Positions 1 to 64,000 of a stretch of 64,000 nt of DNA are shown here, one piece after another (position 1 is the first letter of the stretch; every line of letters starts with the position of its first letter). The position numbers and the translations under genes were made by a program. The notes under the pieces were generated by a model that was not told the DNA's origin, made no database searches, and saw nothing but the letters and a program-made list of their open reading frames with translations. Source of the stretch: an uncultured Gammaproteobacteria bacterium (GTDB taxonomy: Bacteria > Pseudomonadota > Gammaproteobacteria > UBA9214); the NCBI GenBank assembly GCA_963773065.1, contig CAVYZN010000011.1, positions 64,001-128,000 of the forward strand, given 5' to 3'.

Positions 1-2
1 AG

Positions 3-720
3 GAGATCGTGGCGGAGATCGAGGGGTATCAGAAAATCATCGATGGCGCCCGCCAGGTCGTCGAAAACTACCAGCCCCGCATCCCCATCCACCCCGACTG
101 GCCGATAGTGGAATTGGGTGATGCATGTGACGTCAGAATGGCCTTTTGGTGGAACGCCTGAAGCAAGAAACGTCGATTCGTCATGAAACGGATATTCGGT
201 TATGAGCAGGACGCTAAACAATTGCGAAGATAATTATTAACTGTAAGATGATTTTATCGATGAAGCCAGACGAATTCAATCGAAATGCGTAGATTCCGAC
301 GGCAAGTATTAATGACCTATGTATGAGTGCTATTCGCACGAAGGGTAAAGTTGCGATATTGCCTGATGATGTAAGACTCTGCGATTATTAATCAGGCTGC
401 TACTGCAATTATGATCAAAACGAAATATTTAACCTCCGGATATTTGTTAAGAATTCTGCAAGCGACAGCAAGAAGACTTAAGACAATCTGGTAGAGCCTG
501 CTGAGGGGCTGCAAATCAGAAATGTAACCTCAGTTGGAAGTGCTGAAACAATACAAAGTTCCACTTCCCGACCTCGAAACCCAACGGACTATCGTCACCC
601 AAATCGAAGAAGAGCAGCGCCTGGTCAACGCCAACAAAGAGCTGATCCGCCTCTTCGAAGACAAGATCAAGACCACCATCAACCGCGTGTGGGGCGAGGA
701 CGACACCACCATTGTCAAAG
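3..720 (+). pseudogene. 3' end of type I/IIG restriction-modification protein (methylase-specificity fusion or HsdS); TRD part frame-disrupted
   Basis: Frame from 3 reads EIVAEIEGYQKIIDGARQVVENYQPRIPIHPDWPIVELGDAC; frame from 534 reads VPLPDLETQRTIVTQIEEEQRLVNANKELIRLFEDKIKTTINRVWGE (HsdS conserved helices); AT-rich broken frame between. Confidence 0.7.
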
Positions 721-739
721 GAATGACCTATGGAAGCCA

Positions 740-1290
740 GTTTTGTTGTTTACATTCGATGAGCAACTACCAGAGCGGTAAATACCAGTTCACAGTGCTG
801 GTTTGCCACATGCTCTACATAGCTTCGTTATTTCGCGATGCGGCAGATCAGCAAAGTTGCACCGACGTGATTTCCGAATATTGTCGGCCTGGTCGGTTGT
901 ATCCGCAAGGACGACGAAAAACGACTTGCACGATGCCAGCTCACCGTGCCGCATTCTGAACCATCAAAGAGGCCCGGATATTCCGCTTTCTCAAGTCGAT
1001 CGACTATGAAAACGACCGTATCGTGCTAGTTCGGCATCGCCAGGTGCAGTGGCCGCGACGGATATTTGCCCACCCAACGGAACATCTTCTTCAGCGACCA
1101 GAAAAGCGCCGATCCCGAGATTGCTGGAGTCGTCGGCCAGATGGATGTGATTCAAACTCCCGCTGGAGATTGGCCCCAGGAACCGAGGATCCCACCAACC
1201 GGCTGCCACATTCGAGAAGCAGCCTCTACCTTTCCTGCGCTTCCCAGAATTCAGACATCGACAGGATTACGGGATTCGTATTGTCAATGA
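740..1290 (+). pseudogene. Degraded hypothetical protein, possibly HEPN-like, downstream of the RM gene
   Basis: Fragments in shifting frames: SNYQSGKYQFTVLVCHML, IKEARIFRFLKSIDYEND, IFAHP/NIFFSDQ. Confidence 0.3.
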
Positions 1291-1442
1291 CAGTACGATC
1301 AGCCATGGACGCACCGATTTGAGTCTGTAAAAGGAAAACGAGAAGTGAATGTGAATAACATACCGTCGGGAGTTACTGCGGCGGCCCGAAGATTTTCTTG
1401 AAAGCCGTATCTTTAACCTCCTGCCAACTACGCGGCAGGTCA

Positions 1443-1965
1443 TCATTTAATCTCCAATGCCTCATAGATTTCACGTATCAATGCATTATTGATGGGTTTC
1501 GCAGTGAGCATTTTCTTTAACAGTTCGTGTCCGTGCCAGACGGCAATCTCGAAATCTTTGGCAAGTTGGTGCATGCCGAGGTCATCGGTCACGACGATGG
1601 CCGGGCGAATCTGACCGAAGGCGAGAATGGAGCAGTCGGTGGGCGATGGCGGTGAACGGCCTTGCGATGTATAGGTCGTGGCATTACCCAGAACATGCGC
1701 CCTCAATACGCTGTTTGCGGCGTTGCAGTTGCCATTTCTCCTCTTCGTTGAGTCTTACCCGCTTCGCAAAGCGTTCAGAGACAAGTTCTGGACTGTCAAA
1801 CCAGGGATAATGAAAACGAAGCCTCGGGCTTTTATGGACTTCGTCTTCTACCTTTTTCAGTATGGTGAGTACATAGCGTTTTTGTCCGAACTCCACACCC
1901 AGCATGGGCTTGATGCGCTTGGCCAACCGTAGATAGGCATTGGTGTCCAGAAGCACCAGTGTCAA
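1443..1965 (-). CDS. PIN-like domain protein (frameshifted)
   Basis: N-terminal VLLDTNAYL and C-terminal SPTDCSILA..VVTDDLGM acidic PIN motifs split over ORFs 1684-1965 and 1443-1706. Confidence 0.65.
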
Positions 1966-3086
1966 TGACGCAGTTCCTCATACAGCGCCGTGGCATCCTG
2001 GAGCGAGGTATCAAGCACCTGTTGAATGTAAGACAGTCCGGTGCCTTGTTCATGGATCATACGCTTGAGGGCGTTGAACAAGTCGGACTGGAACGCATGT
2101 TCACACGTTGCCATATAGAGTTTTGGCTCCGGCGGCAGGGGGTCAAATAACGCCTCGCTGATCAAAGGCCCGGGATGACTGTTGCGGACGGCATGGACCG
2201 TTTTTTCCTCCACATGCAATCCGGGTAACCCGGCGGCCTGCGCATAGCGTTTGACCTCCTGATAGATGGTGTTCAGGGAGATCATGTGGGTGCTGGCCTG
2301 CTGCTGCAAAGCCCGGATCACACCTTCTTCGCTACGCTTTTGACTGGCGGCATGATACGCCGCTTCGGCACAGAGCCTGGGAAAGAGCAGGGCGCCGGCG
2401 AATGCATCCGCGAAATCCTCGCCTTCCTCCTCTCCCGCGAGTTCTGGGGTGTACACATGGGCTAGTTCATGCGCCATCCAGAACTTGAAGTCTTCACGCC
2501 GGGTGTCGAGATTGAGGAAAATGAAGGTAACATCTTCCTGCGGCAGGCGGATATGCAGTGCGTTTTCGTGGCGCTGTTTGACACCCCACAGAACAGGTAT
2601 GAGTACCGCTCCGCTGTTTTTGAATTCGCCGATCAGATGTTCGTAATCGAGTACGGCTTGTTCGCCGATACCTAGGCGCGTCCTCGTTTGGGAAACCGCG
2701 GTCTGAAGCTTGTGGTAATCGGTCGATGGCGAGGTGATCAGTGTGCGCAGCACCTGCATCTCGGGCAGGTACGGAACTAATGGCTTGAGCAATTGGCCGA
2801 TCCCTACCGCTTTAACGATGTGTGAGTCGGTCGTCTTCGCGCTTCCTTTCTTTCGGAAGGCGACTACTGGACGGCCGTCGCCGCTTGTTTGTACCAACTC
2901 TTCAAAAGTCAGTCTGAGGGTTGTCGCGAGCTTAAGGAGCGTGGCGGGGCGAGGAAAATCTTTATTCTTCAGCCAATTCGTTACGGATTGGGCGGAAACC
3001 CCAACGACATCGGCCAACTGCTTTTGGTTTATACCGCTCTTTGTTAGGGCTGTCTGGAGTGCTTCGATGTTTATAGCCTTCCTCAT
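1962..3086 (-). CDS. XRE-family HTH fused to ImmA/IrrE-type zinc metallopeptidase
   Basis: INQKQLADVVGVSAQSVTNW HTH; FWMAHELAH (HExxH); EDFADAFAGALL. Confidence 0.85.
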   Translation of the reverse strand: MRKAINIEALQTALTKSGINQKQLADVVGVSAQSVTNWLKNKDFPRPATLLKLATTLRLTFEELVQTSGDGRPVVAFRKKGSAKTTDSHIVKAVGIGQLLKPLVPYLPEMQVLRTLITSPSTDYHKLQTAVSQTRTRLGIGEQAVLDYEHLIGEFKNSGAVLIPVLWGVKQRHENALHIRLPQEDVTFIFLNLDTRREDFKFWMAHELAHVYTPELAGEEEGEDFADAFAGALLFPRLCAEAAYHAASQKRSEEGVIRALQQQASTHMISLNTIYQEVKRYAQAAGLPGLHVEEKTVHAVRNSHPGPLISEALFDPLPPEPKLYMATCEHAFQSDLFNALKRMIHEQGTGLSYIQQVLDTSLQDATALYEELRH

Positions 3087-3210
3087 GTGAAGGAATTATA
3101 AGTACAGGTTGGCATAAATCAAGTTATTTCAAGTTTTGAGGGGGTAATCGGGTACGTACCCGAATGGTACTTACTTGGGCGGTTCCATGTATCGCCCGCT
3201 CACATGAGCG

Positions 3211-3387
3211 GACCCCCCGTTAGAACACTACGCGCCGGCTCAGTCGATGTACTCGAACAGCTTCACGACCCGCTGCACGCCGCCGACCTGGCGGGCCACC
3301 TCGGTAACGGCGTCGGCTTCCTTGCGGGTGACCAGCCCATCAGGTAAACCGTGCCGTTATCGGTCACCACCTTGATCCGGGTTCCGT
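3211..3387 (-). repeat. Diverged duplicate of the dolP 3' end plus downstream bases (copy of 4121-4298)
   Basis: Direct alignment by eye; scattered substitutions and a 1-nt deletion. Confidence 0.9.
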
Positions 3388-3681
3388 CTACCGCCGCCCC
3401 GCCCAATACCTCGGGCGGCGGCTGTGGTGGGCGATGGCGATGACGCGTATCGCCACGGACTGGATACGATAAACCAGTGAATAGGGATAAACATGCAACG
3501 GCAGGATGCGCGCGCCGAAGGGGCCCTGCCTGCCGAGTTCGGGAAACTGGCTCAGCAGATGCAGACTGTGTTCGAGTTTGTCGACAAATCCACCGGCGAC
3601 GGAAAACAATCCCTCCTCAATATACCAATCGACGGCATCCCGGCCGTCGGCTTTTGCTTCATCGCTTAGCGTTACCTGCAT
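3388..3681 (-). CDS. RelE/ParE family toxin
   Basis: EAKADGRDAVDWY..FPELGR..YPYSLVYR..VIAIAHHSRRPRYW. Confidence 0.85.
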   Translation of the reverse strand: MQVTLSDEAKADGRDAVDWYIEEGLFSVAGGFVDKLEHSLHLLSQFPELGRQGPFGARILPLHVYPYSLVYRIQSVAIRVIAIAHHSRRPRYWAGRR

Positions 3682-3916
3682 CGGTCTCCGCAGTCTTGAT
3701 CCTCGCGCGCAGCTCGGTCATGACTTCCTCCATTGAATTCCATTTCGTGCGGCCCGCATCCATGTCTGCAATCCGGCGCGCGATCTCGGCCTCCCAGGCT
3801 GCCGCCACTTCCTCCTGCGATGCCACGCTAATCCAGAGCAGATCCGCCAGGTCGGCCCTCTCATCAGGGGTAAGTTGCATCGCTTCGGCTTTCAACTGCT
3901 CAAGGGTAGGTGACAT
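3659..3916 (-). CDS. Addiction-module antitoxin (TIGR02574-like)
   Basis: EAMQLTPDERADLADLLWIS..AAWEAEIARRI; overlaps the toxin start. Confidence 0.8.
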   Translation of the reverse strand: MSPTLEQLKAEAMQLTPDERADLADLLWISVASQEEVAAAWEAEIARRIADMDAGRTKWNSMEEVMTELRARIKTAETDAGNAKR

Positions 3917-4080
3917 GACGGCATCCTCCGGGAAGGGCGGGATGACCTGATGATACCAGTAGAACCATGATCGAAACAGACCCGATCCGCCGCGCGTTGT
4001 GACCTCCCAGACGACCGCCGGGGTTGTATCGCTTGCTTGCATGTTCGCGACCAAGGTCGCTCCTACGGCGAACGATGCGC

Positions 4081-4135
4081 TTCAATCGGGAGGATGAGCA
4101 ATAACCTGCTGAGGTGACTGGACCTCCCGTTAGAA
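4081..4135. terminator. Imperfect hairpin downstream of dolP (terminator or degenerate attC-like)
   Basis: TTCAATCGGGAGG...CCTCCCGTTAGAA inverted repeat. Confidence 0.4.
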
Positions 4136-4149
4136 CACTACGCGCCGCC

Positions 4150-4737
4150 TCAGTCGATGTACTCGAACAGCAACACGACCCGCTGCACGCCGCCGACCTG
4201 GCGTGCCACCTCGGTAACGGCGTCGGCTTCCTTGTGGGTGACCAGACCCATCAGGTAGACCGTGCCGTTGTCGGTCACCACCTTGACCCGGGTTCCGTTA
4301 AAGCCCTCGATGTCGGTGATGCGCAGGATCTCGATCTTCACCTTGGCGGTAACCAGCGAGTCGCTGGCGCGCGTCATGAAGGAACTGGGGGCGGCGATGA
4401 CCATCTCGTTGTGGATCTTGCGCACCATCGGGATGTCCTTGACGATGTTCTCCGCCTGACTGCGCAGCGCCGCGGTCGGGGCTTCGCCCGTCATCAGGAC
4501 TTCCCCGTTGTAGCTGGTGATCTCGACATGGATCTGGCTGTTGAGGTCCTTGTTCTCGATGATGGTGAAACGCGCCCTCACTTCAACCGTTTCATCGTCC
4601 ACGACCGCTCCGGGGGAGCGTCGCGAATTCGCTACGGCGGCGGTGCCGGCCACGGCGCCGCCGACGACAACGGGTGCGCAACCGTAAAGCAGATTGGTGG
4701 CGATCAACAGTGCGAGAATTCCATTGGTGAATTTCAT
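4150..4737 (-). CDS. dolP: Dual BON-domain lipoprotein DolP/YraP
   Basis: Lipobox LYGC, two BON domains, synteny with gmhA-yraN-lpoA. Confidence 0.88.
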   Translation of the reverse strand: MKFTNGILALLIATNLLYGCAPVVVGGAVAGTAAVANSRRSPGAVVDDETVEVRARFTIIENKDLNSQIHVEITSYNGEVLMTGEAPTAALRSQAENIVKDIPMVRKIHNEMVIAAPSSFMTRASDSLVTAKVKIEILRITDIEGFNGTRVKVVTDNGTVYLMGLVTHKEADAVTEVARQVGGVQRVVLLFEYID

Positions 4738-4741
4738 CAGT

Positions 4742-5708
<967 letters not shown>

Positions 5709-5710
5709 CC

Positions 5711-7615
5711 TCAAGGCGCCGGCATTCCGGTATCGGGGGCCGTTTCCACCCGGGAGTCGAGCGGGTAGGGGAGACCATTCCTGAACTGCGCCCACATCAG
5801 GGTGCGGTGAACCTGTTGGCGTTTATCGAGCGTGAGGTCGCCGGTTACGCCATGGTAAGAACCAAACAGGCCGCCCTCGACCCGCCCCAGGTAGGGGGTG
5901 ATGCGATAGGCGTCGATACCCAGTGCATAGAAACGTCCGTGACTCACGGCGTTGTCCGGCCAACGCTCGTTGATGGTCTGCCGCAGGTCCTGCCAGTCGC
6001 CGCCTGCCTCCAGCGTCCACGGCATGTCACAAAACAGCAGCCCGTTCAGATCCGTATCCCGGGATTGATCGGGACGGCCCGAGTAGACATGCGAGGTGCT
6101 GTAGACCGGCACGCGTTGCGCCCGGAAGAAGCTCAGTTGCGGGCGTATCAGGCGCGCCTGCTCGGGTGTGGCGAGGAGAAAGATGCAATCGACATCCTGG
6201 CGCCGCCGCGGTTCGAACTCGAGCGGCTGGCCTATCACCCGCACCAGGCTGGCCTGCCTCGCCTTGCTGCCATCGAGATTGAGGGCCGCGCTGATCACCC
6301 GGCTATGATCGGCTTCTTCCGGATTGTAAGACTGATGATCGAGCAGGCTGCCGCCCAGTGTTACCCATTCATCGGCAAAGGCCGCGTAGACACGCTCACC
6401 CCAACTGCCCTCGGGGACCAGGGTAATGACCCGTTGATGCCCGTCATGCCAGGCCCGCCGCGCGACTTCTCGCGCCTCGTCTTCCGGCGCCAAGCCGAAC
6501 TGGTATACCGATTGATTGACAGCCCCCTCTGTTTCGACCTGGTTAAGCGTGAGCACCGGAACCGGCAGTTGCTCCTGCGCCAGCAGCGCCAGGACGGCCT
6601 CCTTGCGCAAGGGTCCGATGACGAACCGCGCACCGTCGGTGACGGCCTGCTGATAGCGCGCCACGGCATCGGCAGGGTCCGCGCCGGCGTCATAGATGCG
6701 CAGTACCGGCCGGCGGCTGCCATCGGAGGTATCGTAATAGGCGGCCAGTATGCCGTTGCGGATGGCGGTGGCGGCTTCCGCCAGGGCGCCGCTCAGCGGC
6801 AGCAGGATGGCGACCTGCTGCGGCGGTTGGGCGGCGGTCCCCATGCGCTCGATCAATGCGGTGATGAAAGCCCCGCCGGCCGGGTGACCGGGGTAGCGCG
6901 TCCGCCAGTGCGGGATCACCTCGCCCAGGGATTGCGGCTGTTGCAGGTAAAGACGGGTGAGTTGCACCAGTTCCAGCCAGCCGCTCAGCGCATCCGGTGG
7001 CGGCGCCATGCGCATGTCCTGGAGTTCGGCATCCGTCAGCCGCGTGAGCGCCTCCCAGGTGGCGAACTGGTTATCCAGTTTCTGCTTCGGGTCATCCAGG
7101 AGCGTGTCGAGCGCGATGCGTTCGCGGGCGCTGGAGAGGTAGTTGTTGTCAAGCAGGTAGGCTTCGGCGCGCAGGCGATGATAGTCCGCCCGGTAGGGTC
7201 CGCCGGCGGGCACGGCCTGCAGGCGCTCCAGTGCCTGGTCGGGGTGATGCCGAAGGATGTCAAGCTGCGCCTGACTGACGTCATAATGCTGCCGCTGCGT
7301 TTCGGTCAGGCCCGAAGCGGCGATGCCGGCGAGGACGGCTTCGGCGCGATCGTAATCGCCGCCACGGTTCAGACTATCGACGCCGGCCAGCAGGTAGTCT
7401 TCTTTAAGGGGCGCGGCGGCTTGTTCGGCGGCTTGCAGGTAAACGGCCGCGGCGCCCTTGAAATCGCCGGCCGCCTCCAGCGTCTGCGCCTGCGCCTGGA
7501 GCCGGGTATCCGGGGCGGGGGTCGTCACGCGTGTTTCCGTGGCGCACCCGGCCGCCAGGAATATCCCGGCGGCGGCGATGAGGGCCAGGAGGGAAGTCAA
7601 GCGGGGTCGATGCAT
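5711..7615 (-). CDS. lpoA: Penicillin-binding protein activator LpoA
   Basis: Lipobox LAAGC; LLPLSG, GPLRK, RRRQDVD, ALGIDAY. Confidence 0.9.
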   Translation of the reverse strand: MHRPRLTSLLALIAAAGIFLAAGCATETRVTTPAPDTRLQAQAQTLEAAGDFKGAAAVYLQAAEQAAAPLKEDYLLAGVDSLNRGGDYDRAEAVLAGIAASGLTETQRQHYDVSQAQLDILRHHPDQALERLQAVPAGGPYRADYHRLRAEAYLLDNNYLSSARERIALDTLLDDPKQKLDNQFATWEALTRLTDAELQDMRMAPPPDALSGWLELVQLTRLYLQQPQSLGEVIPHWRTRYPGHPAGGAFITALIERMGTAAQPPQQVAILLPLSGALAEAATAIRNGILAAYYDTSDGSRRPVLRIYDAGADPADAVARYQQAVTDGARFVIGPLRKEAVLALLAQEQLPVPVLTLNQVETEGAVNQSVYQFGLAPEDEAREVARRAWHDGHQRVITLVPEGSWGERVYAAFADEWVTLGGSLLDHQSYNPEEADHSRVISAALNLDGSKARQASLVRVIGQPLEFEPRRRQDVDCIFLLATPEQARLIRPQLSFFRAQRVPVYSTSHVYSGRPDQSRDTDLNGLLFCDMPWTLEAGGDWQDLRQTINERWPDNAVSHGRFYALGIDAYRITPYLGRVEGGLFGSYHGVTGDLTLDKRQQVHRTLMWAQFRNGLPYPLDSRVETAPDTGMPAP

Positions 7616-7732
7616 TGCAGGAGCTGTCAGGACGGGACCGATGGTTCAATCACCGGCTGACTCTACTGAAAAGCCGCTGCCCCGTCCAGTTAATGCCGGG
7701 GTAGGCCCCGTTCGGGGAATAATATTGCTAGC

Positions 7733-7869
7733 CTAGTGTCCATCCATAAACACCATTTTCACCGCAAAGACGCAAAGATCGCGAAGAAACTTATTAACAA
7801 AAACAATTAAACGGCTTTGCGTTCTTTGCGTCTTTGCGGTGAGTTTATGTTCTTTCTGGATGCACACAG
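7733..7869. mobile_element. MITE-like palindromic element, copy 1
   Basis: Terminal IR CTAGTGTCCATCCA/TGGATGCACACAG; internal IR TCACCGCAAAGACGCAAAG; inverted copy at 62834-63018. Confidence 0.65.
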
Positions 7870-7897
7870 CCTATGCTCAATCGCCGAGGAGTTCACG

Positions 7898-8749
7898 ATG
7901 ACGAACCGGAAGGGAATGCTCTACGTGGTCGCCACGCCCATCGGTAATCTGCAGGATATTTCCGCGCGCGCCATCGCCACCCTGAAAAGCGTGTCGCGCA
8001 TCGCCGCCGAGGATACCCGTCATAGCGGCAAGCTGCTGTCGCATTACGGGATCAACACCCCGCTGGTGGCCTTGCATGAGCACAACGAACGGGAAGTCAC
8101 GCCGGGGCTGCTCGGCATGCTTGAAGCGGGCGATGATCTCGCCCTGATCTGCGATGCCGGTACGCCGCTGATCAGCGACCCCGGGTTTTGCCTGGTGCGC
8201 GCCGCGCGCGAGGCCGGGATACGGCTGGTGCCCGTGCCGGGTCCCGCGGCCGGCATTGCGGCATTGTCGGTCTCGGGCCTGCCCGCGGACCGCTTCGTAT
8301 TCGAAGGCTTCCTGCCCCCCCGGGCGGCGGCACGGCGAGCGCGTCTGGAGGTCCTGAAGGGGGAAACCCGCACCCTGGTATTCCACGAGTCATCCCATCG
8401 CATTGTCGAGTGCCTCGAGGACATGATGGCAATACTCGGCGGCGACCGGCCTGGCGTCATTGCGCGCGAACTCACCAAGGTGTTCGAGACCATCGAGAGC
8501 GGAAGCCTGGCCGCCCTGTCGGTCTGGCTGCAAGCCGACCCCAACCGGCAAAAGGGCGAGTTTGTCGTGCTGGTACAGGGAACCCCGCCGGCTGGCGACA
8601 CCGCGCTGGATGAAACGACCCGGCATGTGCTCGCGGTGCTGCTGGCGGAACTGCCGCTGAAACAGGCGGCCGCGCTGGCGGCGAAGATCACCGGGCTCTC
8701 GAGGAATGCGCTCTATGCGCAGGCGCTGCAGATGAAGCAACGGGGATAG
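7898..8749 (+). CDS. rsmI: 16S rRNA C1402 2'-O-methyltransferase
   Basis: LYVVATPIGNLQDIS, DAGTPLISDPG, RELTKVFE. Confidence 0.96.
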   Translation: MTNRKGMLYVVATPIGNLQDISARAIATLKSVSRIAAEDTRHSGKLLSHYGINTPLVALHEHNEREVTPGLLGMLEAGDDLALICDAGTPLISDPGFCLVRAAREAGIRLVPVPGPAAGIAALSVSGLPADRFVFEGFLPPRAAARRARLEVLKGETRTLVFHESSHRIVECLEDMMAILGGDRPGVIARELTKVFETIESGSLAALSVWLQADPNRQKGEFVVLVQGTPPAGDTALDETTRHVLAVLLAELPLKQAAALAAKITGLSRNALYAQALQMKQRG

Positions 8750-8792
8750 CTGAGGGCGTTACACCCAGACTCACACTAGCCCCGGTGGGCGC

Positions 8793-9872
8793 TTACCTTC
8801 CATGCCGGCGCAGCGCCCAGGCCACATGCTCCCGGACCAGTTCCGACGGGTCGTCCCGGCGGCGCTCGAGTGCGGCGAGCACTTCCGGGGAAGTCGGCGC
8901 ATTTCCCAGGGCGACGGCGATGTTGCGCAACCAGCAGGCATAGCCGATCCGGTGGATGGCGCTGCCCTGCAGTCTTGCCGCGAATTCCCCGGCGCTCCAG
9001 GAAAACAGGCGCACGAGCGCCGGCGCGTCCAGCGCGTTGCGGGTCCAAAAGTCGGCCTCGCCCGTGGCGCGGGCAAAGCGGTTCCAGGGGCAAATGAGCT
9101 GGCAGTCATCGCAGCCGTAGATGCGGTTGCCGAGCAATGGCCGCAGAGGCTCCGGAATGGAACCGCGCAGTTCGATGGTGAGGTAGGAAATACACCGGCG
9201 CGCATCCAACTGGTAAGGCGCCACGATGGCGCCGGTCGGGCAGATCTCCAGGCAGGCCTGGCAGGTGCCGCAATGGTTTTCCGCCGGCTGATCGGCCGGC
9301 AGCGGCAGGCTGGTGAACAGTTCTCCGATGAAAAACCATGAACCGGCCGCCTGGTTGAGCAGGTTGGTGTGTTTCCCGATCCAGCCCAGGCCGGCTTTCT
9401 GCGCCAGGGCCTTTTCCAATACCGGTGCGCTGTCGCTGAAGGCGCGGTAGCCGAACGGACCGGCCAGGGATTCGATCCGATCGGCCAGTTTCTGCAGGCG
9501 CCGGCGCAGGACCCGGTGATAATCCCGGCCCAAAGCATAGCGCGAGACATAGGCGAGGGCCGGATCCGCGATGACCCGCTCAGGATCGGCCGCACCGGGC
9601 GGCCAGTAGTTAAGACGCGCCGATATGACCCGCAGCGTGCCGGGCAGCAGCTCCCCCGGCCGGCTGCGGCGCGTGCCGTGACGTTGCATGTAATCCATCT
9701 CGCCCTGCCGGCCCTGGTCGAGCCAGTTCAGCAGATAGGCCTCGTGCTCGCCGAGTTCCGTATCGCTGATGCCGACCTGCTGAAACCCCAGTTCCATCCC
9801 CCAGCGTTTGATCTGGCTCGCCAGGGCCGGGTAATCGAGGTCGGGAGCGGCAGGCTGGGTCAGTTTTTCCAT
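8793..9872 (-). CDS. queG: Epoxyqueuosine reductase
   Basis: SRYALGRDYH, CGTCQACLEICPT, IYGCDDCQLICPWN. Confidence 0.96.
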   Translation of the reverse strand: MEKLTQPAAPDLDYPALASQIKRWGMELGFQQVGISDTELGEHEAYLLNWLDQGRQGEMDYMQRHGTRRSRPGELLPGTLRVISARLNYWPPGAADPERVIADPALAYVSRYALGRDYHRVLRRRLQKLADRIESLAGPFGYRAFSDSAPVLEKALAQKAGLGWIGKHTNLLNQAAGSWFFIGELFTSLPLPADQPAENHCGTCQACLEICPTGAIVAPYQLDARRCISYLTIELRGSIPEPLRPLLGNRIYGCDDCQLICPWNRFARATGEADFWTRNALDAPALVRLFSWSAGEFAARLQGSAIHRIGYACWLRNIAVALGNAPTSPEVLAALERRRDDPSELVREHVAWALRRHGR

Positions 9873-9932
9873 GGTTGATTCGGCGGCTGGATTTTTACAT
9901 CGGCTTCACGGTATGTTGCCCTGGCTTACGGG

Positions 9933-10078
9933 TTCACCGCAAAGACGCAAGGGGTACAAAGACAGTAGTAGTATTGTACTGCTCCGCCGGATAGCTGATG
10001 GCAATATGTCCCGAGGACGGATTTTTCAGTTGTTATTGGTTTTTTTCTCCGCGTCCTTTGCGTCTCTGCGGTGAAAAA
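9933..10078. repeat. Inverted repeat pair of the TCACCGCAAAGACGCAA family
   Basis: TTCACCGCAAAGACGCAAGG ... CCTTTGCGTCTCTGCGGTGAA. Confidence 0.65.
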
Positions 10079-10153
10079 TTCTCGCTACCCGGTTCCTGAT
10101 GCATACCAAGGATGACATGACGACGACTGCTTCCCTTATACACCGCGGCGCAG

Positions 10154-11599
10154 GTGCGCGAACTCGATCGCGCGGCGATCGAGGAGGCCGGGATTCCCGG
10201 TGACATGTTGATGTCGCGGGCCGGCGCGGCGGCCTGGGAGGCCCTGCGCGGGGACTGGCCGGACGCACGGCGCCTCGTCGTGGTTTGCGGAACCGGCAAT
10301 AACGGGGGCGACGGCTACGTGCTCGCGCGCCTCGCGCTGCTGGCGGATTGCCGCGTCACGGTCATGCAAGTGGGCGATGCCGCGCGCCTTCGCGGCGATG
10401 CGCTGGCGGCGCGGGACGCCTATGTGGCGGCGGGCGGGGAAATCCATGCGGGTGATCTTACGCCGCTGGCGGGCGCCGAGGTGATCGTGGATGCCCTGCT
10501 CGGAACCGGGATCGAGCGACCCCTCGAAGGCGCGTGGTTGGCCGTTGTCGAGGCGATCAACCGGACGGCGGTCCCGGTCCTGGCCATCGATATTCCGAGC
10601 GGGCTGCAGGCCGATACCGGTGCGGTGCTCGGGGCCGCCGTGAAGGCGAAGCGGACGGTAACCTTTATCGGCCGCAAGCAGGGTCTGTACACCGGTCAGG
10701 CCGCCGAGTTCACCGGCGCGATCACGTTTTCCGACCTCGGGGTGCCGGCGAGCGTGTACCCGCGGGTGAAATCCGAGTCGCGCCTGGTGACGGCGGCGCC
10801 TCTGGGGTTGCTGGCGGCGCCGCGTCCGCGTGCCGCGCACAAAGGCGCGAACGGTCATGTGCTGGTGATCGGCGGTGATCACGGCATGAATGGCGCGGTG
10901 CGTCTGGCGGGTGAGGCTGCCTTGCGGGTCGGCGCCGGACTGGTCAGCCTCGCGACCCGCCCGGAACATGCGGCGGCGATTGCCGCGGCGTGCCCGGAAC
11001 TGATGAGTCATGGCGTCGGCGCCGTCAGGGATCTGCCCCCGTTATTGGCGCGCGCCACGGTCGCGGTGGTCGGGCCGGGGCTGGGGCGTTCCCCCTGGGC
11101 GCAGGCGCTCGTTGCCGCGGTGCTCGAAACCTCCCTGCCGCTGGTTGTCGATGCCGATGCGCTCAACCTGCTGAGCCAGGAACCGCTGCGGCGCGACAAC
11201 TGGGTGCTCACGCCCCATCCGGGTGAGGCGGCGCGTCTGCTGGGTCAGGACACCACCGCGGTTCAGGCTGACCGTTACGCGGCGGTGCGTTTGCTGGGCG
11301 AAACCTATGGCGGGGTCGCGGTGCTTAAAGGCGCCGGCACGCTGGTGTATCAGGCCGGCGCGCCGGTCGATGTGTGCGCGGCGGGAAATCCCGGGATGGC
11401 CGCCGGTGGCATGGGGGATGTGTTGAGCGGGGTGATCGCCGGCCTGATCGCTCAGGGACTCGACCTGCCGCAGGCGGCCACGGCCGGCGTGTGCCTGCAT
11501 GCCCGGGCGGGTGACCGCGCCGCGGTCAACGGCGAGCGGGGCATGACGGCGCGTGATGTCATCGATGAATTACGCGCCGTATTGAATGCCGGCGGATGA
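10154..11599 (+). CDS. nnr: Bifunctional NAD(P)HX epimerase/dehydratase (true start probably near 10117)
   Basis: GTGNNGGDG, DIPSG, HKG..G, LTPHPGEA, GGMGDVLSG. Confidence 0.95.
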   Translation: MRELDRAAIEEAGIPGDMLMSRAGAAAWEALRGDWPDARRLVVVCGTGNNGGDGYVLARLALLADCRVTVMQVGDAARLRGDALAARDAYVAAGGEIHAGDLTPLAGAEVIVDALLGTGIERPLEGAWLAVVEAINRTAVPVLAIDIPSGLQADTGAVLGAAVKAKRTVTFIGRKQGLYTGQAAEFTGAITFSDLGVPASVYPRVKSESRLVTAAPLGLLAAPRPRAAHKGANGHVLVIGGDHGMNGAVRLAGEAALRVGAGLVSLATRPEHAAAIAAACPELMSHGVGAVRDLPPLLARATVAVVGPGLGRSPWAQALVAAVLETSLPLVVDADALNLLSQEPLRRDNWVLTPHPGEAARLLGQDTTAVQADRYAAVRLLGETYGGVAVLKGAGTLVYQAGAPVDVCAAGNPGMAAGGMGDVLSGVIAGLIAQGLDLPQAATAGVCLHARAGDRAAVNGERGMTARDVIDELRAVLNAGG

Positions 11600-12087
11600 A
11601 CTCCGTCACTTTTTTTGTGCCGGATGCACGCGCCATGGATGAACTGGGTCAGCGTCTGGCGCGCTCCGCCAGGCGCCGGGGTGTGATTTACCTGCAGGGA
11701 GAACTCGGGACCGGCAAGACCACGCTGGTGCGCGGCCTGCTGCGTGGTTTGGGCTATCAAGGCAAGGTCAAAAGCCCGACGTACACCCTGGTTGAACCTT
11801 ATCCGCTTGACCGTCTAAGCGTTTATCACCTGGATCTTTACCGGCTGGGTTCACCCGCGGAAATCGAGGGGATCGGCATCCGCGATCTGCAGACCGACGA
11901 CGGCCTGTTGCTGGTTGAATGGCCTGAGCAGGGTGAAGGTGCGTTGCCGCCGGCGGATCTGATAATTTTCATGGCTTATCGGGATAACGGCCGCGAGTTG
12001 CGGCTGCAGGCCGTGACGGCCCAGGGCGAACGGCTGGCCGCAGCCTGTTTAAATCACGATCCTGCCGTTGGGCTAGCTGACAAGTGA
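11596..12087 (+). CDS. tsaE: tRNA t6A biosynthesis ATPase
   Basis: GELGTGKTT, VKSPTYTLVEPY, HLDLYRL. Confidence 0.96.
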   Translation: MNSVTFFVPDARAMDELGQRLARSARRRGVIYLQGELGTGKTTLVRGLLRGLGYQGKVKSPTYTLVEPYPLDRLSVYHLDLYRLGSPAEIEGIGIRDLQTDDGLLLVEWPEQGEGALPPADLIIFMAYRDNGRELRLQAVTAQGERLAAACLNHDPAVGLADK

Positions 12088-12230
12088 CAAATAGTTATCA
12101 CGGATCGTTTTGATCCCTCTGCAGGTTCCTGTCCTATCTCACAGACTTATATCACGTTTATTGCAAATCCCCTTGATTTGTGCATAGTATACGTGCGCGG
12201 TTGAAAAAAGATTCGGGGGCTTTTGTCGGC

Positions 12231-13652
12231 GTGAAACACCTTGTCACAGGGCTGGGTCTCTGGTTCGCATGCCAGACGCTGCTGTTTGCCGCACCCGTTG
12301 AGGTCCAGGGTGTGCGCCTCTGGGCGGCTCCGGATCATACCCGTGTGGTCTTCGATACCAGCGGGCCGGTTGGATATGAACTGTCGTCCCTGCATAACCC
12401 CGAGCGCATTGTAATCGATGTGCCGGCCGCCATGGCCAGTGCAGCGGTGTCACGACAGCAAGGCGCCGGCGGCGTGGTCAAGGGAGTACGCGCCGCACAG
12501 TATTCGAAACAGGCGGTGCGTATCGTGCTGGATCTGCGGCAGCCAGTCCGACCACGCAGTTTTACCCTGACGCCCGCTGGTCAGTATGGGCACCGTCTGG
12601 TCATCGATCTTTACGAAACCGCATCCGCGCCACCGTCGAAGTTCGGTTCAAACTCCCTGGCAAGGACAGGACATACTGCCACGGCAGCGGCCGGTCCAAC
12701 CCCCAAGGCAAGGACAGGACAAACTGGCAAGCCAACGGCCGGCTCAATTGCACAGGCAAAGACAAAGAAATCGGTAACCGCAGACAAGCCGCGGATGCGC
12801 GACCTGGTAATCGCGATTGATGCGGGTCATGGCGGTGATGATACCGGTGCCATCGGCCGCAATGGCACGTATGAAAAGGATGTGGCGCTGGCCATCGCCC
12901 GGCGACTGGCGGCGCTGGTCGAGAAGGCGCCCGGCATGCGAGCGGTGATGACTCGCCAGGGTGACTACTATATCGGGCTGCGCCAGCGCATCAACAAGGC
13001 GCGCGAGCAGAAGGCCGATCTGTTTGTTTCCATCCATGCGGATAGTTTCCGTGATCAACGGGTCCAGGGTTCATCGGTTTTCGTGTTGTCTAACCGGGGC
13101 GCATCTTCCGAAATGGCGCGCTGGCTGGCGGAAAAGGAAAATGCCGCGGACTTGGCGGGTGGGGTGAGCCTGGATGACAAGGATGAGGTGCTTGCCGAGG
13201 TGCTGCTGGATCTCTCGCAGAATGCCACCATAGAAGCCAGCATCAATGTGGCCGGGAACATGCTCGACGAACTCCAGCGGCTTGGCAAGACCCACAAGTC
13301 CACCGTCCAGCAGGCCGGTTTTGTGGTATTGAAATCCCCGGATATCCCATCGGTACTGGTCGAGACCGCATATATCTCAAACCCGACTGAAGAGCGGAAA
13401 TTGCGCGACAGTCGCCACCAGGAGTCGCTGGCCACTGCCATGTTGCGCGGCATCAACAGATACTTCGCCAACCACCCTCCGCTGGGTACCCGTGTGGCGG
13501 CGCGTGAGCACGTCATCCGGCGGGGGGAGACACTGGATAGAATCGCGCAGCAATATGAGGTCAGCATGAACAGCTTGAGGGACTACAACGACCTGAAGTC
13601 CGACGTTCTGCGCATCGGGGGCACCCTGCGCATCCCGCCGTCTGGTGGTTGA
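12231..13652 (+). CDS. amiB: N-acetylmuramoyl-L-alanine amidase (AMIN + Amidase_3 + LysM)
   Basis: IDAGHGGDD, FVSIHAD, SVLVETAYISN, C-terminal LysM; tsaE-ami-mutL synteny. Confidence 0.88.
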   Translation: MKHLVTGLGLWFACQTLLFAAPVEVQGVRLWAAPDHTRVVFDTSGPVGYELSSLHNPERIVIDVPAAMASAAVSRQQGAGGVVKGVRAAQYSKQAVRIVLDLRQPVRPRSFTLTPAGQYGHRLVIDLYETASAPPSKFGSNSLARTGHTATAAAGPTPKARTGQTGKPTAGSIAQAKTKKSVTADKPRMRDLVIAIDAGHGGDDTGAIGRNGTYEKDVALAIARRLAALVEKAPGMRAVMTRQGDYYIGLRQRINKAREQKADLFVSIHADSFRDQRVQGSSVFVLSNRGASSEMARWLAEKENAADLAGGVSLDDKDEVLAEVLLDLSQNATIEASINVAGNMLDELQRLGKTHKSTVQQAGFVVLKSPDIPSVLVETAYISNPTEERKLRDSRHQESLATAMLRGINRYFANHPPLGTRVAAREHVIRRGETLDRIAQQYEVSMNSLRDYNDLKSDVLRIGGTLRIPPSGG

Positions 13653-13714
13653 ATATTCCACGGCGAGGTTCTGATGCGTAGGCTTCGTCAAACGGCGGGA
13701 GTATCATCGAACCC

Positions 13715-14218
13715 ATGCGGTCGAAGCATGAAAACCGGCGGGTTTTGAAACGCTGCTGTTTTGCGGTGTGTGTGACCCTGCTGGCCGGCTGCCAGACGGT
13801 GGCGACAAATAATCCCGCCACGATTTATTTCAAGATACCCTCCGGTTCGAAGCTGATACTCAACAAGGAACTGGCCATCCCGGCGGGGGAGGCCCATATC
13901 ATGCTGCAGCATGGCGAGGCGGCCTCCGGCGCCAGCGAGTACTATATCAATTGCCGGTTTGAAGTGCGGGACCTCGGTCCCCGTGTCATTCAACCCGATA
14001 CTTTTCTGATCACCCGCGATAGCAGCCAGCGCGAATGGGTCAATCAGCCCTCTATCATGCGTTTCTACAAGGTTTTCCACCTGAAATCGGAACGCCAGCC
14101 CGATATCATGCCCATGATCTGTCAGTACTGGGCCTACCCGCTCATCGGCAGACCGGTCACCATCCAGGAAATACAGGAAGCCCTGGGGAGTTACTTCACC
14201 TTTGAATTCGCCCGCTAG
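13715..14218 (+). CDS. Hypothetical lipoprotein
   Basis: Lipobox LAGC; sits between amidase and mutL. Confidence 0.7.
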
Positions 14219-14265
14219 GACCGGGCCTACACGAGGCCCCGGCGGGGGGGTATCATGGTCGCGCA

Positions 14266-16029
14266 ATGCGCATACAGGTACTCCCCTCACAACTGGTCAA
14301 CCAGATAGCCGCCGGCGAAGTCATCGAACGACCGGCCTCGGTGGTCAAGGAGTTGCTGGAGAACAGTCTCGATGCCGGGGCGGATGCCATCGAGGTGGAT
14401 GTCGAGCAAGGCGGTTTGCGCCGCATCCGGGTACGGGACAATGGCTGCGGCATTCAGCAGGAGGATCTTCTGCTGGCGCTGTCACGCCATGCCACCAGCA
14501 AAATCGCTACCCTGGACGACCTGGAACGGATCAACAGCCTCGGGTTTCGTGGCGAGGCGCTGCCCAGCATTGCCTCGGTGTCGCGGCTCAAACTCAGCTC
14601 CGCCTTTAATGGCGCCTCATCGGGCTGGTCCGTGCACAGCGATGGATCGGAACGCCTGCCGGCGCCGGCGCCTGTCGCTCACCCGACCGGCACGACGGTC
14701 GATGTCGGGGATCTGTTCTACAACACGCCCGCGCGCCGCAAATTCATGCGTGCGGAGGCGACTGAATTCAAGCACATCGAGCAGTTGGTGAGGCGCATGG
14801 CGCTGAGCTGTTTCCCGGTCGCGGTGAAACTGCAGCACAACCAGCGCGCGGTTTTTCATCTGCCCCCGGCCGTTTCCCGGGAAGCGCAGGAACAGCGTAT
14901 CGCCAGGGTATGCGGCCAAGCCTTCCTGGAACAGGCCGTCCATGTCGAGCACGCCGCGGCGGGCATGTCCCTGCGCGGCTGGATTGCCCTGCCGACGTTC
15001 TCGCGCAGCCAGCCGGACTTGCAGTTTTTTTACGTCAACCGCCGCATGGTGCGCGACAAGCTGGTGACGCATGCGGTTCGCCAGGCTTACGCGGATGTGC
15101 TTTACCACGGGCGGCATCCGGCGTTTGTCCTATTTATCGAGATGGAGCCCGCGGCGGTCGATGTCAATGCGCACCCGACCAAGCATGAGGTGCGATTTCG
15201 CGACAGCCGGCTGGTACATGATTTCCTGTCCGAAACACTCCACGAAGCCTTGGCGCAGATCCGTCCCGCCACTGGCCCGATGCCGCAGCCGCTGCCTAAC
15301 CTCGCTGTTCAGGCGGGGCAGGGACGCGTACCGGTACAGTCGGGCATGGCGCTGGATGTCCGTGAGCAGATCGCCGCTTACGCGGCCCTGCACCCTCGGC
15401 CCGCGTCCGCCCCGGCCCCTGATCCCGGGCCGCAGGATGCGAAAACGTATCCGCTCGGTTTTGCACTGGCCCAGCTACACGCTGTGTATGTTCTCGCGCA
15501 AAATGAGCACGGGCTGGTGCTCGTCGACATGCATGCGGCGCATGAGCGGATCACCTACGAAAAACTGAAGGTTTCGTTTGCTGCCGATGGGATCCGCTCC
15601 CAGCCGTTGCTGGTGCCCCTGCGCCTAGGGGTCAGCCGGCGCGAGGCGGATGCGTGCGAGTCAAACCAGGAATGGTTCGCGGCGCTGGGTTTCGAGATTG
15701 ACCGCGGCGGGCCGGAACACTTGCTGGTCCGGCAGGTTCCGGTATTGCTGCATGATACGGATATCGATGGGCTGGTGCGGGATGTGCTCTCTGACCTGAT
15801 TGAACACGGTACGAGCGAGCGCCTGCAGAATACGATGAACGGGATACTATCGACCATGGCCTGTCACGGTTCGGTGCGCGCCAACCGCCGCCTGGCGCTC
15901 GATGAAATGAATGCCCTGCTGCGGGAGATGGAAAGCACCGAACGCGGCGGCCAGTGCAACCACGGGCGGCCGACCTGGGTACAGATCCGTCTGGCCGAAC
16001 TGGACAAGCTGTTTCTGCGCGGTCGCTGA
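14266..16029 (+). CDS. mutL: DNA mismatch repair protein MutL with endonuclease motif
   Basis: [38 protein letters not shown]. Confidence 0.98.
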
Positions 16030-16058
16030 TACCGCGGCGCAGTCCGCGGTAAGTTTGA

Positions 16059-17031
16059 ATGACGGTTTCTATCAACCCCGAAATCCTGCCGCCCGCCGTT
16101 TTTCTCATGGGGCCGACGGCCTCGGGCAAGACGGAACTTGCGGCCAGGCTGGTCAAAGAGTTCCCCCTGGAAATCATCAGCGTGGACTCGGCGATGGTTT
16201 ACCGGGGCATGGCCATCGGTACCGCCAGGCCGGATGCCGCGCTATTGCGGGCGGCGCCGCACCGTCTGATCGATTTCCGCGACCCGGCCGAACCCTATTC
16301 GGCCGCCGATTTTCGCCGGGACGCGCTGGTCGAAATGGCGGATATTACCGCCAGGGGCCATATCCCGTTGCTGGTCGGCGGCACGCTGCTGTATTTCCGC
16401 GCCCTCGAACAGGGCTTGTCCGCCATGCCCCCGGCGGACCCGGACGTGCGCGCCAGACTCGACGCCGAGGCGCGGCATAGCGGTCTGGACGGACTGCATG
16501 CACGCCTTCAGAAAGTCGACCCGCCATCGGCGGCGCGGATCCATGCCAACGACCCGCAACGTATCCAGCGTGCGCTGGAGGTCTATGAATTAACCGGGCT
16601 GCCGTTGAGTGTGTTTCATCAACGGGGCCGGGTCGAGGTGTTGCCATACCGGCTGGCCAAGCTGATCCTGGCGCCGCGGGAGCGGCGGCTGCTTGCAGGC
16701 GCGTATTGAACGGCGTTTCCGGGACATGCTGGCGGCGGGGTTTGTCGATGAAGTCAGGGCGCTGTATGAGCGCGGCGACCTCGATGCTGAACTTCCCGCC
16801 ATGCGCGCGGTCGGTTACCGGCAGGTGTGGGCTTTCCTGGCAGGACAAATCGGCTATGACGACATGGTAAATCAGGCTATAGTCGCCACGCGCCAGTACG
16901 CCAAGCGCCAGTTGACCTGGTTGCGCGGCGAACCGGACGCGGAATGGTTTGTCGCGGATGACCCCAGTGTCTTGGAAGAGCTTGGCCGGTACCTGGATTC
17001 CTGGCTCAGGCAAGCTAAAACAAGCATGTGA
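16059..17031 (+). CDS. miaA: tRNA dimethylallyltransferase (one frameshift near 16690)
   Basis: [33 protein letters not shown] across two frames. Confidence 0.93.
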
Positions 17032-17144
17032 TTGTCCTTTAAATTTAGTATTATATCCTGGCCTGCTGCAGGCAGGTTCGCAGAAGTAGCTGTAGCCAGG
17101 GAGATCGAATTTTGGTTTATGGAACTAGAAAAAGGAGAACAGAC

Positions 17145-17399
17145 ATGAATAGAGGACAATCTTTGCAGGACCCGTTTTTGAATGCCCTACGCAAGGAGCG
17201 AGTCCCGGTGTCAATTTATCTGGTCAATGGGATCAAGCTTCAGGGACAGATCGAATCATTCGACCAGTTTGTGGTGCTACTCAAGAATACCGTCAGTCAA
17301 ATGGTCTACAAGCACGCGATCTCGACCGTGGTTCCGGCGCGTAACGTGCGGATTGCGGGAGCGGAAGTCAGTGAAACCCCTGAGCCGGGGAATGCCTGA
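17145..17399 (+). CDS. hfq: RNA chaperone Hfq
   Basis: [35 protein letters not shown]. Confidence 0.99.
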
Positions 17400-17427
17400 C
17401 GGAACAAATACCGTGGCGGGCGGTTGA

Positions 17428-18747
17428 TTGTTCGTACGCCCCGATAGCGGTGAGCGGGCCGTTCTGGTCCATGTGAACTTTCCCTCCGAAACCGACCAGG
17501 AGGATCTCCAGGAATTCACTGAACTGGTCCGCTCCGCGGGCGCGACCCCGGTCGCGATCATTACCGCCACGCGCACGGCGCCGGAACCCCGGCTGTTCGT
17601 CGGCCAGGGCAAGGCCGATGAAATACTCACCGCCGTTCAGACGCAGCAGGCCGATGTGGTCATTTTCAACCATGCCTTGCGGCCCAGCCAGGAAAGAAAT
17701 CTGGAGCGGCTGTTGTCCTGCCGCGTGCTGGCGCGCACGGGGTTGATACTGGACATCTTCGCCCAGCGGGCGCGGTCTTTTGAAGGCAAGCTGCAGGTGG
17801 AGCTGGCGCAACTGCGGCATTTGTCCACGCGTCTGGTCCGGGGCTGGACCCACCTGGAACGCCAGAAGGGCGGCATCGGCTTGCGCGGCCCGGGTGAAAC
17901 CCAGCTTGAATCCGACCGCCGTATGATCAATGCGCGCATCAAGATGATCAACAAGCGCCTGGACAAAGTCGGGCGCCAGCGCGATCAGGGAAGGCGGGCC
18001 CGCAGCCGCGCCGAAGTGCCGACGGTCTCCGTCGTCGGGTATACCAATGCCGGGAAATCGACCTTGTTCAACGCCCTCACGGGCGCACACGTCTATGCGG
18101 CCGACCAGTTGTTCGCCACCCTGGATCCGACCTTGCGGCGGGTGGAACTGCCGGGCATCGGCCCGCTGGTGCTGGCCGACACCGTGGGGTTCATCCGCCA
18201 CCTGCCCCATGATCTGGTGGCGGCCTTCCGCGCCACGCTCGAGGAGACGCGCCAGGCCGATTTGCTGCTGCACGTGATCGATGTGCAGGATACCGAACGC
18301 CGGGCGCGCATCGAACAGGTCAACGAGGTGCTGCACGAAATCGGCGCCGGCGACATACCCCAACTGTGTGTCTATAACAAAGTGGATCTCACGGAGGAAG
18401 CGCCGCGTGTCGAGCGCAATGGCGAGGGTGTGATCGACAAGGTCTGGTTGTCGGCCTTGCGCGGGACCGGGCTGGATCTGCTGACAGCGGCGTTGACGGA
18501 GCATTTTCAGGGTGTCCAGGTTCATGGCTGGCTGCGTCTGCCGCCGCAGGCGGGCGCGGTCCGCTCCGGCCTGTACCAACTGGGCAGCGTCCTCTCCGAG
18601 CGCGTGGATAACCTGGGCCGCTGGTGGATCGAGGTCCGCATGACCCGGCGTGACATCGATCGGCTGCTGAGTGACCAGGCGTCGGGATGCGAGTTTTACC
18701 CGCCCGATTCCGTCGATCTCCTTGCGGGTACCGCACAAGCTTCTTAA
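17428..18747 (+). CDS. hflX: Ribosome-splitting GTPase HflX
   Basis: GPGETQLESDRR, GYTNAGKST, DTVGFI. Confidence 0.97.
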   Translation: MFVRPDSGERAVLVHVNFPSETDQEDLQEFTELVRSAGATPVAIITATRTAPEPRLFVGQGKADEILTAVQTQQADVVIFNHALRPSQERNLERLLSCRVLARTGLILDIFAQRARSFEGKLQVELAQLRHLSTRLVRGWTHLERQKGGIGLRGPGETQLESDRRMINARIKMINKRLDKVGRQRDQGRRARSRAEVPTVSVVGYTNAGKSTLFNALTGAHVYAADQLFATLDPTLRRVELPGIGPLVLADTVGFIRHLPHDLVAAFRATLEETRQADLLLHVIDVQDTERRARIEQVNEVLHEIGAGDIPQLCVYNKVDLTEEAPRVERNGEGVIDKVWLSALRGTGLDLLTAALTEHFQGVQVHGWLRLPPQAGAVRSGLYQLGSVLSERVDNLGRWWIEVRMTRRDIDRLLSDQASGCEFYPPDSVDLLAGTAQAS

Positions 18748-18816
18748 ACTTGACCCTTTCGCCTCCCACGGCCGTGACCCGCCGTGGGGTGCATTCAAAC
18801 TGAACTGGAGTTGTGT

Positions 18817-19950
18817 ATGGCCTGGAATGAACCGGGTGGCGATAAACGGGATCCCTGGGGCGGGAAGGGCGGCAACGAGGGACCCCCTGATTTGGATGAA
18901 CTCGTGCGCAAGCTGCGTGACGGGGTAAACCGCCTGTTCGGGGGACTTGCCGGCAAGGGCGGTGGCGCCTCAACCGGCAGCCCCATCAGTTTCGGCTTCA
19001 TCGCCGGCCTGGCCATTGCCATCTGGGTGTTATCCGGCATCTACATCATCGACCCGGCCGAGCGCGGCGTGGTGTTGCGGCTGGGCGAGTTCAAGGCCAT
19101 TACCGGGCCGGGGCCGCACTGGTTCATGCGCTTCATCGAAACCGTGGAAAAGATCAACATCGATCGGGTGCGCACCGTGAGTCACAAGGCCAAGATACTG
19201 ACCAAGGACGAAAACATCATCCAGGTGGAACTGGCCGTGCAGTACCAGGTGAAGAACGCCGAGGATTATATGTTCCGGGTGCGCGACCCGGACTACACTC
19301 TGCAGGAAGCCACCGAGAGCGCGCTGCGTGAAGTCATCGGCGGCATCACCATGGACCAATTCCTCAGCGGTGGCCGTGGCGATATTGTGTTTCAGGCCAA
19401 GGAACTGCTCCAGACCATCCTGGACCGCTACCGTACCGGCTTGCTATTGACCAGTGTCAACCTGCAGGATCCGCAGCCGCCGGAAGAGGTACAGGGCGCC
19501 TTTCAGGATGCCATCAAGGCGCAGGAGGACGAAGTCAGGTTCAAGAACGAGGCGGAGGCCTATGCGCGCGATATCGTGCCCAGGGCCCGGGGCGATGCCC
19601 GGCGCATGCGCGAGGAGGCGGGCGCCTACAAGGAACAGATCATCGCCAAGGCGGGAGGTGAAACCAGCCGTTTCCTGCAGACGCTCAAGGAATACAAGAA
19701 GGCCCCCGAGATCACCCGCAAACGGCTGTACCTGGAAACCATGGAGGAAGTGCTTGCCAATACCAGCAAGGTCATCATGCAGGTCAACGGCGCCAACAGC
19801 CTGATGTATCTGCCGCTCGACAAGCTCATGCAGCAGACCTCCGATACCAACCTGCAGACGCCGGAGGTGACGCAGACGGGCAATGAAACGTCGACGGAAC
19901 CAACGGAGCTGGTGCGTCGGCGCAGCACGATCAGACAGGGAGAGAGGTAA
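18817..19950 (+). CDS. hflK: FtsH modulator HflK
   Basis: MAWNEPG..GPPDLDE, SPFH domain. Confidence 0.97.
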   Translation: MAWNEPGGDKRDPWGGKGGNEGPPDLDELVRKLRDGVNRLFGGLAGKGGGASTGSPISFGFIAGLAIAIWVLSGIYIIDPAERGVVLRLGEFKAITGPGPHWFMRFIETVEKINIDRVRTVSHKAKILTKDENIIQVELAVQYQVKNAEDYMFRVRDPDYTLQEATESALREVIGGITMDQFLSGGRGDIVFQAKELLQTILDRYRTGLLLTSVNLQDPQPPEEVQGAFQDAIKAQEDEVRFKNEAEAYARDIVPRARGDARRMREEAGAYKEQIIAKAGGETSRFLQTLKEYKKAPEITRKRLYLETMEEVLANTSKVIMQVNGANSLMYLPLDKLMQQTSDTNLQTPEVTQTGNETSTEPTELVRRRSTIRQGER

Positions 19951-20825
19951 TGGCGGCGTCAAGAATACTTGTTGTCATGCTGGTGATCGTCCTGGTCGTT
20001 GCCTGGACTTCGTTCTTCGTCATCGATGAACGCCAGTTGGCGATCAAGTTTCAACTCGGCGAGATCATCGACTCGGAATACGAGCCCGGCCTGCATTTCA
20101 TGAAGCCGCTGTTCATCAACAACGTCAAGAAGTTCGACAAGCGCCTCCTGACGCTGGATACCCGTCCGGAACGGTTCCTTACCGGCGAGAAGAAGAATGT
20201 CACGGTGGACTTCTTCGCGAAATGGCGGATCAAGGACCCGGCAACCTATTACACCGCCTTCGGCGGTGACGAGCGCCAGGCGGCCCTGCGCATGCTGCAG
20301 ATCATCAACAACAGCCTGCAGCTTGAATTCGATCACCGCACTATCGTACAGCTCGTCTCGAGCGAGCGATCCGAGCTGATGACCAGTCTTACCTCCAAGG
20401 GTAATGAACAGGTCGCGCAGTTTGGGATCGAGATCGTCGACGTGCGCATCAAGCAGATCGAACTGCCGGAAGACGTGCGCAATTCCGTGTTCGAGCGCAT
20501 GCGGGCGGAACGCGAGCGGGTCGCCCGCGAACACCGCGCCCAGGGCGAGGAGACCGCCAAGGGCATACGCGCGGTGGCGGAGCGGGAACGGACCATCATT
20601 CTGGCCGAGGCCCAGCGCGATGCGGAGACCATACGCGGCGAGGGTGATGCGCGGGCAACCGAGGTTTACGCCCAGGCATACGGCGAGGACCCCGGCTTCT
20701 ATGAATTCTATCGCAGCATGAATGCCTACCGGGACGCCATCGGCAGCAAACATGACATACTGGTACTCCAGCCGGACTCCGAATTCTTCAGGTTTTTTGA
20801 CAACAATGCCGGCAAGCAACGCTAG
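19950..20825 (+). CDS. hflC: FtsH modulator HflC
   Basis: DVRIKQIELP, RMRAER, FYEFYRSMNAY. Confidence 0.96.
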   Translation: MAASRILVVMLVIVLVVAWTSFFVIDERQLAIKFQLGEIIDSEYEPGLHFMKPLFINNVKKFDKRLLTLDTRPERFLTGEKKNVTVDFFAKWRIKDPATYYTAFGGDERQAALRMLQIINNSLQLEFDHRTIVQLVSSERSELMTSLTSKGNEQVAQFGIEIVDVRIKQIELPEDVRNSVFERMRAERERVAREHRAQGEETAKGIRAVAERERTIILAEAQRDAETIRGEGDARATEVYAQAYGEDPGFYEFYRSMNAYRDAIGSKHDILVLQPDSEFFRFFDNNAGKQR

Positions 20826-20892
20826 TGCCCGCGGGCGACTGCCTGGCATGCCTACCGGGCTTGGGCCCGGATTTTTTTGCGGGTAATGTCCC

Positions 20893-21084
20893 TTGAACTG
20901 GGATGATCTGCTGGCCGCGGTGGCGCTGGTGATGGTTCTCGAAGGGATCGTGCCGTTTGGCAGTCCGCAATCTCTGCGCCGCATGCTGGAAAGGGTGTCA
21001 CACATCGATGACCGGACACTGCGTCTGACCGGCCTGGCAAGCATGATCTGCGGTGTCGTCCTGTTGTACCTGGTTCGTCACTAA
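20893..21084 (+). CDS. DUF2065 (YjeT-like) small membrane protein
   Basis: ALVMVLEGI..LRLTGL; usual position after hflC. Confidence 0.85.
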   Translation: MNWDDLLAAVALVMVLEGIVPFGSPQSLRRMLERVSHIDDRTLRLTGLASMICGVVLLYLVRH

Positions 21085-21103
21085 CGACACGCTTGAACAC
21101 GCG

Positions 21104-22381
21104 ATGAGCACTAGCGACCAATGGCTGCTGCCTGAAGGCATCGAGGAAATCCTGCCGCCCCATGCCTGGCGGCTGGAGTGCGCGCGCCGGGAGTTGCTCG
21201 ATCTGTTCTCGAGCTGGGGCTACGAGCTGATCATCCCGCCCTTCATCGAATACCTGGAGTCCCTGTTGACCGGTACCGGCCACGACCTCGATCTGCAGAC
21301 CTTCAAGCTGACCGATCAGTTGAACGGGCGCATGCTGGGGGTGCGCGCCGACATGACCCCGCAGGCGGCGCGCATCGACGCCCACCCGCTCAAGCGGGAC
21401 ATGCCCTCACGCCTGTGCTATCTGGGTACGGTGCTGCATACGCGCCCCGACGGCTTTGCCGGTACGCGCAGCCCCCTGCAGGTGGGCGCCGAACTGTTCG
21501 GCCATGGCGGCATCGAGAGCGATGTGGAGATCCTCAGCCTGGTGCTGGAGACGCTGGCGCGGATGGGGATCACGGACGTGCACATGGATCTCGGGCATGT
21601 CGGGATATTCCGGGGCCTGGCCGCGGAGGCCGGTCTCGATGAGACGGCGGAGGCGGCCCTGTTCGATGCTCTGCAGCGCAAGGCGGTCCCGGAAATCGAG
21701 GATATTCTAAGCGCCGGCACGATAGGCGAGGCGCACCGCCGCCGGCTCGCCAGTCTGGCCGAACTCAACGGTAGCTGGGAAATTCTCGACATTTCCCGCG
21801 AGCGGCTGGCCGGGGCCGGCGCCCGCGTGATGGCGGCGCTGGATAACCTGTGCGCGATCGCCGCGGCGATGCGGCAGCGCGCGGGGGAGGCCTCGCTGTA
21901 CTTCGATCTCGCGGAACTGCGCGCCTATAACTACCAGAGCGGCATGGTGTTCGCCGTGTTCGTTCCGGGACGCGGACAGGAAATCGCCCGTGGCGGGCGC
22001 TACGACAATATCGGGCAGGTATTCGGGCGGGCGCGGCCGGCTACCGGTTTCAGCACCGACCTGAAGACGCTGATGGATCTCAGCCCGTATGACTTCGGCG
22101 CGCCGCGCGGCGCCATCCTGGCGCCGGCGGATGAGGACCCCGCGCTGCTGGCCGCGGTGCGCGAACTGCGCGCGAGTGGTGAGCGGGTCATATTCGCACT
22201 GCCGGGACAGACAGGCGGCGCCGTCGCTATGGGCTGTGACCGGGTGATCGCACTGGAGAACAAGGCATGGCGGGTCAAACCGGCGGCAGGAAATGAACGG
22301 GTGCGTCGAGGGTATGTTTACCGCCGTGTCGAAACGCGCGCCCGGCAACAGCATCTGACCCGGCAACACGGGCCGGGGTGA
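21104..22381 (+). CDS. hisZ: ATP phosphoribosyltransferase regulatory subunit
   Basis: WLLPEGIEE, RADMTPQAARID, GGRYD..RPATGFS. Confidence 0.95.
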   Translation: MSTSDQWLLPEGIEEILPPHAWRLECARRELLDLFSSWGYELIIPPFIEYLESLLTGTGHDLDLQTFKLTDQLNGRMLGVRADMTPQAARIDAHPLKRDMPSRLCYLGTVLHTRPDGFAGTRSPLQVGAELFGHGGIESDVEILSLVLETLARMGITDVHMDLGHVGIFRGLAAEAGLDETAEAALFDALQRKAVPEIEDILSAGTIGEAHRRRLASLAELNGSWEILDISRERLAGAGARVMAALDNLCAIAAAMRQRAGEASLYFDLAELRAYNYQSGMVFAVFVPGRGQEIARGGRYDNIGQVFGRARPATGFSTDLKTLMDLSPYDFGAPRGAILAPADEDPALLAAVRELRASGERVIFALPGQTGGAVAMGCDRVIALENKAWRVKPAAGNERVRRGYVYRRVETRARQQHLTRQHGPG

Positions 22382-22418
22382 TAACCCTCAACCGGTGTCT
22401 GCTCTCCGCAGGCCTTAG

Positions 22419-23763
<1,345 letters not shown>

Positions 23764-23773
23764 GGGAAATACG

Positions 23774-23828
23774 GGTCAGAAGTGAGCAGTGAGAAGTCGG
23801 TGAGAAGTGAGAAGTGAGGTAGATGAGT
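23774..23828 (+). repeat. Degenerate 7-bp tandem repeat (GTGAGAA/GTGAGCA)
   Basis: ggtcagaagtgagcagtgagaagtcggtgagaagtgagaagtgagg. Confidence 0.7.
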
Positions 23829-23973
23829 GGCGCTTGCTATCGATCTGTAAGGACGGTAGCGTTTGGAAACCCACGAACGTGCTAGCACACCGTGTCTTTC
23901 ATGAGTGCCGTGGCCATGGGACGTCAATGGGTACGACCACCCCATTCTCTTCCCAGGTGGCGCAGCATACACG

Positions 23974-24943
23974 CTATTTTCCCCGCAGCTTCCGCGCCAG
24001 CGCCGTCACCATCGGTTTCAGATCCTTATGTTTCAGCCGTTTCACCGCCTGTTTCGGGCTGACCCACTCGCGGCCGCGGTGGCTTTCCTCCCATTTCTTC
24101 TCCGGCACGAGGTGGGTGACCTCCATGGCGTAGACCTCGACGCTGCAGCTTGCGCCCCATTTTTTGCAGCGATAGGCGCCGAGTGCCTCGTCGAATACCC
24201 GTCCTTCCGCGCCGGCTTCCTCCCAGGCCTCCTTGGCGGCGGATTCCCGGGCCGTGAGTCCGGGGTCATGGATGCCTTTGGGGACGATCCAGTGTTTCCT
24301 GTTGCTGGAATAAATGACGAGAATTTCCGGTTTGCCCTTGCGCAGGCGAAAGGGGATCACGGCCGACTGGGTGTAATAATAGGCTGGGCGGTTGCGCCGC
24401 TCGGGACCCTGCGGCGCGGGAAACGGGAACTTTTTCGGCAATGTGGCGGGGTGTGTGATCGCCGCCAGCGCGGCGCATCCGGCGGTGAGGCGGCGCCAGT
24501 CGGCCGGCATGCCGAGTCTGGCGAGCGCCGCCGTCGGCAGGACCTTGCCGTCTTGCGCCACGGGAACCCGGTCCTGCAACAGGAAGGCGAGCAGTGTCTC
24601 CAACCCCGGGTTGTGCCCGACCAGCAACACCCGTTGCGCCTGTCGCGGGCAATCCGCCAGCACCGCGCGCAATTCATCGAGGCTCCGCCTCGTAGATCCG
24701 TTCGTCCAGGTGGATGGCGCGCGTGCCGATCGCCATTGCCTTGCATGCCTTCGCGGCCGTGGCGATGGCGCGTTCGGCCGGCGAACTGACCACGTGATCG
24801 GGCGCCAGGTCCTGCTGCATCAGCCAGCTTCCCATGCGCTCTGCGCTGCGTTTGCCATGGAGCATGAGCGGACGGTGAAAATCGTCGGTACTGACACTCC
24901 AGTCGGACTTGCCGTGGCGTAGCAGCAGCAGTTCACGTCCCAT
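23974..24943 (-). CDS. SixA-like histidine phosphatase fused to Nudix hydrolase (frameshift near 24680)
   Basis: LLLRHGKSDW, VSSPAERA, LVGHNPG; then WIVPKG..AAKEAWEEAG Nudix box. Confidence 0.85.
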
Positions 24944-25072
24944 GGCGGTTAACTCCATTAGTTAAAACCAGCAGTAGCGATGCCAAATGCGTGCTATGCC
25001 AAGGCAGGATGGCCGAGGGGTGACACGCCGTAAATCCGTCCCTCAAGGCTCGCGGGCGGCAAGTGCGCGGCA

Positions 25073-26270
25073 TCAGCCGAACACCGCCCGGGGCGTGCTC
25101 TTGAAGTCTTTCGCCAGGATTTCGATGGTAATGCGCATGATCTCCCGAAAGACCTTGTCCCTGTCATTGTTGATGACGATGGGTATATTGGCCCGGTCCG
25201 CCTCGGACAACAGATAGGTTTGCAGGCGCCAGATCTCGTCAAAATGCTTGAGGTAGCGTTCCGCCCGGCGTTGCGGCACATCGGTGCTGCGTCCGCTGAT
25301 GCGCCGCTGCAGCCGTTTGCGTTTCAGTATGCCGAGCATGACCGGGATGACCACGGCCTCCTTGTCGAATTTCAGCTTCTCGATGAACGCCGGGTGGATG
25401 TGCACCCCTTCGAGGATCAGGGAGACGCGTTCCCGCAAGGCGCGCTGTATCACCGCCTCGATGGCCACCGACAGCATATCCGCCTGGGTGCGGTAGCCGT
25501 GTATCAGCAGCGTTTCCGGTATTTTGGTGAAGGTCTTCGGTTGCCCGGGCAACGCGCTCCAGGCGGCGAATGAGGAGGTGTGCAGGACGGGGAGTAGCTG
25601 CTTGGGCATCATGGTGCGCATGACCTCGCGCAGCATGTCCGTTGACTGCGTGCGGACGATCTCGAGATAACTTGCCAGCGTGGTGGCGATGGTGCTCTTC
25701 CCGCAACCGGCCGTCCCGCCGATCAGGAAGATCAACGGCCGACCGCTGTTGACGAAGTCCCGCCATATCAGCCAGCGCTGCGCGACGGCGGGGCCGAGCT
25801 TGCGTGATTGCCTGAGATAGCGGTAGGTCAGGTTGCCGAGATGCCGGGAGGTGATCTGGCCGATATACCGCTCGTTCAGATGCTTGTAGATGGTCGGTGA
25901 CGATCTCGCTGGCCTCCTCGCTCTCCAGACCGATGGTTTCAAGACAATGCTGGTACTCCAGTCTCGAAAACGGCCGCAGCATGCCGTCCCTCTGCTTGAC
26001 CTGTATCTGGAATGACAGGAGCTCCCTGTGCCCCAGGTAGCGGTGGTAGACATTGGGCCGCTTCAATGCCTTCAGGTGTTCGATGACCCGGCGGCGCAGC
26101 TCGGTGGTGTTGATCAACGACTGATCGTCGATGTCCGAGCGGATCTCCGAGGAGACCTGGTAGGCCTCCTTGAAGGATAGCCCGGCATCTTGCAGGGAAC
26201 GTATCAGGATACCGCGCAGGAACGGCACCTTGGTGTTCTCTTCCTGATCTTCAACCAGGATTTTGGCCAT
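25073..26270 (-). CDS. ATP-cone plus 2-phosphoglycerate-kinase-like P-loop kinase (frameshift near 25890)
   Basis: VPFLRGILIRSLQDAG ATP-cone; IGGTAGCGKST, STDMLREVMR, ILEGVHIHP. Confidence 0.8.
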
Positions 26271-26408
26271 GTTTCGCGGTACCTGTTAATGTATTCCGGC
26301 GGTCATTACAATTGGCGGGCATTATATGACGATACTGTTCCCCTGACACTCGGCCCGAGGCCGGGATCGTCATCGATGTCGCATGTGGACAGCGGAGGAT
26401 ATCAGGAA

Positions 26409-27991
26409 ATGTTCAGTACGGCGGAACTCGGGCAAAAGATTCCGAAAAGCGAATACAAGCTGCGCGAGCCGGTGCTGAGACAGGAACTCCTGGAAATACA
26501 GACGGCTCTTTACCAGAGCGGCGAATTTCCGGTGATTATCGTGTTCGCCGGCGTCGATGGCGCCGGCAAGGGGGAGACGGTAAACCGGCTCAATGAATGG
26601 ATGGATCCGCGCTGGATCGTAACCAGGGCCTATGACGATCCCTCCGACGAAGAACGCGAACGGCCCGAATACTGGCGTTACTGGCGGGATCTGCCTCCCA
26701 AGGGGCGTATCGGCCTGTTTCTGAGTGCCTGGTACTCGCGGCCGCTGCTGGACCGGGTCTACGAGAAGGATACCGAAGCGCTGTTCGACGAGCGGCTGGA
26801 CCGTATCCTGGCCTTCGAGAAGGCCCTTGCCGACGATGGCGCGCTGATCCTCAAATTCTGGATGCATCTCAGCCATGTGGCTCAGAAACGCCGTTTGAAA
26901 AAACTGGAGAAGGATCCCTTGACGAACTGGCGCGTTACCCAGCGCGACTGGGATCACTGGCATATCTATGACCGATTCGAGTCCGCGGCGGAGCGGGCCA
27001 TCATGCGCACCAGCACGGGTACGGCGCCCTGGACCATCGTCGAGGGCGCGGATCCCTGTTACCGCAGCCTGACGGTCGGGATGATCGTGCGCGATGAGAT
27101 CAGCAAGCGCCTCGATGAGTTCCGCAAGAAAAGAATGGTGAGGGAGGAACTGGCCATGCTCGCCACCCCGGCCGGTGGGCAGGGCATGCCGCCGTCCGCG
27201 CCGGGCGGATCGGCAGGGACGCCGGCCTCAGCCGGCGCGGGTGCGCCGCTGCACGTCGCCACGGTGTTGTCCCGGCTGGACATGTCGCTGGCTCGCTTGC
27301 CAAGAGTGACTGCAAGCGGCTGCTGCAGGAGCAGCAGGCGCGGCTCAACTTGCTGCATCGCCGTGCGCTGAAGAAAAACACATCGACCATCATCCTGTTT
27401 GAAGGGCCGGATGCCGCCGGCAAGGGCGGCGCCATCCGCCGGATCACCGCGGCGCTCGATGCCCGCCATTACCAGGTCATACCGATAGCCGCGCCGACGG
27501 ATGAGGAGAGCGCGCAGCATTATCTGTGGCGCTTCTGGCGCCATCTTTCCCGCGCCGGGCGCATCACCCTGTTTGACCGCAGTTGGTACGGGCGCGTGCT
27601 GGTCGAGCGGGTCGAGGGGTTCGCCACGGAGGAAGAATGGCGGCGGGCCTACGCGGAGATCAATGAGTTCGAGGAGCAGTTGACGCGGCATGGCATCGTC
27701 CTGCAGAAATACTGGGTCCATATCACCAAGGAGGAGCAGTTCAAGCGCTTCAAGGAGCGCGAGGCGACGCCGCACAAGCAATGGAAACTGACGGAGGAAG
27801 ACTGGCGCAACCGGGATAAATGGGATGCTTATGAAATGGCGGTCAACGATCTCGTCGAACACACCAGCACCACTGCGGCGCCCTGGATCATGGTGGAAGG
27901 CAATGACAAGGCCTATGCGCGCATCAAGGTGATCACCGCGCTGTGCGATCGTCTGGAAGAGGTGCTGAAGGAAAGCAAGGCCGTCAAATAG
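26409..27991 (+). CDS. pap: Polyphosphate:AMP phosphotransferase, two-domain PPK2 (frameshift near 27300)
   Basis: AGVDGAGKG and EGPDAAGKGG; FDRSWYGRVLVERVEG. Confidence 0.92.
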
Positions 27992-28011
27992 GCACGGCAA
28001 TAGGTCCAACT

Positions 28012-28058
28012 GTACGTTTCTTGTCGACGAAATAGGGGCGTTTAAAAGTCCTATTCAT
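28012..28058 (+). repeat. ~47-bp direct repeat, left copy (right copy 28997-29042) flanking the AbrB/VapC module
   Basis: GTAC.TTTCTTGTCGACGAAA.AGG..CGTTTAA.AGTCCTATTCAT at both sites. Confidence 0.85.
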
Positions 28059-28131
28059 CACACGACGCCATCAATCGTTCCAGCTATCCCGCCGGTGTAT
28101 CCTGATTCCTGATATGTATTACATATAAATA

Positions 28132-28161
28132 TTGACTTACATTTTCATGTAATCATACAAT
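28132..28161 (+). promoter_or_regulatory. Sigma70 promoter with palindromic operator for the TA operon
   Basis: TTGACT-18-TACAAT; TTACATtttcATGTAA overlaps the spacer. Confidence 0.65.
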
Positions 28162-28184
28162 GATTCATAAATAGGAGAATCATT

Positions 28185-28415
28185 GTGGAAACCACCATCA
28201 CCGTAAAAGGTCAGATCGTCATCCCTGCCGGCGTGCGCCGCAAGTTCGGTCTGAAAGAAGGCACCCGCATCCAGGTGGACGTCGACGAGCAGGAGCACCG
28301 CATCATCCTGACCCCGATCACCCGCGAATACGTGGAGCGGCTGCGCGGCCGTTACCGCGGCAAGGGGCTGTTGAAGGCGTTGGCCGCCGAGAAGAAGCAC
28401 GAAAGGGTGCTGTAA
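28185..28415 (+). CDS. AbrB/MazE/SpoVT antitoxin
   Basis: KGQIVIPAGVRRKFGLKEG. Confidence 0.9.
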   Translation: METTITVKGQIVIPAGVRRKFGLKEGTRIQVDVDEQEHRIILTPITREYVERLRGRYRGKGLLKALAAEKKHERVL

Positions 28416-28825
28416 TGGCGCGCAAGCCGAAGACGGTCGTACTCGACTCGTGGGCGGTGCTGGCGTTTCTGGAAGATGAACCTGCCGGGCAGCAGGTCGG
28501 TGAAATCATCGCGGACACCCACGAGCACAACATTCCGCTGCTGATGACCACCGTCAACGCCGGCGAGGTCTGGTACATCGTCGCCCGCGAGGTTTCCGAG
28601 CCCGAGGCGGACAAGTGCATCGAGAGTATGTTGAAGATCGGCATCGAGTTCGTCGCGGCGGATTGGAGCCTCGCGCGCAGCGCCGGAGGCTTTAAGGCGC
28701 GGCACAGGATGTCCTACGCCGACTGTTTCGCCGCAGCGCTGGCCAAGGAATGCAAGGCCGAGCTCGTGACCGGAGACAAGGAGTTCAAGCAGGTTGGGAA
28801 GGAGGTGGCGGTACATTGGGTGTGA
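28415..28825 (+). CDS. vapC: VapC PIN-domain toxin
   Basis: VLDSWAVLA, NAGEV, SYADCFAAALA, VTGDKEF. Confidence 0.9.
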   Translation: MARKPKTVVLDSWAVLAFLEDEPAGQQVGEIIADTHEHNIPLLMTTVNAGEVWYIVAREVSEPEADKCIESMLKIGIEFVAADWSLARSAGGFKARHRMSYADCFAAALAKECKAELVTGDKEFKQVGKEVAVHWV

Positions 28826-28996
28826 TTGCATGGGATTCTTCGGACATCTATGTTCCGCGATCATCCCCAACGCGCCGGTCACACGTCCGAGAGGCCAAAG
28901 GGTCTCGACATTGGGCGCCACGCGTTGATGAATGGCCCGGAAAGTCCCTGATGATGGACCGTGATCTCGCGTGCTTGACAGCCCAGCGGCCCAGCC

Positions 28997-29042
28997 GTAC
29001 TTTTCTTGTCGACGAAAAAGGCCGTTTAAGAGTCCTATTCAT
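28997..29042 (+). repeat. Right copy of the ~47-bp direct repeat
   Basis: Matches 28012-28058. Confidence 0.85.
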
Positions 29043-29316
29043 TTCATCACCGTCAGGCGGGCATCATCTCGCCAACAAAAAAACGCTCACCGGTTAGCTG
29101 ATTTCGATCTGTCCACCGCATATTTGCCGAAACCCGGCGACGTGCAGCCCGAGATGAGCGTGATTACAGGGATCTGAACCCAGGCAATGGGCGGTTGTTT
29201 TTCGCAAAAAAATGGGGCTTTATGCTGCATATACCCAACCCCAATCGCTCGTGACTCTGTCCTGAGTAGGGCTGTGCTGTGGGATCGGCTATACTGCTCC
29301 GGAGGAGGTGTCCAGC

Positions 29317-29538
29317 ATGAAAATTCAATTGACCGCCGTTTTCCAGAAAGTACCTGAGGGTTACATCGCCTTCATTGAGGAGTTGACGGGCGCCAATACT
29401 CAAGGCGCCACGTTGGAGGAGGCGCGCGCCAACCTGGAGGAAGCCGTTGCCCTGGTGCTGGAGGCCAATCGCGCCTTGGCTGAAGAAGATCTGCAGGGAT
29501 CCGAGGTGATTCGCGAGCCCCTGCGGCTCACTGCATGA
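29317..29538 (+). CDS. hicB: HicB family antitoxin
   Basis: GANTQGATLEEARANLEEAV. Confidence 0.88.
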   Translation: MKIQLTAVFQKVPEGYIAFIEELTGANTQGATLEEARANLEEAVALVLEANRALAEEDLQGSEVIREPLRLTA

Positions 29539-29738
29539 AGCGTCTGGAACTCATCCGCCATCTGGATGCACATGGCTGTCGGTTGCTTCGGGAGGGCGGT
29601 AACCATAGGTGTATCTCAATCCTGAAGCCCGCAAGGTTACTACCGTGCCGCGGCATCGAGAGATCAATGAGCATCTTGCCCGCAGGCTATGCAAGGATCT
29701 CGAAATCCCTGTGGTCGGGGCCTCGCGTTGACGCATAG
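29535..29738 (+). CDS. hicA: HicA family toxin (frameshifted)
   Basis: MKRLELIRHL..GC.LLREGGNH then, shifted, TTVPRHREINEHLARRLCKDLEIP. Confidence 0.8.
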   Translation: MKRLELIRHLDAHGCRLLREGGNHRCISILKPARLLPCRGIERSMSILPAGYARISKSLWSGPRVDA

Positions 29739-29784
29739 GTGTGCATGAAACACATCGGGTTCAGGTCTAACATTCGGATCATAA

Positions 29785-29895
29785 AACGCCTCACACTGTT
29801 ATTGACACGCAAGGGCTATCTCGTTGCAGAGCAGGGGATGACCTATCTGGCTGATACCGATCCGGATGCCGTGCTCGGATCCCTGCAAGCGGTGC
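29785..29895 (+). mobile_element. Short IS91-family transposase remnant
   Basis: LLTRKGYLVAEQGMTYLADTDPDAVLGSLQA resembles an IS91-like transposase segment (from memory). Confidence 0.45.
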
Positions 29896-29918
29896 GAATC
29901 ACCGATTCGAGGCAGGAT

Positions 29919-30163
29919 TCAATGCCGGAAGCTTTTCAGCAGCGCTTCCCGATCAACGCTTTTGTGCCGCGAGACAGCGCGAAGAATGCTGTTCAAGGTG
30001 CCGATACGGAGTGCGATGTGGTCCGGTACGGCGAGGCGCTGATGCCCGGGTTCTTCGGTTGAAGAATAATGTGGCTGCCCTGCTGATGTACGATACGATA
30101 TCCCCAATCGCGGCATAGCCCCTAATCGACCTGCCGCCCGCTCAAGTCCCTCGGCAGCTTCAT
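29919..30163 (-). pseudogene. Second HicA-like toxin, frameshifted
   Basis: MKLPRDLSG..GYRIVHQQGSHIIL..VPDHIALRIGTLNSIL across frames. Confidence 0.75.
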
Positions 30164-30375
30164 GCGCAGGCGAGGACTTCGTCGCGCACCAGATGCAGTC
30201 GAATGGAAGAAGGGAGATTATCGGGTTGATCGAAATAATAAGCGTGCACGGCTTGGCGCACGTTATCGCGCAACTGCGCCCAGGTATCCGCCTGGGTGAA
30301 TATCGGCTCCGTGAGGCATTCCGTGCAGAAACCGCCGTCGGCTTCCTGGGTAACCTCGAAGATCAACTCGCTCAT
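30160..30375 (-). CDS. HicB-like antitoxin
   Basis: MSELIFEVTQEADGGF..IFTQADTWAQLRDNVRQAV..IRLHLVRDEVL. Confidence 0.75.
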   Translation of the reverse strand: MSELIFEVTQEADGGFCTECLTEPIFTQADTWAQLRDNVRQAVHAYYFDQPDNLPSSIRLHLVRDEVLACA

Positions 30376-30438
30376 GGCTGGAATTCTAATCTTCAATTGA
30401 TGACGGTACAAGAAAACTACAATTCGGGGACATTGGTG

Positions 30439-30656
30439 TTAACCGTAGCACCCCTCGATGTAGTCGGCGATCTCCCTGTGGCAGGACGTGACGAACATGG
30501 TCTCGGTGGCGACGTGCTCCACGACCTTGCCCATCAGCATGAAATGCATTCCTCGCTGGCGCGGCGCGCCTGGGCCATGTTATGGGTCACGATGAGGATG
30601 GTGTATGTACCGCGCAGGTCCCAAATCAATTCCTCAACGGCCTCGGTGCCCTTGGG
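30439..30656 (-). repeat. Diverged duplicate of the pstB 3' end (copy of 36387-36605)
   Basis: Encodes PKGTEAVEELIWDLRGTYTILIVTHNMAQARRASEEC, as in pstB. Confidence 0.92.
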
Positions 30657-30846
30657 TAGAACGGAAAATAAATCTGTCATTTTATTCTCGGTACGTAGAA
30701 ATACGTAGCCGTGAGCCAGGTATGGCCACACCGGCGTCATAGGGTTGGTACATCTCACCATCAAAGCGCCTCGAACTCGCCGTCTCGCGGCTCCAACTGT
30801 CGCGGAACTTCGTTGCGAAGTGGCGTTGGATTTCCTACCCTTAAGC

Positions 30847-32595
30847 ATGACCTCGACGCATTCGAAACGCGTATTTATTTCCTACCGCCGCGACGATGCG
30901 GCGCCCCACGCGCGGAACATCGAGCAGGCGCTCGACGAACGGTTCAGCGACGATCGGGTGTTCTTGGACCAGCGTGACATCGAGGCCGGCGTGGAGTTTC
31001 CACGCAGGATCGCCGAGGCGCTCGACGCAAGCGATGTCGTAGTCGTCGTCATCGGTAGCAAATGGGAAAACATCAAGGACGGTGCAGGCCAACGACGGCT
31101 CGACAATCCGCAGGACTTTGTCCGCATCGAGATCGCCACTGCGCTGCAATCCGGAAAACGCGTCATCCCCGTACTCGTCGACGATGCGCAAATGCCGCGG
31201 GCTGAGGCACTTCCAACGCCCCTGGCAAGGCTCGCGGATCTGAACGCGTTAACGATCAGCAACCAGCGAATCCTGGAGGATGTGGCGCATCTGGTTGATG
31301 CGGTCGAGGGACGATCGGCACAAGAGCGCGCCTGGAAACTGCTGTTGAGGGCGCTGGTTGTCGGGCTGCTGATCGCGCCGCTGCTGTTTTTTCTGCTCGG
31401 TAAGATTCGTTTTTTCGAGGGATTCTTCGGCCTGGATATTCACCTCGAAAGCCTGTTGGCGGCGTATTCGACGCGGCATGATACGCCGGCGTTGCGGGAA
31501 CGTATTGCGCTGGTCGTGATCGATGCCGATTCGCAACGCCGACTCGGCATCGGGCCGGACGATCCGGCCGCGTGGCGAGAATAGCATGCAGATCTGATTC
31601 GTACGCTCACCGCTGCCGGCGTGCGGATGATCGTGTTCGATTTCCGCTTCGATGGCGCGAGCGACGACGACGAACTCGTGCTCAAGGCGCTGCATGAGGC
31701 GAAACGTCACGGGGTGCCGGTCATTGCCGGCGTTACTTCGTTCGATCCGCAGGGGAATCCTGTCAGCGATGCGGGATTCAAGGATGCAATCACCGCCTGG
31801 GGACACGCCTGCCTCGGGATGAAAAATAATGCGCTACCGACGGTAAACCTCGCGTTGCGACGCAAGCATGGCGGCATCGTACGCTCCCTGTCGCTGGCCG
31901 CCGCGCAGCACTCGGCCACCGCCGAATCCCCGTTTCGCATAGAGTCGGGCCACTCCCTTCAGATCATGGACGGTACCGGCAGCGGCAACTACGTCGCATT
32001 CCCTGTTGCATCGAAACTCGATTCCGCGCAGACAGACGGGTGCGAGGCGCAGAGTGCGGGCGATACTGCTTTCCCGTTGCGCTTCGACCCCTCCCCGCGC
32101 AAGCAACTGCGCAGCCCTGACGTGCGCTTCGCATACGCCACTCTGGTGGAGCACGCGAGCGAAACGGACCTGAGCGCATTCAAGAACAAGATCGTGATTG
32201 TCGGGCAAAGCAACGACGCCAACGAGCGGTTTGACATCCAGCAGGGCGCGACGCGCGAAGCAAGGCAGGGTTTCGAATTGCAGGCCGACGCGATTCGCAC
32301 GCTGCTCGACGTCAAGTCCGTTCGCGACGTGCTCAGGCCGCTCGATACCCCGTGGCAGGTAGTCCTGATTACCGCGGTTTGTGTGCTGGGAATATTGCTG
32401 GCGCTCGTCTCCGGATCGCTGCAATCCGTGTGGCGTGTACTGTTGTTATGTGCCTGCGTCGTCGCGTACGGAGCGCTGGCAAGCCTGGTTTACCGCGAGG
32501 CTCGTATCGTTCTGCCATTGTCCTACCCGATCGCGGCCTCGTTACTCACCTTTTTCGCGACGCGCAACGCCTTTACCAAAGGAGTGCGCACATGA
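30847..32595 (+). CDS. TIR domain - TM - CHASE2 - 3TM membrane protein, interrupted by an in-frame TAG at 31582-31584
   Basis: VFISYRRDD, DFVRIEIATAL, VIPVLVD (TIR_2); IALVVID, WRE*HADLIRTLTAAGVRMIVFD, FKNKIVIVG, GFELQADAI (CHASE2); ORFs 30745 and 31621 share a frame. Confidence 0.8.
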
Positions 32596-33476
32596 AGAAC
32601 GCACCGAAACTCGCCCGACACTCACCGAACCCAGGGAAGGTAGAAAGAGATTCCTGGTTCCCGCTCCGTTTCCGATTGAGCAAGGAAGCGAACGTGTCGC
32701 TGCTCACCTGTGTCATGTGCATGGCCACTGTGCTGGCCGCCGGCTGCAGCACCACACTCGACGGCGTGTTCCCCGATGGGCGGCGCCTCGCGGAGGCGCC
32801 AGTCGAGTGGGCCGGGGTGACCATCCAGCGGGGCGAAAAGCGAATCGCGTCGGAAAAATACCTGCCATTGGAGAAGGGCGACTTGATTCAGACCGACTCA
32901 CGCACCTACGCGCTGATCCGATTCGCTTCCGGCACGGAGGCTTATCTCGCACCGAATTCCCGTGCCCGCATCGGATCGCTGGACGAGTTCTTCGGAGAGG
33001 TGCTGGCCAAGGTGCGCGGTGCGTTCGAGGTCAAGACGCAGTACATCACGGCCGCGGCGAAGGGCACCGTCTTCCTGGTGCGCTCGACCGGCGAGGGTGT
33101 TGCCGAGGTGATCGCGCTGGAAGGGGTGATCAGTCTCTCGTCCACCGCGGGGCGATGGCCATCCATTGATCTGCGGGCGGGCGAAAAGGCCACCGTCGTC
33201 CGGGACCAGGCACCCACGCAGATCAGCGCCTCCAAAGCGGAACTCGAAGAAATCGAACATCGGTACGAGCCGATCGAGAAAGCGGCCCCGATTTCGAAAG
33301 GCACGGCTGTGGGTACCGGCATCGCAATCGGCGCCGTGGTGGGCACTGTCATTTATACTGTGACGAAGGACTCTCATCACGGAGGAAACGGAGGATCAGG
33401 CTCGGGACGGGGCACTGCTGTCCCGTTAAATTCCTCTCCCACTGGGACCACTGACGCTCCTATTGCGGTTCCATAG
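32592..33476 (+). CDS. FecR-domain lipoprotein
   Basis: Lipobox LAAGC; LEKGDLIQT, FEVKTQYITAAAKGTVFLV, ALEGVISL. Confidence 0.8.
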   Translation: MKNAPKLARHSPNPGKVERDSWFPLRFRLSKEANVSLLTCVMCMATVLAAGCSTTLDGVFPDGRRLAEAPVEWAGVTIQRGEKRIASEKYLPLEKGDLIQTDSRTYALIRFASGTEAYLAPNSRARIGSLDEFFGEVLAKVRGAFEVKTQYITAAAKGTVFLVRSTGEGVAEVIALEGVISLSSTAGRWPSIDLRAGEKATVVRDQAPTQISASKAELEEIEHRYEPIEKAAPISKGTAVGTGIAIGAVVGTVIYTVTKDSHHGGNGGSGSGRGTAVPLNSSPTGTTDAPIAVP

Positions 33477-33579
33477 CAGAAGCACCGTTAATTCCCTCAC
33501 CCACCGCCGGGACCTCGGTGCCCGGTATGGGTAGGGGGCTAGGAGTAGGGCTAGGAGAGGGGATTAAATCCTATTCATC

Positions 33580-35826
33580 GTGATGATTGAGACCCTGCAA
33601 CGCATTACGCAACAGATCAACGACGCGTCCGACCTGGACGAAGTCTTCGCCGTCGTCGTGCGTAGTGTCAAGGCATATCTCGGGTCGGATGCATGTTCCG
33701 TGTATCTCGTCGATGCATCGGGCGAGAACTGCATTCTCGCAGCCACCGACGGTTTGGACCCTCACGCTATCGGCTCCGTCCGCCATGTTCTCCGGGAAGG
33801 GCCGGTGGGATTGGTGGTTCGTCGTCAGCAGCCCGCGGGCTTGCCGGATACCCAACGGCAGCCTGCTTTCCGCCATTTCCCGGAATACGGTGAACAGGTC
33901 TATCAGGCATTTCTCGGCGTGCCCATTATTCACTATCGGAAGGTACTGGGCGTGCTGGCCGTGCAGCAAATAAACGAGCGCGCGTTCGCAGGCCAGGATG
34001 AGGCCTTTCTGATGGCCATCGCGGCGGAACTTGCAGGTTTGGTTCACGCCGCAGTAACTGGCGAGACCGACGTTTTTGCGCGCGGCGGACAGCAGACTCT
34101 AGGTCTCCTTAGAGGCGTCAAGGCAGCACCCGGCGTGGGGTTCGGTCGGGGTGTGCTGCCCTCGCCAGCGGCCGATATCGATTCCGTGTCCGACAGCATC
34201 GTCGAAGACGTCCAGGCTGAGGAAAATGCTTTCAGGCGAGCAGTGGATGCAGTTCGGGCGGAATTGCGCGCCAGCGGGGAACGCATGGCGGCCGAGATAC
34301 CGACCGAGGCGCACGCCATGTTTCGGGTCTATGCCGCGCTGTTGGACGATGACCAGTTGTTCTCGGATACGCTGGCGCGGATCCGCACCGGCATCTGCGC
34401 CCCCGCAGCGCTAGGGAAGAGCATCGCGCAACACGCGAGAACCTTCGAGGAAATGGAGGATCCCTACCTTCGGGCACGCGCGGAGGACATCCGCGGCCTG
34501 GGACGCCGCGTCTTGTTGCGTCTCCGGTCTGGTGAGGGGGAACGTACGCAATACCCGGAGCACTGCGTGCTGGTAGGCGAGGAAATCAGTGTCGCCCGTA
34601 TCGCGGATGTGCCGATCGGGCAACTTGCCGGGATCGTATGCACGCTTGGTTCGCCCTTTTCTCATGCGGCGATCCTGGCACGCACGCTACGCATACCCGC
34701 CGTGGTAGGCGTCGGCAACGTTCCGCTCGGACAGTTGGGAGGCCGCGAGCTCCTCGTGGACGGGCATCAAGGGCGCGTCTTTGTGGAGCCTTCGCCGGCC
34801 GTGCTCGAAGAATTCCAGCGGCTGATCAGACAGGAAGAGCAACGCGCCGCGGAACTGGAAGCACTGCGTGACTTGCCGGCCGAAACACAGGACGGCGTGC
34901 GCGTGGTGCTCCAAGCCAATGCGGGCCTGCTCTCCGATCTCGGCCCTGCCTTGAGCAGCGGCGCTGAGGGAATCGGTCTTTATCGCACCGAGTTCACGTT
35001 CATGGTGTGCGACTCGTTCCCCGGGGAAGACGACCAGTACGAGGTCTATCGCCAGGTGGTGGAATCGTTTGCGCCCAGGCCGGTCACCATACGCACTTTG
35101 GATGTGGGAGGCGACAAAGACCTCCCTTACTTCCCAATCCGCGAAGACAACCCGTTCCTCGGTTGGCGCGGAATCCGGCTGACGCTCGACAACCCGGGAG
35201 TCTTTTTGATCCAACTGCGGGCCATGTTGCGAGCCAACGCGGGTTACGGCAACCTGCGGATCCTTCTGCCCATGATCAGCTCAGCCGCTGAGGTGGATGA
35301 AGTCCACGCCTTGCTCGATCGCGCCGAACGCGAGTTGCAACACGAGGGGCTGGCGGCGGCCAGGCCGAGCGTGGGCGCGATGATCGAGGTGCCATCGAGT
35401 CTCTATCAAATGGACGCACTGGCACAGCGCGTGGACTCCTTCTCGATCGGGACCAACGATCTCACGCAGTACCTGCTCGCTGTCGACCGCAACAATGCCC
35501 GCGTCTCTGCCCATTACGACAGTCTGCATCCGGCCGTAATCCGGGCGCTTGAGCATGCTATTCGTCAAGCACACCATGCCGGCAAGCCGATTGGCGTCTG
35601 TGGCGACATGGCCGGCGATCCCGCCTCGGCGATTCTGCTATTGGGTCTGGGAGTCGATTCCCTGAGCATGGCGTCGCCCAGTATCCCGCGCGTCAAGCGG
35701 GCACTTCGCGGCTTCACCCGGCAACGGGCCCAGGAGTTGGTGACGAAGGCAATCGCGTTGGAAGACCCGCAACAAATCCATCTATTGCTCGATACCGCCA
35801 TCGAGGAGGCCGGTCTGGGGACTTAG
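33580..35826 (+). CDS. ptsP: GAF-containing PEP-protein phosphotransferase EI(Ntr)
   Basis: N-terminal GAF; SHAAILAR, GLYRTEF, NPFLGWRGIR, SIGTNDLTQY. Confidence 0.93.
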   Translation: MMIETLQRITQQINDASDLDEVFAVVVRSVKAYLGSDACSVYLVDASGENCILAATDGLDPHAIGSVRHVLREGPVGLVVRRQQPAGLPDTQRQPAFRHFPEYGEQVYQAFLGVPIIHYRKVLGVLAVQQINERAFAGQDEAFLMAIAAELAGLVHAAVTGETDVFARGGQQTLGLLRGVKAAPGVGFGRGVLPSPAADIDSVSDSIVEDVQAEENAFRRAVDAVRAELRASGERMAAEIPTEAHAMFRVYAALLDDDQLFSDTLARIRTGICAPAALGKSIAQHARTFEEMEDPYLRARAEDIRGLGRRVLLRLRSGEGERTQYPEHCVLVGEEISVARIADVPIGQLAGIVCTLGSPFSHAAILARTLRIPAVVGVGNVPLGQLGGRELLVDGHQGRVFVEPSPAVLEEFQRLIRQEEQRAAELEALRDLPAETQDGVRVVLQANAGLLSDLGPALSSGAEGIGLYRTEFTFMVCDSFPGEDDQYEVYRQVVESFAPRPVTIRTLDVGGDKDLPYFPIREDNPFLGWRGIRLTLDNPGVFLIQLRAMLRANAGYGNLRILLPMISSAAEVDEVHALLDRAERELQHEGLAAARPSVGAMIEVPSSLYQMDALAQRVDSFSIGTNDLTQYLLAVDRNNARVSAHYDSLHPAVIRALEHAIRQAHHAGKPIGVCGDMAGDPASAILLLGLGVDSLSMASPSIPRVKRALRGFTRQRAQELVTKAIALEDPQQIHLLLDTAIEEAGLGT

Positions 35827-35942
35827 TTCAAGATAGGGCCACCGGGAAAATAGCGTCACCGGAGCGTTGCGTTGGGCGCGAGCACGCCATGAAAGCGGAT
35901 CCGATGCAACCGCGGACGGGAGACGTTTGCTTAACGTGCTGA

Positions 35943-36095
35943 CTGCAGAACCTGGGCGAGGGCGCGTACCAGCTCAACTGGGCCACGAGGAAGGCCTTCG
36001 CCGGCACCTGCCGCCGGCTGCGGCTCGATCTGGGCGAGCAGTATCCGAACGGCACGCGCTTCTACCGCAGCGCCGATTTCCGCTTCACCAAATAG
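35943..36095 (+). pseudogene. Orphan C-terminal fragment of a PxKF-like domain surface protein
   Basis: LQNLGEGAYQLNWATRKAFAGTCRRLRLDLGE..ADFRFTK*; no start codon. Confidence 0.55.
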
Positions 36096-36145
36096 ACGGG
36101 CACCGCGCCCGCGCCGGGAATTGCGGGGCCAGTTTCGTAGCCCGC

Positions 36146-36305
36146 GTAGGGCGCAATAAGGTGCAGCCGCATTGCGCCGCATGTTGCGTGTTGCATCCGG
36201 TGCAATGCGCTTCGCTTATTGCACCCTAAGCGCTTTCATTAAGAGATGCGTTGTGTTGCTTCGCAACGCCTGGTGGGTTACGCAAAAAACGCTAACCCAC
36301 CCTAC
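36146..36305. repeat. GTAG-type REP/REPIN elements
   Basis: GTAGGGCGCAATAAG...CTTATTGCACCCTA and GGTGGGTTA..TAACCCACCCTAC. Confidence 0.75.
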
Positions 36306-36386
36306 ATTTCTATTTACGAATCACGATGCTGTGTAGCAACCTACGCGGCTGGCATTCCTGGCGGCGTTATGGGGGAGAAACCGGAG

Positions 36387-37187
36387 CTAACCGTAGCGTC
36401 CCTCGATGTAGTCGGCGGTCTCCCGGTTGCGGGGCGTGACGAACATGGTTTCGGTGGCGACGTGCTCCACGACCTTGCCCATCAGCATGAAAATGCATTC
36501 CTCGCTGGCGCGGCGGGCCTGGGCCATGTTATGGGTCACGATGAGGATGGTGTATGTACCGCGCAGGTCCCAGATCAGTTCCTCGACGGCCTCGGTGCCT
36601 TTGGGATCGAGCGCGGAACAGGGCTCGTCCATCAGCAGCACGCCGGGTTTGACCGGCAGCAGGCGCGCGATGCAGAGTTTCTGCTGCGCCTCGAGGGAGA
36701 GATCGGTGGCCTTGATGTGCAGCCGGTCCTTGACTTCGTCCCACAACAGCACCTGCCTGAGCGCATCCTCGACGATTCCATCCTGCTCCGTGCGCGAGGC
36801 GCGTTTGCCCTGCGCATGCAGCCGGTAGCCGAACAGGACGTTCTCGCGTATGGAGACCGGCAGGGGATTGGGCCGCTGGAAGACCATGCCCACCTGCTTG
36901 CGCACCTGCACGAGCTCCACGGCGGGGCCGTAAACATTGTGGTCATGAACCCTGATCGTGCCCTCGATGCGCACGTAACCGAGTCGCTCGTTGATGCGGT
37001 TGATGCTGCGCAGCAACGTGGATTTGCCGCAGCCCGAGGGGCCGATGAGGGAGGTGATGAGGCCATTGCGGATATTCAGGTCCACGTCGAACAGGGCCTG
37101 GAACGTGCCATACCAGAGATTCAGCTTCTCCGTTTGGATGGCGTAGCGCACGTATTTGTCGTAGGCCGCCTGGCGGGTTGAATTCAT
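36387..37187 (-). CDS. pstB: Phosphate ABC transporter ATPase
   Basis: GPSGCGKST, VFQRPNP, MDEPCSALDP, YIEGRYG. Confidence 0.95.
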   Translation of the reverse strand: MNSTRQAAYDKYVRYAIQTEKLNLWYGTFQALFDVDLNIRNGLITSLIGPSGCGKSTLLRSINRINERLGYVRIEGTIRVHDHNVYGPAVELVQVRKQVGMVFQRPNPLPVSIRENVLFGYRLHAQGKRASRTEQDGIVEDALRQVLLWDEVKDRLHIKATDLSLEAQQKLCIARLLPVKPGVLLMDEPCSALDPKGTEAVEELIWDLRGTYTILIVTHNMAQARRASEECIFMLMGKVVEHVATETMFVTPRNRETADYIEGRYG

Positions 37188-37233
37188 GACTATTGGTTTC
37201 CAATACGGTATCGGGAAGCGGTGCGCGCACCGC

Positions 37234-38043
37234 TCAGCCGAACCGCCCCTCGACGTAATCGCGGGTGCGGGGGTCCTTAACCTCTCCGGAGAACAGCGCC
37301 TCGGTCTCGCCGATCTCTACGCACGCGCCGTCGAGAAAGAACGCGGTACGCTGGGCGAGACGCCGCGCCTGCTGCACCAGGTTGGTGACCAGGATGATGG
37401 TCATCTCCCGCTTGAGTTCCTTGAGGACATCCTCGATGCGCATGGTGGTGACCGGGTCCACCGCGATGGAAAACTCATCGAGCATCAGGACCTCGGGATC
37501 CTGCGACAGGGCGCGGGCGATCGTCAGGCGCTGCTGCTGGCCGCCGGAAAGCAGGCTGCCCAGTGAGTTCAGGCGGTCCTTGACTTCATCCCAGAGCGCC
37601 GCGCGCGCCAGGCAGCGTTCGACGATGATGTCGAGATCGGTTCGGTTCCTGATGCCGGCCAGACGCGGTGCCAGCGCCACGTTGTCATACACCGTCATGG
37701 GCAAGCCGACCGGCAGAGGGAACACCACGCCGATGCGCGAGCGCAGCGCATAGACATTCTTGAGGCGGCGGATATCGCGGCCGTTGAACAGGATTTCACC
37801 GTCCACATGCATGCCCGGGGTGAACATGTCCATGCGGTTCAGCGCCTTCAGGAACGAGCTCTTGCCGGCATTGGCCGGTCCGATGATGCCGAAGATCTCA
37901 TGCTCGCGGATCTGCAGACTGACCTTGTCGAGGACGGTGGTATGGCCGTAACGGATGCCGAGGTTGCGCACCTCCAGTTTGACCGGGGGCTGCGCCGCGG
38001 CCGTGGCTCCCGCAGCCGTTGCGAACGGTTTCGCGGCTACCAT
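37234..38043 (-). CDS. pstB: Second phosphate ABC ATPase
   Basis: GPANAGKS, LSGGQQQRL, LDEFSIAVDP, YVEGRFG. Confidence 0.9.
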   Translation of the reverse strand: MVAAKPFATAAGATAAAQPPVKLEVRNLGIRYGHTTVLDKVSLQIREHEIFGIIGPANAGKSSFLKALNRMDMFTPGMHVDGEILFNGRDIRRLKNVYALRSRIGVVFPLPVGLPMTVYDNVALAPRLAGIRNRTDLDIIVERCLARAALWDEVKDRLNSLGSLLSGGQQQRLTIARALSQDPEVLMLDEFSIAVDPVTTMRIEDVLKELKREMTIILVTNLVQQARRLAQRTAFFLDGACVEIGETEALFSGEVKDPRTRDYVEGRFG

Positions 38044-38906
38044 CTCTTCTTCCCCCGCAGGTACACGCGGAAGGCGATGGAGAGACTGTTCATCAGCAGG
38101 ACCAGGGCGATCAGCACCAGCGCCACGCCGTAGGGGAGGTCCTCCGGAACGTCGGTCACCTGGGTCGAGACCACGAACAGGTGCAGGGACAGGGCCATGG
38201 TCTGGTCGAAGATCCCCTGGGGCAGAAACGGGGTGAAGAACACCGCGCCGGTAAACATGATGGGCGCGGTCTCGCCGGCGGTGCGCGAGACCTCGAGGAT
38301 GACGCCGGTGAGGATGCCGGACACCGCGTTGGGCAGGACCACCCGGCGGATGGTCTGCCAGCGCGTGGCGCCCATATTCCAGCACGCCTCGCGAAACGCC
38401 AGGGGAACAGCCTGCAGGGATTCGCGCGTCGCCACGATCACCACCGGCAGGGTCATGATGGCCAGCGTGAGGCTGGCGGCGAGAATGCTGGTGCCAAACC
38501 TGAAGAACAGCACGAAGGCGCCCACGCCGAACAGCGCGTGCACGATGGACGGTACGCCCGCCAGGTTGATGACGGCGAGGTTGATGACTCGGGTGAACCA
38601 GTTGTCGGCGGCGTACTCGCTGAGGTAGATGGCCGCCGCCACCCCCAGCGGGACCGAGATCAACAGCGCCACCGTCACCAGCCAGATGGTGCCGAGCAGG
38701 GCGGGGAAGATGCCGCCCGCGGTCATGCCGTGGGTCGGATTGGTGAACAGGAAATCGATGGAGATGACCGAACCGCCCTTGGCGATCAGCGTCGTCAGGA
38801 TCAGCAGCACCGGCGCAATCAGCAGGGCGGTCATCAGCAGAAACAGGATCCCGAACAGCCGCTGGATGCGCTGGTTGCGTCGATTGAGTTCGGTGGCCTC
38901 GAACAT
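38037..38906 (-). CDS. pstA: Phosphate ABC permease PstA
   Basis: LAGVPSIVHALFG, RTAGETAP. Confidence 0.95.
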   Translation of the reverse strand: MFEATELNRRNQRIQRLFGILFLLMTALLIAPVLLILTTLIAKGGSVISIDFLFTNPTHGMTAGGIFPALLGTIWLVTVALLISVPLGVAAAIYLSEYAADNWFTRVINLAVINLAGVPSIVHALFGVGAFVLFFRFGTSILAASLTLAIMTLPVVIVATRESLQAVPLAFREACWNMGATRWQTIRRVVLPNAVSGILTGVILEVSRTAGETAPIMFTGAVFFTPFLPQGIFDQTMALSLHLFVVSTQVTDVPEDLPYGVALVLIALVLLMNSLSIAFRVYLRGKKRW

Positions 38907-38911
38907 GGCGA

Positions 38912-39844
38912 TCAGCCCCTGCGTACTCCGCGCACGATCAGATCGGCGGTGAGATTGATGACGAAGGTGATCAGGAACAGGAAGATGCCGATGGTGAACA
39001 GGGCCTGGTAGTGATCGGAACCGACGGCGGCCTCGCCCAGTTCCGCCGCGATCGTCGCCGTCAGCGCGCGCACCGAGTCGAAGATGCTGTGCGGGATATT
39101 GATCGAGTGGCCGGTCGCCATCAGCACCGCCATGGTCTCCCCGAAGCCCCGGCCGACGCCGAGCAGCACCGCGCCGAGCAGGCCGTTCCTGGCCGCCGGC
39201 AGCACGGTCTTGTAGATGACCTGCCAGTGCGTGGCGCCCAGGGCCTCGGCCGCCTCCCGGTAGCGGTCGGGGACCGCCTTGAGCGCGTCCTCGGCGATAG
39301 AGGTCATGATGGGCGCGGCCATCAGCCCGAGGATGATGCCGGCGTTCAGGACATTCAGCCCTACCGGGACGTTGAACAACGCGATGATCAGCGGATTCAT
39401 GATGGTGAGTCCGATGAAACCCCAAACCACGGAAGGGATCGCGGCCAGCAGTTCCACCAGTACCTTGAGCGCCTCGCGCGTCTTGCCGCTGGCGAATTCC
39501 GCGATGAAAATCGCCGCCCCGAGTGAAAACGGAATGGCGACCAGCATGGCCAGGCCGGTCACGCTGGCCGTGCCGGCGATCAGCGCCAGGATGCCGTATT
39601 CCGGGTCATCCGCGTCGGCGGGATACCAGTAGGGCGAGGTGAAGAATTCCCTGAAATCGAACCGGCCGAGGATAAAGCCCAGCCCTTCCTTGGTGATGAA
39701 GACGAAAATGCCGATGATGAAAACGATGACCGAGATGCCGCCGATGAAGACCAGCACCTGGGCCAGCTTGTCGATGTACCAGTCGGCGTTGCGCCGGTCG
39801 AATTCCCCCGCGCGGCGAGTCCGTACCGGCTGGCGACCGGCCAT
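38912..39844 (-). CDS. pstC: Phosphate ABC permease PstC
   Basis: LLAAIPSVVWG, GRGFGETMAVLM. Confidence 0.95.
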   Translation of the reverse strand: MAGRQPVRTRRAGEFDRRNADWYIDKLAQVLVFIGGISVIVFIIGIFVFITKEGLGFILGRFDFREFFTSPYWYPADADDPEYGILALIAGTASVTGLAMLVAIPFSLGAAIFIAEFASGKTREALKVLVELLAAIPSVVWGFIGLTIMNPLIIALFNVPVGLNVLNAGIILGLMAAPIMTSIAEDALKAVPDRYREAAEALGATHWQVIYKTVLPAARNGLLGAVLLGVGRGFGETMAVLMATGHSINIPHSIFDSVRALTATIAAELGEAAVGSDHYQALFTIGIFLFLITFVINLTADLIVRGVRRG

Positions 39845-39845
39845 A

Positions 39846-40931
39846 TCAGGGCGCCCCCTCGCCGCGCAGGGTTTCCATCAGATCGCGAATCCGGGCCCCC
39901 AGATCACGATAGATGTCTTCCAGCCATTTCTCGATTTCGCCGGCCTCGCCGCTCTCGGGCAGCGGGGCGATATCCCACTCGAGCGGCGTGGTGTGGAAGG
40001 GGACCTGTACAAAATAGGATCTTACCGGCCCCTGCAGGCTGACGATGATGTGCTGGATGGTGAGTTCCAGCGGAGTCATGTCGATGGGCTGGGGTTTGCC
40101 GGCGTCGATGCTGATGCCGTGTTTGTCCAGAAAGGCCGTCATGACCGGGTTCAGGGCGCGGACGGGCCGGCGTCCCGCGCTCGTGTAGTTGCCGCTGCCG
40201 GGAAAATACTTGTGCGCCATGGCCTGCGCCATCTGGCTCTGGCAACTGTTGTCCTCATCCACGAACAGGATGTTGTAGATCTTGGGCGCCTTCATCTCGC
40301 CGGTGGCCGCGAACACGGTTTCCTCGCAGATGTTCTTGGCCTGGTCCGCGACCCGTTTCAACTGGCTGAAGATCGCGAATACCGCCAGGATGTTCTTCAC
40401 GGCCTCGCGCTCGTCTTTGGCCATCAGTTCGGCGTAGACGATATCCAGGTCATTCTCCATTTGTTCTTCCATGATCATGGTGCTTCTGGCCATTTCCGCG
40501 TTGAGTTCGTTGAAGGCCCTGATGGACTGATGCAGCATGAGCTGTGTCTCGCCGCCCACGCGCTCCAGTTCATGCGCCATCGAACCCTCGGGCGGATCCG
40601 GCAGTTGCAGGGCTTCACGGGCGATGGTGACGGCGTAATCGCCGATGCGCTCCAGTTCGATATTGGCCCGGATGACCGAGGAGAGCAGCCGCAGATGGCC
40701 GGCGCTAGGCAGATGCAAGGCGATGAAGCCATGACACAGCTTGTCGATCTCGCGCATGGTCCGGTTGATCTGGTGATCGGCGAGTACGGTCGCGGCCGCG
40801 AGCGTGTTATCGCCGGTTTGCAGGGCGCGCATGGCGTTTTTGACAGCCGTTTCCACATGACCGGCCATGTCCGCCACGTGCTTGCGGATCCGTGTCAGGT
40901 CTCTTTCCAGGCGTTCTTCATAGTGGCTCAT
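39846..40931 (-). CDS. phoU: PhoU fused to a C-terminal LMW-phosphatase/ArsC-like domain
   Basis: ELERIGDYA, LKRVADQAKNICE; then ILFVDEDNSCQSQMAQA..SAG..LNP. Confidence 0.9.
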   Translation of the reverse strand: MSHYEERLERDLTRIRKHVADMAGHVETAVKNAMRALQTGDNTLAAATVLADHQINRTMREIDKLCHGFIALHLPSAGHLRLLSSVIRANIELERIGDYAVTIAREALQLPDPPEGSMAHELERVGGETQLMLHQSIRAFNELNAEMARSTMIMEEQMENDLDIVYAELMAKDEREAVKNILAVFAIFSQLKRVADQAKNICEETVFAATGEMKAPKIYNILFVDEDNSCQSQMAQAMAHKYFPGSGNYTSAGRRPVRALNPVMTAFLDKHGISIDAGKPQPIDMTPLELTIQHIIVSLQGPVRSYFVQVPFHTTPLEWDIAPLPESGEAGEIEKWLEDIYRDLGARIRDLMETLRGEGAP

Positions 40932-41104
40932 GATCTGGCATCCCGCGGTTGCGTGCTGAATGGTGGATGTGGCTTGCGCCGCCCTGACGGAGCATTCCCG
41001 CTCTGCCGGGTCCCGGCACCGGCCGCGCTGTCGTTGCCAGCATGCACATGCTTTTCCAGCCGGAACGAATGTACCCTCTCGTTGCAATCATCCGGTGACG
41101 CTCC

Positions 41105-41180
41105 GTAGGTTGGCGCTGAGCGCAGCGAAGCCCAACGCACACCGGTCCGGTGTTGGGCTTCGTGCCTCAGCCCAACCTAC
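41105..41180. repeat. GTAG-type REPIN between pstS and phoU
   Basis: GTAGGTTGG.GCTGAG..GAAGCCCAAC ... GTTGGGCTTC..CTCAGCCCAACCTAC. Confidence 0.8.
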
Positions 41181-41199
41181 ATTGAGGCAATGATTGGTG

Positions 41200-42075
41200 T
41201 TATTCACACGTGACGTTGCGTACCGGGGCATAACCCTTCTTGAGCAGTATGCACTGGCCGGCATCGCTCAGGATCCAGTCGAGGTATTTCTTGATCTCGC
41301 CCCGTGGTTCGCCGTTGGTGTACATGAACAGCGGCCGGGCGATGGGGTAGCTGTGATCGAGGGCGGTGGGGACGCTGGGTACGACACAGGGACCGCCGGT
41401 CTGCGCGGCGATGCAGACCTTCTTGACGTGCTCCGTGGCATAGGCCAAACCGCTGTAGCCGATGGCGCAGGCGGTCTTCTCCACCAGGTCCACGACTTCC
41501 TTGGAGCCGTGCATGTCCAGGGTGCCGGTGCGGTACTTGCCCTTCTCGCCGAGCACGGTTTCCTTGAAGTAGGCATAGGTGCCGGAGTTGTTCTGGCGGC
41601 TGGCCACGACGATCTTATCGCTGTCGCAGCCGGGCACCTTCACGCCCAGGTCAGACCACTTGGTGTACTTGGGATCGCGGCCGTAGATATTGCGCAACTG
41701 TTCGATGGACAGAGAGCTGATTGGGTTGCTGTTGCTGAGGAACACGGCCAGCGCATCGAAGCCGACCAGATGCTCGACCGGGTGCTGTCCGTTGGCCTCG
41801 GCTTCCTTGATTTCCTTGTCCTCCATCCGGCGGCTGGCGTTGGCGATATCCACCGTGCCGTTGATCATGGCCGCGATGCCGGTGCCGGAACCGCCGCCGG
41901 AGACGGCGACGGCCACCTCGGGGTTGACCTCGGGATAGGCCTCCGCCCAGGCCTGGGCGACGTTCACCAGGGTGTCGGAGCCCTTGTTCTGGATCAGGGT
42001 GCGCGCCTGGACGGTCAGGGCGGCAGTCAGGCCGGCCGCCAGTAACGATGTTGCAATAATCAAGTTCGCTTTCAT
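41200..42075 (-). CDS. pstS: Phosphate-binding periplasmic protein
   Basis: KGSDT, GGGSGTG, SRQNNSGTY, YPIARPLF. Confidence 0.93.
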   Translation of the reverse strand: MKANLIIATSLLAAGLTAALTVQARTLIQNKGSDTLVNVAQAWAEAYPEVNPEVAVAVSGGGSGTGIAAMINGTVDIANASRRMEDKEIKEAEANGQHPVEHLVGFDALAVFLSNSNPISSLSIEQLRNIYGRDPKYTKWSDLGVKVPGCDSDKIVVASRQNNSGTYAYFKETVLGEKGKYRTGTLDMHGSKEVVDLVEKTACAIGYSGLAYATEHVKKVCIAAQTGGPCVVPSVPTALDHSYPIARPLFMYTNGEPRGEIKKYLDWILSDAGQCILLKKGYAPVRNVTCE

Positions 42076-42362
42076 TGCGTTATTACCCCTCGCTCGATTG
42101 AGACTGAAAAACAGCTTGCGTGTGGCAAGCCGTGCATGGTTGTGGGTCCATTCTTCCGGTTGAACGCCGTCCGGTGGGTCCTGCGCGTCGCGTCGGAGCA
42201 TGGCTGAAGGCTGGCGGAGGATGGCATGGAAGGAGGAAACCGCAAAGGAAGGTTCTGAATTTTTGGGCGTATTATACCCATATTGAAGCGCCGCGACGCC
42301 AGCTACGTCGGGTTTGGTCAAATCGGGACGGGTTTCCGGCGCGCCGTGCGGCCTTGCGGGTG

Positions 42363-43129
42363 TCAGGACGGCGAACCGGCAGCGGCGGTGTGGAGTTGCC
42401 GTTTCACGTCGGCCCACAGGTTCTCGTAGCATTGCGCGGCCGGGCTCCTTCCCGCGAAACTCCCGAGCGGCGCGCGCATGATCCCCATGCGTTCCACCTC
42501 ACTGGTATAGGGAATGGCGGTCCCGAGGAGATTGGTCAGATAGTCGGGGGGATTGTCCACGATCGCGCGGTGCAGTTGTTTGCGCCGGTCGGCCATGGCG
42601 AAGAAAGGCAGCACCTTGAGGGATCGAGATCCTGCGCGGCGAGAAATTTCTTGATCTGTCTGAAGGTGCGCAGTGACAGCGGCGTCGGGATGGTCGGCAC
42701 CAGCACGGCATCCGCCGCGTAAAACACATTCTCGGACACCAGTGAAATGCTGGGCGGACAATCGAGGAAGACATAATCGTATTCGCCGGCCAGCGGTTCC
42801 AGCAGTTTGCGCAGCCGGTGGGTAGGTTTCTTCGCCTGTTCCAGGAAGAGGTCCATGTTGCGATAGGAAAAATCCGCCGGCAGGAGGTCGAGGTCCTCAT
42901 AATCGGTCCCCCGGATGCAGTCCTCCAGTTCGCTCTTGCCCGCGACCAGGCGCTTGCCGCCCCCCTTGATTCTGGGCTTGATGCGAAAGTAGAAACTCGC
43001 CGCCCCCTGGGGATCGAGGTCCCAGACCAGCGTCGGCGCGCCCTCGCGCGCGGCGAGGTAGGCCAGGTTGACGGCCGTGGCGGTTTTGCCGACACCGCCC
43101 TTGATGTTGTAGGTGGCCAGTACCTTCAT
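42363..43129 (-). CDS. ParA/Soj-like ATPase (frameshift near 42620)
   Basis: KGGVGKT, WDLDPQG, LDCPP. Confidence 0.88.
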
Positions 43130-44703
43130 GCCGCGGCATCCGCTTCGGCCGGGGTACATCCGGTAAACAGTCGCCGGTAATGCGCATGATTCCCGGGCGA
43201 GTCGAATTTCCCAAACCGGTCCGCGAATTCCGCGCGCGCCGCCTGCTGGCGGCGCTCCAACTCCTCGATCAGCATGCCCATGGCCAGCAGGGTATCCGGC
43301 GGGGCTTTGCCCTCGGCCGCCATCTGTTGACCGAAGTGTTTGAGGGTCGCGATCTGCACGGCGTAGTCCTGAAAATTGCCCAGGTTCTCCTGCAGCGCCT
43401 TGAGCGCGCCGATCGGCGACCTGATGCGCCGCGCCGGAAAAAGACTCTGGAAGAACTCCATCAGATAACGCAGTTTCTTGCAGGTCTTGCGCAGCTCATG
43501 GAGCGCCACCGCCGGCGTATCCGGCCCGATGGCCCGTCCCTCACTCAGGGTGCGCCGATAGAGGCGCCAGATGCGCTCGCAGGCAAGCGCCGACACGGGC
43601 CGGGTCGCGTTGGGCAGCCTTGAACGGTTCGGTACGGCCCGCAGGAGAAACTGCCGCCAGGTGTTGATCAGCCGGCGGTAGCGCACGCTGTCCAGCGCCT
43701 TCACCAAGGCATGGTGCTCGATGGCGCGTTGTCTGCCGATGAAATCCCGCAGGGGTTCGATATCCGCCTGGGCGGAAGCGGGCAGGCCGGCGCGATAAGT
43801 GTCGAAAGTCAGCAGGTAGACATCCAGGTCCCGCAGCGGGGTGGTTATCTGGCCGAGCCAGGCGAATTCGGTTTTATAACGGTTCACCGTGCGCAGCGGC
43901 AACACCCCCCGGATCTGGGTCAGGGCGGAGCGGGTGCGGCGTACGGCCACGCGGAAATCATGCAGGAACTCGGTATCCGTGCCGCCGCGGGTGCCGGCCT
44001 CGTTGGCTTCCATGATGTCAAGCAGCCGCAGCAGGATGACCCTGGCCGCCTGGTCGGCGCGCATGCCGCGCTCAAGGTGCAGGTCCAGTCTGGGCGTATA
44101 GCCGCCCGGTGTATGTCCGACCCTCGCCAGCGCCGTCAGCAGGGGATCGGCGTTTGCCGGCGCCAGTCCCAGATCTTCCAGCGCCTTCACGAGCTGCTTA
44201 CAGGGTTTTTGATAGCCCTTTACCGGCGCCACGACGGCGCGCCGGTCGAGCGCGTAAGACTTTCTTCCTTCCGGGCGGCGCGCCGAGTTTTCCTCGAAAA
44301 TCACGCGCGCCACGGTCTTCTCGTGCCGGTCCAGAACGCGCAGGGTGTGGACCCTGGAAATGATCATGACCAGCGGCGCCAGCTCGCGCATCTCCACGAG
44401 CGCTTCAAGATGCTCACGTAACCGGCCCGGCGGCAGGTCCCGGGCATAGCGTGGCGCCTTGTTCAGGATGGCCTGACCGCGCCGCTCGCCGCCATCCAGG
44501 TCGCGCCATACCAGCCGGTACCGTCCGCCGTCAGGAATACCCTCCAGCACGGCGTCGCTGGCATGAACCCGCCAGTCGAAGGTATCGAAGCAGGTTCGCT
44601 GCACTACGGCAGGCGGCTCCGGGACGAGTTGCAAGTCTGTCTGCAACGCGGACTGCACTGCCTCGGCATCCAGTTGGCTGGGAATAATGAACTCGAAACG
44701 CAT
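43126..44703 (-). CDS. CHAD-domain protein with N-terminal CYTH-like region
   Basis: FDTFDWR; LHDFRVAVRRTRS, LRDLDV, LHELRKTCKKLRY, LQENLGNFQD. Confidence 0.9.
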   Translation of the reverse strand: MRFEFIIPSQLDAEAVQSALQTDLQLVPEPPAVVQRTCFDTFDWRVHASDAVLEGIPDGGRYRLVWRDLDGGERRGQAILNKAPRYARDLPPGRLREHLEALVEMRELAPLVMIISRVHTLRVLDRHEKTVARVIFEENSARRPEGRKSYALDRRAVVAPVKGYQKPCKQLVKALEDLGLAPANADPLLTALARVGHTPGGYTPRLDLHLERGMRADQAARVILLRLLDIMEANEAGTRGGTDTEFLHDFRVAVRRTRSALTQIRGVLPLRTVNRYKTEFAWLGQITTPLRDLDVYLLTFDTYRAGLPASAQADIEPLRDFIGRQRAIEHHALVKALDSVRYRRLINTWRQFLLRAVPNRSRLPNATRPVSALACERIWRLYRRTLSEGRAIGPDTPAVALHELRKTCKKLRYLMEFFQSLFPARRIRSPIGALKALQENLGNFQDYAVQIATLKHFGQQMAAEGKAPPDTLLAMGMLIEELERRQQAARAEFADRFGKFDSPGNHAHYRRLFTGCTPAEADAAA

Positions 44704-44892
44704 TATCGCATTATCGTCGTGTCCGGCCGCTTGGGCGGCGGCTCTGCCTGTTATGTACCTGCATGATGGCTAGCGCCAACGATTCACGAGTAGATGATGG
44801 ATTTGTTAGGTAGTGGGCAATTTTGTCACTATTATTGACGAATACGCAATGTCTGGCCGGGAACGCTGTCCGGCCGGGAAACGGGGGCTGTA

Positions 44893-46227
44893 ATGGACAT
44901 GACAGTATGGATTGAACTGATTCTGTTCGTCGTTCTATTGGTGTTTTCGGGTTTTTTTTCCAGTTCCGAGACCAGCCTGTTTTCGCTCAGCCGCACCCAG
45001 TTGGAACAGATGCGCCGTGATGGAAATCCCCACGTCAACCTGATCGAACGCCTGCTGAGCCAGCCACGGCGTCTGATCGTCACCATCCTGATCGGCAATG
45101 AATTCGTCAACGTGGCCGCCTCGGTGATATCGGCGGCGCTCGTCATCGAGCTGCTGGGAGCGGAGAACAAGCTGGTCAATCTTTTTATCATGGTGCCCAT
45201 ACTGCTGCTGGCGGGCGAGATCACGCCCAAGACGCTGGCCATCCGCAACAACGTCACGTTCGCCAGTTTTCTTTCACGGCCGATTGAATTGTTCGCCAAC
45301 CTGATCACACCGGTACGCCAGTCCGTGCGTTTCGTGGCGGACTGGGTGACCACGCTGATCGTCGGCAGGGAGCGTTCGCGCGCCAACATCGTCACCGAAG
45401 ACATGGTGCGCACCCTGGCGAAGGAGGCGGTTGGCGAGGGCGTACTCGACCCTCTGGAGGCGCAATACATCAATCATATCTTCGATTTTGGCAACAAGAG
45501 CGTCGCGCAGGTGATGACGCCGCGTTCCAATATCTTCTTTCTGCCCGCGGACATGACGCTTCCCGAGATGGTACGGCAGTTGCATCGCACGCGCCGCACC
45601 AAGATCCCCGTCTACAGCGGAAACCGGGACAATATCCTCGGGATACTCTACGCCCGGGATCTGCTCGGCCTGGACACGGCGGCAATTGCGGCGACTCCGG
45701 GCGGATTGCAGCGCGTGTTGCGCGCGCCCTATTACGTGCCGGAGTCCAAACTTGCCGCGGATTTGTTCCATCTGTTCCGCAAGCGCAGACTGTCGCTCGC
45801 GCTGACGGTGGATGAATACGGCGGGGTGACGGGTCTGGTCACCATGGAAGATCTGCTGGAATGCATCTTCGGTGACCTGCCCAGCGCCTCGGATGTGGCC
45901 GCCGGGATGGAATACCGGAAGTCTACGGACGGCAGCACCCGCATCGCCGGCAGCATGCGGGTGGAGCAGTTCAACCGCGAATTCGATGCCAATCTTTCCC
46001 AAGACGGGGCGGAAACCGTTGGCGAGCTGGTGCTGGAGCGATTGGGTGAATTGCCATCCGTCGGGGCCATGCTGGTCATGGAAGGTTTGAAGTTCAGTGT
46101 CGCAACCGTCAGGGACAACCGCATCCGGGAACTTTCCGTAAGCGCCATATCCGGCGCGGTGGAACCACGTTCCGGTCTTGAAAAACCCGGACCGGCTTCA
46201 TCCGTCGGGGGAAAAGACCGGGAATAA
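44893..46227 (+). CDS. CNNM/CorB (DUF21-CBS-CorC) transporter 1
   Basis: FFSSSETSLFSL, GEITPK, VDEYGGVTGLVTMED. Confidence 0.9.
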   Translation: MDMTVWIELILFVVLLVFSGFFSSSETSLFSLSRTQLEQMRRDGNPHVNLIERLLSQPRRLIVTILIGNEFVNVAASVISAALVIELLGAENKLVNLFIMVPILLLAGEITPKTLAIRNNVTFASFLSRPIELFANLITPVRQSVRFVADWVTTLIVGRERSRANIVTEDMVRTLAKEAVGEGVLDPLEAQYINHIFDFGNKSVAQVMTPRSNIFFLPADMTLPEMVRQLHRTRRTKIPVYSGNRDNILGILYARDLLGLDTAAIAATPGGLQRVLRAPYYVPESKLAADLFHLFRKRRLSLALTVDEYGGVTGLVTMEDLLECIFGDLPSASDVAAGMEYRKSTDGSTRIAGSMRVEQFNREFDANLSQDGAETVGELVLERLGELPSVGAMLVMEGLKFSVATVRDNRIRELSVSAISGAVEPRSGLEKPGPASSVGGKDRE

Positions 46228-46230
46228 CTG

Positions 46231-47514
46231 ATGGGCGATATCCTAGTCACACTGGGGGTGATGATCGTCTGCCTGCTCCTGGAGGGTTTCTTCTCCGGTT
46301 CGGAGATCGGGGTCGTAAGCGCCGACCGCGTCAAGCTCCGGCATGATGCCGCCAAGGGTTCACGCGGCGCAAGACTCGCCCTGGCCATGCTCGACAGGCC
46401 CGAATGGCTGCTCTCGACGACCCTGGTGGGCACCAATATTTCGGTGGTGACCAATACCACTATGGTGACGGCGCTCATGATCGAACTGTTCGGGGAGACC
46501 GGCAGTTGGCTTGCCGTCGTGCTGGTGGTCCCGCTGATCTGGGTGTTCGGCGAGATCGTACCCAAAAGCGTCTTCCAGCAGCGCGCCGATCTTTACACGC
46601 CGCGCGTTATTTTTCTGCTGAAGTTCTTTTCCTGGCTGTTCTACCCGCTGCTCGCCGTATTCAGCGTCCTGACGCGATTCATTGCCAGGGTGATAGGCAA
46701 AAGCCCTGAAAACTATCCCTCCACACTGCGTGAGGAGATCGCCACGCTGCTGCAGATGTCCACGAGCGGCGGTGATATCAACCAGCATGAGAAGATCATG
46801 ATCCGCAGGCTGTTCGATTTCGAGGAAACGCCGGTACGTGATGTCATGATGCCATTGATCGATGTGATCGGGATCGAGCAGGGCGCCACCTGCTTTGAGG
46901 CGATGCGCCTGGCCAGGGAAAAAGCCCACAAGCGGCTGCCGGTCTACGAGCAGCGCGTCGACCGGATCGTGGGGGTAATCAACGCCCTGGAATTGCTGGA
47001 TGTCGATCCCGAGGCGCCTATCACTGCGTTCATCCGGCAAGCGGATTACATCCCGGCCTCCAAGAGCATCCAGGCGCTCTTGCAGGACATGCAGCGCGAC
47101 CATCATCAGATTGCGGTTGTCGTCGATGAATTCGGTGGCGCCGAAGGCATCGTAACGCTGGAAGATATCATCGAGGAGATTGTCGAGGATATCGCGGATG
47201 AGTTTGATGCGAAGGAGACCCCGACTCAATGGATGCGCCGGCTCGGCGAGCGTGACTATCTGGTCAGCGCCCGCATCGATCCGGGTTCCCTCACCGGTGA
47301 ACTGGGCATCGAGTTACCGCAAGGACAGTATGCGAGCCTGGCCGGATTTCTGCTCGAACGGGTGCACGATGTACCCAGGGTGGGCACCACCATACAGTAC
47401 AAGAAAGTGTCATTCACCATCCAGCGTGGTTCGACGCGCGTCATCGAGGAGGTCCGCGTCCGCTGCGTAATGATGGCAGCTCGCGAGCGCGACTATCTGG
47501 TCAGCGCCGCTTGA
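46231..47514 (+). CDS. CNNM/CorB transporter 2 (C-terminus altered by duplication)
   Basis: FFSGSEIG, GEIVPK, VDEFGGAEGIVTLED. Confidence 0.88.
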   Translation: MGDILVTLGVMIVCLLLEGFFSGSEIGVVSADRVKLRHDAAKGSRGARLALAMLDRPEWLLSTTLVGTNISVVTNTTMVTALMIELFGETGSWLAVVLVVPLIWVFGEIVPKSVFQQRADLYTPRVIFLLKFFSWLFYPLLAVFSVLTRFIARVIGKSPENYPSTLREEIATLLQMSTSGGDINQHEKIMIRRLFDFEETPVRDVMMPLIDVIGIEQGATCFEAMRLAREKAHKRLPVYEQRVDRIVGVINALELLDVDPEAPITAFIRQADYIPASKSIQALLQDMQRDHHQIAVVVDEFGGAEGIVTLEDIIEEIVEDIADEFDAKETPTQWMRRLGERDYLVSARIDPGSLTGELGIELPQGQYASLAGFLLERVHDVPRVGTTIQYKKVSFTIQRGSTRVIEEVRVRCVMMAARERDYLVSAA

Positions 47515-47704
47515 TCCGGGTTCCCTTGCCGGTGAACTGGGCATCGAGTTGCCGCAAGGCCAGTATGCGAGCCTGGCCGGGTTTCTGCTTGAAAGGGTGC
47601 ACGATGTACCCAGGGTGGGGACCACCATACAGTACAAGAAAGTGTCATTCACCATCCAGCGTGGTTCGGCGCGCGTCATCGAGGAGGTCCGCGTCCGCTG
47701 GTAG
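47479..47704 (+). repeat. Tandem diverged duplicate of CNNM2 3' end (copy of 47241-47465), carrying a VRW* stop
   Basis: Direct alignment; 13-bp spacer. Confidence 0.9.
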
Positions 47705-48032
47705 GAAAAGGGCTTTGACACCTTTTCTAGTGCCTGCGCAACTGAACTGGAGCTTGCCGGCACAAGCTCCGCCGCGCATTACCGCACCGCATCGCCGTGG
47801 GGTCGCCAAAAATCGCAAGAATAGGAAGAAATTCGGGAATGCCTGCTTACAATATAAGCAGTTATATCCGCCGATATGCGTGGCGAAAGTCAGGCTAGCG
47901 GTGCGGATAGAGAGAGCAGATGAGAAACGAATTGGTGATGTTGGATTAGGGAGCCCCACTTGGGTGGGGCTCCTCCGCTAACTTCTACATCCTATGATTT
48001 ATGGACCATAGTCGAGCGTCGCAGGATTTGTC

Positions 48033-49045
48033 TCACCGAAGGTCAAGAACCAGGGGAGTTCCAGCTCGCCCTGCAAGCACGAAGGAATCGTACGTCTTGG
48101 TTGTCACGTCGTAGAGGCGCACCTCACCCGTGTTGGTGATCGGGACGAAGAGTTTCCCATTCGGGCCGAAGAGGAGCGCCTGCGCGTAGGTCCGCGCGCC
48201 GCCGACGGTATCCAGATCAATCTGATCGACAAGGGTTGGTCCGCTATAGATGAGGATCTTGTCGTTGTCGCTGGCGTTCGCGCGGAAGCTCGTGACGTAG
48301 AGTCTGCCATCGGGGCCGAAGACCAGTCCCGACGGCCGGTTGAGGAATCCGGGCCCTCCTTCGCTGGAAATAAGTGCATCCACAAATGTCCCATCGGTAC
48401 GGAACCGCAGGACATCCCCTCCAAGCCCGGACCCGTTCGGGGGAGGAGGGTTCCGAACGTTGGATACATAGAGCAATCCGTCAGGTCCGAGCACGACGCC
48501 GCGAGGGTGAAAGGCGGCCGTAAACGATATGTCGGGGACGGAAGCGCCGAGGAAGACACCGGCACTATTGTATCGGCGAAAAATGGCTGGAGGGACGGGA
48601 TTACAGCCTTAATGGCATACGCATTGCAGATCGGCAACGAACAGGATGTTACTCGCGAGGATGATTCCCTGTGGGGCCCACGGTGCATTGGGACCACTGC
48701 TTCTGACCAGCTGGTTCAGCAGCTTGCCGGCGCTGCTATATTGCAAAATTTCACCGCGGGTTCCCGTATTGCCGTTCTGGTTGGCCAGCAGCAGGTTTCC
48801 CGCCGGATCGAAAACGATGCCGTTTGGAAAATGCACCCCCCCTGCGATTTCACAAATTTCCCCTGGAAGTCCCCTGTGCCGGCGTCAAACTGTTTCACTG
48901 TGTTGTCGTAGTAGTCTCCGATGTATAAGGAATCTGCATTGGCTGTGTAGCCCGCGCCGAACCACATCGTCAACGCCACGAGCGTCATGCCGATTGCCGT
49001 CCCAATGTTTCGCAAACACTTGCTTGTTGTGTGAATCGTCTTCAT
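48033..49045 (-). pseudogene. Secreted beta-propeller (NHL/Vgb-like) protein, multiple frameshifts
   Basis: Signal peptide; repeats PNGIVFDPAGNLL, GPDGLLYVS, PSGLVFGPDGRLYV, FGPNGKLFV. Confidence 0.7.
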
Positions 49046-49461
49046 GATTGTTGTTCCTTTCTTGATTAAGGTTATTTTACTGATGCAATCAATAACGTTG
49101 TTAACTGCGTCACCTGGTGTTGACGTTGCGAATTGGACTGACTGGTATTCCCGGCTCGTGCCCGGTGATAACCGTAAAGTTCCATCTCGCTACGAAACGT
49201 AAAGATATGTAGTTGCGGCCTATCTGTCTATACGTGTAATCACGTAGGAAGGCCTCCTTTTTGATTGGCAGGAAGGTTCGGCCAACTAAAGGCGCGGAAA
49301 AGGAAGATGCGGAAAAAGGGTCAACGCCCTTGTCATCTTGCGCGGCGTGAGCGGCGCCGGTTGGATTTTTAACCGCCCTTCAACGCAACCTTTCAACTAC
49401 GAGGTTGCACATTGCAACCATGCTCGGCTAGACTGGTCAAAGTCACATCGAGGCAATCACC

Positions 49462-49710
49462 ATGGCCACCCTTCACGTACGCAACGTCCCTGAAAAGCTC
49501 TACAAGCGCATCCAGAAACTCGCGGAAGAGGAAAACCGTTCGGTGACGGCTGAGGTCATACAGCTTTTGAGTCAGGGGCTGCAGGCGCGCGAGGCCCGCC
49601 GCAACGCCGCCGCCACCGTTGACCGCATCCGGGATCGGACGCAGAAAGTCGCGCTTCCCCGCGGATGGACGGATTCGGTCGATCTGATCCGCGAGGACCG
49701 CCGCCGGTGA
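49462..49710 (+). CDS. FitA/Arc-like ribbon-helix-helix antitoxin
   Basis: ATLHVRNVPEKLY..RSVTAEV..DSVDLIREDR. Confidence 0.85.
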   Translation: MATLHVRNVPEKLYKRIQKLAEEENRSVTAEVIQLLSQGLQAREARRNAAATVDRIRDRTQKVALPRGWTDSVDLIREDRRR

Positions 49711-50162
49711 ATCCGGCTCCGCTGCGGGCGGTGGTGGATGCCAGCGTCGCGGTGAAGATTTTCGTTCCCGAGGCATTGTCCGCCCAAGCGCAGACCGTCT
49801 TTATGCGGTTCGCTTCGGAAAACGGCGCCGAGCTGATCGTCCCCGATCTCTTCTTCATCGAGTGCGCGAATGTATTCTGGAAGTGGGTGCAGCGATCGGG
49901 CTATGCCGGCAAGGACGCCCGGGAACATTTGCGCGATCTGGCCATGCTTGGCCTGACGGCAATCCCGACCCAGGTTCTGGCGGATGAGGCATTGGGAATC
50001 GCTTTGACGCATAAAATTACGGCCTACGATGCGTGCTACCTCGCCGCGGCGACCCAAGTCAAGCTGCCTTTGATTACGGCGGACGAGAAGCTGGCAACAA
50101 AGCTCGCGACTGGTTCCTGTGAAGTGCGGTGGTTGGGCGACATCGAGGCCGTGTCGAAATAG
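49707..50162 (+). CDS. vapC: VapC PIN toxin
   Basis: VVDASVAVK, IECANV, AYDACYLA, ITADEKL. Confidence 0.88.
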   Translation: MNPAPLRAVVDASVAVKIFVPEALSAQAQTVFMRFASENGAELIVPDLFFIECANVFWKWVQRSGYAGKDAREHLRDLAMLGLTAIPTQVLADEALGIALTHKITAYDACYLAAATQVKLPLITADEKLATKLATGSCEVRWLGDIEAVSK

Positions 50163-50177
50163 CATCCAGGAGATCCC

Positions 50178-50538
50178 GTGGATCCCGTTTTCGTGGTGGC
50201 CGTGATAACCGTCGCGGCGATTATCATCTTCGATTACACCAACGGCTTTAACGATGCCTCCAGTATCGTGGCCACGGTGATCGCCTCGCGGGCCATGACG
50301 CCGGTTCAGGCCGTGATGCTCACGGCGCTGTTCGAATTCCTGGGGCCGCTGTTCGGCGGTACGGCGGTGGCCAATACCATCGGTAACTTCGTCGCCATCG
50401 GCGATCTGCCGGAATTGCCCGCGCTGATCATCATCCTGTGCGGCATCGCGGGCGCCATCGCCTGGAATATCCTCACCTGGTGGTTCGGTATCCCTTCCTC
50501 GTCATCCCATGCGCTCGTGGGCGGACTGGTCGGCGTGG
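50178..50538 (+). pseudogene. Truncated 5' duplicate of the PiT transporter gene
   Basis: Near identical to 53224-53584, ends at SSSHALVGGLVGV. Confidence 0.9.
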
Positions 50539-50965
50539 CCAGAACGTGTTGGCCAGCGGCTACTTCAAGACCTATGCACGCAGCGTGGGCTTCCCGAAGA
50601 CTCTCCTACACCCATCCATTGCTGATGAAGTTTGGCTTGACATTGTTCGCAGAGATATCGAAACAGCAGTTTTTAAGGCATTCAGGGCTGTCGAGATTGC
50701 TGTGCGTGAAGTTGGCAAATACTCTGACACCGATATAGGTACGCCGCTAATGCGCAAGGCTTTCGACAAGACCACTGGCCCACTTTCAGATCAGAAACAG
50801 CCTGAAGCAGAACGCGAGGCATTGGCGCACTTATTTGCTGGCGCAATCGGTTCCTACAAGAATCCTCACTCTCACCGTACCGTTACTATCAGTGATCCGA
50901 CGGAAGCCCAAGAGATGGTGATCTTGGCTAGTCATCTGCTTCGCATCGTTGATAGCAGACGATAA
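50539..50965 (+). pseudogene. 5'-truncated TIGR02391-family protein (cassette ORF)
   Basis: AVFKAFRAVEIAVRE, LMRKAF, LFAGAIGSYKNPHSH. Confidence 0.75.
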
Positions 50966-50993
50966 ACAGATCCCAAGCTGATTGCTATGCGAC

Positions 50994-51057
50994 GCCGTAC
51001 CCATCATTCCACCGGTCCTGCGCAAAAAGCCGCGCAGGCCGGTGAATTCAAACGTTA
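50994..51057 (+). other. Integron attC site 1 (core interrupted by intron)
   Basis: CCATCATTCCACCGG.CCTGCGC AAAAAGC CGCGCAGGCCGGTGAATTCAAACGTTA hairpin; degenerate inverse core GCCGTAC. Confidence 0.8.
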
Positions 51058-51823
51058 TCGCGCCGGGATAAGCTCGGCGTATCTTGCGGGGTGGGAGTCC
51101 CCGTCGGGAAAGGGCTAGAACCTCCCCGTATCGAGTGTTGGCTTCATTGAGGAGTGGGGTAACCCGCGAACGATAGATGAGGTAAGCGTACACAGAGAAT
51201 CCTGTAGGCCGTAGGGGCGACCGTGCGCCCTGAAGTGCTGGTACAGCTTCGAAATGAGCTTGTTGCGGATGCGAGGGTTTTAACGTACACCGAAGGCGAT
51301 ACAGAAGCACCCGTTATGGCGAGGGTGTGGAGGTCCGCCGGAGTCCACAGGCCGTGGCATGCAGGAAGAGATACGTCAGAGAACCCGGGAAGCCCCAGGA
51401 GTTCCTGGTCGGGGTTGGGTTTTGAAGCCGTCAGAGCGAGAGACACGTAAGGGAGGAGATCCTGGAAACCGGACTGGGCTCGGGTGGAGAGATCTAACAG
51501 GGAGCGGGTCAGGCAGGCTGTCATGGAAGCTGGCCGCATACGAATGGGGTGTCTTATCAGGCATAGTACTCGGCGCATGGGAAAGCCATGCACATGGGGA
51601 AGGACCTGATGGAAGTACGCAGCTCGCAAAGGAAACTCGTGCCGGACAGCGTCGGATCGGGAAAACTTGAGCCAACCTTCACTGCGAGCAATAGCCTACA
51701 GGTTAAGAAACTGGTAACAGTGTTGATCTGCGCGGATGCGAGTACAACCGAGGAACCGGATGCGGGAAAACTGCACGTCCGGGTCTGTGCGGGGGGCGCC
51801 GGGTAACCGGCGCCCTACCGTGC
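51058..51823 (+). mobile_element. ORF-less group II intron
   Basis: 5' TCGCG; domain V GAACCGGATGCGGGAAAACTGCACGTCCGGGTCT; domain VI GGGCGCCGGGTAACCGGCGCCCT-A-CCGTGC; no RT ORF. Confidence 0.88.
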
Positions 51824-51840
51824 GAGCTAAAATAATCAGC

Positions 51841-51869
51841 TTGCATCATGTAATCCAATGGATTACATT
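51841..51869 (+). promoter_or_regulatory. TA promoter with operator palindrome
   Basis: TTGCAT-17-TACATT; TGTAATCCAaTGGATTACA; ATG 6 nt after the -10 box. Confidence 0.65.
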
Positions 51870-51875
51870 TAATGC

Positions 51876-52232
51876 ATGCTGACCACTATCAGCGAAATGC
51901 CTGAGTATATTCACCGCGCCGACGAACTCCTCAGCGAATCAGAACGTAAATCGGTCATTGACTACCTTGCTGCACATCCGCGAGCTGGCGACCTCATGGA
52001 GGGTACTGGCGGAATTCGGAAATTGCGCTGGGGACGTGGAAACAAAGGTAAAAGTGGTGGCGTTCGCGTCATCTTTTACTACCACGATGAACGTATTCCT
52101 TTATATCTACTGACAGTTTTTGGAAAGAACGAACGCGCTAACTTGTCAAAAGCGGAGCGAAACGAGTTGGCCAAATTGGTAAATGTGCTGGTACATACCG
52201 CACTGGAGAAATCTTATGGCAAAAGCATATGA
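51876..52232 (+). CDS. higB: RelE/HigB family toxin (cassette)
   Basis: GDLMEGTGGIRKLRW..GKSGGVRVIFY. Confidence 0.88.
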   Translation: MLTTISEMPEYIHRADELLSESERKSVIDYLAAHPRAGDLMEGTGGIRKLRWGRGNKGKSGGVRVIFYYHDERIPLYLLTVFGKNERANLSKAERNELAKLVNVLVHTALEKSYGKSI

Positions 52233-52500
52233 CAGCATCGCGAAGGGTCTGCGTGAGGCCATTGACCTCAACAAGGGCAAGCCTGTCGCCGCAAAGACCC
52301 ACCGCCCTGAAGAAATCGACGTTGCACAGTTGCGCCACAGCTTAGGTTTGACGCAGACTGAGTTTGCAGCCAAATTCTGCATCAGCCTTGGCACGCTTCG
52401 GCATTGGGAGCGAGGCGATCGAAAGCCTCATGGCCCTGCCCTTGCCTTGCTGCACATCGTAGCCAAGGAGCCTAAAGCCGTTCTTAGAGCTTTGGGCTAA
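52216..52500 (+). CDS. higA: HigA-like HTH antitoxin
   Basis: LTQTEFAAKFCISLGTLRHWERGDRKPHGPA. Confidence 0.88.
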   Translation: MAKAYDSIAKGLREAIDLNKGKPVAAKTHRPEEIDVAQLRHSLGLTQTEFAAKFCISLGTLRHWERGDRKPHGPALALLHIVAKEPKAVLRALG

Positions 52501-52560
52501 CAAGTCATTCAACAGAACGCTTTAAAGCGGTGCTCCTTCGTCACCACCGCGTTGCGGTTA
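52495..52560 (+). other. attC site 2 (probably truncated)
   Basis: GGCTAACAAGTCATTCAAC overlapping the higA stop; GCGGTG..CACCGC stem. Confidence 0.6.
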
Positions 52561-52955
52561 CGTGGTCTCAGCAAGCCGCAATACAGGCTTCGAGTTGATG
52601 AATGGTGTATCTTTTATGATGTGTCCGGATCGACGGTGGAGATTCTGGCGATAGTGCAAAAATCGGAGGCAGAGTCATGGCTGGCGCAGTTCGGAAATCA
52701 CGAGTAAAGAAGGCTTCCTTATCGGAAGTTAAAGATGATTTATCCAGGTTTCTCCGTGAAGCAGAGAAACAAGATGTTCTCATAACCCGTCATGGCAAGC
52801 CGGCAGGCATCCTGATTGGGTTTGCATCTGAAGAGGATTGGTTTGATTATCGCTTGGAAAACGATCCAAGTTTTCTGGAGAGAATTGAATCTGCCCGAGC
52901 AAGTTTGCGTGCAGGGCGCGGAGTGAGGCTTGGAAGATGTAAAAATCAAGTGACG
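52555..52955 (+). pseudogene. Remnant RelE toxin plus Phd/YefM antitoxin cassette
   Basis: RLRGLSKPQYRLRVDEWCIFYDV..; KKASLSEVKDDLSRFLREAEKQDVLITRHGKPAG. Confidence 0.75.
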
Positions 52956-52960
52956 CCGCG

Positions 52961-53029
52961 CTCTAACAACACGATTGACTGGGACGCGTCGCAAAAGACG
53001 CGCCGCGCTCGTCATCGTAGTCGTTAGAA
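52961..53029 (+). other. attC site 3 (intact)
   Basis: CTCTAAC AACACGATTGAC..GACGCGTC GCAAAA GACGCG..GTCATCGTAGTC GTTAGAA. Confidence 0.82.
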
Positions 53030-53212
53030 ACCGTTCAGTGACGGCCGAGGTCATCCAGCTTTTGACTCAGGGGCTGCAGGCGCGCGAGGCCCGCCGCAGC
53101 GCCGCCGCGCTCGTTGACCGCATCCGGAGTCGGACTCGGAAAGTCGCGCTTCCCCGTGGATGGACGGATTCGGTTGATCTGATCCGCGAGGACCGCCGCC
53201 GGTGAATCCGGC
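53028..53212 (+). repeat. Partial duplicate of the FitA-like antitoxin (49533-49717), toxin gene absent
   Basis: NRSVTAEVIQLL.QGLQAREARR..DSVDLIREDRRR* repeated. Confidence 0.9.
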
Positions 53213-53223
53213 CAGGAGACTGC

Positions 53224-54264
53224 GTGGATCCCGTTTTCGTGGTGGCCGTGATAACCGTCGCGGTGATTATCATCTTCGATTACACCAACGGCTTTCACGA
53301 TGCCTCCAATATCGTGGCCACGATAATCGCCTCGCGGGCCATGACGCCGGTTCAGGCCGTGATCCTCACGGCGCTGTTCGAATTCCTGGGGCCGCTGCTC
53401 GGCGGTACGGCGGTGGCCAATACCATCGGTAACTTCGTCGCCATCGGCGATCTGCCGCAATTGCCCGCGCTGATCATCATCCTGTGCGGCATCGCGGGCG
53501 CCATCGCCTGGAATATCCTCACCTGGTGGTTCGGTATCCCTTCCTCGTCATCCCATGCGCTCGTGGGCGGACTGGTCGGCGTGGTGATGGCGGCCGCGGG
53601 ACACGACCACGTGGTCTGGGGAGTGCGTGAACTCGCCCAGGGGCATCTGACCGGTGTGACCAAGATCGTGCTCGCCCTGGTCATTTCTCCCGTCATCGGG
53701 TTCTGGTCGGGGTTTTTCATACACCGCTGGATGGGTTTTCTGCTGCGCGGGGCCCGTCCCTCGGTCAACAAATACCTGCGGCGGGTGCAGTTCCTTACCG
53801 CGGCGGGGCTGGCGTTTTCCCACGGCGCCAATGACGCCCAGAAGAGCATGGGCGTCATCACCCTGGTGCTGCTGCTCGGGGGCTACATCGGCGAGTTCCA
53901 TGTTCCCTTCTGGGTGGTGCTGGCCTGCGCCAGCGCGATGACCCTGGGCATCATGTCGGGCGGCTGGCGCATCGTGCGCACCGTGGGTTTCGGCATCTAC
54001 AAGGTGCGGCCGCTGCATGCCGTGGACGCCCAGATCACGGCGGCATCGGTCATCTTCGGTTCCGCCCTGCTGGGCGCACCGGTTTCCACCACCCACGTGG
54101 TGAGCTCGTCCATCATGGGCATCGGCGCATCGGAACGGCCGAAGGCGGTGCGCTGGGCCAAGGCCAGGGAGATCGTCAGCACCTGGATCATCACCCTACC
54201 CGGCGCTGCCCTGGTGTCCGTGCTGGTTTTTTATTCGGTTCGCTTGGTGACCGGCCTGATATGA
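53224..54264 (+). CDS. pit: Inorganic phosphate transporter, PiT family
   Basis: NGFHDASN, PSSSSH, HGANDAQK, PVSTTH. Confidence 0.95.
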   Translation: MDPVFVVAVITVAVIIIFDYTNGFHDASNIVATIIASRAMTPVQAVILTALFEFLGPLLGGTAVANTIGNFVAIGDLPQLPALIIILCGIAGAIAWNILTWWFGIPSSSSHALVGGLVGVVMAAAGHDHVVWGVRELAQGHLTGVTKIVLALVISPVIGFWSGFFIHRWMGFLLRGARPSVNKYLRRVQFLTAAGLAFSHGANDAQKSMGVITLVLLLGGYIGEFHVPFWVVLACASAMTLGIMSGGWRIVRTVGFGIYKVRPLHAVDAQITAASVIFGSALLGAPVSTTHVVSSSIMGIGASERPKAVRWAKAREIVSTWIITLPGAALVSVLVFYSVRLVTGLI

Positions 54265-54333
54265 GGCCGATTCCCGTCATGGTCAGGCGCTATCGTCATA
54301 ACCGGCCTTGCGGCCGGGAAGGAGGAATCAACG

Positions 54334-55033
54334 ATGAGCGGTAAAGGCACTTCCCGGATTGCCCGGCTGGTCGACCGGGTGTTCCCGCGCATGCCCGATT
54401 TCTATTCCCTGATCGACGATCAGTGCAATCTCACCGTGGAAACAATGGTGGAGTTCGTGAAATACATGGAGACCGGGGACCCGGCATGCGCTGACAAGGT
54501 GCGTGAACTCGAAAAGCGGGGTGATCTCCTCAAGGCCCGCAATAACGAGATTCTCGACAAGGCCTTTGCCACGCCCATGGATCGTGAAGACATCTTCCGG
54601 GCCATCGTCAGCATCGACCAGATCATCAACTACGCCAAGACCAGCGTGCGCGAGATGGAAGTTCTTGAGCTACGGCCGGACAAATACATGCTGCAGATGG
54701 CGATGCTGCTGCAGGAAGGCGCGATCGCCCTGCAGCAGGGTTTCCGGAAGCTTTCCATCAATCCCGCCGCCGCCGAGGCGCACGCCCAGGCCGCGCGCAA
54801 GGCCGAGCGCCGTATCGAGAAAGTCTACCGAAGCGCGATCGGCGAGTTGTTCAATCTCGAGCGGATAGCCGGGCCGCTGGCGAGCCCGGCGGATGACGCC
54901 ATCGAAGGCGGCGATGGTGAATATCATCGAGATATTCAAACACCGGGAAATCTACCGGCATCTCTCCAATGGCGGCGACCGGCTGGCGCATGCCGGCGAT
55001 AACCTGCACGACATCGTGGTCAAGATTGCCTGA
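54334..55033 (+). CDS. DUF47 PhoU-like phosphate transport regulator (frameshift near 54905)
   Basis: ELEKRGD, FATPMDREDI; shifted REIYRHLSNGGD..LHDIVVKIA. Confidence 0.88.
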
Positions 55034-55083
55034 ATGACTCTTTGATATTGCAGACGTCGGGGTGCCGGTTGTACCGCCTGGAA

Positions 55084-57369
55084 TCAAGCGCCTTTCTGCA
55101 GGCGCTTGTGAAAATGATACAGCAGTTTCTGGCGCAGTTTCGCCTGCTGGTGCTTGGAAGCCGCGGACATGCGTTTTTGCGCCAGCTCGATGAAGGTTTC
55201 CTGGGAACTGCGCGATGCCTTGCCGGTTGTTTCCTGGCGCTCGATATAACTCCCGTCCGCCTGCATCTCCCAGACATTGCGGCGGCTCGATAACTGAACA
55301 TCGAGTATCAGACGCAACTCCTGGCGCAGCTTCGGGTCCTCGACCGGCGCGACGACCTCCACGCGGCTTTCGAGATTGCGCAGCATCAGGTCCGCGGAGC
55401 CGATGAAGTACTCCTCGGCCCCGCCGTTCCTGAAATAATAGATCCGCGCATGCTCCAGAAATCTTCCCACCACGCTGATGACCTGGACAGTTTCCGTGAG
55501 GCCCGGAATGCACGGGCGCAAGCGGCAGGTATCGCGCACGATGAGGTCTATCTTGACGCCGGATTGGGCCGCGCGATACAGCGCGCGGGTGATGTCCACA
55601 TCCTCCAGGGCATTTATCTTGAGCTGGATGAGCCCGGGGGACTCGCTCGTATGAAGCTTGATCTCGCGGTCGATCTTGTCCAGCAGCGCCTTTTTCAGGG
55701 TATAGGGTGAGGTCAGGATCTTGCGGTAGCGCGGCGGCGGGGAATACCCGGTCAGGTAGTTGAACAGCTCGGTCAGGTCCTGGGTGATCCCGGCGTCGGC
55801 GGTCAGCATGCCAAGATCGCAGTACAGGCGGGCGGTTCCCGCGTGATAATTGCCGGTTCCGATGTGGGCGTAGCGGCGCAGGCCGTTATAGTCCTTGCGC
55901 ACGACGAGTATGACCTTGCTGTGGGTCTTGAGGCCGACCACGCCATAGGTGACGTGAATGCCGGCCTGTTCCATGCGCCGCGCCCAGCGGATATTGGCGG
56001 CCTCGTCGAAGCGGGCCTTGAGCTCAACCAGCACCGCGACCTGCTTGCCGTTACGCGCCGCCTTGATGAGCGATTCGACGGTATTGCTTTCCGAAGACGT
56101 GCGATACAGCGTCATCTTTATCGCCAGCACCTTGGGATCCTCGCTCGCCGTGCGCAGGAAACGCTCGACGCTGGTGCTGAACGACTCGTAGGGGTGCTGC
56201 AGCAGCATCGCGCCGCGTTCCCGTATAATATGGAAGATGTTGCGGGTATCGTGCGCCAGGCGGTTATGGTCGACCGGCTTGTGGGGCGGGTCGTGCAATT
56301 CGGGAATATCCAGGCCGGCGATCTCGAACAGGTCGCGCATGCCCATCATCGCCTCGGCTTCGAATACATCGGCTTCTTCGTTCAGGCCGAGTTCCGCGGC
56401 CAGCATGCCACGGTTGGTCGGGTTCATGCCCTTGTCGACCTGCAGGCGGACGATGGGTGCAAAATGGCGATCACGCAACTCGGTCTCGATCATCGCCAGC
56501 AGGTCATCCGCTTCCTCTTCCTCTATCTCGACGATGGCATTGCGCGTCACCTTGAAGAGCTCGCAGGATATGATCTGCATGCCCGGGAACAGCAGGTCGA
56601 GGTTGTTGGCGATCAAATCATCGAGCCTGACGAAGGTGTTGCTGCTGCCGACGGCCACGAAGCGCGGCGCGATATCCTTGACCATCGGCACCTTGACGCG
56701 GGCGTAGTGACTGCCGCTGCTGCCGGGATAACACAGTGTCACAAGCAGGTTCAACGCCAGGTTCGAGATAAACGGAAAGGGATGGCCCGGGTCCATGGCA
56801 AGCGGCGTCAGCAGCGGGAAGATGTTGGCGATGAACTTCTCCCGCAGTTCTTCCCGTTCGGCGTCGGACAGTTGCGTGTACGTGACGAGGCGGATGCCCT
56901 TCGCATCAAGCAGTTCGAGCAACTGATGAAAGATCTGGTTCTGCTCGCGGTGCAGCTCCCTCACCATCACCTGGCTTAAGCGCATCTGTTCCATGGGTGT
57001 GCGGCCATCGACGGTCGGCGCGCTGATGCCGGCGGCGATCTGCTGCTTCAGTCCGCCGATGCGCTTCATGAAAAATTCATCCAGATTGCTGCTGACGATG
57101 GCCAGGAACTTGACGCGCTCGAGCAGGGGTGTCTGCGCATCGGCGGCCATGTGCAGCACACGGCGGTTGAATTCCAGCCAAGTCAGTTCCCGATTGAGAT
57201 ATAGCTCGGGAGCATTGATGTCAATGACGGCAGGCTTCGGAACATCCGTCGCGGTTGCGGCACGAACGCCTGTTGTTTGTGTGGATCCCGGGGTCTTCCT
57301 GCGTGGCGCGGCGCGGCCGGCTGCCCGCGCCGGGGCCGTATCCTGGGTAGTTGCCGGGGTCTTATCCAT
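55084..57369 (-). CDS. ppk1: Polyphosphate kinase 1
   Basis: NRELTWLEFN, HPFPFISN, ELKARFDE, KTHSK, RFLEHARI. Confidence 0.97.
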   Translation of the reverse strand: MDKTPATTQDTAPARAAGRAAPRRKTPGSTQTTGVRAATATDVPKPAVIDINAPELYLNRELTWLEFNRRVLHMAADAQTPLLERVKFLAIVSSNLDEFFMKRIGGLKQQIAAGISAPTVDGRTPMEQMRLSQVMVRELHREQNQIFHQLLELLDAKGIRLVTYTQLSDAEREELREKFIANIFPLLTPLAMDPGHPFPFISNLALNLLVTLCYPGSSGSHYARVKVPMVKDIAPRFVAVGSSNTFVRLDDLIANNLDLLFPGMQIISCELFKVTRNAIVEIEEEEADDLLAMIETELRDRHFAPIVRLQVDKGMNPTNRGMLAAELGLNEEADVFEAEAMMGMRDLFEIAGLDIPELHDPPHKPVDHNRLAHDTRNIFHIIRERGAMLLQHPYESFSTSVERFLRTASEDPKVLAIKMTLYRTSSESNTVESLIKAARNGKQVAVLVELKARFDEAANIRWARRMEQAGIHVTYGVVGLKTHSKVILVVRKDYNGLRRYAHIGTGNYHAGTARLYCDLGMLTADAGITQDLTELFNYLTGYSPPPRYRKILTSPYTLKKALLDKIDREIKLHTSESPGLIQLKINALEDVDITRALYRAAQSGVKIDLIVRDTCRLRPCIPGLTETVQVISVVGRFLEHARIYYFRNGGAEEYFIGSADLMLRNLESRVEVVAPVEDPKLRQELRLILDVQLSSRRNVWEMQADGSYIERQETTGKASRSSQETFIELAQKRMSAASKHQQAKLRQKLLYHFHKRLQKGA

Positions 57370-57629
57370 TGAAGAAGCATCTGTTGGGGTTGGGTTAAAT
57401 TATACCAATTATACCCTAGATAATAGGAGGCAAGCCGTTCAGGATCCCGGCAATGGGACCGCCGCGGGGCAGCGCTGGATTGTGATTACAGGGCCGACTG
57501 GCGTGATACGGACACCCTCATACCAGGCTGTCATCCGCCGGTGAGAGAGCGTCCGTATCACGCCGATAGCGTCGGGTTGCTGATGCGCCCTCGGGCGCAG
57601 AGGATATTTTCTGTCCCGGCGCCTGAAAC

Positions 57630-58697
57630 TTACATCGTGGTCAACGGTATTGACAGGCCCGAGGTGGACAAGAACGTCCTGGCGAGAAACTCTTCCCGCG
57701 GGAATCTGGCCAGGGTAACGACGCGCGGCAGTAGTTCACCAATGCTGACCTCGGTCAGATTGAGGGTGTTGCAGGGTTGTGTTGCCGCCGCATCGATTTT
57801 GATGCCCATCTTGTTCAGCCTGAGCGTTGACTCCTGCAGCCGGACGAACTTTTCCGGATTGCTGAACACCTCCACCACCTGCTCGAGGCTGACCTGCGGC
57901 GTTGCCAGATGGATTTTCCTCAAATCCTCCTCGGTCTTTTCGAGTTTGAGCTTTAGTTCTTCAATTTCACGTTTGCCGTCAATCTCGGATGTCGGCCGCT
58001 CGATCTGCTTGTCCAGCATATACTGGGCATGCCGCAGTCTTGCCTGCAGCATTTGACGTTCGTTTTGCAGACGCTGGTTCGACAGTCTGAGTTGTACGAC
58101 ACGCTCCAAGGTGTTGGTGACCAGACCTTCAAACAGGCATTGTTTCAGCCCTTGCCGCGTTTCCGCTTCGGTCGATGCCGGTGAATAGATCCGGTGATCC
58201 GAGAAGTTCACCGCGATCTGCTTCACGTCCTTTTTCAGGATATCGCCGTCAAGCTCTACGCCCAGAACGGTTTTTTCCGTCTTGCGCATACAAAGCAGGG
58301 CGCAGCATTGTGTGATTTCCCCCTGCGCGATATCTTCCATGAACTCCCGTATTTCCGAACTCTGGGAGAAAATCGTCTGCACATCCCGGGTGTTTGAAAA
58401 GAAAGCATTGACGTAGGGATCGGAGACAAACGTTCTGCTGCTGACTTCTATCGCCCCGGGGAAGCGATCGATCAGGGCGTCGGTGAAGTCGAGGGAATTT
58501 CTTATGACATGCTGAAGTTTCTTCCTGTAACCGCTGACCAGACGTATTCTGCCGTCGATGCCGTCGATGACCCTTTCCACAGTCATCGCAATATCGGGAT
58601 ACTGATCCTGCCGGGGGTCTTTGTCGTGTTGTTTGTATTGCAGGACGTTACGCAGACCGGATAGTTTCATATCGGGGAATAGCTTCATACTGTTCAT
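57630..58697 (-). CDS. Hypothetical protein with central coiled coil
   Basis: 355-aa ORF, AGAGGAG SD upstream; no recognised motif. Confidence 0.75.
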   Translation of the reverse strand: MNSMKLFPDMKLSGLRNVLQYKQHDKDPRQDQYPDIAMTVERVIDGIDGRIRLVSGYRKKLQHVIRNSLDFTDALIDRFPGAIEVSSRTFVSDPYVNAFFSNTRDVQTIFSQSSEIREFMEDIAQGEITQCCALLCMRKTEKTVLGVELDGDILKKDVKQIAVNFSDHRIYSPASTEAETRQGLKQCLFEGLVTNTLERVVQLRLSNQRLQNERQMLQARLRHAQYMLDKQIERPTSEIDGKREIEELKLKLEKTEEDLRKIHLATPQVSLEQVVEVFSNPEKFVRLQESTLRLNKMGIKIDAAATQPCNTLNLTEVSIGELLPRVVTLARFPREEFLARTFLSTSGLSIPLTTM

Positions 58698-59169
58698 GCT
58701 CCTCTTGACCGGCGTGTTTATCCCCCGATGTGTTGTTGGGGAAATGTATTGGAAAGTTCTTATATAGTTATAGTCTTACATGGGTAGTAAGTCGGCTTTC
58801 TACCGCGACTCACTTTACCGTAACTTTTATGGAAGTTGCAATGCGAAGGACAGGATGTCCGAGTGTCGCGGAGCACATGGAAGTGCGAGAGCGGCCGGGA
58901 CTGACACACACGATCCCCTCTTTCAGGGATCAAATCGGTCATTACATTCGCGCCGTGTGCCAAGATGCAAAGGGGATGATCGCATCCTGCCGGCTTCCAC
59001 TGGATTGATTGTGATATCGTGTCCATAGTAGGCACCACGCGGTTTCCTGATCGATTCATTTATGTTACCAATGCCTTGTCAGTAGAGCCACTTTGCGGGA
59101 GCCGGACCGGGATGTGCTTGCCGGAACCGTCTGCCGCCTGGCTGGACACGACAAGCCTTCGGAAACGCA

Positions 59170-59652
59170 ATGGCGGTAGAAATAGAACGGAAGTATCTGG
59201 TCAGGAATGACGGCTGGCGCACATCGCGCACCGGGATCCGTTACCGGCAGGGATATCTGTCAACGCAACCCGGCCGCAGCGTCCGGGTGCGGGTGGGCGC
59301 GGGCAGGGGGTTTCTCACCATCAAGGGACTGATCGTTAACGCGACACGCTCCGAGTACGAGTATCCCATCCCGGTAGATGATGCCAACGAGCTGCTGAAC
59401 ACCCTCTGTCTGCGGCCGATCATCGAAAAAACCCGCTACACCATCGCACATGAAGGACTGCTCTGGGAGATCGATGAGTTCGAGGGGGTGAACGCCGGGC
59501 TGATTATCGCCGAAGTGGAACTTGCCGAGCCGGATCAGCAAATCAGGCTGCCGGACTGGGTCGGGAAGGAGGTTACCGATGACCCGCGTTATTACAATGC
59601 CTGCCTGATCGCAAATCCGTTTACAAAATGGAGCAATCGCTCATCGGGCTAG
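59170..59652 (+). CDS. CYTH-domain triphosphatase
   Basis: EIERKYLV, QGYL, WEIDEF, YYNACL. Confidence 0.92.
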   Translation: MAVEIERKYLVRNDGWRTSRTGIRYRQGYLSTQPGRSVRVRVGAGRGFLTIKGLIVNATRSEYEYPIPVDDANELLNTLCLRPIIEKTRYTIAHEGLLWEIDEFEGVNAGLIIAEVELAEPDQQIRLPDWVGKEVTDDPRYYNACLIANPFTKWSNRSSG

Positions 59653-59892
59653 TGTCATGACCGTCCTGACGGCGGTCATCGGCGCACCGGCCCGTGATGC
59701 GCCGACACGGCGTAACCGGCTGATTTCAGGTTGATACAAATCAACACATGGAATTTCCGCGTGGACTAATATTTTAACAAACGGTAATCGATGTGTGTCG
59801 CAGCGGTGCGCAGTAGCGGACCGCGGGTCGCATTCGCAATGAACGATTAAACAGAACCGCCCTTAACAAGGCGCGGGTGCGCGAAGGAGGAG

Positions 59893-60372
59893 GTGTTGAA
59901 AATGACCATGTCACTCACGCTTGAAGAATACCTGAATCAGCATAATGCAAGCTATGATCTCATCCCTCATCCGCATACGGGGAGCAGCATGGAAACGGCG
60001 GAGGAGGCGCATGTCCCGGGTATGCGGCTCGCCAAGGCAGTCGTCATCAGGGATGATGATCGGTACCTAATGGTGGTGGTGCCGTCCGCGGAGCATGTTG
60101 ATATGACGGTATTGCGCCAGCAATTCGGACACGCCGTTGTACTGGCGTCGGAAGCGGAACTGGCCGACCTGTTTCCCGATTGCGAGGTCGGCGCCGTCCC
60201 GCCGTTAGGGGCGGCCTGGGGTGTGGATACCTTCGTTGATGAGACTCTGCTTGCCGAGTCGGAGGTATTTTTCGAAGCGGGAGATCACGAGGCGGTGGTC
60301 CGGGTGACCGGTGATCAGTTCGAACGACTGCTGGAAGACGCCGAACGCGGTTATTTTGGCCGTGCGTTGTGA
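59893..60372 (+). CDS. YbaK/ProX aminoacyl-tRNA deacylase
   Basis: LAKAVV, FPDCEVGAVPPLG, FEAGDH. Confidence 0.9.
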   Translation: MLKMTMSLTLEEYLNQHNASYDLIPHPHTGSSMETAEEAHVPGMRLAKAVVIRDDDRYLMVVVPSAEHVDMTVLRQQFGHAVVLASEAELADLFPDCEVGAVPPLGAAWGVDTFVDETLLAESEVFFEAGDHEAVVRVTGDQFERLLEDAERGYFGRAL

Positions 60373-60543
60373 GACTGGGGCGGTAGATGACCTGCCGTTC
60401 CGAAGCCCCGGGCAGGCGCAGGGCGCCGGCCCGGATCAAGTAATAATAAACGCCGCTCACCTTGCTTCGGCCGCGGCGGCGGGTTGCTGACTACCTGGTT
60501 GGCGCCATGACGTTGTAGCAGCCTCCCCGGGTGGATGGGCGAA

Positions 60544-60981
60544 TCAGAGGCGCTCCGGCAGATGGGAACGGATCTCGTGGCTGCTGTATTGTCCCAGGTT
60601 CTTGCCGATCTCGCTGATCTCGATGCCGTTCAACGCGTTCAGGTGTTCACGCAGCAGGCCAAGAAAATGCGGCCCCGCCACCAGCAGCAGGCGGTTACAG
60701 CGGCCCTGCTTGCATCCCGCCCGCACATGCTCCGCGACCTGCTTGGCGAAGCGAATCGACTCCTGCTCCTTGGGATCCGCCGGTGTCACCATGGCGTGAC
60801 GCCCGCCCAGGCCGCTGCTGTCAAAGCTGCGCCCCGGAAGATCCGTGGTCAGATCCTGGGTACGCTCGCGTCCTTCGGGATGTACCAGTTCCGCCACTTC
60901 CTGCAACGGGCCGCGGGGATTATCGACGGTAAAAATACGGGCCTTGCTTTGGTCTGCTACGACAATCCAGGGTTTAGACAT
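60544..60981 (-). CDS. Host attachment protein family (baeRF release-factor-like)
   Basis: WIVVADQSKARIF, TDLPGRSFDS, FAKQVA, LVAGPHFLGLLR. Confidence 0.85.
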   Translation of the reverse strand: MSKPWIVVADQSKARIFTVDNPRGPLQEVAELVHPEGRERTQDLTTDLPGRSFDSSGLGGRHAMVTPADPKEQESIRFAKQVAEHVRAGCKQGRCNRLLLVAGPHFLGLLREHLNALNGIEISEIGKNLGQYSSHEIRSHLPERL

Positions 60982-61352
60982 GATACCTCCCGATGAGAAT
61001 CTGACGTTACCGTTACGATCATCTGCACACTTGCACCGTTCTTGCGGCATGCATGCAGATGAGTCCGCTCCTGTTTGATGGTCTCTCCCCGATTTGCCAT
61101 CTTGATCGGATTGAGAAATCTATTTATCGGCAAGGCTTGCTCCACCCCTGCCTTTCTACTTTCTCACTTGGGATGAAATGATCCGGCAGAGAGAATTAAC
61201 CACAACTTGTTTAATCATAGTATGGATAGTGGATGATGGTCTGTATGGACAAAGATCATCAATGTTGATGTGCGGATTGTCCATGGCGCGGATGATGCGA
61301 CCGGTCTGTAATGCCTTATGTCGTTCTGCCGCCGCCCGGTGAGAAATTCGGG

Positions 61353-62789
61353 CTAACCCTTGACGCAGATGACCGGCCTGAGCTTGGCGACCTTGCGCGC
61401 CAGACCGGCCGCGGCCGCGGCATCGACCACGGCATTTACGTCCTTGTAGGCGCCCGGTGCTTCCTCGGCCACGCCGCGTGATGACGGGCTGCGAATCAGG
61501 ATGCCCTCCTCGCGCAGGGCATCGATGACCTGCCGGCCCATCCAGGTCTTGTAGGCGCTGCGCCGGCTCATGGCGCGTCCCGCGCCGTGGCAGGCCGAGG
61601 AAAATGCGCTCGTTTCGGATTCGCGATTTCCGGCGAGGATATGCGAGGCCGTTCCCATGGAGCCGCCGATCAGCACCGGCTGGCCGGTGCCGCGGAATTC
61701 ACCGGGCAGATCCGGGTGCCCGGGACCGAATGCGCGCGTTGCGCCCTTGCGGTGTACATACAGCCGGCGCGGCTTGCCGTCGATGACGTGTTCTTCCACC
61801 TTGCAGGTGTTGTGTGATACGTCATAGAGCAGGTCCAGGGTTGTGCCGGGAATGACGCGCGCGAACACTTCGCGGGCCAGGTGGGTGATGATCTGCCGGT
61901 TGGCCAGTGCGCAGTTGATCCCCGCGCGCATGGCGCCCAGATAGTTCTGGCCGATGGTCGATTGGATCGGCGCGCAGGCCAGTTCACGGTCGGGCAGGGT
62001 GAGGCCGTGCTCATGGGCGGTGATCACCATCGACTTCAGGAATTCCGTACCGATCTGGTGGCCGAGGCCGCGTGAACCGCAATGGATGCTGAGCACGATA
62101 TCGCCCCGGCTGATTCCAAAGGCGGTGGCCGTGTCGGGATCGGAGATCTCGCTGACCTCCTGCACCTCGAGGTAATGGTTGCCGGAGCCGAGCGTGCCCA
62201 TTTCACTGCGCTGACGCTTGCGGGCTCGTTCCGATACCGCCTCCGGCTGCGCGCCTGACATGCAGCCCTGTTCCTCGATGCGCTGCAGGTCTTCGCGGTA
62301 ACCCCAGCCGCAGTTCACCGCCCAGCGGGCGCCGCCCGCGAGCATGGCGTCCAACCCAGCCTCGTCGAGGTGGATGCGGCCGGTGCTGCCGAGGCCGACC
62401 GGGATGCTGCCATAAAGTGCATCGGCCAGGCGCTCCTTGACCGGTTCGATATCGGCGCGTTGCAGTCCGGTGTGCAGGGTGCGGACGCCGCAGGAGATGT
62501 CGAAGCCGACGCCGCCTGCGGAAACCACGCCGCCCTGGTCGGCGTCGAATGCGGCGACCCCACCGATGGGAAAACCATAACCCCAGTGAGCATCGGGCAT
62601 GGCATACGATGCCTTGACGATGCCGGGCAGGGAGGCGACGTTGGTGACCTGTTCGAGCACCTTGTCATCCATGGCGCGAATCAGTTCCACGCTGGCGAAA
62701 ATGATGCCGGGGACCCGCATGGCGTCGCGTGGTTCGAGGCGCCACTCAAATTCAGTGACCCGGGTCAATCGTGAAGTGTCCATGGCCAT
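61353..62789 (-). CDS. rtcB: RNA ligase RtcB
   Basis: MPDAHWGYGFPIGG, DISCG, GSGNHYLE, HRKGAT, CHGAGR, EEAPGAYK. Confidence 0.97.
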   Translation of the reverse strand: MAMDTSRLTRVTEFEWRLEPRDAMRVPGIIFASVELIRAMDDKVLEQVTNVASLPGIVKASYAMPDAHWGYGFPIGGVAAFDADQGGVVSAGGVGFDISCGVRTLHTGLQRADIEPVKERLADALYGSIPVGLGSTGRIHLDEAGLDAMLAGGARWAVNCGWGYREDLQRIEEQGCMSGAQPEAVSERARKRQRSEMGTLGSGNHYLEVQEVSEISDPDTATAFGISRGDIVLSIHCGSRGLGHQIGTEFLKSMVITAHEHGLTLPDRELACAPIQSTIGQNYLGAMRAGINCALANRQIITHLAREVFARVIPGTTLDLLYDVSHNTCKVEEHVIDGKPRRLYVHRKGATRAFGPGHPDLPGEFRGTGQPVLIGGSMGTASHILAGNRESETSAFSSACHGAGRAMSRRSAYKTWMGRQVIDALREEGILIRSPSSRGVAEEAPGAYKDVNAVVDAAAAAGLARKVAKLRPVICVKG

Positions 62790-62833
62790 GTCCTGCGTGT
62801 GGGTGCGTGCGAGGACGCCTCATACTGACAAGT

Positions 62834-63018
62834 CTAGTGGCCCTCCCTAAAGAAATAAACTCACCGCAAAGGCGCCCGACTGCAGGGATGCAGGAGGTAG
62901 GGCAACGCAGGGAGCGGTTGCCGAAAGAACGCAAAGCTGTTTAATTGTTTTTTTGAAAGAATTCCTTTGCGAACTTGGCGTCTTTGCGGTGAAAATGGCG
63001 TTGATGGATGGACACTGG
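62834..63018. mobile_element. MITE-like element, copy 2 (inverted), with nested 48-bp insert
   Basis: Reverse complement of 7733-7869 plus an insert at 62876-62923. Confidence 0.65.
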
Positions 63019-63019
63019 C

Positions 63020-63430
63020 CTAGACATCCACGACACATTGGGCATGCCACACGCCCGGGGGATCCTCGAATAACGCCAGCGCCGTATAGGTGGCTCCCTT
63101 GACCTCCGTGGCCGGCTGGTGGCGCGCTCTGTCGATGGTTTCCCCGCAGGCGGTTCCGTGCAGTCGCGGACCGTCGAACTCGACCTTGAAGCGGCGGAAC
63201 AGCATGCGGCGGGTCGCCATTTCATAGATCAGCGCATTGAGCCAGTCGACCAGGAGGAGTTCCCGGTCGGGCGCCTCGCAATCCACCGCCACGGTTTCCC
63301 GGCAGGTCACGCTCTGCGGGTCGGTAATGACGGCCGTCATTGCCACGGCCGCTTCCTGAAAGGCCTGCTCCGGGCTGTCACCGATGCCGTGTATGCCGAT
63401 GTCGGCCTCGTGAGGGAAGTGCCGCCACAT
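63020..63430 (-). CDS. Archease
   Basis: HEADIGI, LVDWLNALIY, EVKGATY, VVDV. Confidence 0.95.
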   Translation of the reverse strand: MWRHFPHEADIGIHGIGDSPEQAFQEAAVAMTAVITDPQSVTCRETVAVDCEAPDRELLLVDWLNALIYEMATRRMLFRRFKVEFDGPRLHGTACGETIDRARHQPATEVKGATYTALALFEDPPGVWHAQCVVDV

Positions 63431-63473
63431 GGACGTCGCCGCCGTTTGGCGACGGCGGCGCTACAGTACGGTC

Positions 63474-63848
63474 TTACGGCGCCTGTTGAGGTACGGGTCT
63501 TGCCGTCGGGTGGTTCTTTATCTTGCCTCGCCGGCGCGCCTCGTAGTCCTCCAGCTTGCGCCGCGCGCTGTTGAAGGCATCCCGGATCGCCACATAGACA
63601 TCTTCATGGGCATGATTGTCCTCTGGAGTACGGCTGACCACGATCTCGGCATCCGGTACGGCGATATCGACCGCGACGTGGTAGATGTTACCCTTGTGAT
63701 GATGTTTGTGAGGTGCTTCCACGGTGACGCGGCAACTGGTGATCTTGTCACAGAAACGCTCCAGCTTGGTTGCCCTTTCACGGATATTGGTCTCCACGGC
63801 GGCTGAAGGTTCCATATTATGAAATACGATCTGTAAAGGTATCTGCAT
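63474..63848 (-). CDS. HPF/RaiA ribosome-associated protein
   Basis: LQIVFHNMEPSAAVE, ITSCRVTVEAPH, EDVYVAIRDAF. Confidence 0.9.
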   Translation of the reverse strand: MQIPLQIVFHNMEPSAAVETNIRERATKLERFCDKITSCRVTVEAPHKHHHKGNIYHVAVDIAVPDAEIVVSRTPEDNHAHEDVYVAIRDAFNSARRKLEDYEARRRGKIKNHPTARPVPQQAP

Positions 63849-64000
63849 ATTATTTTCCTCTATTATGATCACTCTTCATTGTGCCGGGCAGTGGCCGGAA
63901 TGCAATGATCCCGGTCAAGTTTCACCCCTACCGGCACTCCAAGGCAGGTCGCCCGCGCCGTCGCCGGAACATCATGACAGCCGTGCTTACCTGTTTATAT

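Follow-up and report, generated by a model that had tools for sequence, protein, structure and literature searches.

A two-gene module that joins a TIR-CHASE2 membrane receptor to a small FecR-domain lipoprotein is encoded in a 64,000-nucleotide stretch of DNA from an uncultured gammaproteobacterium (hereafter the window), and the same pair recurs in uninterrupted form in other genomes. Computation recovers the domains of these proteins, their topology, their conserved active-site residues, their fixed pairing, natural fusions between them and the exchange of TIR for caspase-like heads on the same sensor. Our preferred reading, probable if only just, is that the two proteins act as receptor and co-receptor, with NAD+ cleavage triggered by their clustering. 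To our knowledge, bacterial TIR enzymes are switched on intracellularly, by phage components or nucleotide signals; in this family the switch would be thrown from the periplasm, across the membrane, and the TIR concerned is of the type nearest human SARM1 among solved structures.

The receptor and its lipoprotein partner

The receptor begins with a TIR domain (Pfam TIR_2, PF13676; E 2.2e-15, 57.6 bits against a cut-off of 28) containing the motif DFVRIEIATAL, in which the initial annotation had recognized a putative catalytic Glu, here E95. Behind it come a hydrophobic helix, a CHASE2 domain (PF05226; E 2.2e-17, 63.9 bits against a cut-off of 26.3) and three terminal helices; Pfam and hydropathy agree with the proposal that no C-terminal output domain follows (Table 1). 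The C-terminal tail has a median of 12 and a maximum of 39 residues across the family (n=89), again without an output domain, and the receptor thus lacks the C-terminal cytoplasmic output that defines canonical CHASE2 kinases and cyclases. Two CHASE2 cysteines, C322 and C399, are both present in 85 of 89 aligned proteins. Family mean K+R falls from 4.7 before helix 1 to 0.9 after it, with 2.8 and 3.6 in the later inside segments and 0.6 in the later outside one, while a hydrophobic stretch at the N-terminus is found in 1 of 89 proteins; this positive-inside pattern and the absence of a signal peptide predict a cytoplasmic TIR, the orientation first proposed.

The nearest solved sequence to the receptor TIR is that of human SARM1 (E 3.7e-7). 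The P0004 model likewise has the SARM1 TIR as its nearest fold (Z 15.3, rmsd 1.6, 118 residues aligned), against Z 10.5 for the first non-SARM TIR; with the 558-aa model taken whole, the search gave matches to TIRs and helical bundles alone, and to no CHASE2 structure. Receptor residues F10, Y13, R14, D41 and E95 align with SARM1 F565, Y568, R569, D594 and E642, the SARM1 numbering at E95 being derived from the alignment table. E642 is needed for NAD+ hydrolysis by SARM1, whose activity depends on oligomerisation (available text of PMC7282519). Each of the first four residues is kept in 86/88 other full-length clusters, and the Glu in 88/88. It is also kept in all 106 TIRs of the clade that occur in fusions with unrelated domains, which makes it a trait of the clade and not proof of selection in the receptor. 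The 88 receptor TIRs fall into 6 pure clades in a tree whose support is weak in places and which resolves no single origin. According to the available text of PMC13142454, the SARM1 TIR branches inside a bacterial lineage, and the product of a TIR is not fixed by phylogenetic closeness.

The partner gene is joined to the receptor gene by an ATGA overlap at 32592-32595, and the FecR-domain lipoprotein that the initial annotation placed there is borne out by a Pfam FecR match (E 7.3e-6, 26.8 bits against a cut-off of 24) and a lipobox ending at Cys52. The tail is Gly/Pro-rich and of low confidence. The signal that precedes the lipobox is unusually long in the window protein; a GTG start at 32694 would give it a normal length, but the protein of a sister contig differs there, and the better ribosome-binding site belongs to the ATG. 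A lipobox is found by pattern in 42 of 43 partner frames (redundant loci counted), with Asp after the Cys in none, and the partner is predicted from its sequence to be lipidated. The fold of the partner model P0271 corresponds to that of periplasmic domains from BDI_1681 (Z 15.4) and PupR (Z 14.6). In the neighbourhoods scanned, genes for a FecI-type sigma or a TonB-dependent receptor are not conserved. Locus L011 carries a divergent DUF6596-type sigma gene only.

Table 1. Features of the receptor locus and its surroundings (positions in the window)
Feature	Position	Strand	Remarks
TIR-TM-CHASE2-3TM receptor gene	30847..32595	+	582 codons, single in-frame TAG
SARM1-like TIR domain, predicted cytoplasmic	30871..31245	+	residues 9-133, Pfam TIR_2
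E95, putative catalytic Glu aligned to SARM1 E642	31129..31131	+	
Transmembrane helix 1, predicted inside to outside	31339..31395	+	residues 165-183, hydropathy
CHASE2, predicted periplasmic, with conserved C322/C399 pair	31474..32397	+	residues 210-517 by Pfam
In-frame TAG, nonsense mutation or assembly error	31582..31584	+	codon 246, inside CHASE2
Transmembrane helices 2-4 and 10-residue tail	32359..32562	+	residues 505-572 (helices 505-523, 531-549, 554-572; hydropathy); 10 residues beyond the last
FecR-domain lipoprotein gene, 294 aa	32592..33476	+	start overlaps receptor stop (ATGA)
Lipobox Cys52	32745-32747	+	lipoprotein gene
FecR domain of lipoprotein	about 32883-33131	+	Pfam, residues 98-180
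Second copy of pstB 3' end	30440..30656	-	left segment boundary
3' end of intact pstB-like gene	36388..36605	-	right segment boundary
ptsP-like GAF and PEP-utiliser gene	33580..35826	+	inside segment

The interrupted copy and its variable site

The initial annotation described a single reading frame for the receptor. The gene does lie in one frame, but that frame is not open, which the annotation intimated only by speaking of a repaired allele: the TAG at codon 246 splits the receptor as assembled in two, with 245 aa of TIR-TM before it and a piece of 322 aa downstream. No further break is present in the gene, and the site holds a variable sense residue in homologues. We reject pyrrolysine or another recoding of TAG, since no tRNA with a CTA (CUA) anticodon was found in this 91%-complete genome and no conserved stop occurs at the site. 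A near-identical contig (93-97% protein identity) reads GENIMQT where the window has GENSMQI in a shifted frame, and must therefore have a sense codon at 246. When metagenome contigs were scanned for the exact pattern spanning the stop, 0 matches were obtained. Four public runs cover the site; the share of words present in any one public run was at most 0.28, and 0.05 in the single RNA run.

The window gene has either been recently inactivated or is mis-assembled at codon 246, both being possible, and we give a little less than even chances to an assembly error in an organism whose gene is intact. Such errors are suggested by the surroundings, where, of 15 flanking orthologues at least 250 aa long, 5 are frameshifted relative to congener G002 and where, among the differences listed, independent runs yield contigs with extra single bases at 29607, 30059 and 30541 that the window lacks; the sense codon in the near-identical contig and the unbroken remainder of the gene point the same way. 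All five flanking breaks are indels, however, with in-frame stops in 0/15 genes, and the comparison contig comes from a different strain and has frameshifts of its own. A true nonsense mutation would also suit a gene in a variable segment with decayed pieces, a 3' fragment of FecR lying on another contig.

The segment itself, described initially as 5.7 kb of acquired DNA among toxin-antitoxin modules, is real. It is bounded by copies of the pstB 3' end that are 93.6% identical over 218 bp, was not found in four of four same-genus genomes or in one same-family genome, and contains only the receptor, lipoprotein and ptsP-like genes; one contig of run X2 joins position 30657 to other upstream DNA. 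The toxin-antitoxin genes (28185-30411) instead lie outside it. The AbrB/PIN pair among them is also present at this site in congener G004, which yielded no full-length TIR-CHASE2 match. The best full-length matches of the ptsP-like gene, in four congeners and one family member, are only 44-53% identical, and the gene was not seen beside homologous pairs, which leaves it outside the conserved unit.

Distribution and pairing

Beyond the window, at least 88 other uninterrupted clusters of full-length receptors were found, all with the Glu equivalent to E642. Full-length homologues are plentiful and the FecR partner is conserved, as the initial reading would require. The lipoprotein gene is adjacent in 11/11 named-genome loci, in 9/9 genomes of a family survey and in 23 of 26 metagenome loci, the other three being cut by contig ends, with the proviso that the loci are not independent (38 collapse to 10 clusters at 50% identity). 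It may lie upstream or downstream of the receptor; adjacency is what stays constant. Two distinct natural fusions (P0161 and P0254) carry FecR in the receptor chain itself. Over 16 loci, CHASE2 distances correlate with FecR distances (Spearman 0.54) no better than TIR distances do (0.53), which indicates co-inheritance and not contact. In 12 proteins of this CHASE2 clade the head is a CHAT protease and not a TIR, and these proteins are mixed among the TIR forms in a tree with low deep support and a sample chosen by TIR-CHASE2 profile; one CHAT-CHASE2 locus has no FecR gene in 9 kb, of which just 755 bp lies upstream.

The spread of the receptor is patchy: it occurs in 9 of 301 genomes in a family sample, in 2 of 400 in a class sample that includes this genome, and in none of 60 close relatives. 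The named hosts identified all belong to the Proteobacteria and include Aromatoleum and Thauera strains with an intact pair; these copies suit study, and the window copy does not. CHASE2 ligands are described as unknown in the available text of PMC5192318, and a two-gene module with an NAD+ readout would offer a simple system for FecR-type control of CHASE2 and for cue screening.

Mechanism, alternatives and known systems

How might such a pair work? The receptor would be a four-helix inner-membrane protein carrying a SARM1-type TIR enzyme on its cytoplasmic side and, in the periplasm, a CHASE2 domain held by a disulfide bond. There the FecR-domain lipoprotein would serve as the receptor's dedicated partner, either activating or restraining it. 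An envelope cue would alter the contact between lipoprotein and CHASE2, the receptors would then cluster, and the TIR domains so brought together would cleave NAD+, yielding ADP-ribose or a cyclic variant. No effector gene is co-encoded beside the pair in the loci scanned, so the output would most simply be a fall in NAD+ that retards or halts the cell, or else a signal perceived by some protein whose gene lies elsewhere. Proximity activates caspases as it does TIRs, and the idea of a clustering-activated NADase gains support from the SARM1 match and the caspase-head swaps.

The initial annotation connected the locus with defence, and a special case of the preferred mechanism is a stand-alone anti-phage or anti-predator system in which a breach of the envelope is sensed and the cell is killed by NAD+ depletion. 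We regard this as unlikely, though worth keeping in view. It draws on the patchy spread, on genes at least 70% identical at five or more distinct sites in an Accumulibacter-like cluster, on the swapping of TIR and caspase heads (with a STAND-headed form listed in a supplement), on a TIR-STAND gene near one locus and a TPR-S gene near another, and on the variable site adjoining toxin-antitoxin genes at which the window pair lies. That setting does not generalize, however, as homologous loci sit mostly among housekeeping genes and not in defence islands or toxin-antitoxin clusters. Neighbour ORFs of 23 loci, taken from a simple gene caller (145 of 166, after removal of 17 FecR partners and 4 duplicates or fragments), gave 16 PADLOC matches at E <= 1e-5, mostly to housekeeping look-alikes (RecQ, UvrD, an ABC exporter, phospholipase D, ComEC), and on our reading none forms a complete defence system. 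Nor does any of these 145 ORFs, or the window segment, include a ThsA-type effector gene. The window TIR scores 46.2 against a cut-off of 220 for the Thoeris NCBIfam profile ThcB4 and 15.6 against 21.2 for the Pfam profile ThsB_TIR. No full-length match to the receptor was found in 72,556 plasmids (4 TIR-only partial matches) or in 50,697 phages, and viral contigs gave 1 weak CHASE2 match. Anti-phage defence is thus not supported by genomic context.

Ordinary signalling, in which the TIR makes a little ADP-ribose-type second messenger without cell death and takes the part of the cyclase or kinase in CHASE2-FecR modules, seems to us no more probable than stand-alone defence. CHASE2 kinases and cyclases do have FecR-domain partner genes (available text of PMC5192318 and PMC9239204), such CHASE2 enzymes control cAMP signalling in Sinorhizobium, and since FecR-type partners accompany these enzymes too, the pairing is uninformative on whether the output is toxic. 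The pair's neighbours are metabolic and regulatory genes, with a housekeeping context shared by three Accumulibacter-like loci (L005, L047 and L090). Against a messenger, no receptor, transcription factor or effector gene is conserved beside the pair in the loci scanned, and the heads of the sister proteins are proteases and do not make messengers. The TIR could also serve as a scaffold on which other TIR proteins of the cell dock, as in animal Toll-like receptors, with the Glu incidental. Five carrier genomes have 12, 9, 9, 8 and 3 TIR gene matches and this genome 5, when just 4 of 14 control genomes have any TIR gene. Yet the active-site residues are nearly invariant, the fold is nearest enzymatic SARM1 and not the TIRs of MyD88 or the IL-1 receptor, and tblastn of this genome gave no further member of the receptor's TIR clade, all of which makes a scaffold very improbable.

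A bolder extension of the clustering mechanism is a bacterial cell-surface death receptor, in which the CHASE2 receptor and the lipoprotein would respond to a breached envelope, or to protein debris that lysed neighbours release, by clustering and setting off the SARM1-like NADase, with a caspase-like protease swapped in by related lineages. We hold this to be doubtful, somewhat more so than either defence or signalling. The swap of TIR and caspase-like outputs on a CHASE2 sensor can be likened to the TIR or caspase outputs of animal receptors. Only one protein signal for a CHASE2 pathway was found in the literature, free ribosomal protein uL2, which occurs in bacterial extracts (available text of PMC7529298); it could fit a lysis cue.

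Toll-like receptors are single-pass proteins with a leucine-rich-repeat ectodomain and a C-terminal scaffold TIR. The receptor described here has four helices, a CHASE2 ectodomain and an N-terminal, enzymatic SARM1-type TIR, so that "Toll-like", as it was first called, holds as an analogy only. Thoeris and other TIR anti-phage systems also have a TIR with the catalytic Glu and give weak partial profile matches; unlike Thoeris, the pair lacks an adjacent ThsA-type effector, scores far under the cut-offs and, in the loci examined, lies outside defence islands. The partner shares a periplasmic FecR-type domain with the FecR/PupR anti-sigma factors, but is a lipoprotein without their N-terminal cytoplasmic anti-sigma domain, a signal peptide and lipobox preceding FecR instead.

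The closest relatives in print, so far as their available text shows, are caspase-headed CHASE2 receptors known from computation only: the metacaspase-TM-CHASE2-3TM receptor of Trichodesmium (PMC3501461) and EACC2-caspase-CHASE2 proteins (PMC8195603). They share an N-terminal cytoplasmic effector, one helix, an extracytoplasmic CHASE2, three C-terminal helices and the lack of a C-terminal output. They differ in their head, which is a caspase or CHAT domain and not a SARM1-like TIR (CHAT occurs here in sister proteins only), and in their partner, an ECF sigma with DUF1822 or TRADD-N and not a small FecR lipoprotein. The bare TIR layout, too, is in print: 2021 supplements list TIR+TM+CHASE2+CHASE2+TM+TM+TM in Alkalinema and Stenomitos only as neighbours of other genes (PMC8195603), with the same domain order and no discussion in the available text; beside the Alkalinema entry is a secreted RNase T2, with no FecR partner named there. 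No description of the TIR-CHASE2/FecR lipoprotein pair was found in the openly available text searched.

An inner-membrane CHASE2 sensor with a dedicated extracytoplasmic partner is also seen in the Burkholderia BiofilmReg operon (PMC5192318) and Campylobacterota CHASE2 cyclase clusters (PMC9239204), both with FecR-domain partners, and in Sinorhizobium NsrA with CyaK/CyaD1/CyaD2 (PMC7529298, PMC13001267). As far as the available text of these sources goes, these receptors signal through a kinase or cyclase at the C-terminus where ours has an N-terminal TIR, and compared with their partners ours is a minimal lipoprotein without a LysM domain or a barrel of its own. Human SARM1 (PDB 9hq0, 6o0u and others) remains the best sequence and fold match to that TIR, at about 20% identity in the structural alignment, with equivalents of Y568, R569, R570, D594 and E642 retained; SARM1 is controlled by its ARM and SAM domains, whereas here a membrane-spanning periplasmic sensor would take their place.

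Architecture, partner and spread of the receptor

The receptor gene is a single frame, 582 codons long, which a TAG interrupts at codon 246. With that codon read as X, Pfam finds TIR_2 at residues 9-133 (E 2.2e-15) and CHASE2 at residues 210-517 (E 2.2e-17) of its product, both above cut-off, and hydropathy places one helix between the two domains and three at the end, before a tail of 10 residues. The lipoprotein gene starts in an ATGA overlap with the receptor stop; its product matches Pfam FecR just over the cut-off, and Cys52 closes its lipobox. Pfam, hydropathy and lipobox thus bear out the parts named in the initial annotation, except that the TAG breaks the frame. Across 89 aligned receptor proteins, K+R means are high ahead of helix 1 (4.7), in loop 2-3 (2.8) and in the tail (3.6) and low behind helix 1 (0.9) and in loop 3-4 (0.6), and one protein has a hydrophobic N-terminal stretch. 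These charges and N-termini give a predicted N-in, C-in topology, with the TIR cytoplasmic as first proposed and CHASE2 periplasmic. In their CHASE2 part, 85 of the 89 keep a pair of cysteines.

Among the best 120 matches of the first homologue search, 13 other proteins have both TIR and CHASE2; the closest, P0004, is unbroken and 61% identical, and its AlphaFold2 model is confident (mean pLDDT 90.9, pTM 0.80). Of the best 150 proteins from a profile search run on representatives at 50% identity, 147 were analysed, with the window's own protein added; the three set aside are two fragments of the window receptor and a match to TIR alone. Among the 147, 88 pass a full-length filter, so the family has at least that many other full-length members, and E95, D90, W73, R244, D265 and G475 are invariant in the 88. 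Named hosts include Aromatoleum, Thauera, Accumulibacter, Sedimenticola, Chromatiales and Gallionellaceae. The spread is patchy: matches occur in 0 of 60 close relatives, one genome besides the window's own in a class sample of 400, 9 of 301 genomes sampled from the Accumulibacter family and 2 of 14 from a second family (one of these CHAT-headed). No match in these samples, outside the window's genome, has an internal stop, and plasmid and phage collections yielded no full-length copy.

The FecR partner of the initial annotation proves to be conserved. A same-strand adjacent FecR-domain gene is present at 11/11 named-genome loci (shown by tblastn at 10 and by profile at L064), at 23/26 metagenome loci (two as short contig-edge pieces only, the remaining three loci being cut by contig ends) and in 9/9 genomes of a family survey that shares some loci with the other sets. 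Relative to the receptor it is upstream at Accumulibacter-like loci and downstream at the others. Since 38 loci collapse into 23 groups at 90% identity and 10 at 50%, independent support for the pairing is estimated at about ten lineages. The lipobox pattern occurs in 42 of 43 partner frames, none with Asp after the Cys. The model of P0271, a close lipoprotein homologue, resembles in fold the periplasmic domains of two anti-sigma factors, BDI_1681 (Z 15.4) and PupR (Z 14.6). Two unrelated proteins, P0161 and P0254 (the latter with TPR and PASTA), join TIR, CHASE2 and FecR in one chain, and an extra hydrophobic stretch ahead of the FecR domain would anchor that domain in the inner membrane; either fusion could be a sequencing artefact. 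Judged by sequence, receptor and lipoprotein are a real, conserved two-gene module. At one locus (L011) the FecR lipoprotein gene occurs twice, in tandem, and partner tails carry Cys-rich repeats at L002, L003, L011 and L019.

The stop codon and the inserted segment

Could codon 246 be read through? Recoding is rejected, since the window's genome yielded no tRNA with a CUA anticodon and homologues have a variable sense residue there. A recent nonsense mutation and an assembly error are nearly equally likely, the mutation being barely ahead. A 7545-bp contig has three listed proteins that share 97%, 93.5% and 96% identity with parts of the receptor and lipoprotein, and one crosses the site out of frame, reading GENIMQT against GENSMQI in the window's shifted frame; as translated, this requires a sense codon (Tyr or His) at codon 246 in that near-identical sequence. 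An assembly error is quite possible, if a little short of probable: 5 of 15 flanking orthologues are frameshifted relative to the congener G002, by which the assembly is judged error-prone, but none of the 15 carries an in-frame stop. The five are housekeeping-type genes, including a ppk2-like gene (three were compared with G004, another congener, as well); their frameshifts are probably assembly indels, so broken genes of this genome need caution.

In the window's genome, two copies of the pstB 3' end flank the pair and a ptsP-like gene, whereas the ppk2-pstB interval of congeners G002 and G003 holds a single membrane-protein gene, chloride-channel-like by eye. This comparison indicates an insertion at a variable site, which upholds the acquired segment of the initial annotation; the toxin-antitoxin genes said to surround it lie beyond the repeat-bounded part.

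Positions of features in the window, elsewhere in its genome and at homologous loci
Feature	Position	Remarks
Receptor gene	window 30847-32595 (+)	
Lipoprotein gene	window 32592-33476 (+)	
Frameshifted housekeeping-type genes	window 22449-23760, 23977-24952, 25076-26270, 26409-27988, 42390-43159	versus G002
Small TA-type genes	window 28185-30411	AbrB/MazE and PIN above Pfam cut-off, HicB-like below; weak HicA-like gene, further small ORFs
Single-base insertions in other runs	window 29607, 30059	in TA-type cluster
AbrB/PIN brackets, ~55 bp	window 28003-28058, 28988-29042	85% identical; related copies on contig C13
Motif containing GACAGATTTATTTT	window 30657-30690; C13 near 7364; C32 80756-90725	
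ptsP-like gene	window 33580-35826	in inserted segment
75-bp repeat	window 36236-36314	many copies in window's genome and congeners
TIR_2 matches, two pairs	C23 109763-112666; C17 86929-88138	four more in window's genome
Canonical long CHASE2 protein	C21 22559-22780	one in window's genome
Tandem FecR lipoprotein genes	L011 7572-9690	
TIR-STAND gene	L047 10955-13720	3 kb downstream of pair
Two RoxA-like cytochrome c genes	L001 2898-5940	upstream
End of second CHASE2 gene	L102 3-536	upstream

The short GACAGATTTATTTT-containing motif lies at the junction left of the receptor gene. On contig C13 it abuts a copy, 156 bp long, of the 3' end of the lipoprotein gene, and a 10-kb stretch of C32 holds it five times; the motif may mark where a mobile or cassette element ends. 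Full-length matches to the ptsP-like gene in relatives, several in each, share just 44-53% identity with it. At L095, L098 and L102 the pair adjoins yraN, and at L098 it sits with a HIRAN-domain gene between yraN and gmhA; relative to the conserved order that we take this operon to have, the arrangement looks like an insertion.

The TIR domain and its possible outputs

All 19 matches of the receptor TIR to solved sequences, the best at E 3.7e-7, are to SARM1 or its orthologue in worms. In the alignment, E95 falls on E642 of the human enzyme. SARM1 also ranks first in Foldseek on the P0004 model and is the nearest solved fold in VIA-align (Z 15.3, rmsd 1.6, 118 residues; first non-SARM TIR, Z 10.5). 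The equivalent glutamate occurs in 106/106 same-clade TIRs joined to other domains, so it is a mark of the clade as well as of this receptor. Passages of PMC7282519 describe E642 as needed for NAD+ hydrolysis and oligomerisation as a condition for activity; those of PMC13142454 place SARM1's TIR branch within a bacterial lineage and state that related TIRs can differ in their products.

On balance we favour, if narrowly, a receptor with a lipoprotein co-receptor, in which clustering would activate NAD+ cleavage by the TIR; the partner may activate or may restrain it. Two versions of the output, not exclusive, fit this co-receptor model. Cleavage might kill the cell in defence, which we think unlikely, and context does not support a defence role: neighbours at homologous loci are mostly housekeeping genes, and the 16 of 145 ORFs matching PADLOC are mainly RecQ, UvrD, ABC-exporter, phospholipase-D and ComEC look-alikes, which also tells against the defence-island context first suggested. 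A TPR-S gene (L005) and a same-clade TIR fused to a STAND-type ATPase (L047) depart from this pattern. Alternatively the TIR might make a regulatory messenger, to which we give similarly low weight. That it serves purely as a scaffold is improbable. No conserved effector, sigma factor or outer-membrane barrel gene was found beside homologous pairs; in the two Thauera loci a barrel-like gene lies upstream.

Exchanged heads and known CHASE2 receptors

In twelve proteins (774-832 aa) a CHAT protease replaces the TIR, with its His motif matched by 11 and its Cys motif by all 12; P0218 and P0226, two further proteins, bear a TIR of another type. In a tree of 129 CHASE2 domains, with weak deep branches and a sample biased to TIR forms, CHAT forms fall within a clade (support 0.988) that also holds 38 TIR forms, and a single TIR form pairs with a CHAT form (0.995). 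By this interleaving, the effector head has evidently been exchanged on one CHASE2 sensor.

The module is notable in that it would place a SARM1-like enzyme under periplasmic control, and it is a further form of the published CHASE2-FecR and effector-headed CHASE2 receptors. The portions of the literature searched gave no published account of a TIR-headed CHASE2 receptor with a FecR lipoprotein; the supplements of PMC8195603 include TIR+TM+CHASE2+CHASE2+TM+TM+TM in two cyanobacteria, given only as neighbouring genes. As far as the cited portions go, a caspase-headed CHASE2 layout of the same topology was reported in 2012 (PMC3501461) and EACC2-caspase-CHASE2 in 2021 (PMC8195603, section 9); the window receptor shares this layout but has a TIR as its head. 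With the CHASE2 kinases and cyclases described in parts of PMC5192318 and PMC9239204 it shares the FecR-domain partner.
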